DNA from: a virus
Direction: 5' to 3' (one strand)
DNA: 64,000 nt
Virus record (IMG/VR): IMGVR_UViG_3300044957_000346
Location: 1-64,000 of that record
Shown: one piece after another, positions 1 through 64,000 of the stretch
How positions within the stretch are numbered: the stretch's first letter is position 1
Layout of the letters: each line of letters opens with the position of its first letter
Notes under the pieces: generated by a model
Database searches by the model: none
What the model was told of the DNA's origin: nothing
What the model saw: the letters and a program-made list of their open reading frames with translations, nothing else
Position numbers and translations under genes: made by a program

Positions 1-563
1 CCATTTTTTACGCCATATTTTTTTAACATTGTCTGTTTATACGACTCACTTCTTTTTTTAAGATTTTCGTGATTCCAAGATTTTTTGATAGACTCCGCAT
101 TTCTATTTACCCGAACATCGTTAGTTTTTGTCAATCCCACATTCCACGATATAAATGATTTTCGTTTCTTATATTCTTCATTGTTTTTTATAAATAAAGA
201 TGAGTGAGTGTGAATGTAATCGTGAAATCCATCTTTTATATTTTTGAATGTAGATTTGGTATTACAACCACATTTACACAAAGGCGCAATATTATTGCAA
301 TAGTATTTTATGTAATAAGATTCTAAAGTTTCTTTATGTGTTTTTATATGTCGTGACAAAGATTGTGAACCCTTTATATTTTTATTACAATTTTTACAAG
401 TATATGTTATTATATTTGGATTTCTTTTCCCAATATTAGATGTTGGAAATTTATTAATATAATCTTCTAATGATATATTATGAATTCTTTTTAAATGAGA
501 ACCATTTAAACGGTCTTTCATATTTAGACCACACAATTCACATTTTATTAGACAATTACTCAT
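1..563 (-). CDS. Zinc-finger-containing putative homing endonuclease, runs off the window edge (partial)
   Basis: Manual translation from ATG at 563: MSNCLIKCELCG...HLKRIH...CKNC...LSRHIKTH...CKCGC...TMLKKYGVKNG; C2H2-like fingers plus the KKYGV motif typical of phage homing-endonuclease DNA-binding regions. Not in the ORF track. Confidence 0.6.
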   Translation of the reverse strand, partial: MSNCLIKCELCGLNMKDRLNGSHLKRIHNISLEDYINKFPTSNIGKRNPNIITYTCKNCNKNIKGSQSLSRHIKTHKETLESYYIKYYCNNIAPLCKCGCNTKSTFKNIKDGFHDYIHTHSSLFIKNNEEYKKRKSFISWNVGLTKTNDVRVNRNAESIKKSWNHENLKKRSESYKQTMLKKYGVKN

Positions 564-703
564 TTTTTAATGCTTCCGCTAATCTTTGTTAAAATTGCAT
601 TTTCCACAAATCTATTCATTTTGTAACCATTATCATCGCAGAACGATTTTAATATTATTTTGAATTTTTTTGATATTTGTATAGACCATTTATCATCTTT
701 CAT
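560..703 (-). CDS. Small ribbon-helix-helix-like DNA-binding protein (47 aa)
   Basis: MKDDKWSIQISKKFKIILKSFCDDNGYKMNRFVENAILTKISGSIKK; strand-helix-helix pattern; stop overlaps the next ATG (ATGA). Confidence 0.5.
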   Translation of the reverse strand: MKDDKWSIQISKKFKIILKSFCDDNGYKMNRFVENAILTKISGSIKK

Positions 704-788
704 ATCTAATATATATTATATATCTAAGATTAAATAAGAAAAATCTTACTTAAATCATCGTCACTTAATAAGAGTATTTTCTTTTTCT

Positions 789-1010
789 TCATTTATTAAA
801 TCCTCCAGATGATAATGAAAATGGAGCATTGTGACTTAGCTTAGTACAAACACTCTCACTTATTTCGGTTTGAAAATCTGTATCTGTCAAATATTTTTCT
901 AGACATTTATTTACAAAATCTTGAAAAGATATTTTACCTCGTATATTAATTTCTTTGAATTGATTGTACAATTCTTGATTAAGTTTTACTGTTGTAACAA
1001 ATTGATCCAT
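789..1010 (-). CDS. Ribbon-helix-helix-like DNA-binding protein
   Basis: TTVKL-(helix)-ISFQDFVNKCLEKYL pattern; palindromic sites lie directly upstream. Confidence 0.55.
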   Translation of the reverse strand: MDQFVTTVKLNQELYNQFKEINIRGKISFQDFVNKCLEKYLTDTDFQTEISESVCTKLSHNAPFSLSSGGFNK

Positions 1011-1052
1011 AACATATGTACATATACATATATTTACATATGTACATATGTT
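1011..1052. promoter_or_regulatory. Inverted repeat, putative operator
   Basis: AACATATGTACATA (1011-1024) and TATGTACATATGTT (1039-1052) are exact reverse complements and abut the start codon of 789..1010. Confidence 0.5.
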
Positions 1053-1060
1053 AATTATAT

Positions 1061-1948
1061 TTATAATTTGTCGGCTTTTGCGTCACAATTTTTCTTATAG
1101 TGAATGCAATACTTGCAGTTCTTCTTTCTATCACCTGGAATTTTTGGATAAGAATTATTAATATTATATGATCCATCTGAATTGAATCCGTGATCCAAGA
1201 ATTGTATAAAGTTACCAATCGATTCTTTTATTACCGGTGAACTACTTGCTGGTTTAAATATTTGTATACGACTTTGAGGAAACGCTGCAGTTTCAAATAA
1301 TTTTCGTTTTACGATAAAAAATTCAACATCAATATTGGTTAGTGGAACATTAAATTTTTTACTATACACACTTTTATACAAATGCAGCTGTGCATATTTA
1401 CTTTCATCTTCTTTTTGATATTTGTTCCAACCATTTGATGAAGTTTTAAAATCGATGATACGATAATTTTCTTTATTTTTTTCCTTGAGTACGATATCGA
1501 TAAAACCAACAAACTCAACATTGTTTTTAATTGAGATTTCTAAAGGAATTTCAATGCCGATTAATTCGTATTGGTCGCTGGGAAAATGTTTAATTCTATT
1601 TGAAGACTTCAAAAATGTATCGATGATATCATGTCCATCAAATGTAAAATCTGTAAATTCTTGGCCGTCAAGATTTTTAATCTTTTTAGCTTCTTCTGTG
1701 AATTTATCCAAGAATAACTTTTTAACATCGAGTGAATCCGCAGCCGATACACTTTCTTTATATAACGCAGTTAAATATGTTTGAAATGCGTGATGTATCG
1801 CCGTACCAAATGTAGTGTGAATACTATCATCTCGTTCACGAAGATTCTTTACATAGTCTAAGTACCATTTATGTGGACATTTCAAAAATGTCGAGTATTG
1901 ACTAAAACTTACACGATTCTTTTTTATTTCTTGAGTCTCCATTTTCAT
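1061..1948 (-). CDS. PD-(D/E)XK exonuclease, Cas4/RecB-like
   Basis: SFSQYSTFLKCP, FGTAIH, E..GFIDIV..IIDFKTS, QLHLY and C-terminal CKYC..C motifs. Confidence 0.85.
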   Translation of the reverse strand: MKMETQEIKKNRVSFSQYSTFLKCPHKWYLDYVKNLRERDDSIHTTFGTAIHHAFQTYLTALYKESVSAADSLDVKKLFLDKFTEEAKKIKNLDGQEFTDFTFDGHDIIDTFLKSSNRIKHFPSDQYELIGIEIPLEISIKNNVEFVGFIDIVLKEKNKENYRIIDFKTSSNGWNKYQKEDESKYAQLHLYKSVYSKKFNVPLTNIDVEFFIVKRKLFETAAFPQSRIQIFKPASSSPVIKESIGNFIQFLDHGFNSDGSYNINNSYPKIPGDRKKNCKYCIHYKKNCDAKADKL

Positions 1949-2000
1949 ATGATACTCTATAATTAGAATCAGTCAATTTATAACAACTACTTATTAGTAT

Positions 2001-2738
2001 ATGAAGAAACTACTATTAATTTTATTAAGTTCATCCGTGTTAATTGCAAACGATTTATTTTTATATGAATCTGATAAAACGGCTGAAATTTCAGATGTTA
2101 TCAATAACAAGCTTAATGTTCTAGAAAATATTACGGGCAAAACATATTCATTAAAAAATAATTTGAGTATAGTAAATAATACAAATGGAGTTAGTGTATA
2201 CGTATTACCACATAGAATTATAGTTCAACAACAAGAATCTACATCCGCATACTTTACTGGAGATGATATTAAATACATTAATGATTTTAAATTACCTTCG
2301 GTGACACATGTTAAGGAGTCTATGTTTAATATGTCTATTAACGGAGAAATATATGTTGTGAGTGAATGTACTAATCAAAATATTATAGGTACATCTATGA
2401 TAAACATATCTTTTGACAAAGCAAAATTGTTTATAAAATCTGGGGATAAATACACACAGGTATACGTAGAAGAAGGTAACGTGTTGGTAACAGATGTTAA
2501 ATCTTCCAAGAAGAAAAAAGAATTGAAATCCGGAGATTATTTAGTTGTAACTCCCCAGATTACATTAAGTCCAAAAGAAGGATCGTTAAAATCAAACGGA
2601 AATTCGTTTAGTATAAAAGAAGTAGATGAAGATGAATTAAAACTTCATAAAAATAATTTAACAAACGTCCAAGGTAAATTGGATAATACGCTGTTTGTAA
2701 ATTATAACACAAATGTATTTGGTGTTAAATTAAAGTAA
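2001..2738 (+). CDS. Secreted protein with a FecR-like beta domain
   Basis: Signal peptide MKKLLLILLSSSVLIA; TQVYVEEGNVLV...ELKSGD resembles the FecR signature. Confidence 0.45.
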   Translation: MKKLLLILLSSSVLIANDLFLYESDKTAEISDVINNKLNVLENITGKTYSLKNNLSIVNNTNGVSVYVLPHRIIVQQQESTSAYFTGDDIKYINDFKLPSVTHVKESMFNMSINGEIYVVSECTNQNIIGTSMINISFDKAKLFIKSGDKYTQVYVEEGNVLVTDVKSSKKKKELKSGDYLVVTPQITLSPKEGSLKSNGNSFSIKEVDEDELKLHKNNLTNVQGKLDNTLFVNYNTNVFGVKLK

Positions 2739-2976
2739 TTATGGCTGCCACAATCCTATTCCACCATAGTGTTCTTTATATATTCCCATTGTATGCGGTG
2801 ATGTAAAAAGTTCCACCTTTACATCCAATTTCTAATATATTGTTTGGTTTAAATGATGCTAAAAAATATGCCAATAAAGTAAATTCTTCTTTTACTTGTT
2901 GAATATAAGTACTTTTTATTATATATTCGTTCAACAACAAATAATCAATTGTATTTTTAACTTTGTCTGTTATCAT
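2739..2976 (-). pseudogene. Internally deleted class I SAM methyltransferase
   Basis: N-terminal ILEIGCKGGTF joined out of frame to a C-terminal KEHYGGIGLWQP* segment. Confidence 0.5.
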
Positions 2977-3005
2977 AACATTTTAATGTAAATATATATT
3001 ATGAA

Positions 3006-3233
3006 ATGAAACTAGAACAACTTAAATCATTATCTGAAGATGAACTTGTTTTATTGTGGGGGTGCATTAATTTAGTTGAACCTAAAATTGTGCAATCTTA
3101 TGATTTAGAACCGTCTTTATTTCCATCAATAAACCATAGAAAGTTAATGGATAAGCTTACTAATTGTAAAACTAAAATAAAAGAAGAACACCATGCACTT
3201 TTTGATGGACTTCTTAACAAGTTGCGTATATAA
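3006..3233 (+). CDS. Hypothetical protein
   Basis: 75-aa ORF directly upstream of polB. Confidence 0.55.
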   Translation: MKLEQLKSLSEDELVLLWGCINLVEPKIVQSYDLEPSLFPSINHRKLMDKLTNCKTKIKEEHHALFDGLLNKLRI

Positions 3234-3240
3234 TTTTATA

Positions 3241-5280
3241 ATGTATCAAACTATCTTTATTTCTAAAAAAGACAATACTGTTCATCTATGGGACGATCAA
3301 AAAGGTTACATAAAGTTCCCATATCGACCATATGCTTATCGTAAGCGTACTGGTGGTATGTATCGCAGTATTTATGGAGATGAACTTGAAAAAGTTTATA
3401 AATTTAATCCCAAAGATCCTTCGCTATTTGAAAGTGACGTTCCAGACACCACACGCGTCTTGATCGACGCATATGAAGATAGTGACGAACCTTCTACGGG
3501 TCATAGGTTAGTTTATTACGATATCGAAGTAAGTACTGAAGGTGGGTTTCCAAAGGTTGATGAAGCTGATAAGGAAATTACAGCTATTGCTTTGTACGAT
3601 GCTACAACTGAACAATATACTGCATTTATTTTGGATAAGGATGATCGTCTACAAGAATACAAGAAGGATAATGTAGAAGTACGTAGTTTTACAAATGAAG
3701 AAAGTTTGTTGAGTCATTTTCTAACTAAATGGGAAGAGATACAACCAACTATTGCCACTGGATGGAATATTGATGAATTTGATACTCCTTATTTGTTTAA
3801 TAGAATTAAACGGGTATTTGATGATCGTGAAGCCAAAAGACTTTCTCCCATCAAAGTTTGTTATAGAAACGATTGGAGTAAAAAGATAGTTGTAGCTGGT
3901 ATATCATTTATTGACTACATGGTTTTGTACAAGAAGTGGAATATTAAACAAGAACCTAGTTATGCTTTGGGTGCGATTGGTAAGAAAGTTGTTGGGTTGG
4001 AGAAGATTACTTATAAAGGTAGTCTTGATGATTTGTATAAAGCTGATATCAATCGTTATATTGAATATAATCTCAATGACGTTAAAATTATTGTTGCGTT
4101 GGAAAAAAAGCTTCAGTTTATTGAACAAGTTAGGGCTATATGTCACAAAGGACACGTTCCGTATGATTGTTTTACGATGAGTTCACGTTTCATTGAAGGT
4201 GCAATTCTTATGTATCTTCGTCGTAAAGGACAAGTTGCTAAGAATAAGCCCGTAGATGGACGTGAAGAATATGAAAATCAGATGGAACAAGGCGAAGAAG
4301 GATTTGAAGGTGCTTATGTAAAAGATCCTGTGCCTGGCCGGTATGATTGGGTCTTTGACTTGGATCTTACTTCTATGTATCCAAATATTATTATTAGTTT
4401 GAATATTAGTCCCGAAACGAAAGTGGCAAAGGCTGAGAATTGGGATCCAGAAAAGTTTATAAAGAATGAAGTGGAAACTGTTCAAGTTGGTAGTGCTTCT
4501 TATACAAAAGACGAATTTAAACAGTTGCTTGAAAAATCACAGTATAGTATTGCTAGTAACGGTGTTATGTATAAACAAGATTATCAAGGCGTCATACCTG
4601 AAATTCTAGTCAAATGGTTCGATGAACGAAAAGAACTGCGAAAACAAGCCAAGAAACACGGTGATGCAAAAGAATGGGAAAAGTATGAGTTCTACGATCA
4701 AAGACAAAAAGTACAAAAAGTACTTCTCAATTCAATTTATGGTGTATTGGGTCTACCAATTTTCAGATTTTATGACAAGGATAATGCGAGCGCTGTTACT
4801 TTGACGGGTCAGGATATTATTAAAACTGCTAATAAAGCTATTAATCAGTATTATAAGAGAACTCTCAACGAGACTGAGAATAAAGATTATGTTATATATG
4901 TAGACACAGATTCAGTTGCGTCTGATAGCTTAGTTAAGACCGATTTATATGGTGATATTAAAATTTGTGATTTATTTAATAATCTTTCGATGAATAAAGA
5001 TGTTCAATATATTGAAGATATTCTTGGAAAAAAATTTATTTTTCCAAATAATTTGAAGATGCCTTATTACGATGAAACTGAAAAGATTGTAAAGTTTGGC
5101 AATGTAGATTATATAGAAAAACATAATGTTAAAAAAATTTCGTATAAAATTAAAACCAAAACTGGAAAAAGTATTATCGTTACTGAGGATCATTCGGTTA
5201 TGATTTTAGAAAATGACAAACTTGTTAAAAAACTTACAAAAGATTTAAAGAAAAACGATAAAATAATTTCGATTTGTTGA
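3241..5280 (+). CDS. polB: Family-B DNA polymerase N-terminal part (557 aa) fused to split-intein N-fragment (122 aa)
   Basis: ExoI YDIEV, ExoII GWNIDEFDTPY, ExoIII YNLND, motif A DLTSMYP, motif B KVLLNSIYG, motif C YVDTD followed by intein sequence; likely start ATG 3241. Confidence 0.95.
   Translation: MYQTIFISKKDNTVHLWDDQKGYIKFPYRPYAYRKRTGGMYRSIYGDELEKVYKFNPKDPSLFESDVPDTTRVLIDAYEDSDEPSTGHRLVYYDIEVSTEGGFPKVDEADKEITAIALYDATTEQYTAFILDKDDRLQEYKKDNVEVRSFTNEESLLSHFLTKWEEIQPTIATGWNIDEFDTPYLFNRIKRVFDDREAKRLSPIKVCYRNDWSKKIVVAGISFIDYMVLYKKWNIKQEPSYALGAIGKKVVGLEKITYKGSLDDLYKADINRYIEYNLNDVKIIVALEKKLQFIEQVRAICHKGHVPYDCFTMSSRFIEGAILMYLRRKGQVAKNKPVDGREEYENQMEQGEEGFEGAYVKDPVPGRYDWVFDLDLTSMYPNIIISLNISPETKVAKAENWDPEKFIKNEVETVQVGSASYTKDEFKQLLEKSQYSIASNGVMYKQDYQGVIPEILVKWFDERKELRKQAKKHGDAKEWEKYEFYDQRQKVQKVLLNSIYGVLGLPIFRFYDKDNASAVTLTGQDIIKTANKAINQYYKRTLNETENKDYVIYVDTDSVASDSLVKTDLYGDIKICDLFNNLSMNKDVQYIEDILGKKFIFPNNLKMPYYDETEKIVKFGNVDYIEKHNVKKISYKIKTKTGKSIIVTEDHSVMILENDKLVKKLTKDLKKNDKIISIC
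4912..5277 (+). mobile_element. Split intein N-fragment (Ser1) in PolB motif C
   Basis: Starts SVASDSLV right after YVDTD; block B VTEDHS; ends DLKKNDKIISIC*. Confidence 0.9.
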
Positions 5281-5326
5281 AAGATATCAATAAATTAATA
5301 AATGAAACTTTTGACTATCTCATAAA

Positions 5327-6310
5327 ATGAATTATATTATTGACGAAATTGAATCCGTAGAACCTTTAGGTGAAGTTCAAGAAGATTTTTACGACGTTGG
5401 TATGCGAGACACACCACATACATTTTTTGCTAATGATATTTTGGTTCATAATAGTTGTTTTGTTAGCGCACTGCCTATTATCGAGAAAACGATGCCTGAT
5501 ATTGATGTAAACAATGAGAAACAAATGACCAAAGCTATTTTGGAAGTTTGTACAGAAGCTCAAAATCATGTAAATGATACATTCAATATTATGGCAAAGA
5601 GAATGTTTAATGTGGTCAAACATCGTTTTGATGCAAAACAAGAGGTTATTGCCAAGACCAGTTTTTGGCTGGCTAAGAAACGATATGCTCAGTTTATCAT
5701 TAATACGGGTGGTATTGAATGTGATGAACTTGAAGTCAAGGGTATTGACGTTGTTAGAACATCTTTCCCACTTAGATTCCGTAAGTTTATGGAACAATTC
5801 TTACAAGATATTCTTCGTAAAGTTGATAAAGAAAAGATTGATGCTAATATTTTGAAGTTGGTAGAAGATTTGCCTACGTTTAATGTGATTGAGATTGCAA
5901 AGAACACTAGTGTAAAGTTTAAGAGTCAAGATGGTAAGAAAGAATATGCTCCCAAGAGTCGTAGTCCGTTTAAGTATGTGTTAGGCACACCCGCACAAGC
6001 TAAAGCAGCTATATTCTATAATGATTTACTTGAACAGTTTGGTTTGACTAGGAATACACCTAAGATTCTTCATGGCCAAAAGATTAAGTGGGTATATCTT
6101 AAACAGAATGAGTATGGTGCTGAAGGTATTGCTTTGAAAGCGGATGGTACAGATCCGGATGAAATTCTTGAGTTCATTGAGAAGTATGTAGATAGAACTG
6201 CTATGTACGAACAAGAACTTAAAGGTAAATTAAAAGATTTCTATGATGTATTGAATTGGGAATATCCATCTGTAAATGATGCAAAAGCAAACGAGTTTTT
6301 TAGTTTTTAA
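5327..6310 (+). CDS. polB: Split-intein C-fragment (42 aa) fused to family-B DNA polymerase C-terminal part (285 aa)
   Basis: MNYIIDEIESVE...FYDVGM..HTFFANDILVHN|SCF; then KKRYA and KGIDVVR motifs; ends EFFSF. Confidence 0.95.
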   Translation: MNYIIDEIESVEPLGEVQEDFYDVGMRDTPHTFFANDILVHNSCFVSALPIIEKTMPDIDVNNEKQMTKAILEVCTEAQNHVNDTFNIMAKRMFNVVKHRFDAKQEVIAKTSFWLAKKRYAQFIINTGGIECDELEVKGIDVVRTSFPLRFRKFMEQFLQDILRKVDKEKIDANILKLVEDLPTFNVIEIAKNTSVKFKSQDGKKEYAPKSRSPFKYVLGTPAQAKAAIFYNDLLEQFGLTRNTPKILHGQKIKWVYLKQNEYGAEGIALKADGTDPDEILEFIEKYVDRTAMYEQELKGKLKDFYDVLNWEYPSVNDAKANEFFSF

Positions 6311-6498
6311 TTAAAATTAAAGCTGTGTTTTAATAATATATATATTAATGTTATGATTACAAAAAAAATAGAAGATTTAATTGTTATACAAAATAAAGAC
6401 ATTTCATTTGGAAATGTTGTTACATATTATATTCAATCCTCAAAAATTTAATAGCAAACTAAGCGATTTCTACTCTATATTGAAGTGGGATTATCCAA
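6256..6498 (+). repeat. 243-bp direct repeat, copy 1 (polB 3' end plus downstream DNA)
   Basis: Identical to 7985-8227 (offset 1729); similarity extends back to 6236/7965 with 3 mismatches. Confidence 0.95.
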
Positions 6499-6539
6499 CT
6501 CCAGAGAGTAGAAAGGCAGAAGAATTTTTTGGATTTTGA
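6414..6539 (+). other. Orphan polymerase C-terminal tail variant (41-codon ORF)
   Basis: MLLHIIFNPQKFNSKLSDFYSILKWDYPTPESRKAEEFFGF* aligns with the PolB tail KLKDFYDVLNWEYPSVNDAKANEFFSF*. Confidence 0.75.
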
Positions 6540-6541
6540 GT

Positions 6542-7417
6542 ATGAAATATAAGAAACTTTTACCTTTTCACGATGATGTAAAGGTTATGACCCAGTTTGG
6601 AGTTCTTCCTTTGTCTGTAATGGCGTTTTTAAATGATGATAAATGGGAGTGTGCTTATTTTGAACAAGACGAATCTGAAAAACGCAGGTCGGACGACTGT
6701 GAATACTTAGCCGGCCTTGGAATGAGTGAATTTAGCAGTGCCATCTGTGAGTTCATTGTCAAGTATTGGAGTTTGGAGAACGCAAACATAGTTGACCCAT
6801 TTGCTGGCAGAGCTACACGAGCAATAATTTCTTCAAAGTTAAATCGGAAGTATGTCGGTTACGAAATTTCTCCAATGACATACACCCGAAGTCAGAAACA
6901 ATATTTTAAGGCCAAGGTTGACCCAATTTTATATCTATCCGATGGTTGTCTTATGAAAGAGACTCCTGACGAGTTTGCCCATTTGGTTATGACGTGTCCT
7001 CCGTATGGTTCAATCGAAAAGTATGAGAGTGTTCCTGGACAGTTGAGCGACATAAAAAGCTATGACGGGTTTTTGACAAACATAAGTGTATGTGCATCAA
7101 ATATATACAGAGTTCTTAAACCGGGTGGGTTCTGTTGTTGGGTAGTTGGTGATTGGAGAGACGGTTCTGGATATCATCAATTTAGCAACGATAGTATTAA
7201 TATATTTAAGAAGAATGGGTTAATTCCCCATGACACCATTATTATAAAGAACAACTCCCCCTTCGCTGCATTACAAGCCGGTAAGGCCGCCAGTAAAAGA
7301 ATTTCTTCAAAGGTTCACGAATACCTTTTAGTCTTTCGTAAAGAGGGCGAATTAGACCTAACTGGATTGAAATTGACCGAAATAAACAAATCCGCTGAAG
7401 AATTCTTTGAGATGTAA
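6542..7417 (+). CDS. DNA amino-methyltransferase (N4-C/N6-A)
   Basis: Motif I IVDPFAG precedes motif IV TCPPY; RVLKPGG and HEYLLVFRK motifs. Confidence 0.85.
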   Translation: MKYKKLLPFHDDVKVMTQFGVLPLSVMAFLNDDKWECAYFEQDESEKRRSDDCEYLAGLGMSEFSSAICEFIVKYWSLENANIVDPFAGRATRAIISSKLNRKYVGYEISPMTYTRSQKQYFKAKVDPILYLSDGCLMKETPDEFAHLVMTCPPYGSIEKYESVPGQLSDIKSYDGFLTNISVCASNIYRVLKPGGFCCWVVGDWRDGSGYHQFSNDSINIFKKNGLIPHDTIIIKNNSPFAALQAGKAASKRISSKVHEYLLVFRKEGELDLTGLKLTEINKSAEEFFEM

Positions 7418-7472
7418 AATAAGTTTACATTCAATACCTTTGTGATAACCTAAAAACAGTCTTATACATAAT

Positions 7473-8039
7473 ATGAAAAAACAAATCTTAGACACATTCA
7501 TTAAAAAATATTCACTTAACGGAATCATCAACTCAGTAAAGTGGGCAGTTGACTCCGACAAGAAAACCTTAAAGACAAATGCGATAACCGAAGAAAAGAA
7601 CGTGTTGGTTTCAGTTGAGGTGGCAAACTTTGATTCGATTGGTGAAACCTGTGAATTGGGTGTCTATGAAACAAGTCGATTGTCAAAAATGTTAGCGGTG
7701 TTGGATGACACCGCAGAACTCGGACTTAATAAAAAGGACGACAAAATCACCTCGGTTAGTTTTTCTGACGATGCCACTGATGCACAATTCATTACCGCCG
7801 ATTTGTCGGTCATTCCTGCTGCTCCGAATTTAAAGAAACTCCCTGAGTTTGGCACAGAAATTGAACTTGATAAGGATTTTGTGGACCGGTTTATCAAGGC
7901 CAAGAGTGCGTTGCCAGAAGTTGACACTTTCACTCTTCTTATGAACAAGAAGAAGAAACTTTTGGATTTCTATAATGTGTTGAGTTGGGAATATCCATCT
8001 GTAAATGATGCAAAAGCAAACGAGTTTTTTAGTTTTTAA
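7473..8039 (+). pseudogene. Truncated sliding-clamp paralog fused in frame to a PolB C-terminal tail
   Basis: About 163 aa align with 12354..13091, then LDFYNVLSWEYPSVNDAKANEFFSF*. Confidence 0.8.
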
Positions 8040-8227
8040 TTAAAATTAAAGCTGTGTTTTAATAATATATATATTAATGTTATGATTACAAAAAAAATAG
8101 AAGATTTAATTGTTATACAAAATAAAGACATTTCATTTGGAAATGTTGTTACATATTATATTCAATCCTCAAAAATTTAATAGCAAACTAAGCGATTTCT
8201 ACTCTATATTGAAGTGGGATTATCCAA
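7985..8227 (+). repeat. 243-bp direct repeat, copy 2
   Basis: Identical to 6256-6498. Confidence 0.95.
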
Positions 8228-8268
8228 GTGAGAGTGATGCGACTGTTAACGAATTCTTCGGGTTTTAA
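8143..8268 (+). other. Orphan polymerase C-terminal tail variant (41-codon ORF)
   Basis: ...SKLSDFYSILKWDYPSESDATVNEFFGF*. Confidence 0.75.
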
Positions 8269-8270
8269 TC

Positions 8271-17643: not shown

Positions 17644-18740
17644 TAAAGAAACTGGCAAGAATAGTTAATAGTAAACCAGTCATTCTTTCATCTGTCGAAA
17701 TAAACGACATAGGTAATATTAAATATATTGGTCAAAGCGGCACTAGCGGTTATGCTAGTGCCGCTAAAGGATATTTAGCAGACTATGTATTACGTAATGT
17801 ATCTGTTAGTTGGGTACCTTTAATATTTGACAATAGTAACAATGACAAAAAGTATTATGTAGATGCTTTGGCTGAGAGCACGATAGGTATATCATACGAT
17901 AGTTACGATACTTTAATATTACACAGTACGCCGGATATTTGGAACGATTTACTGTTGACGCACAGAGATAGAACTAAAAATATAGTAGGATATTGTACTT
18001 GGGAAACAAACAAACTTCCTCCAAAGTGGATAAATTCTATTAATCTTGTATCGGAGGTGTGGGTACCATCTGTCTTTAATAAAGAATGTTTTATAAATTC
18101 AGGAGTAAAATCTGATATAAAAGTTGTACCTCATATATGGCATCCTCAAAAGTTAATAGACAAAGATAACATAACCATATATGATCATGTTAGAAATGTG
18201 GTATCAAAGAGTAAATATACATTTTATAGTATTGGAGAATTAAATTTCAGAAAAGGTATAGAGGATTTGGTAAAAACATTTGATAAATTTAACGATGATT
18301 ATCCAGATACTCAACTAATATTAAAAGTTCATTATAAAGAGTACTCTCAAGTTAATAAAAAATATTGTATAGATATTCTAAGTAAATTAACAAACAAACT
18401 AGGCAAATCAATTTATCTTATACTAGATAATATAAGTAATAAACAAATTTTAGCTTTACATAGTTTTGGTGATTGTTATGTTAGTCTAAACAAAGGTGAG
18501 GGATTTGGTTTAACTATATTTGACGCGTTTAATTATGGTAATAAAGTTATTACTACAGGTTATGGTGGTCAAGTAGATTATCTCGGTTTAGATTATGAGG
18601 GATTAGTAAAATATAAAATAGATAAAGTAAGTGGTATGGAGTCGTTTAGCACTAATTATTCTATAGATCAAGAATGGGCATATCCAAATCTAGATAGTGC
18701 TTATGAATTAATGAAAAAATGTTATGAAGCTAAATTTTAA
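17640..18740 (+). CDS. Glycosyltransferase (GT4-like)
   Basis: SGYA, TWET, VPS, RKG, GEGFGL motifs. Confidence 0.85.
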   Translation: MIKKLARIVNSKPVILSSVEINDIGNIKYIGQSGTSGYASAAKGYLADYVLRNVSVSWVPLIFDNSNNDKKYYVDALAESTIGISYDSYDTLILHSTPDIWNDLLLTHRDRTKNIVGYCTWETNKLPPKWINSINLVSEVWVPSVFNKECFINSGVKSDIKVVPHIWHPQKLIDKDNITIYDHVRNVVSKSKYTFYSIGELNFRKGIEDLVKTFDKFNDDYPDTQLILKVHYKEYSQVNKKYCIDILSKLTNKLGKSIYLILDNISNKQILALHSFGDCYVSLNKGEGFGLTIFDAFNYGNKVITTGYGGQVDYLGLDYEGLVKYKIDKVSGMESFSTNYSIDQEWAYPNLDSAYELMKKCYEAKF

Positions 18741-19086
18741 ACAGTTAGATAAAACCAAAAAACAAATACAATTTGTTGAAGGTATATACAACTTTGAGGA
18801 AAACAAAAATTCAAAGTGGATATGGACATCGGCAAAGTTTTCAGGCTATGCTAAAAATATAGAATACATCACATTAACAGTTGTTAGTGAAATGGAAAAT
18901 GTTTTGACATGCGATGAAGAATCTGTGGATTTAAAACCCGCGTGTCTAAATATAGTTAAAATTAAAGTTAATGATGGTGGATTGTTTAGTCTAAAATTGA
19001 ATAATTCATATTTTGCCGTTGGAGATAATCGTGAATTGGGTGTAAAGATAATTGGCATATCAGTTGACAATGATGTAATTTTTTAA
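18724..19086 (+). CDS. Hypothetical beta-sandwich protein
   Basis: WIWT...DNRELGV pattern of glycosyltransferase accessory domains. Confidence 0.5.
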   Translation: MKLNFKQLDKTKKQIQFVEGIYNFEENKNSKWIWTSAKFSGYAKNIEYITLTVVSEMENVLTCDEESVDLKPACLNIVKIKVNDGGLFSLKLNNSYFAVGDNRELGVKIIGISVDNDVIF

Positions 19087-19090
19087 ATGT

Positions 19091-20014
19091 ATGAATAAAA
19101 CTGATAAAATTTATATTGCGGGCCATAATGGACTAGTTGGATCTTCTATTGTGAGATTATTGAAAAAATTGGGATACAATAATCTATTAACCGCAGACTT
19201 TAGTGATCTTGATTTAAGGAATCAATTGCAAGTTAACAATTGGTTTGTTAAAAACAAACCTGATTATGTATTTCTTGCTGCTGCTAAAGTTGGAGGTATA
19301 TCTTATAATAAAACATATCCAGCAGATTTTATATATGATAACTTAATGATTCAAACCAATGTTATACATGCGAGTTATCTAAATAATGTAAAGAAGTTAT
19401 TGTTTCTTGGTAGCAGTTGTATTTATCCAAAAGAAAATCCATTACCTATCAATGAAAATAGATTATTAACCGGACCATTAGAACCAACTAATGAATCGTA
19501 TGCATTGGCAAAAATAACAGGGTTGAAGATGACGCAATATTATAGGGACCAATATGGATGTAATTTTATATCTGTTATGCCTTGCAATTTATATGGTCCA
19601 AATGATTGTTTTGATGTGAATAAATGTCATGTCATACCCGCGTTAATTACAAAGTTTCATAATGCCAAGATCAATAAATTGAATGATATTGTAATGTGGG
19701 GTACTGGTGCTGCAAAACGAGAATTTTTGTATGTAGACGATTTGGCAGAAGCTTTGTATTTTTTAATGAAAAACTATAATGACCGTAATCATATTAATGT
19801 CGGATCTGGATACGAAGTAGGAATGAAAGAATTGTTTACTATGATATCTGAATTGGTTGGATACACCGGTGAGTTAGTATTTGATACATCTAAACCAGAC
19901 GGAACTATATCCAAGATGATTGATAATACCAAAATCAAAGATTTAGGGTGGTCGCCAAAAATTCAATTGAACGATGGATTGAGAGAAACTTACGATTGGT
20001 ATATAAATAATTAA
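19091..20014 (+). CDS. fcl: GDP-L-fucose synthase / ColC-like epimerase-reductase
   Basis: AGHNGLVGS, LAAAKVGGI, LGSSCIYP, YALAK, REFLYVDD. Confidence 0.93.
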   Translation: MNKTDKIYIAGHNGLVGSSIVRLLKKLGYNNLLTADFSDLDLRNQLQVNNWFVKNKPDYVFLAAAKVGGISYNKTYPADFIYDNLMIQTNVIHASYLNNVKKLLFLGSSCIYPKENPLPINENRLLTGPLEPTNESYALAKITGLKMTQYYRDQYGCNFISVMPCNLYGPNDCFDVNKCHVIPALITKFHNAKINKLNDIVMWGTGAAKREFLYVDDLAEALYFLMKNYNDRNHINVGSGYEVGMKELFTMISELVGYTGELVFDTSKPDGTISKMIDNTKIKDLGWSPKIQLNDGLRETYDWYINN

Positions 20015-20018
20015 ATTT

Positions 20019-20963
20019 ATGAAGTTTAAAACTGTCTTTATAGCAAGCAAAAGAATAAATTATTTTGAAATAACATTATTGTCTATTAAAGATCAAATAG
20101 ATGAGTGTGAACTTTATATAGACGGAGACGAACATGATGTGGGGATAATGCAAAACATTAATACTTTTAAAAAATATTTTCCAACTTCAATTATAAATAA
20201 AGTTTCTCATAAAAATCCAGATCTAACAATTAGTAAAATATTTATCGATAATTTTAATAAAAATATTGAAAATTTGTTTTTGGTCGAGGACGATTTGTAT
20301 TTTAGTCACAATTATGTAAAACAATCTAAGCAGTTATATGAATTTATAAAAGATGACGATAGAATAGTGACATTCAGCTGTTTTAGTAGAGAAACATTAG
20401 GATGGTCACACGAAGAAATTGTTAAATATAAAAACTGTCTAGTACCACAACACAATCACATAGGAACATTTATAAAATTTGATCTCTTTGAAAGATTGTA
20501 CAAAAATTACATCGAAGAATATCATAATTTATTAGTAAGAGATAGAACTACACAATTAATTAAAAATTATTGCAGACGAGAGTTGCAAATTTACAACAAT
20601 AGTTATCCTATTGACGCATTTTATTCGATGTTAATTCGACGAGATGGCAAATATAGAGTATCAACTGTTTATAATAAATTGATCAATCGTGGAGAAATTG
20701 GTACCAATTGTAATCCAAAAGTTTATTTAGACGAAGGGTGGTATAAATGTAATTATATAGAAGATTTTATTAATAATTTTTCCTTTGAACCAGATAATCC
20801 AAATTGGCCAACGTGGTATTACTTTAAAGTTATAAGAAATCTTTTTGTGGGTAGAGATTGGATAGAAAAATTCGTTGGTGATCACGAAAATGCAACTGAA
20901 GAAGGTAAACTGGAAAAAATTGAGAGACTTAAGGTTGAGTACAAAGATTCATTTGATATGTGA
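20019..20963 (+). CDS. Putative GT-A glycosyltransferase
   Basis: LVEDDL motif and NRGEIG. Confidence 0.55.
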   Translation: MKFKTVFIASKRINYFEITLLSIKDQIDECELYIDGDEHDVGIMQNINTFKKYFPTSIINKVSHKNPDLTISKIFIDNFNKNIENLFLVEDDLYFSHNYVKQSKQLYEFIKDDDRIVTFSCFSRETLGWSHEEIVKYKNCLVPQHNHIGTFIKFDLFERLYKNYIEEYHNLLVRDRTTQLIKNYCRRELQIYNNSYPIDAFYSMLIRRDGKYRVSTVYNKLINRGEIGTNCNPKVYLDEGWYKCNYIEDFINNFSFEPDNPNWPTWYYFKVIRNLFVGRDWIEKFVGDHENATEEGKLEKIERLKVEYKDSFDM

Positions 20964-22015
20964 AAGTTTTAGTTACCACAACTGCATTTAATTTATATCA
21001 GAGGCTGTCGCCATTTTACGACACACTTCGTAAAATATATGGGTATGAAATTATATATCTTCCTATAGAAGAAGTTACATCGACTACACTCAACAATGTA
21101 GACATTTGTTTATATGATTATTTTGACATGTCACATAGTCGTGATGCTCATAACTCAATGGTTATAGGTGCAAACTCAAAAAAAGAAATATTTTTTAATT
21201 TTAAAGGCAAGTTATATTTTTTTATAACCGACGATGGAAATGCATCTTATATACAAGGGTTGGATGAAGAGATATTTGACAGATTAGATGGTTGGTTGTG
21301 TTTGATGAAAAGATCTGACACGGATGTATTTTATAATAAAAAATACAATCATAAATATTGTTTGATGCCTAGATATGTGATTCGGGTTAATGAACCAAGA
21401 CTGTCATATCTATCTAAACAAAATAATTTGTTTTTTTATGGAAGAACTAGTGGCGCAAATTCTTTTAATGGTAAAAATAAAAGAGTGGAGAGTTTAAAAA
21501 TAATTCAAAAAAATAAATGTTTATCCGAACATTTCTCAGGAGGCACAATTGATGATACAATACTAGAATTAGGAAACAACCAGAATGAAGAGTATAATAA
21601 AACGATTCCATATGTGCATAAAGATCAATGGCTTACATTTGATGAATTTTTAAAAAAAATAAATGAGAATAGATTGAGTCTTTGTATACCTGGAAATTCT
21701 AATCTTGGAATTCGAAATTATGCTACATTGGGTGTGGGATCTACAATGATATCCACAAATTTATTGAAAGATCCAGTTGATTGGTTCTTTAGTGAAAAAT
21801 TAAAAGATTGTTTTTATGAAATTAAAGACGACTTAAGTGATTTAGAATATATTTATGAATATGCTTTGACGCACGAAATTGAATCTGAAAAAATTGCTGA
21901 TCGTGGATATCATATTTTTATGAAATATTTTCAACTTGAAATTGACAATACATATAATTCCATAGTTTTAAATCACTTGAAAGAAGATCTTAAAAAAATT
22001 AATTTTCCTATATGA
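20960..22015 (+). CDS. Putative GT-B glycosyltransferase (GT90/exostosin-like C-terminus)
   Basis: LFFYGRTSG, SLCIPGN, EKIADRG. Confidence 0.5.
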   Translation: MKVLVTTTAFNLYQRLSPFYDTLRKIYGYEIIYLPIEEVTSTTLNNVDICLYDYFDMSHSRDAHNSMVIGANSKKEIFFNFKGKLYFFITDDGNASYIQGLDEEIFDRLDGWLCLMKRSDTDVFYNKKYNHKYCLMPRYVIRVNEPRLSYLSKQNNLFFYGRTSGANSFNGKNKRVESLKIIQKNKCLSEHFSGGTIDDTILELGNNQNEEYNKTIPYVHKDQWLTFDEFLKKINENRLSLCIPGNSNLGIRNYATLGVGSTMISTNLLKDPVDWFFSEKLKDCFYEIKDDLSDLEYIYEYALTHEIESEKIADRGYHIFMKYFQLEIDNTYNSIVLNHLKEDLKKINFPI

Positions 22016-22692
22016 TCGATCAATTTGTAGATAAAATTTTTATTATAAATTTAAATCATCGAATTGATAGATGGTCTCTTATTACTTCACAATTAGATCG
22101 GCTCAATATTAAAAATTATGAAAGATTTCCCGCATATATTTATAAGAATGATAACATTTCTAATTATATATGTGGAAATGTGGGGTGTATAATTTCACAT
22201 TACTTGATAAATGAAGTATCAAGATCACACGGATATAAAAAAATTTTAATATTGGAAGATGATTGCGAGTTCTTAGAAGAAAATTATTATAATTACAATT
22301 TTAAAAAATCATTCATGTTTCTAGAAAATTGTGGGTACGATATGTTTTATTTAGGCGCTACATTTCATAAATATGATATCGAACCTATTAATGATTATGT
22401 TGATCAAATAAACCAATGTTGTGCAACGCATGCCATAATTACAGATGTTAATATAATATATGACAGGTTTAAAACTAGATATGACAGTGTTGATGGAATA
22501 ATAAATTATTCTGCCAAAAGTGATGTTGATACATCCATATTTACTATCGATGGTACTTATGGATCATTTAATCTGAGGAGATTTGTAACAAACCCTATAT
22601 TGGCTATTCAACGGCCATCTCACAGTGATATAACTGGTCATTTTGCTGCCACAAATCAATATAATATGTGGAAAGAAGCAAAAGTAATTTAA
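22012..22692 (+). CDS. Glycosyltransferase family 25
   Basis: INLNHRIDR, GCIISH, ILEDD, MFYLG, QRPSHSDI. Confidence 0.85.
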   Translation: MIDQFVDKIFIINLNHRIDRWSLITSQLDRLNIKNYERFPAYIYKNDNISNYICGNVGCIISHYLINEVSRSHGYKKILILEDDCEFLEENYYNYNFKKSFMFLENCGYDMFYLGATFHKYDIEPINDYVDQINQCCATHAIITDVNIIYDRFKTRYDSVDGIINYSAKSDVDTSIFTIDGTYGSFNLRRFVTNPILAIQRPSHSDITGHFAATNQYNMWKEAKVI

Positions 22693-22764
22693 TTTATATG
22701 ACTTGGGACGATGTAAAATTAAAAGACATATCAGAATTAAATATCCGGAATTTGGAGATGTTAC

Positions 22765-23526
22765 TTAAATTTTAGCCCATCTATCTGGAAGTATGTCTTT
22801 ACTATTAATTTGTTCAAACCACTTTGATGGACATATCACTTTATTATTATTTTTATTCATCCAAGCTCCCCACCAACTGAATGTGCTATTTGATATGATA
22901 TTATGATCACAAAATGACATCAGATACATGTCAATTAAATCGGACTCATTTTCTACGAAGTAGAATTTATCACCGATAAACGATTGCTTACAGTAATCTA
23001 TATCGTCGCTAAAAATTAAAAATTTACAATTTTTGAAATTAGTTATAGCACTATAATAGTACTCTAAATTACATGGGGGATGTATATGTGATAAATTCAT
23101 ATAATTTCCCCGTCTAACATGAATAGATACCGTGTTGTTATGAATAAACTCAGAATATTTGGTGTTAATATAAGATTTTATGTCGTCCGTTGGAGAAAAT
23201 AAATCTAAAATTTCCTCTCTATACCGCATAAAATATTTTTCACATTGAAAATATCCATTTAATTTTATATTAACGTCCAATGGAATTGATATTGGGGTGT
23301 ATGTAAATGAAGGTTCATTATATAGATGAAAGTTTGATATATCGTTTATTAATTTAAATTTTCTAAATATGCTGCTTGTATAATTACTAGGGTGTGTATG
23401 TAAGTACCCTTTATGATCTAGATGTATACAAGGTGTTAGTTTTTTTTCAAGACCAACTGCATATGTTGTTGCTAGTCCAAACATCATATTTCCTAATCCG
23501 CCTAATAATTGACAAGTAATATCCAT
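22765..23526 (-). CDS. GT11 alpha-1,2-fucosyl/colitosyltransferase
   Basis: GGLGNMMF, GYFQ, IHVRRGNY, FSDD, NSTFSWWGA. Confidence 0.9.
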   Translation of the reverse strand: MDITCQLLGGLGNMMFGLATTYAVGLEKKLTPCIHLDHKGYLHTHPSNYTSSIFRKFKLINDISNFHLYNEPSFTYTPISIPLDVNIKLNGYFQCEKYFMRYREEILDLFSPTDDIKSYINTKYSEFIHNNTVSIHVRRGNYMNLSHIHPPCNLEYYYSAITNFKNCKFLIFSDDIDYCKQSFIGDKFYFVENESDLIDMYLMSFCDHNIISNSTFSWWGAWMNKNNNKVICPSKWFEQINSKDILPDRWAKI

Positions 23527-23549
23527 AATATAATTTAATAAACCTTAAA

Positions 23550-24476
23550 ATGCGTCAATATATATGTATGACAGTTGCAAATAAACCGATGATTTTCGAT
23601 TTAAGACATTTAGATGTTGAAGTGTTTAAAAAGTTTGACGGTATATGTAATTATTTTAATCCGTCACATTTTAACGGTAAAACTATATTTCGTCGTGAAA
23701 GTAAATTTGAAAATAAACTATTATTTAGTGACATAGTAGATGATCAAGATAATATCATATTACAACATCGTATAGACGAAAACTATTTATGGAGTTATGA
23801 AGATGCTAGATTTATTAATGAAAATGAAATAAGCGTATGTTGTTGTAAAAGAGATAAAAATCGCTTGGGTAAAATAATTAATGTAGAGTTTAAAAAATAT
23901 AATTTAACTACAAAAGAATTCACACATTTTAAAACACAAAACTCATATTTCGAAAAACACTGGCAGTTTTATAGTGATAAAATTATCTATCATGTTAATC
24001 CATACACAATATTAGATCTTAATGAAAATATTATTTATAAAAATCTGATTAATTGGCAACCGTGGATAGAGAAGTATGGTAATCCGGGGTTAAGTACAAA
24101 TATATTTGAATTAAATAGTAAAAAATATCTATTGTTTCATAGTTATATAGCATTAGAAAAATTATATTTTAAATATTATGTTGGTATAATGTCATTAGAT
24201 AATGATTTGAAGCCTATTGGATATTCACAAGACGCATTGTTTGAATCAAATAAATCATATAGCGATCCTACACTTCTTGAATCTTTGTGGCAATGGCGTA
24301 ATACTGAACTAGCACCAGTTGTTAAATATGAAGTTATATTTCCAATGAATGTAGTGGTGGATAATGAAAATATTAATATATATAGTGGATTAAATGATTG
24401 TAGTGCTGTAAATATAAAAATAGATAAACAAGTTTTTATAGATGAAATAAAAAATCAACCGTTTGTATTAGTATGA
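23550..24476 (+). CDS. Beta-propeller glycosidase/phosphorylase-like protein (GH130-like)
   Basis: FNPS, EDAR, EKHW, VIFP, YSGLND. Confidence 0.6.
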   Translation: MRQYICMTVANKPMIFDLRHLDVEVFKKFDGICNYFNPSHFNGKTIFRRESKFENKLLFSDIVDDQDNIILQHRIDENYLWSYEDARFINENEISVCCCKRDKNRLGKIINVEFKKYNLTTKEFTHFKTQNSYFEKHWQFYSDKIIYHVNPYTILDLNENIIYKNLINWQPWIEKYGNPGLSTNIFELNSKKYLLFHSYIALEKLYFKYYVGIMSLDNDLKPIGYSQDALFESNKSYSDPTLLESLWQWRNTELAPVVKYEVIFPMNVVVDNENINIYSGLNDCSAVNIKIDKQVFIDEIKNQPFVLV

Positions 24477-25108
24477 ATAATTTTTTTAATAAGATATATA
24501 TAATATCATCGTATGACACTAAAAATAGATTATCTGAATTAATTCCATTTTTAAAAAATGAAGGCATTGACGTAGAGATTGTTATAGCTCCTAAAAAAGA
24601 ATATTTTATTCCGGATTTTTCTAAAACATGTAAGTCGAAAGGAGCATTTAGTCATATTAGCGCAGCTGAGTCGATTTTCTTGAAAGAATCATTTTTAAAG
24701 TCTGATACTTTTTGTATCATGGAAGATGATATATTTTTTGCAGATGATTATATTAACAAATTAAATTTATTTTTCTCGAAATTATCAGACGATTGGGAAA
24801 TTTTAAATTTAGGATTTCATGAATATAATAATTTTAAATCTAAAACATCAAATTTGTTTTATAAATTAAAAACCGAAGATCGAATATGTGGTGCGCATAT
24901 CGTTGCATATAAAAATAAAACCGTTCCATTTTTAATAGATAAGTTGAACATATGTGAACATCCAATGGATTGGTTTTTGTGTGATCACATTTATCCAAAT
25001 TTTAATACTTATTTGTGTTTAGATAATATATTTTATGGTTCTTCATATAGAGAAAACGAAAACAATAAACATTTATATTATAAAAAATATGAATCGTCCT
25101 TGTTATGA
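24473..25108 (+). CDS. GT25-like glycosyltransferase
   Basis: SH, IMEDD, DDWEILNLG, PMDW. Confidence 0.7.
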   Translation: MNNFFNKIYIISSYDTKNRLSELIPFLKNEGIDVEIVIAPKKEYFIPDFSKTCKSKGAFSHISAAESIFLKESFLKSDTFCIMEDDIFFADDYINKLNLFFSKLSDDWEILNLGFHEYNNFKSKTSNLFYKLKTEDRICGAHIVAYKNKTVPFLIDKLNICEHPMDWFLCDHIYPNFNTYLCLDNIFYGSSYRENENNKHLYYKKYESSLL

Positions 25109-25668
25109 AAAAATTAATAGTCGCGAGATATAATGAAAATTTAGATTGGTTAAATAAAATTAATTTTGAATCCGTTATATATAATAAAGGTGATATTGAT
25201 TCAAATTATATAAATTTACCAAATATAGGTCGTGAAGCTGATACTTATTTAAATTATATACTTTCTAATTATAATAATCTATCTGACATTACTGTTTTTA
25301 CACAAGCTAATCCATTTGATCATTGTTATGATTTTGTTGAAAAAGTTAATACTACCACTGATTTTAATAATGTGGTTTGGTTAGGTACAAACTGGGGTCC
25401 TGTAACTAAAAATTTTGAAGGTGGGCCTGGTGAACGGCCGTTACCATTATTAGATATATGTGAAGAATTATTTCAAATCAAATTTAGTAAAGATAAAACA
25501 TTTATTTTTTCAGCAGGTGCTCAATATATGGTTCCTAAAAATTTTATTTTAAAAAAATCGTTAAACTGGTGGAAAAACTGTTATATTGTTTTTAATAAGT
25601 ATATTGAAACTTCGCCGTGGGCGTATGAAAGAATTTGGCCTTTAATATGGAATTATGAAAATTTATAA
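25105..25668 (+). CDS. DUF3431-like protein
   Basis: VARYNENLDW, NIGREADTYL, FTQANPFDH, GAQY, ERIW. Confidence 0.75.
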   Translation: MKKLIVARYNENLDWLNKINFESVIYNKGDIDSNYINLPNIGREADTYLNYILSNYNNLSDITVFTQANPFDHCYDFVEKVNTTTDFNNVVWLGTNWGPVTKNFEGGPGERPLPLLDICEELFQIKFSKDKTFIFSAGAQYMVPKNFILKKSLNWWKNCYIVFNKYIETSPWAYERIWPLIWNYENL

Positions 25669-26220
25669 AACAAGAATAGATCTTATAAAAGATTTGGTTA
25701 ATGAATCGTCAATTTGTGTTGAATTGGGTGTTTTATACGGAGGATTTGCACAGCATATTCACAATCAAAATCCTAAAAAATTGTATTTAGTTGATTTGTG
25801 AAATTGTTCAATGTTTTGTGGCGATGAGGATGGAAAAATTTACAACTATATAATCATTTAAGTTGTTTAAATACAGTAAAAAATAAATTTGGCGATTCAT
25901 ATAATACGGAAATTATATAAAATGATTCTATTTCTTTTATGAAATCGTGTGAAAATAATTATTTTGATTTCATTTATATTGATACTACGCATACCTACGA
26001 ACAAACATTAAACGAATTGGAAATTTCTTTTTTAAAATGTAAAGTCGGTGGATATGTGCGTGGTCATGATTTAGATATAAATGTTGATAGATGCGTTAAT
26101 CCGCCATATTCATTTCAAGTTGATAAAGCTGTATATGAATTTTGTACAAAATATAGTCAAAAAATATATGCTATTTCTCTAGATGGATGCATTAGTTTTG
26201 CAATTAAAAAATGTGTATAA
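25655..26220 (+). pseudogene. Class I SAM methyltransferase, disrupted
   Basis: VELGVLYG..LVDL* (TGA where Trp is expected), further stops/frameshift, then FDFIYIDTTH..GGYVRGHD. Confidence 0.75.
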
Positions 26221-26244
26221 CTTCTTGATATTATATATAACTTA

Positions 26245-26964
26245 ATGATTACTATTGTTTCCCCCATATATTTAGGTCAACAACATAGAGTTGAATATTA
26301 TCAAAAGTTTATTAATTCGTGTAAAAATCAAAACAATTTTAATAAAATACAATTTATTTTTTTCTATGAAAATACTATAGTAGATTATAATTTAATTTAC
26401 GAATTAAAATCATACAATAACATTGATTTACATATAAATTCATACGACTTTAAAACTTTCCTAAATCAGTATAATTGTTTGAATTATTGTTTTGAACATC
26501 TAAAATTAGATCATGTTATATATCTTGAAGACGATGTAGAAACATCCAATGATTTATACGATATAACAAATTTTTATATAAATTCCGAACATTATCATGA
26601 TAATAATATATTTTGTTATCTAAATAAAGATAATTTGATAGATGATGTTTTGACTAAATCCGATCTAATCCAAGTCAAACCATTCATGCGTGGAAATATG
26701 GGTTACTTTACACCGTGGGGATTTTTAGCGACAAAATATATGTGGAATAATGCTTTAAAATATTGGAATAAGAAAAGATCATTTGATTTCGAAATTGTAG
26801 AAATATTTAAAAATACTCATCAAATTATATCACCTCAAGAGTCTAGAGTAAATCATATTGGAGAAATAGGTGCGAGTTATAACAAGGCGTTATTTGAATC
26901 ACACAACTTTAATACTTATAAGGTAAAACAATATCAAAATCCAATAATTTATACTTATGTATGA
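26245..26964 (+). CDS. Putative GT-A glycosyltransferase
   Basis: IYLEDD, TPWG, SRVNHIGEIG. Confidence 0.6.
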   Translation: MITIVSPIYLGQQHRVEYYQKFINSCKNQNNFNKIQFIFFYENTIVDYNLIYELKSYNNIDLHINSYDFKTFLNQYNCLNYCFEHLKLDHVIYLEDDVETSNDLYDITNFYINSEHYHDNNIFCYLNKDNLIDDVLTKSDLIQVKPFMRGNMGYFTPWGFLATKYMWNNALKYWNKKRSFDFEIVEIFKNTHQIISPQESRVNHIGEIGASYNKALFESHNFNTYKVKQYQNPIIYTYV

Positions 26965-28057
26965 CTATATAATAGTAGGATCTGGGTTATTTGGATCTAC
27001 ATTTGCAAACTTAGTACATTCATGTGGAAAATCGTGTCTTGTTTTGGAAAAAAGAAATCACATAGGCGGTAACATTTATACTGAAAAAAAAGATGGTATT
27101 AATATACACATGTATGGTCCACATATATTTCATACATCAAATGAAAAAATTTGGAAATACATCAATAAATTTTCTAAATTTAATAATTTTTTAAATAGAC
27201 CCAAAGTAAAATATAAGAATAATATATATTCATTTCCTATTAATTTATTAACTTTATATCAGTTATGGGGAGTTATCACTCCAGAACAAGCAAAGAATAA
27301 ATTAAATAGTGTTAAACTTAAAATAAAAAATCCTAGTAATCTAGAAGAGTGGATTTTAAATCAAGTTGGAGAAGAAATATATGAGACATTCATATACGGT
27401 TATACTAAAAAACAATGGGGCAAAGAACCTTGTGAATTACCGAGTTCAATTGTTAAAAGATTGCCCATACGATTAGATTTTAATGATGGATATTATAATA
27501 ATGAAGACATTTATCAAGGAATTCCAATAGATGGATATACCGTTATTATAAATAATATGTTAAAAGATATTCAGGTGGAATTAAATGAAGATTTTAATAA
27601 AAACAAAGCTTATTGGCTTCCAAAAGCAAAACATATTGTCTATACAGGAGCCATTGATCAATTATTTGATTATAAATTGGGAGTACTTGAATATAGAAGT
27701 CTTAAATTTGTACACGAAAAATTAAAAATTGGAGATTTTCAAGGAAATGCAATAGTTAATTATACGGAATATCAAGTTCCGTATACTAGAATTATAGAAC
27801 ATAAACATTTTGAAAATGTAAATGTAGAACATACAATAATAACAAAAGAATTTCCTGAAAAATGGACTATTGGTAAAGAAAGTTACTATCCTTTGAACAA
27901 TAGTCAAAATGATGAATTGTATAAAAAATATATAGAATTGGCAAAAAAAGAATATCCTAATTTTATATTTGGTGGCAGATTAGCATCGTATAAATATTTT
28001 GACATGCATCAAGTTATAGGGCAAGCTATGCACAAAGCTCAAGAACAATTTTGTTAA
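26957..28057 (+). CDS. glf: UDP-galactopyranose mutase
   Basis: IVGSGLFG, HIGGN, YGPHIFHT, YTKKQWG, YRSL, GRLASYKYFDM. Confidence 0.95.
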   Translation: MYDYIIVGSGLFGSTFANLVHSCGKSCLVLEKRNHIGGNIYTEKKDGINIHMYGPHIFHTSNEKIWKYINKFSKFNNFLNRPKVKYKNNIYSFPINLLTLYQLWGVITPEQAKNKLNSVKLKIKNPSNLEEWILNQVGEEIYETFIYGYTKKQWGKEPCELPSSIVKRLPIRLDFNDGYYNNEDIYQGIPIDGYTVIINNMLKDIQVELNEDFNKNKAYWLPKAKHIVYTGAIDQLFDYKLGVLEYRSLKFVHEKLKIGDFQGNAIVNYTEYQVPYTRIIEHKHFENVNVEHTIITKEFPEKWTIGKESYYPLNNSQNDELYKKYIELAKKEYPNFIFGGRLASYKYFDMHQVIGQAMHKAQEQFC

Positions 28058-28685
28058 CTTGATTCATCAGTTCAAATTTTGAATTTGTAGTTAAAGCACA
28101 ATTTGCATGATAAAGTAAAATATCTTTATTTATATGTTTGAAACCGACTGAAGTTTATAAAAATGTCGCTGGTAGTAAATCCCATTTTAAATTATAATTT
28201 TTGTTTTTATATAAAAATTCATTGATCACTTTTTGTTCCCAAGTACCACTTTTACAAACTTCAAATATAACATCTTGGAAAAAATTAAGAGTTTTTTGAT
28301 TAGATCGTATGATATTAAATCCAAAATTAATATTACCTCCTTGTAATTCAAATATACCATCATAAAATTCTCGTAAAAATAAAACATCATTATTTTCTAT
28401 TAAATTTAAAATTGTAGGAATGATTGGTTTATAAAATACAATATCAATATCCGAGAATACAAATACTTCATTTTCCGGTAACATTTTTATTATCTATACA
28501 ATGTTATTCACACGTGATTTCCATATTTCGATTCCACCTCCGTATTTGAGATGTTCCGGCAGATTTACATCAAAAACTGGAGAATTTATTTTTATTTCAA
28601 TTTTATTAAAATTGTCTTTGACACTTTCAATAAAAGAGTTTTTAAGATCTAAAAATTTGTCATCATACATGTAATAAAGATTCAT
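28026..28685 (-). pseudogene. Nucleotide-diphospho-sugar transferase (GT77-like) with two in-frame stops
   Basis: One frame throughout: ..IV(TAG 28494)IIKML..FSDIDI..INFGF..EQ..ATFL(TAA 28155)TSVG..YHANC. Confidence 0.7.
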
Positions 28686-29623
28686 AAGTTTTTAAAGAAA
28701 TATATCATTTTTCTACGATTATTATCGTTTATACTTTTAAATAAGTTACATCTCTGTTTATTTTTACCAATTAATTTAAAATTTTCTAAAACATCCTTAA
28801 ATTTAGATTTATTTACGAAAAATGATTTTCTAAACGGATATAAATTATTTGTATTGTCTGTACAATATATATAGTTTTGATCGATAAATTCTTCGACTGG
28901 TATAAAATGTACCAAGTCTGGGTCTAGTTGTTCTCTGAATACCGGTATATCACTGCAAATAATTTCAGCTCCTGTAGATAATCCTTCAAACAGATAATGT
29001 CCCCAACTTTCATATAAGCTACAACATATGTGAATATTGTGTGAATTTAATAGATACGATATACTTTCTTCAGATTGATATGTGTTTATATGATTGAAAT
29101 TTGAGGGTGGAATATATCTATTGTATGAATCGACCAAAGTAATCGGAATAGTCTGCGTCAGAATTAATTCTGTATTTTTTTGTATTGATCTGCCTACAAA
29201 ATGTAAAAAAGAACTGGTACGTTCAACATTTATATTATATAAATTTTTTGAAATAAAAGGTAAACAAATTGCATTACAATAATTTTTAATTATATTGTAT
29301 GCATAATTTGATTTGCATATTACATAATCAAATCTTTTAAGATCCTCGATGTTGTAATCAAACCATTCTTCATTTATATAAAAAATATTTATTTTAAAAT
29401 TTTCCAGCAAATGACCATAATAATTTTGTATCCAAATTCCTATATCAGATTTATACTTTTGATCAAATTTATCCAAAAAAATAATATGTGTATCTTGTAA
29501 AGAAATTTCTTCTAAAATATTTTTTAAAATTAGTGCGTCTGTCACTAATCCAACATAATTATTAAAGGTCAATATATTATACCTCATATATGTTAAATAG
29601 TTGTGCATACAAGGTTTATTCAC
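28682..29623 (-). CDS. GT4-like glycosyltransferase
   Basis: GLVTD, HFVGRS.QKNT, ESWGHYLFEG; true start probably 29587. Confidence 0.7.
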   Translation of the reverse strand: MNKPCMHNYLTYMRYNILTFNNYVGLVTDALILKNILEEISLQDTHIIFLDKFDQKYKSDIGIWIQNYYGHLLENFKINIFYINEEWFDYNIEDLKRFDYVICKSNYAYNIIKNYCNAICLPFISKNLYNINVERTSSFLHFVGRSIQKNTELILTQTIPITLVDSYNRYIPPSNFNHINTYQSEESISYLLNSHNIHICCSLYESWGHYLFEGLSTGAEIICSDIPVFREQLDPDLVHFIPVEEFIDQNYIYCTDNTNNLYPFRKSFFVNKSKFKDVLENFKLIGKNKQRCNLFKSINDNNRRKMIYFFKNL

Positions 29624-29739
29624 AAAATGGTGAAGATGGAATAATAGATATATCTCAGTGTTTTACTAATGATAAAGTAAAATTTAAAATGGAGCATAGA
29701 TGGCCAAGAACAAAAAATATGGAATGGATATCGGTATAA
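29590..29739 (+). pseudogene. Internally deleted methyltransferase remnant (49 codons)
   Basis: YSQNGEDGII N-terminal signature fused to a short W..V* end. Confidence 0.55.
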
Positions 29740-29740
29740 T

Positions 29741-30415
29741 ATGATAAATTCAATTGCAGATAAAGTATTTGTTATAACAACAGTTGATTCAAATCGGACA
29801 AATTATATAAAAAATCATTTAAATGAAAATAATATTAAATTTGATTTTTTTGTAGCACCAGAGAAACTAATTGTAACTGACAATATTATTGTAAAAGACG
29901 GTGGGGATGTTAGTAGTAAAAATCACAAAGCGTCTATCAGTTTAACATCTGCTTATACGTCTATAGTAGAAGTATCGAGGATAAACAATTTTACAAACAT
30001 TTGTGTTATAGAGGACGACTGTTTTTTTACTAAAAACTGGATACAAAAAATTGATATATTTTTAAAAAATATACCCAATGATTGGGATGTATTAAATCTT
30101 GGTTATCATCCGTTACATGATACTGACACTATAAAACAAATGTATAATGATTATGTAAATATTCCATTAAATTGGCATCACACGGCACACTGCATGATGT
30201 TAAAAAATACATGTTTTAATGAATTTTTGAATTTAATAAACATTTGGAAATATACAATACCTGTCGATTATATTTTCAATGAAATATATAAAAACAAACG
30301 ATTTAAATGTTTTTTTCCAAGTGGAAAAATTATACACCAATTATCAGTTAGAGATCATAGATATGATATTGAAAATATAAATTTGAGATTTAAAAGTTTT
30401 GTTTATGATACCTAA
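29741..30415 (+). CDS. GT25-like glycosyltransferase
   Basis: VIEDD, PNDWDVLNLG, PVDY. Confidence 0.7.
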   Translation: MINSIADKVFVITTVDSNRTNYIKNHLNENNIKFDFFVAPEKLIVTDNIIVKDGGDVSSKNHKASISLTSAYTSIVEVSRINNFTNICVIEDDCFFTKNWIQKIDIFLKNIPNDWDVLNLGYHPLHDTDTIKQMYNDYVNIPLNWHHTAHCMMLKNTCFNEFLNLINIWKYTIPVDYIFNEIYKNKRFKCFFPSGKIIHQLSVRDHRYDIENINLRFKSFVYDT

Positions 30416-30610
30416 AAAAATACATCATATATGGGTAGGTAATACTTCAATTCCTGATAGGTTTATGTCTTACATAGAAATGTGTTATCAATTATATACG
30501 GATTATCAATTTTTTTATGGGATGATAAATTAGTAGATGATGAAAATATAATACCAAATGATTTAAAGCCATATTATAATAATAAATTATTATAGAATAT
30601 TATTGAATAA
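30405..30610 (+). pseudogene. GT32 (DXD) glycosyltransferase N-terminal remnant
   Basis: MIPKKIHHIWVG..YTDYQFF then frameshift to LWDD; truncated. Confidence 0.65.
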
Positions 30611-30631
30611 TTATATTTATATATTATATAT

Positions 30632-31165
30632 ATGTCTAAATTACAAGAATTGGGTGATACCGGTGATAGAATGATGCAAGGTTTACCTTATGGACAAGGA
30701 GGTGCTGTTACCGGAGCATCTAGTTTTGATACTTTCAGTAGTCCAGATGTATCACAAGATCCTAACAAATTCGGTACACTCACCGATAAAAGTAAGATTA
30801 CAGCTACAGATAAGCAATCTATGCAAAAGATTGCTCCATTTGGACCGTATACAGGCCAAGATCCAAAGTCCTTTGATACCGATGTCGCACAAATCAAATA
30901 CAAAGTAACTCCGGATGAGGTTTTGACTGGTATTGATTACGAAATGAAAAAGATGGTTCTTAAAGATAAACAAGTCGCTAAACAAAATGTAGTATCCAAT
31001 CTCAAGAAAGATCCACAATACTATAGCAAATTAAGAATGTTAGTCATTGAAGACGAAGACGGGGGTAAAAATCAGACTGACTATAGAACTCCACAAGAAA
31101 AAGCTATAGCAGAAGTTATGCAACAGTTACACAAAGATAAGTTAAATCGTCGTAACTGGAGTTAA
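30632..31165 (+). CDS. Conserved phage protein, DUF5661-like motif
   Basis: GIDYEM..AK..V..NLKKDPQYYSKL resembles the motif at the start of 31605..33425. Confidence 0.55.
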   Translation: MSKLQELGDTGDRMMQGLPYGQGGAVTGASSFDTFSSPDVSQDPNKFGTLTDKSKITATDKQSMQKIAPFGPYTGQDPKSFDTDVAQIKYKVTPDEVLTGIDYEMKKMVLKDKQVAKQNVVSNLKKDPQYYSKLRMLVIEDEDGGKNQTDYRTPQEKAIAEVMQQLHKDKLNRRNWS

Positions 31166-31177
31166 TATTTATTATAT

Positions 31178-31378
31178 ATGCGTAATTTTGCTAAAGATGG
31201 TCCTCAATATCGTAAGCCAGATCCGCTTAAAAAGAATTGGCATTATATAGGAGACGGTAAACCTCATGATATTACCAAAGGACATCCTGAAATGCGTGGT
31301 AGAACCTGGATAATTGATCCCAGTTATCATAGTGGTAAAAGTTTTGAAAAATTTCAACAAGGTTTAAAAAATGATTGA
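31178..31378 (+). CDS. Hypothetical protein
   Basis: 66-aa ORF preceded by TATTTAT. Confidence 0.55.
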   Translation: MRNFAKDGPQYRKPDPLKKNWHYIGDGKPHDITKGHPEMRGRTWIIDPSYHSGKSFEKFQQGLKND

Positions 31379-31590
31379 TAATTTAATTAATAAAAGAATT
31401 GGGATATTTTGTTGATGGTAATGATAAAGAAAAAAATGTAGTATTTGAATTTGACGAAAAATGTCATTATGATATTAATAATAACTTAAAAGAAAAAGGC
31501 ATCCTTAGATGCATTCTATCAAACAGCATTTAAATAATTGTAAATTCATACGATATAATGAGAGATTAAATGAAATAAAAGAATATTAAG
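31371..31590 (+). pseudogene. Homing endonuclease C-terminal remnant (Vsr/PD-(D/E)XK type)
   Basis: ELGYFVDGNDKEKNVVFEFDEKCH..LKEK..CKFIR in broken frames. Confidence 0.6.
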
Positions 31591-31604
31591 TAATATTTAT
31601 ATTT

Positions 31605-33425
31605 ATGTCGGATTTAAAAAATTTAGATAAATTACCGGGTGGTGTAGGCGATGGTGTAGATGCCTCAAAATTCAATCCTATACAACTTTCTTTAGGAATA
31701 CAAATTGAAATGGAGCATACAAATGATCCTGAAATAGCACAAGAAATCGCGTGCGATCATTTATATGAAGATCCCGCTTATTATACAAAATTGGTAAAAG
31801 CTGGTTTAGCCAAAGAATTTCAACCGTCACACAACAGCGGTCTCGGTGATCCTGATTATTCAGCTAACGATGCTTCTAGAGTAGGCATCGACGGTTTAAA
31901 GAAAGGAAATATGGGTGGTAAAATTGGTAATACATCTAATGGTCAAGTTGACGGAAGAAATAGTGAACCTATTGTAAATAAAACCGTTGATATTGAATTA
32001 GACGAAAAGAAAGGTAAAAAGAAACCAAAACCAACCAATCCAACTTTATGGGCAAGAGCTAAAGCTGCTGCAAGAGCCAAATTTGATGTATATCCGTGCG
32101 TACCACTTGATAGTAAAGCTCTTACAAAAAATGGATGGAAAACATATGAAGAATTAACTATAGGCGAATTGATATTGACTTATAATATTAATAAAGATGA
32201 ATTGGAATGGAAACCAATATTAAATCTTAATTTTTTTGAAAATGCAGAGTTAGTAAGAATGTATAAACCTACAGGTTTTTCAATAAAGTGTACACCTAAT
32301 CATAAGTGGGTTGTACAAAGAGGAAATGATTATTCTATTGTAGAATTGATAGAAACAAAAGATTTACCTAAAAGAGCTAGAATAATAGTATGTGCAGAGT
32401 TAAAAAATAATGACAAAATATTATTAGAAAATTTTTCTAAAACCGATAATTGGACTGAAAATATCATTAATATGAGTTCTGAACAAAGAAAGTCGTTTTT
32501 AGCAGCATCTATAATATATGATGGGTGGGATAAGGGATCTTCTTCAAAAATAGAAGGTCGTCATACTTTTGGATTTGTACAAAAAAATTCAGATCATTTG
32601 GATGCTGGTTTATTGGCAGCGTATTTAAGTGGATATTATGTATCTGTATGTGATAGAGAATCTATAACGTCTGCAAATTTTATAAGAAACAAAAAATTTC
32701 ATTGTGTTCAAAATATAAAGTTTGAGAAAACAGAAAATGAGGATGTTTGGTGTCCGACTACCGAAAATAATACCTGGATAATGTACCAAAACGGATTAAT
32801 TACAATTACAGGCAATTCGGCTTATGCTAATGGATGGGCCGCTAAGTGGTATAAAAAACACGGTGGTGGCTGGAGAATGAGTGAAGATGCCGAATCTAGT
32901 CCAGCCGCAGCTTATGATGGACCATTTCCATCACAAGTATCTCCAGATGGACAAGGCACTTATGGAAGTGGATATGATTTTGTAGGTTTTGCGGAAAATA
33001 AAGGTACAATTATGAAAAAAGAACAACTTAAAGAAGCTATCAAAAAATTAGTAAAACAAACATTGATTGAACAAGAACAAGACGATGTTGATGTAGCAGC
33101 CGAAGATGAAACTGTTACTATTACATTGGACAAACAACTTGCACAAAAATTGCATGATTTATTAATGACTCAACTTCAACCAGAAACTCCAGCAGGTCCA
33201 GAAGATGCAAACGATGTTGTGACTGCAGAAGATGACAAAGAAACAGTTGCTGCAAATATGAGTAGCGACCGACTACCACCAGGAGCTCTTCATAAACAAC
33301 TTGGAGTTCCATCTGGAGAAAAAATACCAGCTGGTAAATTAGCAGATGCTGCTAATAAAGGCGGTAAACTTGGTAAGAGAGACAGATTAGCTCAAACATT
33401 GAGTAAGATTGCCAAGAAAAAGTAA
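31605..33425 (+). CDS. Multi-module probable head/virion protein containing an intein
   Basis: GIQIEMEHT..IACDHLYEDPAYYTKL; KFDVYP|intein|SAYANGWAAKWYK..GGGW; KKEQLKEAIKKLV; PGALHKQLGVP.GEKIP. Confidence 0.75.
   Translation: MSDLKNLDKLPGGVGDGVDASKFNPIQLSLGIQIEMEHTNDPEIAQEIACDHLYEDPAYYTKLVKAGLAKEFQPSHNSGLGDPDYSANDASRVGIDGLKKGNMGGKIGNTSNGQVDGRNSEPIVNKTVDIELDEKKGKKKPKPTNPTLWARAKAAARAKFDVYPCVPLDSKALTKNGWKTYEELTIGELILTYNINKDELEWKPILNLNFFENAELVRMYKPTGFSIKCTPNHKWVVQRGNDYSIVELIETKDLPKRARIIVCAELKNNDKILLENFSKTDNWTENIINMSSEQRKSFLAASIIYDGWDKGSSSKIEGRHTFGFVQKNSDHLDAGLLAAYLSGYYVSVCDRESITSANFIRNKKFHCVQNIKFEKTENEDVWCPTTENNTWIMYQNGLITITGNSAYANGWAAKWYKKHGGGWRMSEDAESSPAAAYDGPFPSQVSPDGQGTYGSGYDFVGFAENKGTIMKKEQLKEAIKKLVKQTLIEQEQDDVDVAAEDETVTITLDKQLAQKLHDLLMTQLQPETPAGPEDANDVVTAEDDKETVAANMSSDRLPPGALHKQLGVPSGEKIPAGKLADAANKGGKLGKRDRLAQTLSKIAKKK
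32097..32816 (+). mobile_element. Intein (240 aa) with degenerate LAGLIDADG region
   Basis: CVPLDSKALTKNGWK, block B CTPNHKW, FLAASIIYDG, VWCPTT.NNTW..ITGN|S. Confidence 0.9.
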
Positions 33426-33446
33426 ATAATAAATTAAAGGATATAT

Positions 33447-35306
33447 ATGTCTTTATTTAAAATTAAAAAAACTGGGGAAATAGGATTCTTTTCAGATAAG
33501 TTACGACCATCGTATGACATCTATCATAGTAAAGTTTATTATTTTTTAGACATTGTTGATCCTACAACTGATTGGGAAGCAGCTACGGAACCTGGATACT
33601 ATAAGTTCACAGGAGACCACAAAAGAGTGTCGTCTGTTGAATTGGTACCATTATCTAAGAAAGATTTAAAAAAAGCTCAAAAAAATAATACAATGGATGT
33701 TTTATTAAAACCGGAATTATTGGAAGAAAATGCGGAAATGTCGCAAAGCGATGTAAATAAGATAATCAAATACAGTGAAGAATTGCAGAACATGTTCTCT
33801 ATAAATGATAATCTTGAGGATTGGGTTAAGGCTAAATTGAATCATGCTTGTGATTACGTAGCTACTGTAAGAGATTATTTAAAGTTTTATAGAGATGAAA
33901 AAGAATCTTTACAAAAACTTTTTAAAGAAGCGAGAGAATTAGAGTCTAAATATAAAAATTTTAATGATGTAATTGATGGTATTCAATACGCATTGGATAT
34001 TGCTGGTTTAGAACCTACTTTCGGTACAGCAGCTGATGCAACGAATGTTGTAATTAGTCTTTTAAGAGCAGCTTTAGCTAAAGAAAAAAATGAATCCAAA
34101 AAACATTTATTAAATTCCGCTATAAGTGCTGTTTCTATAATACCATTTGGGGATTTAGCAAAATTAATAAAAATAAGACTAATTAGAAAACCCGCAGTAA
34201 AACTTTTAAAATTTGCTAAAAAATATTTAAACTCCAAAACCCCATCATATTCCGAAAAATTATTTGAAAAGTGGACCAAAAAATATAAGAAAAGTATAAA
34301 TTGTGACGCTCCAAAAGGTTTCAGTCAGAAAGCACATTGTAGAGCCAGAAAGTTGAGACAATCTGGTCAGCCTACAAGTAGTAAACCTGTGAGAGAAGTT
34401 TATAAAGAGGTTACGAATCAACTCCTTAAAGAGTTTAATAGTAGTATGGCTATGGGCGCATTGAAACAAATACACAATGACGCAAAAGAATTAGAAAGTA
34501 TGCTACAGCCTAATACACAATTGGAAGATTGGGTAAAAGCTAAGTTAAACTTGGCCGGTGAATACTTGGACGATGTGTATCATCACCTAGATCACTTCGG
34601 TCCAGAGGGTAGAACCCTTGATGAAGTACGTGTGTCAAGAGAACTTGAAGAAGGTTGGAAAGATTGGGTCGTCGCCGGAGCTTTGGGTTTGGGGACATTA
34701 ACTGGAAAAGTTGATGCTGCAAATGTAAAACAACCATCACGTTCGGTTGTACAAACAGCTACAAAGAATAGTGAATCGTCGTTATTAGATAAAAAGACTA
34801 GTGATTATATTGGACAGTGGGAAGGAAAACGAAATGGTGTATATTTGGATACCGAAAAGAACCCTACAATTGGCATTGGTCATTATCTAAACAATACTAA
34901 ACAAGATCGTGATTTGTTCAACGCTCTATTTGGTAATTCTGTAAATTATGATGCGATTTTAAACGGTAAACAAAAATTGACAGACGATCAAATTGAGAAG
35001 TTGTTCAATGTAGATGTAAAAGTAAAGGAAAGACTGGCAAGTAACAAGATTAGCGATTTTGAATCACTTCCGCAATATGTAAAGAACGGAGTCGTTAATG
35101 GTTTTTATCGTGGTGATATTGGACCAAAAACTATTAAGTTGATGAATAGTGGTAACTGGGGAGCTGTTGCTAAAGAATATTTGAATCATCAAAATGCTCG
35201 TAGTGGTCCGGAGCAAATTCAAAGAAGAATGAAAACAAATGCTTTAGCTTTTGCTAAATATGCCAAGGCTAAGAACGAATATTTTGGTTTTAATTATTAT
35301 TTTTAA
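33447..35306 (+). CDS. Multi-module probable virion protein with C-terminal GH24-like lysozyme
   Basis: Two LEDWVKAKL repeats; ALDIAG..GTAAD..IIPFGD segment; KKSINC..PKGFSQKAHC; WEG.R..VYLDT...PTIGIGH (E-x8-D-x5-T). Confidence 0.75.
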   Translation: MSLFKIKKTGEIGFFSDKLRPSYDIYHSKVYYFLDIVDPTTDWEAATEPGYYKFTGDHKRVSSVELVPLSKKDLKKAQKNNTMDVLLKPELLEENAEMSQSDVNKIIKYSEELQNMFSINDNLEDWVKAKLNHACDYVATVRDYLKFYRDEKESLQKLFKEARELESKYKNFNDVIDGIQYALDIAGLEPTFGTAADATNVVISLLRAALAKEKNESKKHLLNSAISAVSIIPFGDLAKLIKIRLIRKPAVKLLKFAKKYLNSKTPSYSEKLFEKWTKKYKKSINCDAPKGFSQKAHCRARKLRQSGQPTSSKPVREVYKEVTNQLLKEFNSSMAMGALKQIHNDAKELESMLQPNTQLEDWVKAKLNLAGEYLDDVYHHLDHFGPEGRTLDEVRVSRELEEGWKDWVVAGALGLGTLTGKVDAANVKQPSRSVVQTATKNSESSLLDKKTSDYIGQWEGKRNGVYLDTEKNPTIGIGHYLNNTKQDRDLFNALFGNSVNYDAILNGKQKLTDDQIEKLFNVDVKVKERLASNKISDFESLPQYVKNGVVNGFYRGDIGPKTIKLMNSGNWGAVAKEYLNHQNARSGPEQIQRRMKTNALAFAKYAKAKNEYFGFNYYF

Positions 35307-35309
35307 ATT

Positions 35310-35645
35310 ATGGACGATTGGCCTACAATGGGCATGGATCATCTTTCCTCTAGAATGATTCAGTCTAAATTGACGCAAACCAACTCTGTAAATGGTTTCG
35401 ATCCATATCAAGTAATGTTGAAACGAAATCGTTCTACTGTTGAAAATGATTGTGGGTATATTAATACACCAGTACAACAATATGATCCCAAAGATATACA
35501 AGAGTTGGAAGAGTTTTGTCAACAGTATGGTATAGTAGGATTTAACTTTGGCAAAATGCATCCTAAGTCGGCGTTGCAAATGCTCAGGAACAAAATGGGG
35601 ATTGTTAAAGAAAATACCATCAATAAAAAAATGTTGTGTGGGTAA
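35310..35645 (+). CDS. Hypothetical protein
   Basis: 111-aa ORF, operon position. Confidence 0.55.
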   Translation: MDDWPTMGMDHLSSRMIQSKLTQTNSVNGFDPYQVMLKRNRSTVENDCGYINTPVQQYDPKDIQELEEFCQQYGIVGFNFGKMHPKSALQMLRNKMGIVKENTINKKMLCG

Positions 35646-35675
35646 AATTTGTTATTTATAACAAATAACATTGTT

Positions 35676-37055
35676 ATGATAAAATTTGTAGAAAAAAATG
35701 ACGACCCACTTTTAGTACGATTTGAAGTTAACTATAATTGCGTCAATGAAAAGGTTCTTATATTATGGGAGGACGAAAAAACTTTAATTCCACAATATTC
35801 TGACTTTTTATCCATATCACAGAATGGTATATACTATTGTACATTAAATAAGTCTCTCAATTTTTTTAAGAATGATTTAAATTTTAAAATAATAAGCTTA
35901 AAAACATATGAAGTTTTATTTTGTTATAAATTTATAAATCTGTCATTCTTAAGAGAAAAAAATATATTATACATTTCTCAAAATAACCATACTGGATATA
36001 GTTACGCTGCCAAAAATTATATATATCAATTATTACAACAGGGGTATAATATAACGTGGGATGTTTCAAAATTTGGAAATTCTTCATATAAGGCTTGTAA
36101 TGATTATGAAAAACTAGTTGCCGATTGTATAAATAAAAATATTAATTATGATGCGGTTATAATACATCATGTACCAGACATATGGGCAGATATTGCAAAA
36201 ACTATACCCAGAGGTAAAAAAATATATGGATTAACCGTTTGGGAAACTAATAAATTACATGAAGATTGGGTTAATTTTATAAATAATAGCGGAGTAGATG
36301 AGTTGATCGTTCCTTCATTTTTCAATCAAAAAATTTTTAAAAACAGCAAGGTAAACAAAAAAATAAATGTTTGGCGTCACGATATATTTCCGTTCACAAC
36401 AAATAACAATTTAGATTCGGAAAAAATATTTTCTAGATTTTATTATTATGATAATAACAAGTTTACAAACAAAGATGTGGATGTTAAATCTATTATAAAA
36501 AATAGAACGGTGTACTATAATATAAGTCAGTATAATGAACGAAAAAATATAGATCAAGTATTAAAAACTTTTTGCAAAAAATTTAAAAAATCTGATAATG
36601 TTTGTTTGTTTATTAAAACATTTTTCAAAGAATTTTCAGAATGTCAAACAGAAATGTTAAAATATAAATTTATGAACATACTTCGTGAATATAAAGATAT
36701 TCCTCCCATAATTTTTTGTTTTGACAATTTAAACAACGATGAGATTAATTTCATACATGAATTTGGAGATGTATATTTTACATTAAATCGTGGAGAAGGA
36801 TTTGGTCTTTGTACATATACCGCAAAAAAAATTGGAAATAAGGTTATATGTGGTAAATTCGGTGCGGAAAAAGAATTTTTAGGAGAGAATGATATAGTGT
36901 TGGACTATACATTAGTAGACACATTTAATATGGAGGTATACCACAATTGGTACGAAAACCAACAGTGGGCATCATATGATTTTGATTTGGTATTGTCTAA
37001 GTTGAGATATTTTCCAAAAACAAATAAAAAATTATATAATTATACACATGATTAA
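35676..37055 (+). CDS. Glycosyltransferase (GT4-like), paralog of 17640..18740
   Basis: TGYS, VWET, VPS, ERKN, RGEGFGL; likely start ATG 35676. Confidence 0.85.
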   Translation: MIKFVEKNDDPLLVRFEVNYNCVNEKVLILWEDEKTLIPQYSDFLSISQNGIYYCTLNKSLNFFKNDLNFKIISLKTYEVLFCYKFINLSFLREKNILYISQNNHTGYSYAAKNYIYQLLQQGYNITWDVSKFGNSSYKACNDYEKLVADCINKNINYDAVIIHHVPDIWADIAKTIPRGKKIYGLTVWETNKLHEDWVNFINNSGVDELIVPSFFNQKIFKNSKVNKKINVWRHDIFPFTTNNNLDSEKIFSRFYYYDNNKFTNKDVDVKSIIKNRTVYYNISQYNERKNIDQVLKTFCKKFKKSDNVCLFIKTFFKEFSECQTEMLKYKFMNILREYKDIPPIIFCFDNLNNDEINFIHEFGDVYFTLNRGEGFGLCTYTAKKIGNKVICGKFGAEKEFLGENDIVLDYTLVDTFNMEVYHNWYENQQWASYDFDLVLSKLRYFPKTNKKLYNYTHD

Positions 37056-37454
37056 AAAATAAGCACAGCCGATATTATTGTGTGTAGAATTATAGATGGA
37101 AATACAGAAATACTATTAACATTGATATCTCCACATAGTTTTTGTGGTAACAAATGGTGTATTCCTGGTGGGCATTTAAATGAAAATGAAAATCCGATTG
37201 ATGGAGGTATTAGAGAGTTATGTGAAGAAACTGGTATAGATTTACGAAGTATTAGAAATAAAGTAAAAAAATTATTTGTACACAAATTAAACGAACACAG
37301 AGCTAAATTTGGAGCGACTTATGTGTGCATACTGCCTAAGAATTTCAAATATACTGTGAGTGTTCAACCATCGGAAGTTTCGGAGGCTCGCTGGTTTGAT
37401 ATACAAAAATTCCCCATGATAATATTGCATTTGATTATGGGGATATTCTATTAA
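37048..37454 (+). pseudogene. NUDIX hydrolase, frameshifted near both ends
   Basis: WCIPGG..E....GGIRELCEETG Nudix box; MIKK/ISTAD and IP..IAFDY segments are out of frame at A-runs. Confidence 0.7.
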
Positions 37455-37470
37455 AATTTAAGAAAAAAAA

Positions 37471-37722
37471 TTACAAAGTAAATTTTGGCTTCTTCAGATC
37501 TTCTGGTAATAAATCTTGTAGAGGTGCTTGACATTTTGTGCAAACTGGTACTGCAATAGGTACTAATGCATCTTTAGTTGTGCCTGTTAGTAGTCTACTG
37601 ACTTTACGAAACATATTACCTTGTACAAATACTTCATTTCCACACTCACACGCAACTGGTGTAGTATCTTTAATACCAAAAGGAAGTGTTTGTGGAGGTT
37701 CTGGTTGTTCAAATCTATTCAT
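37471..37722 (-). CDS. Small zinc-ribbon protein
   Basis: CECG...CTKC. Confidence 0.6.
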   Translation of the reverse strand: MNRFEQPEPPQTLPFGIKDTTPVACECGNEVFVQGNMFRKVSRLLTGTTKDALVPIAVPVCTKCQAPLQDLLPEDLKKPKFTL

Positions 37723-37725
37723 ATT

Positions 37726-40164
37726 TTATCTTATTCCTTTTCTTTTTTTGTAATCGTCTAACGCGGCATTAAGTGCTTCCTGTGCTAACACACTACAGTG
37801 AATTTTAACTGGTGGAAGTCCACCCAATGCTTCTACTATGTTATCATTGCTAAAATTTTTTTCAAGATCTTCTATTGTTCTACCCTTAATAAGTTCGGTT
37901 GCCACACTAGAAGCAGCTATAGCACTGCCACAGTTATGTGACATTGCTCTTAATACAAAGAAACAGTTTGAACCTTCATTTAATTCTAAATCATAAACAA
38001 TATAATTGTCATTAGATTTTTCCAATCCTCTTAATTCATTAACATGTGTAATTTCTTTTTTTGATTTTAATGCAATTCCATTATGAATAAATCTTTGAAT
38101 ATCATTAATGCAAGTATCCAATTCATTTTTTTCAACAAACATCACATCAAAACCAGCAGATGAATAATCTTTTCTTTTTTGTATCATCCATCCTTGATTT
38201 TCACGATTTTGCATAAAATGAGGTAAATTTTTAGTATAAACTTCAATTACTTTTTTTTGACCATTTACTTTAAAATCAGGATTAAATCTTTTTCCATCTG
38301 GTGTGTTTATCCAAAACTTATAATCTCCTACGTATCTTAAATCTAGATTTTCATTTACAAATTTATTAATAAACTTTTTTTCTAATAAAGTTGGTCTTTT
38401 CCACTGATCTTTTTTAATTCCCTCTTGCCAGTTTTTAACATATTCTGGATTTTTCCACATTTTTTTACAAGAAATGCTTGTTTTAAAACTAGAAATTTCA
38501 AGATTTTTTCTTTTGTATTTTTTTTGATTCTGAGGCAATTCTTTTTGTTTCATCAATCCAAGATTATTTCTTTTTGAAATTTTTTTTGAATTGATATCTT
38601 TTAACCATTGTTGTTTTCTAACATTATTAATTGAACGGAGTTCTCGTTCTGTCATTTCCAATACTTCCATTCCAATTTCAAAATTTTCTGTTACTAATGG
38701 TCTATTATCTGCGCCCCACCAAACATGGTCTTTAGTGCAAATTATTTTTTTCCTTAATCCAAAATCTAATACACATAAATCATCGGAAGATACTTCTTTT
38801 TTAACAATATTTTTAACAGTATTTTTAACTACAGAGCTTCCATTCCATGTCCAAATTTGATCACCTATTTTTAAGTTTTTAATGGATGTATATCCGTTTG
38901 GAGTAGCAATTGGACTATTACCACCTAAGCATCCAAATGTCTTGAATCGAGCATCAATAACTTTATTGGTTTGTTCATCGATTCTGAGACTAATCTTCAT
39001 TATATCACCACAATTTTTAACGACTATTCCTTCTTCAACATTCAGGGTGATACGTGATAAAACAATATAATTATTATTTTCCTCAACTTGTAATGTATAT
39101 GTTTGAATTTCTCCAATATATTCTCGTTTGATTATATTGTGATTATAATGTTTGCATTCATCAAAAAACTCAGTCCATGATGGAAATCTTGTTGATAAAG
39201 ACTGTGGAATTTTATTTTGTTTGGCATAAGATCGCCAAAGATTAGCGGTCAACTTACCGTGTTGTTTATATAAATTATTTCCTATTTTGAATAAATCTTC
39301 ATCCGAATATCCTAACCACTTCGGATTTTTATTTCTCGGCTTAGAAGCGAATTTATATTTCCATTCATCGGACGTTTTATGATAACAATTATTATTTCCT
39401 TTTTGTCTTAGAGATATTAACTTCCTCTGTTCTTCGGTGGCCAATTTTGAAAAATGATTTGCCAATTCACTTTTGTCATCAAACTTGTTAATGTTTTCCA
39501 ATAAAATGTCTTTATTAATACATACATCAAATGTTTTTGGTCTATCCCAATTTGGGTTTGTCAACTTAGTATGATCTGATTTTGGTAATCCTTGCAAATT
39601 ACTAATACAGTTATTTTGTTTGTTTTCATCTATGTGATGTATATCATATCCTATAGTATTATGGTCAGGATTGTGAAATTTATAAATTTCAATGTGTTCT
39701 TTCCTATGTTTGGTTTTTCTAATTTCCCAATATCCATTTTTGATTATTTTTCGTTTGAATGGATAAATAGAATCATCACTTGTTAATAATTTATTTTCAA
39801 CATATTGTTTTTTAGGACGAGTGAGAAATTTATGATCTTCCGTACATGTTATTGTACCGCCATCATTTAATGTCAATTTATATACTTTTTTGACACCAGA
39901 TACAACTCCTATAGCATTTTTTATTTCAAATAAATTTGTTTTAGTATTAAAGCTCCAAACAGGGGTTATTTTGTTTACTAAATTTTTAATAGGAGTATGT
40001 AAATTACCATCCGCTGTTGCTATTAAAGTATCACCATCAAAACATGCTGCAGCCCCTACTTCACCTATAGCGTTTGCTTCTTTTATGTCACCCATATTTC
40101 TGGGATTCATAAAATGATCCATTACAGTTTGATTATATAGAGTATAAGATTCATTCATACCCAT
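37726..40164 (-). CDS. iscU: Fe-S cluster scaffold IscU/NifU interrupted by two inteins
   Basis: Y..VMDHFMNPRN.G..GEVGAAA|int|CGD.MK..DARFKTFG|int|CGSAIAASS..LPPVKIHCSVLA; spliced product 135 aa. Confidence 0.95.
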   Translation of the reverse strand: MGMNESYTLYNQTVMDHFMNPRNMGDIKEANAIGEVGAAACFDGDTLIATADGNLHTPIKNLVNKITPVWSFNTKTNLFEIKNAIGVVSGVKKVYKLTLNDGGTITCTEDHKFLTRPKKQYVENKLLTSDDSIYPFKRKIIKNGYWEIRKTKHRKEHIEIYKFHNPDHNTIGYDIHHIDENKQNNCISNLQGLPKSDHTKLTNPNWDRPKTFDVCINKDILLENINKFDDKSELANHFSKLATEEQRKLISLRQKGNNNCYHKTSDEWKYKFASKPRNKNPKWLGYSDEDLFKIGNNLYKQHGKLTANLWRSYAKQNKIPQSLSTRFPSWTEFFDECKHYNHNIIKREYIGEIQTYTLQVEENNNYIVLSRITLNVEEGIVVKNCGDIMKISLRIDEQTNKVIDARFKTFGCLGGNSPIATPNGYTSIKNLKIGDQIWTWNGSSVVKNTVKNIVKKEVSSDDLCVLDFGLRKKIICTKDHVWWGADNRPLVTENFEIGMEVLEMTERELRSINNVRKQQWLKDINSKKISKRNNLGLMKQKELPQNQKKYKRKNLEISSFKTSISCKKMWKNPEYVKNWQEGIKKDQWKRPTLLEKKFINKFVNENLDLRYVGDYKFWINTPDGKRFNPDFKVNGQKKVIEVYTKNLPHFMQNRENQGWMIQKRKDYSSAGFDVMFVEKNELDTCINDIQRFIHNGIALKSKKEITHVNELRGLEKSNDNYIVYDLELNEGSNCFFVLRAMSHNCGSAIAASSVATELIKGRTIEDLEKNFSNDNIVEALGGLPPVKIHCSVLAQEALNAALDDYKKRKGIR
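37933..38931 (-). mobile_element. Intein 2 of IscU (333 aa) with Vsr/DUF559-like endonuclease
   Basis: CLGGNSPIATPNG, CTKDH, PTLLE..FNPDF..VIEV, VYDLEL..FF..SHN|C. Confidence 0.9.
39013..40044 (-). mobile_element. Intein 1 of IscU (344 aa) with HNH endonuclease
   Basis: CFDGDTLI, CTEDHKF, DIHHIDENKQNN..NL..H, YTLQVEENNNY..VVKN|C. Confidence 0.9.
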
Positions 40165-40166
40165 AA

Positions 40167-41273
40167 TTATATTCCTATTTGCTGTAAATCGTGAATTACC
40201 ATTTTTTCTACAAGTTGTTTAAAATATGTCTTTGGAATCCAGTTTAATTCATTTCGTGCTTTTGTACTATCTCCGAGTAATAAATCTACTTCTGCGGGCC
40301 TGTAGAACTTGTGATTTATTTTAACTAATACACTATTTGATGGATCGTATCTATTTGCATCTTTTACGCTAATACTAAATTCTGCATTTTCGGCTTCTCC
40401 GTGCCATATTCCATCAATGTCGGCAGCTTTAAAAGCTTCAAATACAAATTCTTCAATAGTATGAGTTTCATTGCTGGATAGTACATATTCTTTTGGTTCA
40501 TTTTGATTTAACATTTTCCAAATACCGTCAACAAAATCTTCGGCATCACTCCAATCTCTGCTAGCTTTAACATTTCCCAGTTCAATACTGTCAAACGGTT
40601 TACCTTCTAAAAGCGCTTTTTTAATTCTAGCTACGCCCTTAGTGATTTTACGAGTTACAAACTCTTCACCTCTTCTAGTTCCTTCGTGATTGAATAATAA
40701 ACCTTGTATTGCAAACAGATTGTAAGATTCACGATATACTTTGACCAACTGTCGTGCTGCCGATTTGCTTGCGCCATATGGACTACGAGGTTTATATGGA
40801 TGTTTTTCATCTTGCGGAACATATTCTACGTCGCCGTACTCTTCACTACTTCCAGCATTATAAAATCTACAAGATGGCTTGTATTGTTTAATAGCCTGCA
40901 ATATATGAATTATACCGCACGTATTACATTCCCAGGTTTGTGATGGAAAATCCCAGGAAGATCCAACAAATGATTGCGCTGCTAAGTTTATAAAATAATC
41001 TGGCTTTAAATTTTCAACAATATTGTATATACTATGTGCATCGCTTAAATCAAAATTTACAAGATGAAATCTTGGATTGTTTTCTAAATGTACGATGTTG
41101 TCGTGGTTTTTGATGCTCAATCTTCTTGTTCCGCCAAAAATTATGTAATCGGTATTTTTTAGCAAATAATCAACCATGAAGCTACCATCTTGACCAGTCA
41201 CTCCTGTAACGAATACTGTTTTTTTATCTTTGTTTAAAAACGAAACTGCATCTTTCACATTATATGTTTGCAT
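40167..41273 (-). CDS. gmd: GDP-mannose 4,6-dehydratase
   Basis: TGVTGQDGS, LAAQSFV, PRSPYGASK, FNHE..RGEEFVTRKI, RPAEVDLLLGD. Confidence 0.95.
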   Translation of the reverse strand: MQTYNVKDAVSFLNKDKKTVFVTGVTGQDGSFMVDYLLKNTDYIIFGGTRRLSIKNHDNIVHLENNPRFHLVNFDLSDAHSIYNIVENLKPDYFINLAAQSFVGSSWDFPSQTWECNTCGIIHILQAIKQYKPSCRFYNAGSSEEYGDVEYVPQDEKHPYKPRSPYGASKSAARQLVKVYRESYNLFAIQGLLFNHEGTRRGEEFVTRKITKGVARIKKALLEGKPFDSIELGNVKASRDWSDAEDFVDGIWKMLNQNEPKEYVLSSNETHTIEEFVFEAFKAADIDGIWHGEAENAEFSISVKDANRYDPSNSVLVKINHKFYRPAEVDLLLGDSTKARNELNWIPKTYFKQLVEKMVIHDLQQIGI

Positions 41274-41287
41274 AAATTATTTGTTTA

Positions 41288-41743
41288 TTATTCATTATCT
41301 AAATAGTCTTCACCGTCGTCGTTATCAATATTATATTTTTGTTTAAAACGAATCATATCTTCATTTGTTATTTTCATATAATGTAAAATTATTTGTATCA
41401 AAAATATAATGCTATCTTTGGAGAAATTATATTTTTTACAATATTCTGAGATTTTGTTCGCTATAAATAATATTTTTTTTCGGGTATTATCGGCTATGCC
41501 TAACTCTAATTTATGTGGTTGACGGGTGGGATATAATCCCGGTATGTCATTTTTATTAATAAATTTTTGTGTATTTATAATAATTTTTTTGTTGATTTCT
41601 TCTTCAATTTCGATGTCATTTTTTCCCGCATCTTTTAACTTTTTCTCCAACGATCTTATATAAGAAGGCTTTATTTTTTTAGCAATATTAAAATTGCTTA
41701 ATACTCCGTGTTTTGTTAACAAATGTTGAAATTTACTGTTCAT
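41288..41743 (-). CDS. Hypothetical protein
   Basis: 151-aa ORF in the minus-strand operon. Confidence 0.55.
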   Translation of the reverse strand: MNSKFQHLLTKHGVLSNFNIAKKIKPSYIRSLEKKLKDAGKNDIEIEEEINKKIIINTQKFINKNDIPGLYPTRQPHKLELGIADNTRKKILFIANKISEYCKKYNFSKDSIIFLIQIILHYMKITNEDMIRFKQKYNIDNDDGEDYLDNE

Positions 41744-41927
41744 CTAGATATATTAAATATATATATAATTATGAACAAAGTAGCTTTATTTATTGATGCG
41801 TTTATAACATCCGATGAAAAATTTCATGTATTTACAAATAATATTCATAAATTTGCAAAGTGTGATTGGGATATATTCGTTATAAACAATAAAAAATATA
41901 ACAATGCAACATTAAGAAAAATTTAGA

Positions 41928-42662
41928 TTAAAATCTTTGTTTTAATATCTTCTTTCCATCTTGTAGAATATCTGGATCAAATACCTTTGGACCTTTACTT
42001 ATATAACCTTTACCACATGTAAATGTGCAGTTATAACAAAGTAACCTAATGTTTTCCAATTTATGGTTTTTGTTATTGCCATCTTCAAAATTTAATAATA
42101 ATGGTATTTTACCATCCGTGAGTCTTCGTTCGTGATAACCACATTGTTCACACTCTGATTTTTTAATACCACTTCTTATGAGTTTATCCTTTAATCTGTG
42201 TATTGGGAAATCTGGATGTTTACCATCTAATATATCTTGTATTGGAAATTTACCTTTATTAGGATCTATAGGCCCCCTACAACATACACCTTTCGTAACA
42301 GGCCATCCTTTGGTTTTGTGTATGCCGTATAGTTTTGCATATTTCTTGAATGTGATATAACTTATACCAAGTAGTTTTGCAGCTTTTTTTGCGGTAGGTG
42401 CTCTATCAATTGCTTCTTGAACTTCCGATTGTAATATTGGTTTTTGGTTTCTACTGTGAGTTTTTCTTTTTGGATATAATTGTTCGGAAAATTGTTTTTC
42501 CAAATGAGGTATGGTGACTCCTTTTGATTGAAGTATTTTAAATTCTTCTATCTCATTTCTTACATCTTGACCCAACTGACTTAAACTAAGTAATTCTTCA
42601 ACTTTGCTTTTAAGCTGGTCAAGTTCTTGTAACTTTTTTTCTATCTGTGATTGATCCATCAT
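41928..42662 (-). CDS. HTH plus HNH-fold protein
   Basis: AAKLLGISY HTH; CEQCG..LNFEDGN..NH.LENIRLLCYNC (catalytic His appears replaced). Confidence 0.7.
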   Translation of the reverse strand: MMDQSQIEKKLQELDQLKSKVEELLSLSQLGQDVRNEIEEFKILQSKGVTIPHLEKQFSEQLYPKRKTHSRNQKPILQSEVQEAIDRAPTAKKAAKLLGISYITFKKYAKLYGIHKTKGWPVTKGVCCRGPIDPNKGKFPIQDILDGKHPDFPIHRLKDKLIRSGIKKSECEQCGYHERRLTDGKIPLLLNFEDGNNKNHKLENIRLLCYNCTFTCGKGYISKGPKVFDPDILQDGKKILKQRF

Positions 42663-42994
42663 GTTTTTGAAGCCGATAACGGTTCTTTAGCTAAATCTAT
42701 CGAGGTATTCATATAAAACACTTTCCTCAACACTTCGGCTCTAGATGGTGATCCGGCATTTAATAAAACTTTATATGTATTTATAATTTTTTTCTTTGCG
42801 TTTTTTCTTTTGAGTGATTTGACAAACATCACAGGATTTACTAAAAAATCGGAATCCCCCTCAATTGTTTTTTTAATTTTAAATTCAACACCTCTTGTAC
42901 ATGCCTCGACATGTGGATCTGCAAATATAGATTCGTCAACATATACTTCTAACGACCAATCTGCTGTACTAACTGAATAATTATTTTTATACAT
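42659..42994 (-). CDS. Hypothetical protein
   Basis: Overlapping operon ORF. Confidence 0.55.
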   Translation of the reverse strand: MYKNNYSVSTADWSLEVYVDESIFADPHVEACTRGVEFKIKKTIEGDSDFLVNPVMFVKSLKRKNAKKKIINTYKVLLNAGSPSRAEVLRKVFYMNTSIDLAKEPLSASKT

Positions 42995-44591
42995 AGTTCA
43001 TATCCCCGTCGTTAAGTAAATCCAAGTTGGTTAGTTTTTGATTAACACTATCACAAACTTTTTCTTCAACGGTATTAGCAACAAATACAATTTTCTGTAT
43101 ACTCTTGCTTTTTGCACCATCACGCCAGACTCTACCAGTGGCTTGACGCATGTTTACAGCTGAATATGATGGGCTAATTAATGCCAATCTTGGATGTTTA
43201 CCGGTTATATCGTGTAAGCTTAACCCAGCACCACCCGCTGCTAGATTTAGTAGTATCACGCGTTGTTTATCACTTTGAAAATCATCAATGCTTTGTTGAC
43301 GAGTTTTTGCGTACTTAGCTTCACCATTCACAATACATTTGGTATTTAGTCTTTGTGATAAAGCTTCTATAGTTTCTGAAAAGTTCAAAAATACAGCAAT
43401 ACTCATATTATTTTCTAAAGCATCTTCAACCATTTCAACAAATAGGGGAACTTTTGTCATTTCTACCTTTTGCCTGGATCTCAGAATAGCTGTAAGTTCG
43501 CTGCTCTTTTTATCTTTCTTTAGTAACTTTTCAATCTTAAGCAATTCAAGTCGCATTTCATCATACGCGGCATTAATTTTATCCTGATCTTCTTTATCCA
43601 TTTCATAACAGTTTGCGATGATTTGACTTTCTGGAAAGTTTGGAATTGTATCTCTACTCAATCTTACGCCTCTGTTTGTAAATATATCGGTGCTTAATTT
43701 AGTTAATGATTTGCGATCACCTGTGAATTCCATTCCGAATCTACCTCTTACCACACCATGTGCATAAGCCCAATCATAATATTGTTTGTTGTTATTAAAC
43801 AACTTTATACACTGTCCTACAGTACGAAGTTCAAGTGGATTTGTTGCCATAGTAGCGCTACAAAATAACATCTTATATCCAGATTTAAGCGCGGCCATAC
43901 AAGTTTCACTGTTCTTGGTTTTTGCGTTCTTTAATTTTTGAGCTTCATCCCAAACAATCAAAGTATTCTTAGGAAGCTTCCAAACAAATTCTTTACGACG
44001 AGTGTCTCTTCGTTTAACTATAGATACATAGATGCTATCTGATTTACCTATACGAAGAGTTTCATAATTAACAATGCCAATACAATTGCCCCAATACTTA
44101 AAGTGATTTTTTATAACTCTTTTCCAACTTTCCATGACTGCTTTTGGACATACAACCATAATATCCACATTTAATTCTCTAGCAACGGCGGTGGCTGTAT
44201 ATGTTTTGCCAACGCCGACATCGCTTCCGTCTACCGCAGCCCCCCACTTTTTAATTGAGGCTACTATTTTGCTTACCGCATCAACTTGCCACGGTCTTAG
44301 ACCCGTTGTATTTTTAACCTCATATAAAGGCAAAGATTCATCTTGTTTTTCATTGGCTTTTTTGGGTTCTTTAAACAGTGTTGGATTATCTTTAATCTCG
44401 GTTAGAATCCAATTATCTCCCAATTTTGTTACGCCATATCCACGATCCTTTAATATGAGTCTATTTACCTTCCAGTAGGTAAAAAATTGGTTTAAATATG
44501 CTTGAGGTATAACCCAACTTCTTTGAAACAGAACATCGCCGTTTTTCTCAATTTGAACTGGATCAGACCATTGTATGTTCAAATTAATCAT
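42987..44591 (-). CDS. Superfamily 2 (SNF2-like) helicase
   Basis: LRPWQ, GVGKT, DEAQ, SAT, GGAGLSL, QATGRVWR. Confidence 0.9.
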   Translation of the reverse strand: MINLNIQWSDPVQIEKNGDVLFQRSWVIPQAYLNQFFTYWKVNRLILKDRGYGVTKLGDNWILTEIKDNPTLFKEPKKANEKQDESLPLYEVKNTTGLRPWQVDAVSKIVASIKKWGAAVDGSDVGVGKTYTATAVARELNVDIMVVCPKAVMESWKRVIKNHFKYWGNCIGIVNYETLRIGKSDSIYVSIVKRRDTRRKEFVWKLPKNTLIVWDEAQKLKNAKTKNSETCMAALKSGYKMLFCSATMATNPLELRTVGQCIKLFNNNKQYYDWAYAHGVVRGRFGMEFTGDRKSLTKLSTDIFTNRGVRLSRDTIPNFPESQIIANCYEMDKEDQDKINAAYDEMRLELLKIEKLLKKDKKSSELTAILRSRQKVEMTKVPLFVEMVEDALENNMSIAVFLNFSETIEALSQRLNTKCIVNGEAKYAKTRQQSIDDFQSDKQRVILLNLAAGGAGLSLHDITGKHPRLALISPSYSAVNMRQATGRVWRDGAKSKSIQKIVFVANTVEEKVCDSVNQKLTNLDLLNDGDMNYV

Positions 44592-44594
44592 AGA

Positions 44595-44894
44595 TTAGTC
44601 ACCCATTTCGTTTCTATACTTTAGATTTCTTTGTAATTCATGAATATTTGTTTTTACATGACGACCATCATCTCTAAGTACTCCAATATCAAAATGGCCA
44701 CTCATTAATTCTGTGAAATAAATTCCCTGCACATCGTCAAATCCATGACCCAGAGTTTGCATCTCAAACATCCAGTTTTTACGGTTTTGATTAAATTTCT
44801 TTTTACAAAGTTGTTCCAAATAACCTACAATGTCGTTAACATCTTCAAAATAAACAACCTTGTTGATAGTGGTATCTCTTATATAGTATTTCAT
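44595..44894 (-). CDS. Hypothetical protein
   Basis: 99-aa ORF behind a sigma70-like promoter. Confidence 0.6.
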   Translation of the reverse strand: MKYYIRDTTINKVVYFEDVNDIVGYLEQLCKKKFNQNRKNWMFEMQTLGHGFDDVQGIYFTELMSGHFDIGVLRDDGRHVKTNIHELQRNLKYRNEMGD

Positions 44895-44901
44895 AAAAAT
44901 T

Positions 44902-44930
44902 ATTCTACTATATGACTATTACTTAGTCAA
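44902..44930 (-). promoter_or_regulatory. sigma70-like promoter
   Basis: TTGACT-N17-TAGAAT, 7 nt before ATG 44894. Confidence 0.6.
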
Positions 44931-44947
44931 CTACTTTTAGTGTTATA

Positions 44948-45520
44948 TTATTCGTTATTTCTTTCGGTTTGACTTCTTATAGTTTCAAAATACTGAATTA
45001 TATGATTTATAACCACGTCCGTTATATCTTCTAACCAATCGTCCGGTTTAAATTCGGTCGCACTTAAACCAGCATGTATTGGCTTTAAATGTCCATCTTG
45101 AAATTCTTGTCTTAAAAAGTCAATTAAATCTCTTTTTAGACCTTCTTTGTGGGCTATCACAAATATCTCACTTAGCGATTCTTTATAACCTACTCTCACC
45201 GGATTCTTACCCTTACCACCACTACCTTTTTCTCCTCTACCCGCGGCTCTTTGAGCAGCTTTCTTTCTTTTTACCCAATTAGCTATAGCCTTCTTGCCAC
45301 CTTTTGCTCTTAATCTAGCAGCGTATTTTTTACCTAAACATGCGCTATAACTACTACCTTTCTTTGCATCTCCACACTTGCCAGCCTTTTTGCCCGTACT
45401 ATCGTATCTATCCCAACCACCTCCACTGGAGCTACCAACTGGTCCCTTACCAAACCAAGCTCTTAACCCACCACGGTATGCTTCGTCTAACTTTGTAAAA
45501 TATAAATCGTTTGTATCCAT
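44948..45520 (-). CDS. Basic conserved phage protein, probably virion-associated
   Basis: GGLRAWF..W..CG..C..A..RKK motif flanked by LDE/LSE sites. Confidence 0.55.
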   Translation of the reverse strand: MDTNDLYFTKLDEAYRGGLRAWFGKGPVGSSSGGGWDRYDSTGKKAGKCGDAKKGSSYSACLGKKYAARLRAKGGKKAIANWVKRKKAAQRAAGRGEKGSGGKGKNPVRVGYKESLSEIFVIAHKEGLKRDLIDFLRQEFQDGHLKPIHAGLSATEFKPDDWLEDITDVVINHIIQYFETIRSQTERNNE

Positions 45521-45532
45521 TTACAATAAATA

Positions 45533-45700
45533 TCACAAAACATTATTAAACCTGTCTACTAAATTATTAAAGAATTTCTCAACCCTATTCTTTTCAACTT
45601 TTTTCTTTTGGGTTTCGTTTAAGTAAAAATTAATTTCAGATTCTCCCAACTCAATGTCTGAGTCTTTTAACTTGATGGTGATTTTTTTTTGTTTTTTCAT
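45533..45700 (-). CDS. Small hypothetical protein (55 aa)
   Basis: Manual translation MKKQKKITIKLKDSDIELGESEINFY...; below the ORF-track cutoff. Confidence 0.4.
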   Translation of the reverse strand: MKKQKKITIKLKDSDIELGESEINFYLNETQKKKVEKNRVEKFFNNLVDRFNNVL

Positions 45701-45710
45701 AGTGGAATCA

Positions 45711-45750
45711 ATAAAAAAAAAAGATATGTAATCTAAGATTACATATCTTT
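45711..45750 (-). terminator. Intrinsic terminator
   Basis: Perfect 14-bp stem AAAGATATGTAATC/GATTACATATCTTT, 3-nt loop, followed by a T-run on the minus strand. Confidence 0.65.
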
Positions 45751-45775
45751 GCGATTAGAAAAAATTCTAAATAAT

Positions 45776-46423
45776 TTATTTGTTCACCAAAAAATGTTTC
45801 CAATCTTGGTGTTTCGCTTCTTTGATTAGAGCATATACTGGAATAGGCTGAGGCGCCGCTGGATTTTTCAATAGTTTCAAACCAGCTTCACTGTTTAGTC
45901 TATTACCCTTTTTGGAGTTAATATCTTTTGAACACAATACCAGATTGGTCCAAGAATCTTCTCCACCCTTACTACGAGGAATAACATGGTCAACTGTGGC
46001 CCGATGTTTTTCAATTTTTTCACCGGTGTATTGACAAACACCATTGTCACGGTTAAAAATTGCGTCCTTACTAGGTTTACCCCTAAAATGCTTTACAGGC
46101 ATCTTGTTGAAGTTAACAGAAATTAATACTGTTGGAACACGAATAATTCTGTTTGGAGAATTTATGGTCAAATCCCAACTACGAATCGGTAGAGTCATCC
46201 ATTCAGTCCAAGATACCGGAGTCATGCTTTTAGGATCATCCAATATTGGATCCCCATTTTCGTCGGTCTCGTAATCAATATCCAATGCTGAACTAGTTGG
46301 CTTGCCATCAGATTCAGCGCCGCATAAATCAATAATTGCATCTTTTACGGTTTTAAATCCAACTGGTTGCCAGTTGGCATTCAAATTTAGACATATTAAC
46401 TTATTTGCTATTGTAGTATTCAT
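45776..46423 (-). CDS. HNH endonuclease (McrA-like)
   Basis: LNANWQP, IRVPTV, RD..CQYTG, TVDHVIPRSKGG..WTNLVLC..N..KGN. Confidence 0.9.
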   Translation of the reverse strand: MNTTIANKLICLNLNANWQPVGFKTVKDAIIDLCGAESDGKPTSSALDIDYETDENGDPILDDPKSMTPVSWTEWMTLPIRSWDLTINSPNRIIRVPTVLISVNFNKMPVKHFRGKPSKDAIFNRDNGVCQYTGEKIEKHRATVDHVIPRSKGGEDSWTNLVLCSKDINSKKGNRLNSEAGLKLLKNPAAPQPIPVYALIKEAKHQDWKHFLVNK

Positions 46424-46437
46424 AACTCACAATATAA

Positions 46438-46782
46438 CTATACCACACTTTTTATAAATGTCAAGGGATTTTCTTCTCGTTCAAGACTTTCGTCAAGTCT
46501 ATTCTTAATCATATGTAATGGGCACCGAAACCATTCCTTTTTTCTGTCGGTTGCAAAATATTTCATATTTTCTTGAATTTTCTTTTCTGCTGAATAACAA
46601 TCCGGGTGTTTTACATAGTGCTCTATCTTATAATCCCGAAATGGAGACGAAGTTTGATAGGTTCTTAATCTGGAGTTTATATCGTGTGTAACTCCAATTT
46701 TGTAATATTCTGGAAAATGAATATTACTGATTATATATATGTATCCTTCTTTTTTTCTAGATAATTTCGTCTGCGAGTCCAT
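46438..46782 (-). CDS. GIY-YIG (T5orf172-type) nuclease domain protein
   Basis: GYIYI..YKIGVT..RL..YQTSSP..E..EWF. Confidence 0.85.
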   Translation of the reverse strand: MDSQTKLSRKKEGYIYIISNIHFPEYYKIGVTHDINSRLRTYQTSSPFRDYKIEHYVKHPDCYSAEKKIQENMKYFATDRKKEWFRCPLHMIKNRLDESLEREENPLTFIKSVV

Positions 46783-47359
46783 ATTTTACAGCATCTTCTG
46801 CGTTCAAATATATATCACGTTTTAATACCTCATTTAACTCAGACTCACCAAATTTAGTATGTTTTAAGTAAATAGACTTAATTATATCTGATAACATATC
46901 CAAATTGTGAGTTTCGTCTTTAAAGTTTTCATGAGTTCCTTGAAACCAACTACGAACTTGATGAATCAACATTACTGAATTTTTATTGATATATCTTTTA
47001 TGACAGCTTACGCTGATGAGTGTTGCAGCGCTGGCAACCAAACCTTCTACATAACTGTGTACAGGCACTTTACTGGTTCGTATTCTGTCTACAGTGGACA
47101 AGGCTCCAAATACCTGACCCCCATCGCTATTTATGTATAATTTTATTGGAGCCGGATTTGGTAAATCAAAGGTTATTTGGTGTATTAACAGTTGTTTGGA
47201 AAGATCGGTTATCGATTTGTTTATTGTGAATATAGACTCATTATTTACATCCGAATAAAAATATATATCATTACTTGTTATAACCGATGAATATTTTGTT
47301 TTATCGTGTTGAATATCTTGGTCATCTAAATCAGCAGTTAGCATTAATTTTTTAGACAT
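46757..47359 (-). CDS. clpP: ClpP-like protease
   Basis: LYINSDGG, ASAAT (Ser), MLIHQ (His), RDIYL..A..YGLAD. Confidence 0.85.
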   Translation of the reverse strand: MSKKLMLTADLDDQDIQHDKTKYSSVITSNDIYFYSDVNNESIFTINKSITDLSKQLLIHQITFDLPNPAPIKLYINSDGGQVFGALSTVDRIRTSKVPVHSYVEGLVASAATLISVSCHKRYINKNSVMLIHQVRSWFQGTHENFKDETHNLDMLSDIIKSIYLKHTKFGESELNEVLKRDIYLNAEDAVKYGLADEII

Positions 47360-47430
47360 GTTACTTTATAAATAGAAATCGTGTAAATTATAAAATTATT
47401 TTTATTGATCTAATCAATACATATGGAAGT

Positions 47431-48561
47431 ATGAATACTTGGAAACTTAACGAAAACCACTTCACTTGGTTAGATAGGTTAAAAATTTGCAAGTTTTTTT
47501 TAAATACTAAAAATTTTTGGACATATGGTAAATATGTTAAAAAGTTTGAAGAAGAGATGACAAAATATGTAGGCGTCAAACATGCGTTATTTGTTTCAAG
47601 TGGGTCAACGGCCAATACAGTATTAGCATATTATTTAGGAACCGTGACGACCAAAAAGAAGATTATATTTCCATCTGTGACTTGGGCAACATCAATTACA
47701 CCATTTGTTAAGTGCGGATTTGAACCAATATTTGTAGATGTGTCATTAAATGATTTATCGGCAAATTTAGATGAAATTGAAACTATACTTCAAAATGACA
47801 AAGATATCGCTTTGATATTTGTCACATCCCTATTGGGTGTATCTCCCGATATTGGTAGATTAAAACAAATAGAAGCTAAGTATGGTGTTAGGGTTATGTT
47901 GGATAATTGCGAAAGTACACTTAGTAGTTATAATGGAAAAAATTTAAGCAGTTATTTCACATCTACTACTAGTACATATTTTGGACATTTGTTACAAAGT
48001 GTAGAAGGCGGATTTGTGTTCACCAACGATGATTCAGAATACGAAATGTTCAATATGATTCGAAATCATGGTATGTACAGACATTTGGAGCCAAACAGAA
48101 CCGAAAAGTATAGAAATAAAGATGTAGATTCTAGGTTTGATTTTTATACCATTGGAAATAATTTTAGAAATAGTGACATTCACGCATTCATAGGATTATT
48201 AGACTTTTCTAGAACCAATAAATATATAAGTCATAGAAAAGATTGTTATCAACACTTTGTTAAGTGTCTTAATAAAGATAGATACTACACCATTGATTTT
48301 AATGATGAAAATATTATGTTTTCGTTGCCTATAATCTGCAAATCATCGTCTGACCTACAATCAATTAAAGATTATTGTGACAAAAACAATATAGAGTATA
48401 GACCGATTGTAGGTGGTAATATTTTGAAACAAACCGCATTTAAAAAATATTCGTATAAATCATATGAAAACGTTGACACCATACATCAATGTGGAATTTA
48501 TATTGGGTTACATTATGGTGTCAACAAATCTCAAATAGAAGAGTTTTGTTCTTCTATTTAA
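47431..48561 (+). CDS. DegT/DnrJ-family PLP enzyme, ColD-like (His in place of the Schiff-base Lys)
   Basis: VSSGSTAN, DNCES, STYFGHLLQSVEGG, RNHG, GNNFR, RPIVGGN. Confidence 0.8.
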   Translation: MNTWKLNENHFTWLDRLKICKFFLNTKNFWTYGKYVKKFEEEMTKYVGVKHALFVSSGSTANTVLAYYLGTVTTKKKIIFPSVTWATSITPFVKCGFEPIFVDVSLNDLSANLDEIETILQNDKDIALIFVTSLLGVSPDIGRLKQIEAKYGVRVMLDNCESTLSSYNGKNLSSYFTSTTSTYFGHLLQSVEGGFVFTNDDSEYEMFNMIRNHGMYRHLEPNRTEKYRNKDVDSRFDFYTIGNNFRNSDIHAFIGLLDFSRTNKYISHRKDCYQHFVKCLNKDRYYTIDFNDENIMFSLPIICKSSSDLQSIKDYCDKNNIEYRPIVGGNILKQTAFKKYSYKSYENVDTIHQCGIYIGLHYGVNKSQIEEFCSSI

Positions 48562-48566
48562 TTACT

Positions 48567-49565
48567 TTATATACGAGTTATACATAATATTTTATCGTCG
48601 GTATCATACACTATTGTGTTGACAACCGAAGTATTGTTTTTATCAGTCAGTTGTATTGAAACTTTAGTGTTCGAATCTATATTTCGGGTCTGATACCAGC
48701 TTCTTGACCCCCTATATTCATCGTACACTAAATTTTCGTTTATATACACTTTTACCTTATACACTTCGGTTGATGTGGTGTTATAATACATTGCATGCAC
48801 CGACCCGGTTACACTTTTTGTCAAAAAAAATGACTGCGTAGCTTGAAAATTTATGTTATTGTGTCTAATATTAAATTCTTCATTTCCATTTAAATACGGA
48901 AAGTCTTCAAGTTTTATTTCATAAATATCATCGTTTTTATGTCTGAAACAATTGTAGAACGCGACCTCTTATATTTTGTGAGTGCCAATATTGTGGGAGT
49001 TTTGTGGTAAATTACAATCGTGGTAGTTATCAGGATATTGTAAATTTTCAATTACAAACTTTATGTTTGCAAAAAAGTTTGTGGTGTGTAACATTTTTTC
49101 ATATGAAAATTCTCCTACTACAGCACACATTTTTTTAACATTTAGAATATCAAAGAAATATTGCAATTGATTTACATTGACTAAAATATCATCTTCTGTG
49201 TAATACGCATTATCGAATCCAAGAAAGTTTGCGGTATTAAATAAAAATTTGATGTTTCTATTGATTATCAAATCTGTTGAATCTTGAAACAAAATGTAGT
49301 CAATATTTGATATATTAAATGTAAAACATGCGACACCTCCGAGACCGGAACAATATGCATTTCTATAAAATGATGCTGGTTTTATTTCTTTTTCTTTATT
49401 TATAATGATATAATCGACCATCGAATAAATTGATTGTGGAACTTCACATCCAGAACACAAAATTATTGGAATGTTTAATGTTTTAAAACTTAAAATTTGT
49501 TTTTCCAATACTTTTATTTTTTTCTCATTTATTGGATACGAATTTATAAGTATGCATTTTTTCAT
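48567..49565 (-). pseudogene. Glycosylation-island protein broken into two ORFs
   Basis: 48969..49565 (YTEDD) and 48567..48824 appear to be one frameshifted gene. Confidence 0.45.
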
Positions 49566-50374
49566 ATATGTGAGTATATATATCCTTCATTAGAGTGTCT
49601 CATATGGAATAAGTCTATGGTTTTTCTCTTATAGTATATTTCTCCATCAAAGTACGGTGCATTTTGCAATCTTTCTATTAAATTTTGTTGGAATAAAAAT
49701 CCTAATTTTGGATTGTCTAATGTGAGACGACCGTGAATTTCGACGCTGATATTTTTTATTTTGGATAAATTTTCGTCACTTATTCCCTCAAATACATTAT
49801 ATTCGTGTCCTTCAACATCCACCTTTAGAAAATCAACAGTATCTAAAAGTTTTTGGTCAAATAAATAATTTAGAGTTACACAGTATGTGAGAGAATCGTC
49901 TTTTTTACGATATTTATCATCTTGCAAATTATTTTCTTTGCTCCAAACGGTGTTTAAATTTTTGAACCCAACTTCATCGCTTATTGCAAATTGATATAAC
50001 GATGAATTTGGAATATTGTTCATTAAGAATGCTTTGCTTTCTTTTGAAGACGGCTCAAATGCTATAATCTTTTTTGCTCCTCTCTGATAAGCAAAATAAG
50101 AAGTTAATCCACAGCTTGCACCTATATCTACAAACACATTGCACGAATTATCTATAATACAACCCCCAGCTTCTATTAATGAGTTTCCAGATGTTAAGAA
50201 TTGTGAATCGTGATATTTCGAAAAGTCAAATGCTTCCAAATAAGTGTAACATGCTTTTGGATATTGTCCACATCTAATATTATCATAATTATATACATTT
50301 GGCTCAAAATGATACAATGTGGGATCATTGTGATAGCCGTCTACATAACAATAAAATGGAAATTTTTGTGTCAA
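49562..50374 (-). CDS. FkbM-family methyltransferase
   Basis: VDIGASCG, AFEP, LKVDVEGHE, VEIH. Confidence 0.85.
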   Translation of the reverse strand: MTQKFPFYCYVDGYHNDPTLYHFEPNVYNYDNIRCGQYPKACYTYLEAFDFSKYHDSQFLTSGNSLIEAGGCIIDNSCNVFVDIGASCGLTSYFAYQRGAKKIIAFEPSSKESKAFLMNNIPNSSLYQFAISDEVGFKNLNTVWSKENNLQDDKYRKKDDSLTYCVTLNYLFDQKLLDTVDFLKVDVEGHEYNVFEGISDENLSKIKNISVEIHGRLTLDNPKLGFLFQQNLIERLQNAPYFDGEIYYKRKTIDLFHMRHSNEGYIYSHI

Positions 50375-50877
50375 AAGTCTAAATATAGTTGGTTTGTATT
50401 TTCCGTTTTGGTATTTGATAATAATTTTCTAAGTTCGTCGTCATCAACAAAATTATAATTTTTTGAATTTTTTGCACCATCAATATGCTGTGTCTTTAAC
50501 CATCCTTTTTTATTGACAACTATATTATCAGTTTTGCCTGTGGATTCACAAATAAACCCAGATATATATTCGGCAAAACTAATTATGGCGTTAGTTCGTT
50601 CGTTACCACCTTCAATATAGAATCTGAGTATAGCAAACTTTTCTTTAACTTGTTTTACTTTGATTTGCTTAACAGGCAAATATTTATCCGGATATTTTTC
50701 CGACCATTTATTTTGTTGGTCAATGTAGTCTTGTAGATAACGACTCAACCAAAGTATAAGTCTGAACCATCCGTCATTACATTCAAATCCAAAAAGTGTA
50801 AATGGTTCGTTTTGACCACAGCCTTTATACATCTTTGGAAATTTTTTTATCAGATAATTTTGTAAATTTTCGTTCAT
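50371..50877 (-). CDS. Conserved phage protein
   Basis: FECNDGW..QVKEKF..LRFY..CE.TG family motif. Confidence 0.65.
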   Translation of the reverse strand: MNENLQNYLIKKFPKMYKGCGQNEPFTLFGFECNDGWFRLILWLSRYLQDYIDQQNKWSEKYPDKYLPVKQIKVKQVKEKFAILRFYIEGGNERTNAIISFAEYISGFICESTGKTDNIVVNKKGWLKTQHIDGAKNSKNYNFVDDDELRKLLSNTKTENTNQLYLDF

Positions 50878-50964
50878 AACACTCTGTATACTACACTATG
50901 CAATTTTTGTTTATAAATCAAGTTAAATTAAATAGATGCCAAAAAATATTTTCTATTTATAAAT

Positions 50965-51162
50965 ATGAGTCACATTATACCAAAACATGGAATGGTATAC
51001 GGAATAAAATTTCAAATTAAGGATACAAATACAATCCGAATTTGGAAGCCAACAGATATTACATTTTCAGCTTTCAAATATAAATGTGATTTTATAATAA
51101 AATATTTAATAGATGAGGGTTTTTTTAATAAAACTAAATGTAAGGTTGAAGTGGTTACATAA
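50965..51162 (+). CDS. Hypothetical protein
   Basis: YLIDEGF motif; TATTTAT upstream. Confidence 0.5.
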   Translation: MSHIIPKHGMVYGIKFQIKDTNTIRIWKPTDITFSAFKYKCDFIIKYLIDEGFFNKTKCKVEVVT

Positions 51163-51165
51163 TTT

Positions 51166-52201
51166 ATGAGTAATAATGTTATTTTGTTTTTAACCTCGCC
51201 AACATCGTGGGATAGGAGTGAGATGTGTTTATCCAATTTTAAACAGTTGGAAAAACTTGGATATGATATAATTACACTTACAACATCCGATGGACTTCCA
51301 AAGTATATTTATGAAAAATCTAGATTGGTTATTCATGATTATGCAGAACATAAATGTGAAAAAAAACATTATTACAAACATTTTAAAAACGCCGGGGTTT
51401 GGTTATTTTTCCTGGCAATCATTGTCTAACGATTCTTATGCCGAAGCAAGGTTCTTTCATGAAACTCACTTTCCATCACTATTAAGAAATACACGAACTT
51501 TAATAGAAGTTAGTAAATCGTTTGGATATGAAAAGTATTTCTATACAGAAGACGATCATTATATAAACGATGATGATTTTCATCTGGTTGAGTCAAATTT
51601 TAAACTATTAGATTCAAATGATTTGGTCATATACAAATTTGACCCACGCTCACAGAATTCATCTGGAGAATATGTATACTGTTCATATTTACATTTTGGA
51701 AAATGTAATTCTATGCAAAACATTGTGAAAAACTTTCCGTATACATCATATCAATTTATAAAATCTGATCCTTCTATTTTTATGCATTTTTATGAACGTT
51801 TAATAACTACTCTGATCAACGTGCATAAATACGAAGGGTTTAAAGTTTTTGAACACTCGGAGTTAATCACGAATATGTTCAAAAACTCCAAACTAAACAT
51901 GGTGTACTCTTACTGTAACTTACTGGACGATTCTAGATGTAATATTATTTACGATAAAAATAACAATAAAAATGTTTTTTACTACAATTCGACTGGCATA
52001 CCTCAGAGTCTTAATTTAAAAATTCGCATTAATGATTCTATTATTACAGACAAAATCATGCATCCTGGATGCTGGTTTTGTCTGGAGATTGGTGATCAAG
52101 ACTTAAATAATACGGACATTATAATTAATGATAAACTAATTAAGTCGTTCAAAAGTTTAAACATTAATGATGTTGTTTATAACGGAGAAATTAGTTATTA
52201 A
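51166..52201 (+). pseudogene. Glycosylation-island protein with one frameshift near 51390
   Basis: Two overlapping ORFs (51166..51429, 51290..52201); YTEDD motif shared with 48969..49565. Confidence 0.55.
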
Positions 52202-52498
52202 CTCATCAACATTTTTAATATCTGTCAAATTAAATTCGTCATTGCAATTATTGATAATAATTTCGGTATAACCAAATTGTTTCAAAAATTTTAATATTGA
52301 TGTCAAACTGGCAGTCAAACTAGTTTCTTCCTTTATATGAAAAATTTGTTCAAAATCTTTATATATTGTTTTTTTTAAGTCACATTCGTTTGTTACCAAA
52401 AAATGTTTGTATATATACTCACATAAATTTTTATGTTTGAACAAATTGTTTTTATTTGCATCTTTATCTTTGTAGAGTATATGTACAACTGCTTTCAT
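52157..52498 (-). CDS. Hypothetical protein
   Basis: 113-aa ORF coupled to the upstream gene. Confidence 0.45.
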   Translation of the reverse strand: MKAVVHILYKDKDANKNNLFKHKNLCEYIYKHFLVTNECDLKKTIYKDFEQIFHIKEETSLTASLTSILKFLKQFGYTEIIINNCNDEFNLTDIKNVDELITNFSVINNIINV

Positions 52499-53248
52499 TT
52501 ATTTTATTTTATATATAAATTCATTTGACTCTGGTTCAACACCTTTTTGCAAAAAGTTATAACTGTATTCATATCTTCCAATATGCGCTAGTCTAATTGT
52601 GGTGTCACAATATATATCTGTTCCACTGTCTCTAGCACGCTTACAGAACGAAAAGTCTTCGCCAACATAATTATCTTCTATAATCATTGGTAAAAACCAA
52701 GGATGAGCTTTATATTGACCACCCCAAATATTTACTGGTTTAAGATCGAAAGTTTTTGCAATTTTTTCGTATACATTTACACGCGTATACATAAATCCGG
52801 TTGCAGCATACTCAGCTTCATATAAACCGCCTTTGTTGCCGAATATAATTTCTTTAAAATCACTTTTAAATTTTGTGGTGAGAGTAGGCCACCCTTTAAC
52901 ACTATATGCTCCTGTAACGAATGGGAGATTGTAATTTAAAATTTTGTAAACATCTGGAACATAAAAACTAATGTCGCTGTCTATCCAAAACAAATGTTCA
53001 TATCCATTGTCAATTGCTTGTTGTGCCATTACACATCTTCCCTGATCGATAGCGCTAAATCCAAATTTTCTATACACTTTTACACCATCTTTTTCCAGTT
53101 GACGAAGCGACTCATCACATGCTGGCTCTATGTGTGATGCCACAGGAACTAGAATTATTAATTTAGAAAGTTGATCTTTAGTGGGGATGAAATTAATTTC
53201 TTTACGAAAAACGGACGTCGAGTCTGATTTTTTTATAAAATTAAACAT
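52499..53248 (-). CDS. GT2-like glycosyltransferase
   Basis: LFWIDSD, ATGFM, GEDFSFC, LAHIG. Confidence 0.8.
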   Translation of the reverse strand: MFNFIKKSDSTSVFRKEINFIPTKDQLSKLIILVPVASHIEPACDESLRQLEKDGVKVYRKFGFSAIDQGRCVMAQQAIDNGYEHLFWIDSDISFYVPDVYKILNYNLPFVTGAYSVKGWPTLTTKFKSDFKEIIFGNKGGLYEAEYAATGFMYTRVNVYEKIAKTFDLKPVNIWGGQYKAHPWFLPMIIEDNYVGEDFSFCKRARDSGTDIYCDTTIRLAHIGRYEYSYNFLQKGVEPESNEFIYKIK

Positions 53249-53304
53249 AACATATCTTATATATATTTATTGTCGTATCTATATATTATTATATTTAAAG
53301 TTTT

Positions 53305-53838
53305 ATGCAGCAAAATTTAGTTAATATTCCACAACCAGCATTGTTTCCACTCAACGTACATACTATCGTAGAAATACCAAAGGATACAAATGCAAAGTAT
53401 GAATATGATGCTAAATTAAATGTTTTGAGGTTGGATAGATGTCTGATTAGTTCTCTTCAATATCCCGCGAGTTATGGTTTTCTGCCACAAACATTGTCCG
53501 AAGATGGTGACCCAACTGACATTTTAATTTATAATACTGTTCCACTTGTGCCACTTTCACTCGTAACAGTCAAAATTGTTGGAGGGTTAGTTACATATGA
53601 TCGTGGTAAAAGGGATTATAAAATGTTAGGTGTGCCTACCTATAACCCAAATAATTATGAGGATATAGATGATTTAGATCCTATGTTTCTGACTGTGTGT
53701 GAGGACTTTTTCAGACTATACAAAAAAGTTAATAAAAAGCCGAATCCTATCAAAGTAAAAGGGTGGATTCACCATAAGGAAGCTCAAAAGTATATTATTG
53801 ACTGTCATAACAATTTTAAAGTCAATTTTAACAAGTAA
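53305..53838 (+). CDS. ppa: Family I inorganic pyrophosphatase
   Basis: VEIP, KYEYD, LDR, YPASYGF.PQT..EDGDPTD, FF..YK. Confidence 0.93.
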   Translation: MQQNLVNIPQPALFPLNVHTIVEIPKDTNAKYEYDAKLNVLRLDRCLISSLQYPASYGFLPQTLSEDGDPTDILIYNTVPLVPLSLVTVKIVGGLVTYDRGKRDYKMLGVPTYNPNNYEDIDDLDPMFLTVCEDFFRLYKKVNKKPNPIKVKGWIHHKEAQKYIIDCHNNFKVNFNK

Positions 53839-53855
53839 TTATATATTTATATCAT

Positions 53856-54218
53856 ATGTTAGTCACCAATTTACTTACATTACACAACCAGCTTAAAATA
53901 CATCACTGGCAAACAAAAAGTTATGCCGAACATCAAGCACTTGGATCCGCATATGACGAATTCACCGACTTGATAGATGAATTTATTGAAGTCTTGATGG
54001 GTAAGTATGGCAGAGTAAAAAGTGAAAGTGGGTTCAAAATTGAACTGTCTAATTATGAAGATTTATCAACCGTGGACTTTGTAGATAAATATATTGATTA
54101 TTTAATTACCGAAGTACCAAAGGGATTGGAAGTTGAAAAAGATACTGATCTATTAAACATTCGTGACGAAATGTTAGGCACGCTTAATAAACTCAAGTAC
54201 CTATTAACCCTACAATAA
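53856..54218 (+). CDS. Dps/ferritin-like protein
   Basis: HHWQTKSYAEH.AL..YD..D.FIE..G; LNIRDEM..KYLLTL. Confidence 0.8.
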   Translation: MLVTNLLTLHNQLKIHHWQTKSYAEHQALGSAYDEFTDLIDEFIEVLMGKYGRVKSESGFKIELSNYEDLSTVDFVDKYIDYLITEVPKGLEVEKDTDLLNIRDEMLGTLNKLKYLLTLQ

Positions 54219-54219
54219 C

Positions 54220-54588
54220 ATGGATAAGCTTGACAAGTATGCAATAGTTAAATTCATCAAGTTCATACACGATGAATTAAATTTGAATTCCCCATTTAAA
54301 GTAAAATTAGTGACTAATCATGATGTGGATTTAAAAACATATGCATATTATGATCCGAACAGTGGTTTTGTAAAAGTTTATTGTAAAAACCGAGGTTTAG
54401 CCGATGTTTTAAGAAGTATAGCTCACGAATTGATTCATCATTTGCAAAATCAACGTGGTGAGTTGAATCAACCTGTACCTGATATTGGTGGTAAAATTGA
54501 AGACGAAGCTAATAGTGTGGCTGGACAACTTGTGAAAATGTTTGGATATCAAAATCCAAATCTTACAATTTATAATAAAAATTTATAA
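54220..54588 (+). CDS. Zincin-like metallopeptidase domain protein
   Basis: LRSIAHELIHH..Q and EDEAN..AG. Confidence 0.75.
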   Translation: MDKLDKYAIVKFIKFIHDELNLNSPFKVKLVTNHDVDLKTYAYYDPNSGFVKVYCKNRGLADVLRSIAHELIHHLQNQRGELNQPVPDIGGKIEDEANSVAGQLVKMFGYQNPNLTIYNKNL

Positions 54589-54954
54589 ATTGCGGACACT
54601 TTTAAAAAATTTTAAGTTGATATTGTCTGTGTCGTATACTTTTATATCGGAGTCTTTTAATCCAAAAAACCTTTTTGATTTTGTATATAATCTAGTTCCA
54701 ATCTTTTTTCTACGGTATAATTTCTTGACATATACCATAAATTGATAGTTTTTATTGGTTTTTTGAATTATACTCCACCCAACACATTTTGATCCACATT
54801 TTGCAATAAAAACTCTATTCTTTATTGATTTTTCTGGATTGCAACATTCAACATACACGTTGTATATTGCTCCCGTACTGACCATTTTAGCGCACGCTTT
54901 TTCTTCAAATGGCGTTAAGTCTTTAGCTTGTTTGGAATATATTCTAATCCTCAC
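54583..54954 (-). CDS. GNAT acetyltransferase
   Basis: VYVKKLYRRKKIGTRL acetyl-CoA motif; N..FF. Confidence 0.7.
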   Translation of the reverse strand: MRIRIYSKQAKDLTPFEEKACAKMVSTGAIYNVYVECCNPEKSIKNRVFIAKCGSKCVGWSIIQKTNKNYQFMVYVKKLYRRKKIGTRLYTKSKRFFGLKDSDIKVYDTDNINLKFFKSVRNL

Positions 54955-54957
54955 ATA

Positions 54958-55094
54958 TTATAAATATGATTTAACTGTTTGATACAATTCATCGTTGAAT
55001 TGAGTTAATTTAAAAGTGGGAAATTCCATTTCAAAATCTTTAACATCAATTGCATATCTGTACTCGGGCCCTTTACGACCAGTTACATATTCAT
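54958..55094 (-). pseudogene. dTDP-glucose 4,6-dehydratase (RmlB) remnant
   Basis: ATG overlaps the upstream stop; a shifted frame reads YVTGRKGPEYRYAID..L.QTV..Y*, matching the RmlB C-terminal DRxGHDxRYAID. Confidence 0.6.
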
Positions 55095-55957
55095 ACGGTC
55101 CAATTTTTGATACAATAATCTACAGCTTCATACGACGTTTTCATTTTTATCCCAGTTGATAGTAACTTCTCATTACTCATAACGCAATTTGAACGAGAAG
55201 TTTTGACTACATTTTTATAGAACTCATCTTCGTCTACAAATTGGAAATTTTTATCTTTAGCAATGGTATTTTTTAACTTCTCTACAATACCTTTTGTAGT
55301 GATATACCCCCCATTGGTCACATTATATGTACCATATGGTACTTTTTTGGTTAGTGTTTGAATACAAGCACTTACAAACTCTTGTTTATTGCTCACACTG
55401 TTTTCGGCATCTAACAATCGTTCATACTTTAATATTTTGCTTATATAATTTCTAGAATTATCATTTTCTTCAAATGGAATTCTTAATCTCCAAATATAAT
55501 TCTTTTCCCACTTGGATATGATTTGTTCAGCAATTGCTTTTGTACCGCTATAAAAACTGCTGTTGTTATACTTAAAATTTAAATTTGGTTCGTCCTCTTC
55601 AGTGAATGGTTTGCCGTCTAATCTTCTTCCATCATATATACAACCACTTGATACATGACCTAATGGAATATCGTTCAACATACACCAATCGGTTAGTATT
55701 TGTGGCCAAATAATATTACCGTGTATTGTATCTTCTTTATTAAGTTCACACGCATCAACATTTGGTTTTCCAGTATAACCCGCCGCGTTTATTACACCAC
55801 CGATTAGTGGATAACCGGCTTCTTCGTACCATTTTTCTAAATCAACGAATGTGGTGGTTTTAGCGTTTGGCCATAAAAAAACAGGAAGTTTAAGTTCGTC
55901 GAGTTGTTTTTTAAATTCTCCGCCAATATAACCTGTTGAGCCAAATAATATTATCAT
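55091..55957 (-). CDS. RmlD-like NDP-4-keto-6-deoxyglucose epimerase/reductase
   Basis: GSTGYIG, AAGYTGKPNVDACE, SSGCIY, YSGTK, RLRIP. Confidence 0.85.
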   Translation of the reverse strand: MIILFGSTGYIGGEFKKQLDELKLPVFLWPNAKTTTFVDLEKWYEEAGYPLIGGVINAAGYTGKPNVDACELNKEDTIHGNIIWPQILTDWCMLNDIPLGHVSSGCIYDGRRLDGKPFTEEDEPNLNFKYNNSSFYSGTKAIAEQIISKWEKNYIWRLRIPFEENDNSRNYISKILKYERLLDAENSVSNKQEFVSACIQTLTKKVPYGTYNVTNGGYITTKGIVEKLKNTIAKDKNFQFVDEDEFYKNVVKTSRSNCVMSNEKLLSTGIKMKTSYEAVDYCIKNWTV

Positions 55958-56796
55958 AGTAGTTTAGTTAAATATTGTTTATATTCGCAATTTGGCAATT
56001 TGTCAATTAAATTTTCGAATTGCGCTTTATTTATTAATTTTCTTTTCAAGCACTCTTCTTCTATACATCCTATTTTTATACCCTGTCTGGATTGTAGTGT
56101 GTAAACATAAGCACTGCTTTGAAACAATGTTTCCGCGCTACCGGCGTCTAACCACGCTGTGCCTCTTGCAAATTTTATAGCAGTTAGATCACCTTTATCA
56201 AGATATATTAAGTTTAAATCAGTTATTTCAAGTTCTCCTCTCGCAGAGGGTTTGAGCGTTTTTGCGTAATTAATAACATTATTATCATAAAAGTATAAAC
56301 CAGGCACCGCATAATTGCTTTTGGGTTGTTTTGGTTTTTCTTCTATACTTAGTACTTTGTTATCTTCACCAAACTCGATAACGCCATATGATGTGGGATT
56401 ATTTACTTCATATCCAAAAATAACTGCGCCTTTAAGGGTCGGTTTGACTCTAGGCGTTCCGTGGAAAATATTATCACCCAATATTAATGCCACATTATCT
56501 TCACCAATAAAATCTTCGGCGATAATAAAACTTTCAGCAATTCCTCTTGGCTTGTACTGAACTTTATAAGTGATTTTCAATCCTAATTGACTGCCGTCTC
56601 CGAATAATTTTTCATATAAAGGTAAATAATTCGGCGAAGAAATTATGCAAAATTCCGTTATTCCACATTTTAGTAAAGTGTAAAGTGGATAATAAATCAT
56701 TGGCTTATCGTAGACAGGCAATAATTGTTTATTTATAGTTGAAGTTAATGGGTAAAGTCGGCTACCAACCCCCCCAGACAAAATTATACCTTTCAT
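55954..56796 (-). CDS. rfbA: Glucose-1-phosphate thymidylyltransferase
   Basis: GIILSGG.GSRLYP, KQLLPVYDKPMIYYP, EEKP, SARGELEITD, WLDAG. Confidence 0.95.
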   Translation of the reverse strand: MKGIILSGGVGSRLYPLTSTINKQLLPVYDKPMIYYPLYTLLKCGITEFCIISSPNYLPLYEKLFGDGSQLGLKITYKVQYKPRGIAESFIIAEDFIGEDNVALILGDNIFHGTPRVKPTLKGAVIFGYEVNNPTSYGVIEFGEDNKVLSIEEKPKQPKSNYAVPGLYFYDNNVINYAKTLKPSARGELEITDLNLIYLDKGDLTAIKFARGTAWLDAGSAETLFQSSAYVYTLQSRQGIKIGCIEEECLKRKLINKAQFENLIDKLPNCEYKQYLTKLL

Positions 56797-56874
56797 GTAT
56801 TTATATGTATTTTACGAACATATTTAAAATTTTTTATATATTGACTGAGTGTAAAAATGCGTTACGATGTGATA

Positions 56875-57108
56875 ATGGAAACAGAGCTAACTATTAAAAA
56901 TAAAGTAAAAAACCCAATCTTAATTCAACATGATGATTTAAAGTTTGACGGTAAAAATATTACCATTCCAAGTTATTATGTTGACACTGTGTTGGAGTAT
57001 TTAAAAGATTGGAAACTGGATGGAGTTCCACAGGTTGATATTGAGGACTATCAATCATTTCGTAATTTTTTATATGATATCCAGGAATATAAAAATCGAG
57101 GAAACTAA
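56875..57108 (+). CDS. Hypothetical protein
   Basis: Behind TTGACT-N16-TACGAT (56841-56868); likely start 56875. Confidence 0.5.
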   Translation: METELTIKNKVKNPILIQHDDLKFDGKNITIPSYYVDTVLEYLKDWKLDGVPQVDIEDYQSFRNFLYDIQEYKNRGN

Positions 57109-57812
57109 TGACAATGAAAGAAATACTGATATTCAGCCACAATTATCTAATAAATAACTGGTACGATGTTGTAAGTGAGCAGCTAATATTGTTAGTAAAA
57201 AGTGAGTTGTATGAAAATTCCACGACAATATATTATTGTGGATATGGGGATGATGAACTTCAGATTCATAAATTTGTGAGTCTCTTAAAAAAGACTGACA
57301 TTAAGAAAAAAATTTACATTTTAATTTTTCCCTATAACGACCGGGAAAAAAGTACAATTTCATTTCTGCAACGGATTTGCAAATCTCATAACAATGCTTA
57401 TGTCTTATATTATCATACAAAAGGAGTTTACTCCGCATGTGTAGAAAATTCAAAAAATGCTAAAACTGTAAATTCTTGGCGGGATGTTTTAAATTATTTT
57501 AATATTGAAAACTGGAAAAAATCTATAAGCGCTTTAGATAGTCACGATATTTGTGGAGTATTATATGCAAATTGGCACATAAGTGGTGTAAATGGAGATC
57601 CTGATAGGTTCTCACATTTTTACGCTGGAAATTTTTGGTGGACAACTTCAAATTACATCAATAAATTGCCAGATGCCAATTTGATGAATAATTATAATGA
57701 CATGGAAACGTTTATAACATCAATACCTCATCGTTGGGCCAATGGGGAAGTGCAATGCGCTGGCAATATATATAATATTTATTTCGACCCAAAAGAATAT
57801 AGAAAGAATTAA
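57108..57812 (+). CDS. Glycosylation-associated protein
   Basis: LYYHTKG, WR, YAGNFWW..YI..LP family motif. Confidence 0.6.
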   Translation: MTMKEILIFSHNYLINNWYDVVSEQLILLVKSELYENSTTIYYCGYGDDELQIHKFVSLLKKTDIKKKIYILIFPYNDREKSTISFLQRICKSHNNAYVLYYHTKGVYSACVENSKNAKTVNSWRDVLNYFNIENWKKSISALDSHDICGVLYANWHISGVNGDPDRFSHFYAGNFWWTTSNYINKLPDANLMNNYNDMETFITSIPHRWANGEVQCAGNIYNIYFDPKEYRKN

Positions 57813-57815
57813 TTT

Positions 57816-58397
57816 ATGGGAATGTTTGATGACATAACGTGTAAATATCCCCTTCCTTTACCCGCAGATACCAAAGGATATTTTCCAGAAAACTTTCAAA
57901 CCAAAGATTTTGACTGTGCCTTGGATTTTTATGAAATCCGTGAAGACGGTACACTCTGGCTTCGTGAATGTGAACGAGAATACATTGGGGGCGACCCCAA
58001 AGGTAAAACTTGGTCAGAAAAGCGTGGTGTTGTAAAAGAAACCAAAGTTTGGTGGACTCAAGTAAATGCGACAAAAACGATTAGTATGTATAATTCCCAA
58101 CGAGGTGACGGTGAATATGATTATTGGATTGAATTTTTAATTGTGTTTGTTAACGGCGTTGTTGATAAGATTGATCTTGTAGAGTTTGACGCAACTGATA
58201 ATGGTGAAAGAAAAGAATCATACAAGAAATTTGCAGAGGAAATGAAACTTAGGATGGAGTTTGAAAAAACACTACGATATAAAATGTTTTACGGACCATA
58301 CAATAAAATCTTAAGGTTTGTTTTTAAATTAGCGTCTAAAGTCAACGGATACATTTGTAATAACTTATGGAAGTGGGAAAGAAAATTGAGCATATGA
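57816..58397 (+). CDS. Conserved hypothetical protein
   Basis: MGMFD..C..FQTKD..C..Y.I..DG.L..F..G motif. Confidence 0.65.
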   Translation: MGMFDDITCKYPLPLPADTKGYFPENFQTKDFDCALDFYEIREDGTLWLRECEREYIGGDPKGKTWSEKRGVVKETKVWWTQVNATKTISMYNSQRGDGEYDYWIEFLIVFVNGVVDKIDLVEFDATDNGERKESYKKFAEEMKLRMEFEKTLRYKMFYGPYNKILRFVFKLASKVNGYICNNLWKWERKLSI

Positions 58398-58651
58398 AGG
58401 ATCAAGATTCAAAATTTTTGATATGCGACTGTTTCAGTCACGGACTCCTTGTTGAAAAATTTAAAGATGAAGAGGAAATCAGCATCAGCGTGTTTGAACG
58501 AGGCTTAGAAGGGCGAATCTTGTCTTGGAAAGAAAGACTAAGATGGTGCTGGCAAATCATTAGACATGGAAGACCGTGGTCAGATTTTGTGATATTAAAC
58601 ATTGAGAATCAAAAAAAATTAAAAGAGTTTTTACGTGCATCTACTAAATAA
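58394..58651 (+). CDS. Hypothetical protein
   Basis: CDC..H motif; ATGA-coupled. Confidence 0.55.
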   Translation: MKDQDSKFLICDCFSHGLLVEKFKDEEEISISVFERGLEGRILSWKERLRWCWQIIRHGRPWSDFVILNIENQKKLKEFLRASTK

Positions 58652-59171
58652 AACAAAAACCTACCTTGTAGGACATATGCAATATGCGGATGGATCTAGT
58701 TGGAGACGATATGTTAGACAACAATTGTCCCCAATGGGTATTACGGTATTCGATCCATATGACAAACCTTTTATTAAAGATGTGGCTGAAGGATATGAAA
58801 TCAGAAAGTCGTTGTCAGAACTGATATCTAACAACAAATATGATGATGTGCAAGAAAGAATGAAAGAAATTCGCATTTACGATTTAAATTTGGTAGATAG
58901 AAGTGATTTTATTATTGCACATATTCTTCCAGAAGTTGCTAGTTGGGGAAGTGCGGAAGAATTAGTAACCGCTAATAGATCAAAGAAACCCATATTCTTA
59001 AGCGTAGAAGGTGGAAAAAATAAATGTCCATTATGGATATTGGGAATGTTGCCTCACAGATATGTATATAATAGCTTATCGGAGATAATATCAACAATAA
59101 TCGGAATAAACAGTGGATTTGTTGAGATCGATAGTGCTAGATGGAGACTACTAAGGGAGGAATATAGATAA
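58635..59171 (+). CDS. Nucleoside 2-deoxyribosyltransferase-like protein
   Basis: YLVGHM, WR, VFDP, DL..VDRSD, SWGSAEE, KP. Confidence 0.75.
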   Translation: MHLLNKTKTYLVGHMQYADGSSWRRYVRQQLSPMGITVFDPYDKPFIKDVAEGYEIRKSLSELISNNKYDDVQERMKEIRIYDLNLVDRSDFIIAHILPEVASWGSAEELVTANRSKKPIFLSVEGGKNKCPLWILGMLPHRYVYNSLSEIISTIIGINSGFVEIDSARWRLLREEYR

Positions 59172-59363
59172 CATGAATCCAAACGAATTTGAAAGAACAA
59201 AACCTACAATAACTATGAAAAAAATCAATGACCCAATAAAACTCATTGATGAAGAACGAGTCAAAACCGAAATTTTATATATAGAGATAGAATTAGAAGT
59301 CTTGAGGACATCAGCTTACTAATTAAAGATATGAAAACTAGTTTTAAAAAAGGAGAATAATTT

Positions 59364-59729
59364 ATGAATAAAAATGGACAAAAAATTTTAATGTATGCCG
59401 AGGTTGGTAGAAAACTATCGGAAGTTCAAGATACATATGTTACTAATATTGTTGATGAACTATTAAAAATTCATCCGGACATCAACGAAATTAATCCAGA
59501 GGATTCGGCGGAAAATTGGGCATATGATATTATAAATGCTAGTGATAATCACGAAGTTATTGAAACTTTAAATAGATTAAACGATATCTTACAAGAAAAA
59601 AGAAGCACAAATAAAGAATTGTCAAAAGAAGAAAGATTAAATATTAAAAATAAGGAGTTAATGGAGTATATTGGTAAACTTGAAAGAGAGTTGTCAATAG
59701 TAAAATCCGTTCATGAAAGTAATTATTAA
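59364..59729 (+). CDS. Hypothetical protein
   Basis: GGAG ribosome-binding site upstream; followed by a terminator. Confidence 0.6.
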   Translation: MNKNGQKILMYAEVGRKLSEVQDTYVTNIVDELLKIHPDINEINPEDSAENWAYDIINASDNHEVIETLNRLNDILQEKRSTNKELSKEERLNIKNKELMEYIGKLERELSIVKSVHESNY

Positions 59730-59733
59730 TTTC

Positions 59734-59760
59734 AATCCGCTTCGGCGGGTTTTTTTATTT
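59734..59760 (+). terminator. Intrinsic terminator
   Basis: AATCCGC-TTCG-GCGGGTT hairpin followed by a T-run. Confidence 0.85.
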
Positions 59761-59762
59761 CT

Positions 59763-59790
59763 TTGACTTCCATGAAATTTGTGGTATGAT
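59763..59790 (+). promoter_or_regulatory. sigma70-like promoter
   Basis: TTGACT-N16-(TG.)TATGAT, 6 nt before ATG 59797. Confidence 0.6.
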
Positions 59791-59796
59791 GACTAT

Positions 59797-60048
59797 ATGA
59801 TTAACTGTGGATGTGGAAAAGAAATTCATTCTGAGCGTCATGCTTTGGGATACAAGGTGTGTCTTGACTGTGGAGACAAACATGCTATTAAAAATAAAAA
59901 ATATGGTTATGTCAGTTATGGACACAAAACTGCTGGTGCTATTGTAGTGACCAGTAAAAAAGCGTTTGATAACTATACTAAAGTGAGTTATCGAATGGGT
60001 AAATCGAGTAATATGGGATATGCAAGTCGTTTGACCACATCATTTTAA
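59797..60048 (+). CDS. Small zinc-finger protein (DksA/TraR-like C4)
   Basis: CGCG.EI..ER..LG..VCLDC. Confidence 0.6.
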   Translation: MINCGCGKEIHSERHALGYKVCLDCGDKHAIKNKKYGYVSYGHKTAGAIVVTSKKAFDNYTKVSYRMGKSSNMGYASRLTTSF

Positions 60049-60060
60049 TATTTATTATAC

Positions 60061-60315
60061 ATGACATCTAAACAATATAAAATTGCATACGATAAGTTGT
60101 TTAATCAATTGCCTAAGCGGAAACAATTGGCGGTCAAAGAGGATAGTAAAAAAAACAACTGGAGTGGTATTTTAACAGATTTTGTGAGGGGTGTTATTTA
60201 TAACGCTGAAAAAGAATTTGATCAGAATCAACTGACAATGGTTGATGAAGTTTCACCTTCTAATGCAGAAAAAGGAACAAAACCTTCAAAAAAATTGAAA
60301 AATAAAAAGATTTGA
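60061..60315 (+). CDS. Hypothetical protein
   Basis: 84-aa ORF; TATTTAT upstream. Confidence 0.5.
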   Translation: MTSKQYKIAYDKLFNQLPKRKQLAVKEDSKKNNWSGILTDFVRGVIYNAEKEFDQNQLTMVDEVSPSNAEKGTKPSKKLKNKKI

Positions 60316-60340
60316 CATTCTATAAAATCTTTACTACAGT
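60312..60340 (+). promoter_or_regulatory. sigma70-like promoter
   Basis: TTGACA-N17-TACAGT. Confidence 0.65.
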
Positions 60341-60349
60341 AAAGGTACT

Positions 60350-60889
60350 ATGAATGTTTTGGATCATCTTAAGTCTAGTTCTGTAGACGAAATCAAGAGT
60401 TACTGTAAGAATACATGTATTGATGCAGGGGCTGCAATGATGCACGTTGGTGGAGATTTTAATCTATCCACCTTGGTTCGTAATGCCAATTTTTTTGGAT
60501 TCAAGGAAGCATTTTATGTAGGGGGATCCAAGAAGTGGGACCGTCGTGGTACGGTTGGAACGCATCATTACACCGATCTTAAGCATATTAAGACCGAAGA
60601 AGACTTCATTACTTATTGTAAGTTGAATTCTTACACCATTATTTCTGTCGAGAATAACATCCCAGAGCACAGTGATAAGACCGTATCTATTTTCAATCAA
60701 TGGGTGTTTTCTGGAGTTGACAAGCCAATGTTCGTATTTGGAGAAGAAAAGATGGGATTGAGCAATTATATTCTTGAAAACAGTGAATTTATTATTACCG
60801 TCCCAGCTTTTGGTAGTGTACGTTCGTTGAATGTTGGAACAACTAGCGGAATCGTGATGTCTTTTTATAGAAACTGTAACAATATTTAA
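60350..60889 (+). CDS. SpoU/TrmH-family RNA 2'-O-methyltransferase
   Basis: N...LVRNA..FG, VFGEE..GLS, VP.FG.VRSLNV...GI. Confidence 0.88.
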   Translation: MNVLDHLKSSSVDEIKSYCKNTCIDAGAAMMHVGGDFNLSTLVRNANFFGFKEAFYVGGSKKWDRRGTVGTHHYTDLKHIKTEEDFITYCKLNSYTIISVENNIPEHSDKTVSIFNQWVFSGVDKPMFVFGEEKMGLSNYILENSEFIITVPAFGSVRSLNVGTTSGIVMSFYRNCNNI

Positions 60890-60903
60890 CAATAAATAAA
60901 AAT

Positions 60904-61116
60904 ATGAGTACACAAACTGTATATGATGGTAATGGTCGTAGGGCCGGATATTACAACGAAATGAGCAATGTCATTTATGCACACGACTCTAATGGTCGTA
61001 ATGTAGGATATTATAATAAAAGTACAAATACTACATTTGATAAAAATGGCAGACGATATGGTTTTGGAAATCTAGTTACTTCACTAATTATGGAGTCACA
61101 TCAAAATGGTCGTTGA
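60904..61116 (+). CDS. Small beta-hairpin repeat protein
   Basis: Three repeats: YDGNGRRAG / HDSNGRNVG / FDKNGRRYG. Confidence 0.6.
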   Translation: MSTQTVYDGNGRRAGYYNEMSNVIYAHDSNGRNVGYYNKSTNTTFDKNGRRYGFGNLVTSLIMESHQNGR

Positions 61117-61141
61117 CAAAAAGATAATTGTGTGGTAATAT
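61113..61141 (+). promoter_or_regulatory. sigma70-like promoter
   Basis: TTGACA-N17-TAATAT with upstream TG. Confidence 0.65.
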
Positions 61142-61182
61142 GAAGTTGTAGTCGGTAAACAAAATAAAAAAATATAAATAAA

Positions 61183-61443
61183 ATGAGCAATACAAATAAG
61201 ACTGGGCGTAAGCCTACTCAACTAAACGAAATCACTGACCGTGCTTTTACGGTTGTTGATTTGATCAACCTAAACACCAATGTTAAGGCTCTTACTGTTA
61301 GGATGTATGTTAAACGAAATGTTGAACAGGGGCGATATGTAATCACTGGTACATTTAAGAGTGGTAAGCGTGGTAAGCCTAGTACTACTTATACCTTCGT
61401 GCAGTCACAGACTGCAAATGTAACTGAAAAGATTGCTTCTTAA
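61183..61443 (+). CDS. Winged-helix-like small DNA-binding protein
   Basis: FTV.DL..TVR..V...G..GKRGKP..Y. Confidence 0.55.
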   Translation: MSNTNKTGRKPTQLNEITDRAFTVVDLINLNTNVKALTVRMYVKRNVEQGRYVITGTFKSGKRGKPSTTYTFVQSQTANVTEKIAS

Positions 61444-61527
61444 AAAATTATTTGGGGGTTATATACAAATAAAAATATATGACCTTTTAAATTTAAAATA
61501 TATTTATTATTAAAGATAAATACTAAC

Positions 61528-61683
61528 ATGGGAAAGAGTTGGAAAGATAAGAATCGTAGGGATAAGTGGGACAACTACGGTAAGGGTGGAGCCAAAAAGT
61601 CTAAGAAGTTTGGCCACAATCAAAGGTCAGTTAAACAAAATAATAAGTGGGACAATTATGAAGACTACTCAGAAGGTTATTGA
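61528..61683 (+). CDS. Small basic protein (51 aa)
   Basis: MGKSWKDK..; internal KWDNY repeat; below the ORF-track cutoff. Confidence 0.45.
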   Translation: MGKSWKDKNRRDKWDNYGKGGAKKSKKFGHNQRSVKQNNKWDNYEDYSEGY

Positions 61684-61840
61684 TAATCTAAAAAGTAAGA
61701 TTGTGGATCGTAAATTGCAAATGAATGACTCGTACAGTGAGTACATTTATAAGTCGGCAATTAAGTCAACTGTAAATGAAATGATTGGTCTCGAACCAGA
61801 GTATCTGGACACCAAAAATCTACCGCATGTAGGTCAATAA
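61658..61840 (+). CDS. Hypothetical protein
   Basis: Likely start ATG 61658; followed by a terminator. Confidence 0.45.
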   Translation: MKTTQKVIDNLKSKIVDRKLQMNDSYSEYIYKSAIKSTVNEMIGLEPEYLDTKNLPHVGQ

Positions 61841-61851
61841 TAAATAAATTT

Positions 61852-61876
61852 AAAGGTGGGTAAAACCACTTTTTTT
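61852..61876 (+). terminator. Intrinsic terminator
   Basis: AAAGGTGG-GTAAAA-CCACTTTT followed by a T-run. Confidence 0.7.
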
Positions 61877-61880
61877 GTTA

Positions 61881-61909
61881 TTGACTTTTTATATTGATTG
61901 TGTTATGAT
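61881..61909 (+). promoter_or_regulatory. sigma70-like promoter
   Basis: TTGACT-N17-TATGAT with TG, 6 nt before ATG 61916. Confidence 0.65.
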
Positions 61910-61915
61910 TTAATA

Positions 61916-62128
61916 ATGATTAACAATCAAGAATTATATTCTAAGAGCCTAAAGGATTGTCCGCCACAATATCGTATCGGTGATAAGGTAAAGACCAGTC
62001 AAGGTATCAGTTATATTAACGGACACGTTTTCAAGGAAAGAGAAAAAGTTTGGAAATATACAATGTATCCACATGGATTGAAAAATTTTTTAATTGATGT
62101 TGACACTGTATATGTAAAGGTAGAATAA
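61916..62128 (+). CDS. Small SH3/YorP-like protein
   Basis: PQYRIGDKV..G...I....WKY. Confidence 0.5.
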   Translation: MINNQELYSKSLKDCPPQYRIGDKVKTSQGISYINGHVFKEREKVWKYTMYPHGLKNFLIDVDTVYVKVE

Positions 62129-62131
62129 GTT

Positions 62132-62293
62132 ATGGAACCAGATTCAAATGAGCAAATTTTAGCGAATCTAATGGATAATATCAGAAATTTACATGAAGAA
62201 AACGCTAAGCTATCTCAAGAGGTTGAACGATTGCGAGAAGAAAATAAAGAATTAAATCGTAAATTAAAAAGTATACAAGCATTGTTCTTATGA
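62132..62293 (+). CDS. Small coiled-coil protein
   Basis: LHEENAKLSQEVERLREENKEL heptads. Confidence 0.5.
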   Translation: MEPDSNEQILANLMDNIRNLHEENAKLSQEVERLREENKELNRKLKSIQALFL

Positions 62294-62583
62294 AGAATAT
62301 TTTTTGGGAAAAATGTTCCTCCATCAATTATTGGTATGATGTTGATTTTGATTTATGTTGGAGTTGCATCACTGTTTGATAAAGGCGAAGAATGATTATA
62401 CATGTTCCAGACAACATAAAACAAAAATATCCAAACTTTGAGTTTAGAGGTAGACAAAAAGAAGTTAAGGGTAGAATTGTTATTGATGCGTTTAATCGTG
62501 CAACCGATCAAAGTTTTCAATATAGCTTTGACGAGGACTTTTTTTTGGTTTGCTGAACAATGTGAGGGTATGATAAACAATAG

Positions 62584-62616
62584 AACCCATTATTAATTTG
62601 ATGGGTTTTATTTTTT
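62584..62616 (+). terminator. Intrinsic terminator
   Basis: AACCCATTA..TGATGGGTT followed by a T-rich tail. Confidence 0.55.
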
Positions 62617-62652
62617 GTATATATTTATACTTTATAGGAATATTTTAAACTT

Positions 62653-63324
62653 ATGAGCGATAAACTAAACGAAACATTTGCAAAACATTCAGGTTTGTTA
62701 AAGAACAAACTAAATGAAGGATGGAATGACAATGAAGATAAGATGTTGGACTATCTTCAACGATTAGCAGACAATGATAGTGATAATTTTTATGATGCAA
62801 TGCGTGATTTCAAAGGATCATTTGGATACACACCAAGTATTCGTAAACGTACTTCTTCACACAGTTCTCGTCAATCATTGACTGGTAAAACATTGTATTT
62901 TTATAATGTACCATCTGACAAACAAAATGATGCGTATCGTTTGCTTAAGAAGACCAAGAGTGGAAAGTGGTATAGTCTTGTTCCAAATCCAGAAGCCGAT
63001 AAACTATTTGGAAAAGGTAGACCTTGGACCGCAAAACGATTGACACAGATTATCGAAGATTTAGCTAAACCACAAGTTAAAGAAGCTGTGGATCCATCTT
63101 TATTAAAATTAATAGATGAAGTTATACGCGACACAAATGTTTTGGTTGTAAATAACTTAAAAATAATAAAAAATATAATATCTAAAGAACCAATTGATAA
63201 AGCTAAATTGGATGTAGCTTTAAGTAATTATAAACGTTATTTTAATAGAGACAATGGTGGTACACCTGAAGTAATTCGTGGCACAACCATGCAAAGCAAA
63301 CTAGACAAATTATCAAACGGTTAA
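62653..63324 (+). CDS. Probable head-associated modular protein
   Basis: KLNE..KLNE N-terminal pattern; TATTTAT upstream. Confidence 0.5.
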   Translation: MSDKLNETFAKHSGLLKNKLNEGWNDNEDKMLDYLQRLADNDSDNFYDAMRDFKGSFGYTPSIRKRTSSHSSRQSLTGKTLYFYNVPSDKQNDAYRLLKKTKSGKWYSLVPNPEADKLFGKGRPWTAKRLTQIIEDLAKPQVKEAVDPSLLKLIDEVIRDTNVLVVNNLKIIKNIISKEPIDKAKLDVALSNYKRYFNRDNGGTPEVIRGTTMQSKLDKLSNG

Positions 63325-63580
63325 CTTGGATTGAAAACAGACATTCTACTATGGGTGAATCCAACATCGTTAAAGATATTGATGCAGGGTTTATTGCTGT
63401 AGGACAAAATTGGAACGGTAAACATGTGGTACAAACACAAAAGAGTGTACTGGACTTTTTTGGAAACCTATTACCCCGAAATATTTGAAAATAAAATAAA
63501 TCGGTAGGGTTTTTATTACTATGTATATGCTGATAGTCAATAACGGCTATCATAACACACACAAACACAAAAGGAAATAT

Positions 63581-63796
63581 ATGTCAGATAATAATAAAAC
63601 TCCCTACGAACTACGTTGGGATATATTGAGAGAAATGATCACCATCACTCAAAATGAGTGGTTCACAAAGAAAGATATTGCTGAACGTAATGCAGAAAAG
63701 AGTGGAAAACAAATAGAATATTTGGGCGACTTTCCTCTACAAACTGCGGTTGAAAGAGCGGAGAATGTATATAATCAATTCATCTGTAAGAAATAA
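63581..63796 (+). CDS. Conserved small phage protein
   Basis: KTPYELRWDIL..FP..AE..Y.FI; AAGGA ribosome-binding site before ATG 63581. Confidence 0.6.
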   Translation: MSDNNKTPYELRWDILREMITITQNEWFTKKDIAERNAEKSGKQIEYLGDFPLQTAVERAENVYNQFICKK

Positions 63797-63835
63797 TAAA
63801 TAAATAAAAAGTTAATGTTCCGTGTATTAAAACAC

Positions 63836-63864
63836 TTGACCACTGTGACCACCCGTGTTATAGT
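63836..63864 (+). promoter_or_regulatory. sigma70-like promoter within an inverted repeat
   Basis: TTGACC-N17-TATAGT; GACCACTGTGAC..GTTATAGTGGTC arms overlap the -35 and -10 boxes. Confidence 0.55.
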
Positions 63865-63902
63865 GGTCTTGTTATTGGTACACACAAGTAAATCAAAAAA
63901 CT

Positions 63903-64000
63903 ATGATTGAAAAATTGACTCAACTGCAACAAGATAATTTGCCCGGATACGTTAAAAAATGGGTTGATATTGGAATCAATACCGATGAGATTGACTTTTT
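63903..64000 (+). CDS. Hypothetical protein, partial
   Basis: MIEKLTQLQQDNLPGYVKKWVDIG..., runs off the window. Confidence 0.5.
   Translation, partial: MIEKLTQLQQDNLPGYVKKWVDIGINTDEIDF

Follow-up and report, generated by a model that had tools for sequence, protein, structure and literature searches.

The 812-aa ORF at positions 37726–40164 of the window (the whole 64,000-nucleotide stretch of viral DNA analysed here) belongs to a large uncultivated phage. It is probably a phage-borne iscU, a known viral auxiliary gene, in which two selfish mobile inteins have inserted independently of each other. Judged by their sequences, both inteins are of the class-1 type, with a Cys1, a block B TxxH, a terminal Asn and a +1 Cys, and each carries its own putative homing endonuclease in frame. 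We infer that the precursor splices, that the nucleases are active and that the product functions as IscU.

Precursor layout and IscU identity of the exteins

The GDP-mannose 4,6-dehydratase gene (gmd) lies upstream, and the iscU ORF, which starts 2 nt past the gmd stop, is organised as follows.

37726–40164, minus strand: whole iscU precursor ORF, 812 aa plus stop
40045–40164, minus strand: N-extein, 40 aa (residues 1–40), C-terminal ...GEVGAAA; aligns to ISCU residues 3–36
39013–40044, minus strand: intein 1 (site a, before Cys37), 344 aa; Cys1, block B TEDH, VVKN end, +1 Cys
39568–39696, minus strand: HNH endonuclease motif of intein 1, ORF residues 157–199; Pfam HNH_3, PHROG HNH families
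38932–39012, minus strand: middle extein, 27 aa, from Cys37 (CGD) to Gly62 (...FKTFG)
37933–38931, minus strand: intein 2 (site b, before Cys63), 333 aa; Cys1, block B TKDH, SHN end, +1 Cys
38077–38400, minus strand: Vsr/I-Bth0305I-like nuclease domain, in frame in intein 2, intein residues ~178–285; PD-(D/E)xK superfamily, by fold comparison
37729–37932, minus strand: C-extein, 68 aa, from Cys63 (CGSAIA) via LPPVKIHCS (His105/Cys106) to the end

Segment sizes were checked by translation, which reproduced every number of the 40/344/27/333/68-aa architecture proposed in the preliminary description, including the 812-aa total and the share occupied by inteins (677/812 residues, 83 %). GC content is 26–28 % in the inteins, 36 % in the exteins and 34 % in gmd.

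The exteins are recognisable as IscU. Pfam NifU_N matched the ORF with 132 bits (cut-off 22) in three stretches that jointly span positions 2–124 of the 127-position profile, and the gene matches PHROG 8429. The ligand motifs CGD, GCGS and LPPVKIHCS are all present and match residues 37, 63 and 105–106 of solved ISCU/IscU chains, with ORF residue 385 (the Cys of CGD) aligning to residue 37 and ORF residue 745 (the Cys of CGS) to residue 63. The earlier proposals that the +1 nucleophiles are cluster-ligand Cys residues and that LPPVKIHC is unbroken in the C-extein are both borne out by this alignment. In the proposed mechanism, the ~93-kDa precursor would excise both inteins post-translationally and ligate the three exteins into a normal 135-aa IscU, restoring Cys37, Asp39, Cys63, His105, Cys106 and the LPPVK motif. 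This predicted product is collinear and gap-free relative to five intein-free alleles (81–90 % identity), and its junction peptides are the same as in those five.

iscU has previously been described as a viral auxiliary gene in marine T4-like phages (PMC5332604). A search of the 74-kb record for other Fe–S genes returned no IscA/HesB and no radical SAM protein; these absences weigh little, as the record covers only ~21 % of the genome (CheckV).

Splicing residues and nucleases of the two inteins

Intein 1 displays the residues expected of a class-1 intein (C41, TEDH, N384 and +1 C385), and Pfam Intein_splicing scored 37.5 bits against a cut-off of 35.8. By sequence, it is a member of a phage HNH-intein family. 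HNH_3 returned 27.8–29.9 bits, exceeding the Pfam cut-off of 24.8, and the PHROG HNH families agree, upholding the HNH nuclease initially assigned to this intein. The penultimate His of block G is absent and is replaced by Lys; Lys or Arg at this position is the rule in the family ([KR]N ending) and is also found in recently transferred intein 1 copies. As natural inteins without the penultimate His exist, for example the DnaE split inteins, the Lys leaves splicing possible. Relative to its 364-aa relatives, the window copy has a 20-aa in-frame deletion affecting a putative helix-turn-helix that all close relatives keep; the deletion maps to the endonuclease part, outside the HINT lobes. This copy is also more diverged from its close relatives (dS about 0.9–1.0; 83 % nucleotide identity to the a-only alleles found), and this divergence, together with loss of the putative helix-turn-helix, suggests that its endonuclease may be decaying.

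Intein 2 carries C412, TKDH, HN743–744 and +1 C745. Its HINT part falls under the cut-offs of the Pfam HINT models; its AF2 model (pLDDT 82.6) has a HINT fold that aligns with solved mini-inteins over both lobes (Z 16–18), and the best solved match to this part by sequence profile is the gp41-1 intein (E 4e-8). Pfam detected no nuclease in intein 2, even at E 10, and phmmer of the nuclease domain against PDB sequences returned chance-level matches only. The Vsr/DUF559-like nuclease that the preliminary description had assigned to intein 2 is instead carried by fold: 3r3p_B (I-Bth0305I) ranks first in two independent structure searches (Z 10.6, rmsd 3.4, 95/98 residues, 23 % identity; Foldseek TM 0.66), followed by the DUF559-like 3hrl (Z 9.0) and then Vsr 1cw0 (Z 8.2). 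Across 42 family members that are 33–90 % identical to the window copy, E184, PDF218–220, K227, EVYTK230–234 and R244 are conserved, K227, E230, K234 and R244 forming a PD-ExK-like signature. The EDxHD motif is not conserved in its literal form: Glu184 and Asp219 are conserved in the 42 members, but the candidate His239 and Asp251 vary.

In the known cases, an EDxHD/Vsr-like nuclease has a free-standing gene, located in an intron or separating the halves of a split intein, or is antisense (preprint 10.1101/2025.01.02.630785); a 2025 survey listed this nuclease type solely in split or antisense settings. A search of the phage record for paralogues of the intein 2 nuclease found none, the space between the split-intein halves included. 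Chances are about even that no contiguous intein with a Vsr-like homing endonuclease in frame had been described before intein 2, a reading that we rank as more probable than the regulatory one weighed below. In that case, intein 2 would represent the end state that Dassa et al. foresaw in their 'fractured gene' model, and the fusion of such a nuclease into a contiguous intein would fill a predicted step in the acquisition of nucleases by inteins.

Allele states, homing and alternative readings

iscU is present in 13/13 related viral or metagenome loci, always in the same gene order (snf2...gmd-iscU-zn83-nudix-GT...). At this one syntenic locus, intein content varies, as listed here under our own labels.

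Empty: L006–L012
b only: L004, L005, P0002–5, P0007–9
a only: L019–L022, P0006, P0014
a+b: the window

This patchwork of alleles among close relatives favours selfish mobility over a conserved regulatory device as the probable explanation. Between the window and L004, intein 2 shares 95 % nucleotide identity (dS 0.15), compared with 74 % in the adjacent extein, and identity rises sharply at the extein/intein 2 junction; the flanking genes gmd, snf2 and h244 are 63–74 % identical, with dS values of 1.3–2.3 (synonymous saturation). Similarly, intein 1 is 94 % identical between L019 and L020 (dS 0.24), while their exteins are 65 % identical (dS 1.9). As the inteins are ~95 % identical while the flanking genes are diverged and synonymous-saturated, these comparisons indicate recent homing of elements that are still moving between phages. 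The earlier suggestion that iscU is common enough in this phage group to sustain homing is consistent with both its fixation in the 13 loci and the divergence of inteins relative to their flanks. Both inteins are under purifying selection (dN/dS 0.08–0.09 for intein 1 and 0.10–0.32 for intein 2).

In the proposed cycle, co-infection by an intein-bearing and an intein-free phage would allow the endonuclease to cut the empty site, and repair would copy the intein in. Two reasons would explain why both inteins precede a ligand Cys: an intein requires a +1 nucleophile, and homing endonucleases would last longest where an indispensable gene has its most conserved DNA. Degenerate forms that mark steps of this cycle occur elsewhere: a mini-intein in L014, which arose from loss of the nuclease module, and double mini-inteins in P0017, P0019 and P0034. 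This one syntenic phage locus, at which alleles are empty, single or double, offers a clear natural example of homing.

The preliminary description named no other described double-intein IscU, but the architecture is not unique: double-intein IscU proteins occur in at least five further lineages (P0017, P0019, P0034, P0052 and P0140). IscU inteins at these two sites are common in sequence databases; our searches returned IscU inteins in dozens of clusters at 50 % identity, on more than 25 IMG/VR contigs and in two NCBI MAG entries. None of the IscU proteins retrieved has an intein before Cys106, the third site. That IscU inteins are undescribed agrees with our search for literature on inteins in IscU, NifU or Fe–S cluster assembly, in which no paper on IscU inteins was found (subscription journals were outside its coverage). 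Although unpublished as an intein host, IscU seems to be a widespread one, with insertions at cluster-ligand Cys residues in phages, candidate-phyla bacteria and archaea. We also considered a bacterial origin for a proteobacterial-type IscU with a site-b intein; this was dismissed because, of its two 'MAG' matches, one is a contig of 2 kb and the other carries phage-like genes, and because the lineage is abundant in IMG/VR.

Two readings would remove the double-intein allele as a working gene, and both are very improbable. If one or both inteins no longer spliced, the ORF would be a decaying remnant, as the Lys in place of the penultimate His, the 20-aa deletion in intein 1 and the shortness of a 27-aa middle extein flanked by two large domains might suggest. 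However, the 812-codon frame is unbroken, no nucleophile, TxxH block or terminal Asn is missing from either intein, and dN/dS is about 0.1 over the inteins; the [KR]N ending is common to the whole intein 1 family, recently transferred copies included, and the deletion lies within the endonuclease part and spares the HINT lobes. Slightly less credible still is an assembly chimera in which reads from a-only and b-only strains were joined in the middle extein, which is short and conserved; both kinds of single-intein allele do co-exist in metagenomes. Against this, the identical 812-aa protein is recorded from 5 contigs (the longest 121 kb), the window intein 1 is distinct in length, deletion and nucleotide identity and is no copy of the a-only alleles found, and double-intein IscU recurs in further lineages.

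It is also unlikely, though less so, that the two inteins act as a two-key post-translational lock, with IscU formed only after both Cys-dependent inteins have spliced. As the four splicing nucleophiles (Cys1 and Cys+1 of each intein) are all Cys, and the +1 Cys residues are cluster ligands, splicing would stall in the presence of oxidants or of thiophilic metals such as Zn/Cu, and the scaffold would be released only in reducing, metal-balanced conditions. An extra Cys, retained by at least 80 % of the intein 2 family, directly precedes the block B Thr in both inteins, and there are precedents: splicing of the Mycobacterium tuberculosis SufB intein has been studied as stress-sensitive (PMC8891592), and the two inteins of Mycobacterium smegmatis DnaB, which splice independently, differ in their stress responses (PMC6195587), with oxidative or metal stress acting in both proteins (PMC6195587, PMC8891592). 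However, close relatives function with zero or one intein at the same locus, the inteins bear the mark of recent horizontal spread rather than of clade-wide fixation, and selfish inteins as a general rule sit at conserved catalytic residues. Were the lock real, redox and metal status inside the infected cell would govern phage-driven Fe–S assembly. The double-intein allele could reveal whether protein splicing can gate a metallo-scaffold, and it makes a compact test case: a 135-aa protein whose chemistry is well understood and in which 27 residues separate two Cys inteins that are unrelated and apparently orthogonal.

Comparison with known systems

Colonisation of a phage iscU by two selfish inteins, the reading we prefer, combines features known separately from other systems. 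The marine T4-like phages share with this virus a phage-encoded IscU scaffold and a setting in large phages with T4-like replication genes; inteins were not reported in their iscU (PMC5332604), whereas they are present here. Intein 1 resembles phage HNH inteins in the ribonucleotide reductase NrdA, for example those of Synechococcus phage S-CBWM1 and Dickeya LIMEstone-like phages, with which it aligns over its full length, including the HNH (23–31 % identity), and shares an in-frame HNH architecture. The extein and insertion site differ, and the IscU intein 1 family has a Lys/Arg-Asn end.

In IscU proteins of uncultivated bacteria and archaea (e.g. MBI5554546.1, Elusimicrobia; MFA5085319.1, Omnitrophota), LAGLIDADG inteins and mini-inteins occupy the same two sites, before Cys37 and Cys63, with double occupancy there too (P0052). 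These belong to other intein families with other nuclease types, however, and their hosts are cellular rather than viral. What is new here is the phage setting, the presence of two full-size inteins in one gene and the in-frame Vsr-like nuclease.

For intein 2, the best structural match of the nuclease is I-Bth0305I, and the best solved sequence match of the HINT part is gp41-1, one of the split inteins known from GOS 'fractured genes'; both are likewise phage-associated (PMC3239194, PMC2677866). In those systems, the nuclease is separate or antisense, whereas intein 2 is a contiguous intein into which it is fused in frame, and the EDxHD motif of I-Bth0305I is not kept in its literal form.

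The M. tuberculosis SufB (Pps1) intein likewise interrupts an Fe–S assembly protein and uses Cys nucleophiles (PMC8891592), but it is a single intein in a cellular protein of the SUF rather than the ISC system, and we claim no relatedness between it and the IscU inteins. M. smegmatis DnaB, with DnaBi1 and DnaBi2, is likewise one protein bearing two different inteins (PMC6195587); it is a non-phage helicase with much longer exteins, in contrast to the phage IscU, in which only 27 residues separate the two inteins.

Organization of the iscU locus

The window lies in a 74-kb IMG/VR record, estimated to be 21 % complete, which we interpret as a large uncultivated phage. Its genes include those for a T4-type PolB, clamp loader and endolysin as well as many for sugar modification. 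Inteins are dense in this record: six places match the Pfam intein model, among them split PolB and clamp-loader pieces and the insert of ORF 31605–33425. Viral iscU is an auxiliary gene that has already been described (PMC5332604) and has a PHROG family (PHROG 8429). Within the window, its ORF runs for 812 uninterrupted codons; translation and cutting at the intein boundaries confirmed the preliminary description of a real feature of three exteins and two inteins, with all sizes correct.

Features of the window
5077–5452, 14989–15234 and 16753–17001 (+): Pfam intein matches, PolB and clamp-loader pieces, consistent with split inteins
31605–33425 (+): 606-aa ORF, no family match, with an intein-like insert at about 32100–32900 (Pfam Intein_splicing 32130–32450)
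37471–37722 (−): 83-aa protein with four cysteines (CxC ... CxxC), directly downstream of iscU
37726–40164 (−): iscU ORF, comprising
N-extein (−): 40 aa
intein 1 (−), site a: 344 aa, CFDGD start, VVKN end
middle extein (−): 27 aa, CGD start
intein 2 (−), site b: 333 aa, CLGGN start, SHN end
C-extein (−): 68 aa, CGSAIA start, LPPVKIHCS within
41928–42662 (−): free-standing HNH endonuclease gene (PHROG 14736, E 1e-15)

The insert in the 606-aa ORF starts with Cys after ...FDVYP, contains a block B TPNH and ends in ...ITGN followed by Ser. The free-standing HNH gene lies three genes upstream of iscU and is kept in syntenic relatives. The 83-aa protein has no family match in Pfam or PHROG, occupies the same position in relatives (about 52 % identity) and may possibly be functionally linked to IscU.

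Judged by sequence, the exteins together form a complete IscU. Pfam NifU_N scored 132 bits (cut-off 22), split over three pieces that jointly cover profile positions 2–124 of 127. In alignments to solved ISCU/IscU chains, residue 385 falls on Cys37 and residue 745 on Cys63; these two and Cys106 are established as the cluster ligands in the IscU family. The predicted spliced product (135 aa) aligns without internal gaps to five intein-free alleles (81–90 % identity), matching their junction peptides exactly.

Allele states and evidence of homing

The gene order snf2, three small genes, gmd (GDP-mannose 4,6-dehydratase), iscU, 83-aa Cys protein, nudix, glycosyltransferase and lysozyme-like gene is common to 13 related viral/metagenome loci. 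Four iscU states occur at this one locus.

States of iscU at related loci (L) and in homologous proteins (P)
Empty: L006–L012
Intein 2 only: L004, L005, P0002–5, P0007–9
Intein 1 only: L019–L022, P0006, P0014
Both: the window

The window and L004 share 95 % DNA identity over intein 2 (dS 0.15), compared with 74 % over the extein just upstream and 63–74 % (dS 1.3–2.3) over gmd, snf2 and a 244-aa gene, and identity rises abruptly from about 10 nt ahead of the junction. Intein 1 is 94 % identical between L019 and L020 (dS 0.24), whereas their exteins are just 65 % identical (dS 1.9). This strong discordance between inteins and surroundings is the trace to be expected of recent homing between diverged phages. 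The dN/dS values of 0.08–0.32 across the inteins indicate purifying selection, and their GC content (26–28 %) is below that of the exteins (36 %). The window's own intein 1 differs from the copies found by a dS of about 0.9–1.0 and is older relative to them. Intein presence varies within this phage group at several genes. In L004, the SNF2-type helicase (229–2859) is interrupted inside its Walker A motif by a LAGLIDADG intein some 340 aa long, which the window's orthologue (42987–44591, −) does not have.

Most probably, iscU here is an indispensable, highly conserved phage gene occupied by two selfish, mobile inteins, both of which would splice out to leave a normal IscU protein. That they sit just before ligand cysteines would be explained by two things: an intein requires a +1 nucleophile, and endonucleases target the invariant DNA of a conserved gene. 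The preliminary description had raised, alongside homing, redox or metal gating of Fe-S supply. Such gating is conceivable because cysteine provides all four splicing nucleophiles and precedents exist in the inteins of Mycobacterium smegmatis DnaB (PMC6195587) and Mycobacterium tuberculosis SufB (PMC8891592); however, close relatives function with neither intein, and we consider it unlikely. With frame and motifs intact and under selection, a dead gene is very improbable, and an assembly chimera of iscU alleles is hardly credible, since the same protein is on record from five contigs and the intein 1 variant of the window is distinct.

The two inteins and their nucleases

Intein 1 exceeds the Pfam cut-offs for both Intein_splicing and HNH_3, and HNH inteins of phage ribonucleotide reductases align to it end to end (23–31 % identity). 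Cys1, TEDH, the terminal Asn and Cys+1 are present; the penultimate residue is Lys, which we regard as a family trait and no lesion, since Lys or Arg is the rule across the family. In all close relatives (364 aa), the HNH motif is followed by a helix-turn-helix-like segment, 20 residues of which are missing from the window copy. In view of this deletion and of the greater age of the copy, its nuclease may be in decay, with splicing preserved.

Weak HINT matches apart, intein 2 was not picked up by Pfam; the gp41-1 intein matched by sequence profile, and the AlphaFold model (pLDDT 82.6) aligned with solved mini-inteins over both lobes (Z 16–18). When the inserted domain was modelled by itself and searched against about 48,000 representative chains, the homing endonuclease I-Bth0305I came out on top with its catalytic domain (Z 10.6, rmsd 3.4, 95/98 residues aligned, 23 % identity), ahead of a protein resembling DUF559 (Z 9.0) and of Vsr (Z 8.2); Foldseek agreed. 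Glu184, Pro-Asp-Phe 218–220, Lys227, Glu-Val-Tyr-Thr-Lys 230–234 and Arg244 are kept in 42 distinct family members (33–90 % identity to the window copy), among which the His and second Asp expected of a literal EDxHD motif are not conserved. On the structural matches and this conservation pattern, we place the domain in the PD-(D/E)xK superfamily as a Vsr/I-Bth0305I-like nuclease that has a distinct signature.

Three stand-alone metagenome proteins (P0032, P0042 and P0078; 312–334 aa) resemble intein 2 almost from end to end, in the HINT lobes as well as in the Vsr-like nuclease (31–38 % identity); P0032 and P0042 are without Cys1, terminal His-Asn and exteins. By analogy with yeast HO, an endonuclease derived from the VMA1 intein, all three may be free-standing endonucleases derived from an intein 2-type intein.

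IscU inteins elsewhere and comparison with known systems

When 1.84 billion cluster representatives were searched exhaustively with HMMER, many IscU proteins with an insert at site a, site b or both were returned; both sites recur. The double arrangement is also found in other lineages, in P0017, P0019 and P0034 (two mini-inteins) and in P0052 and P0140 (a mini-intein and a LAGLIDADG intein), and LAGLIDADG inteins occupy sites a/b in other IscU types (P0060, P0091, P0147). P0016, P0017 and P0019, with inteins at site a or both sites, have long basic N-terminal extensions resembling organelle presequences, and may derive from eukaryotes or giant viruses or reflect miscalled starts. Two intein-bearing IscU proteins in NCBI, from Elusimicrobia and Omnitrophota MAGs, are annotated plainly as 'iron-sulfur cluster assembly scaffold protein'. 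A second viral lineage combines a proteobacterial-type IscU with an intein 2 homologue on >25 IMG/VR contigs, alongside ten intein-free alleles. On L014, a contig binned as Fischerella but probably a misbinned phage contig, iscU (8001–8852) has a mini site-b intein from which precisely the nuclease module has been lost; the contig carries phage-like genes (ligase, fibre-like proteins), and iscA follows iscU.

The claim that no double-intein IscU had been described holds for publications, in that full-text searches, which covered few subscription journals, turned up no publication on IscU or NifU inteins; it does not extend to databases, where such inteins are common. The kind of element is ordinary, and iscU seems to be unpublished as its host. 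The window's own contributions are its phage context, a pair of full-size inteins that belong to different families and are separated by 27 residues, direct evidence that homing is still under way, and an in-frame Vsr-like nuclease architecture. According to a 2025 survey of actinobacteriophage inteins (10.1101/2025.01.02.630785), Vsr-like nucleases with inteins were known solely from split-intein loci (Dassa et al. 2009), to which the survey added antisense cases. In intein 2, by contrast, the nuclease lies in frame within the intein, which fits the in-frame capture that Dassa et al. predicted as a possible outcome.
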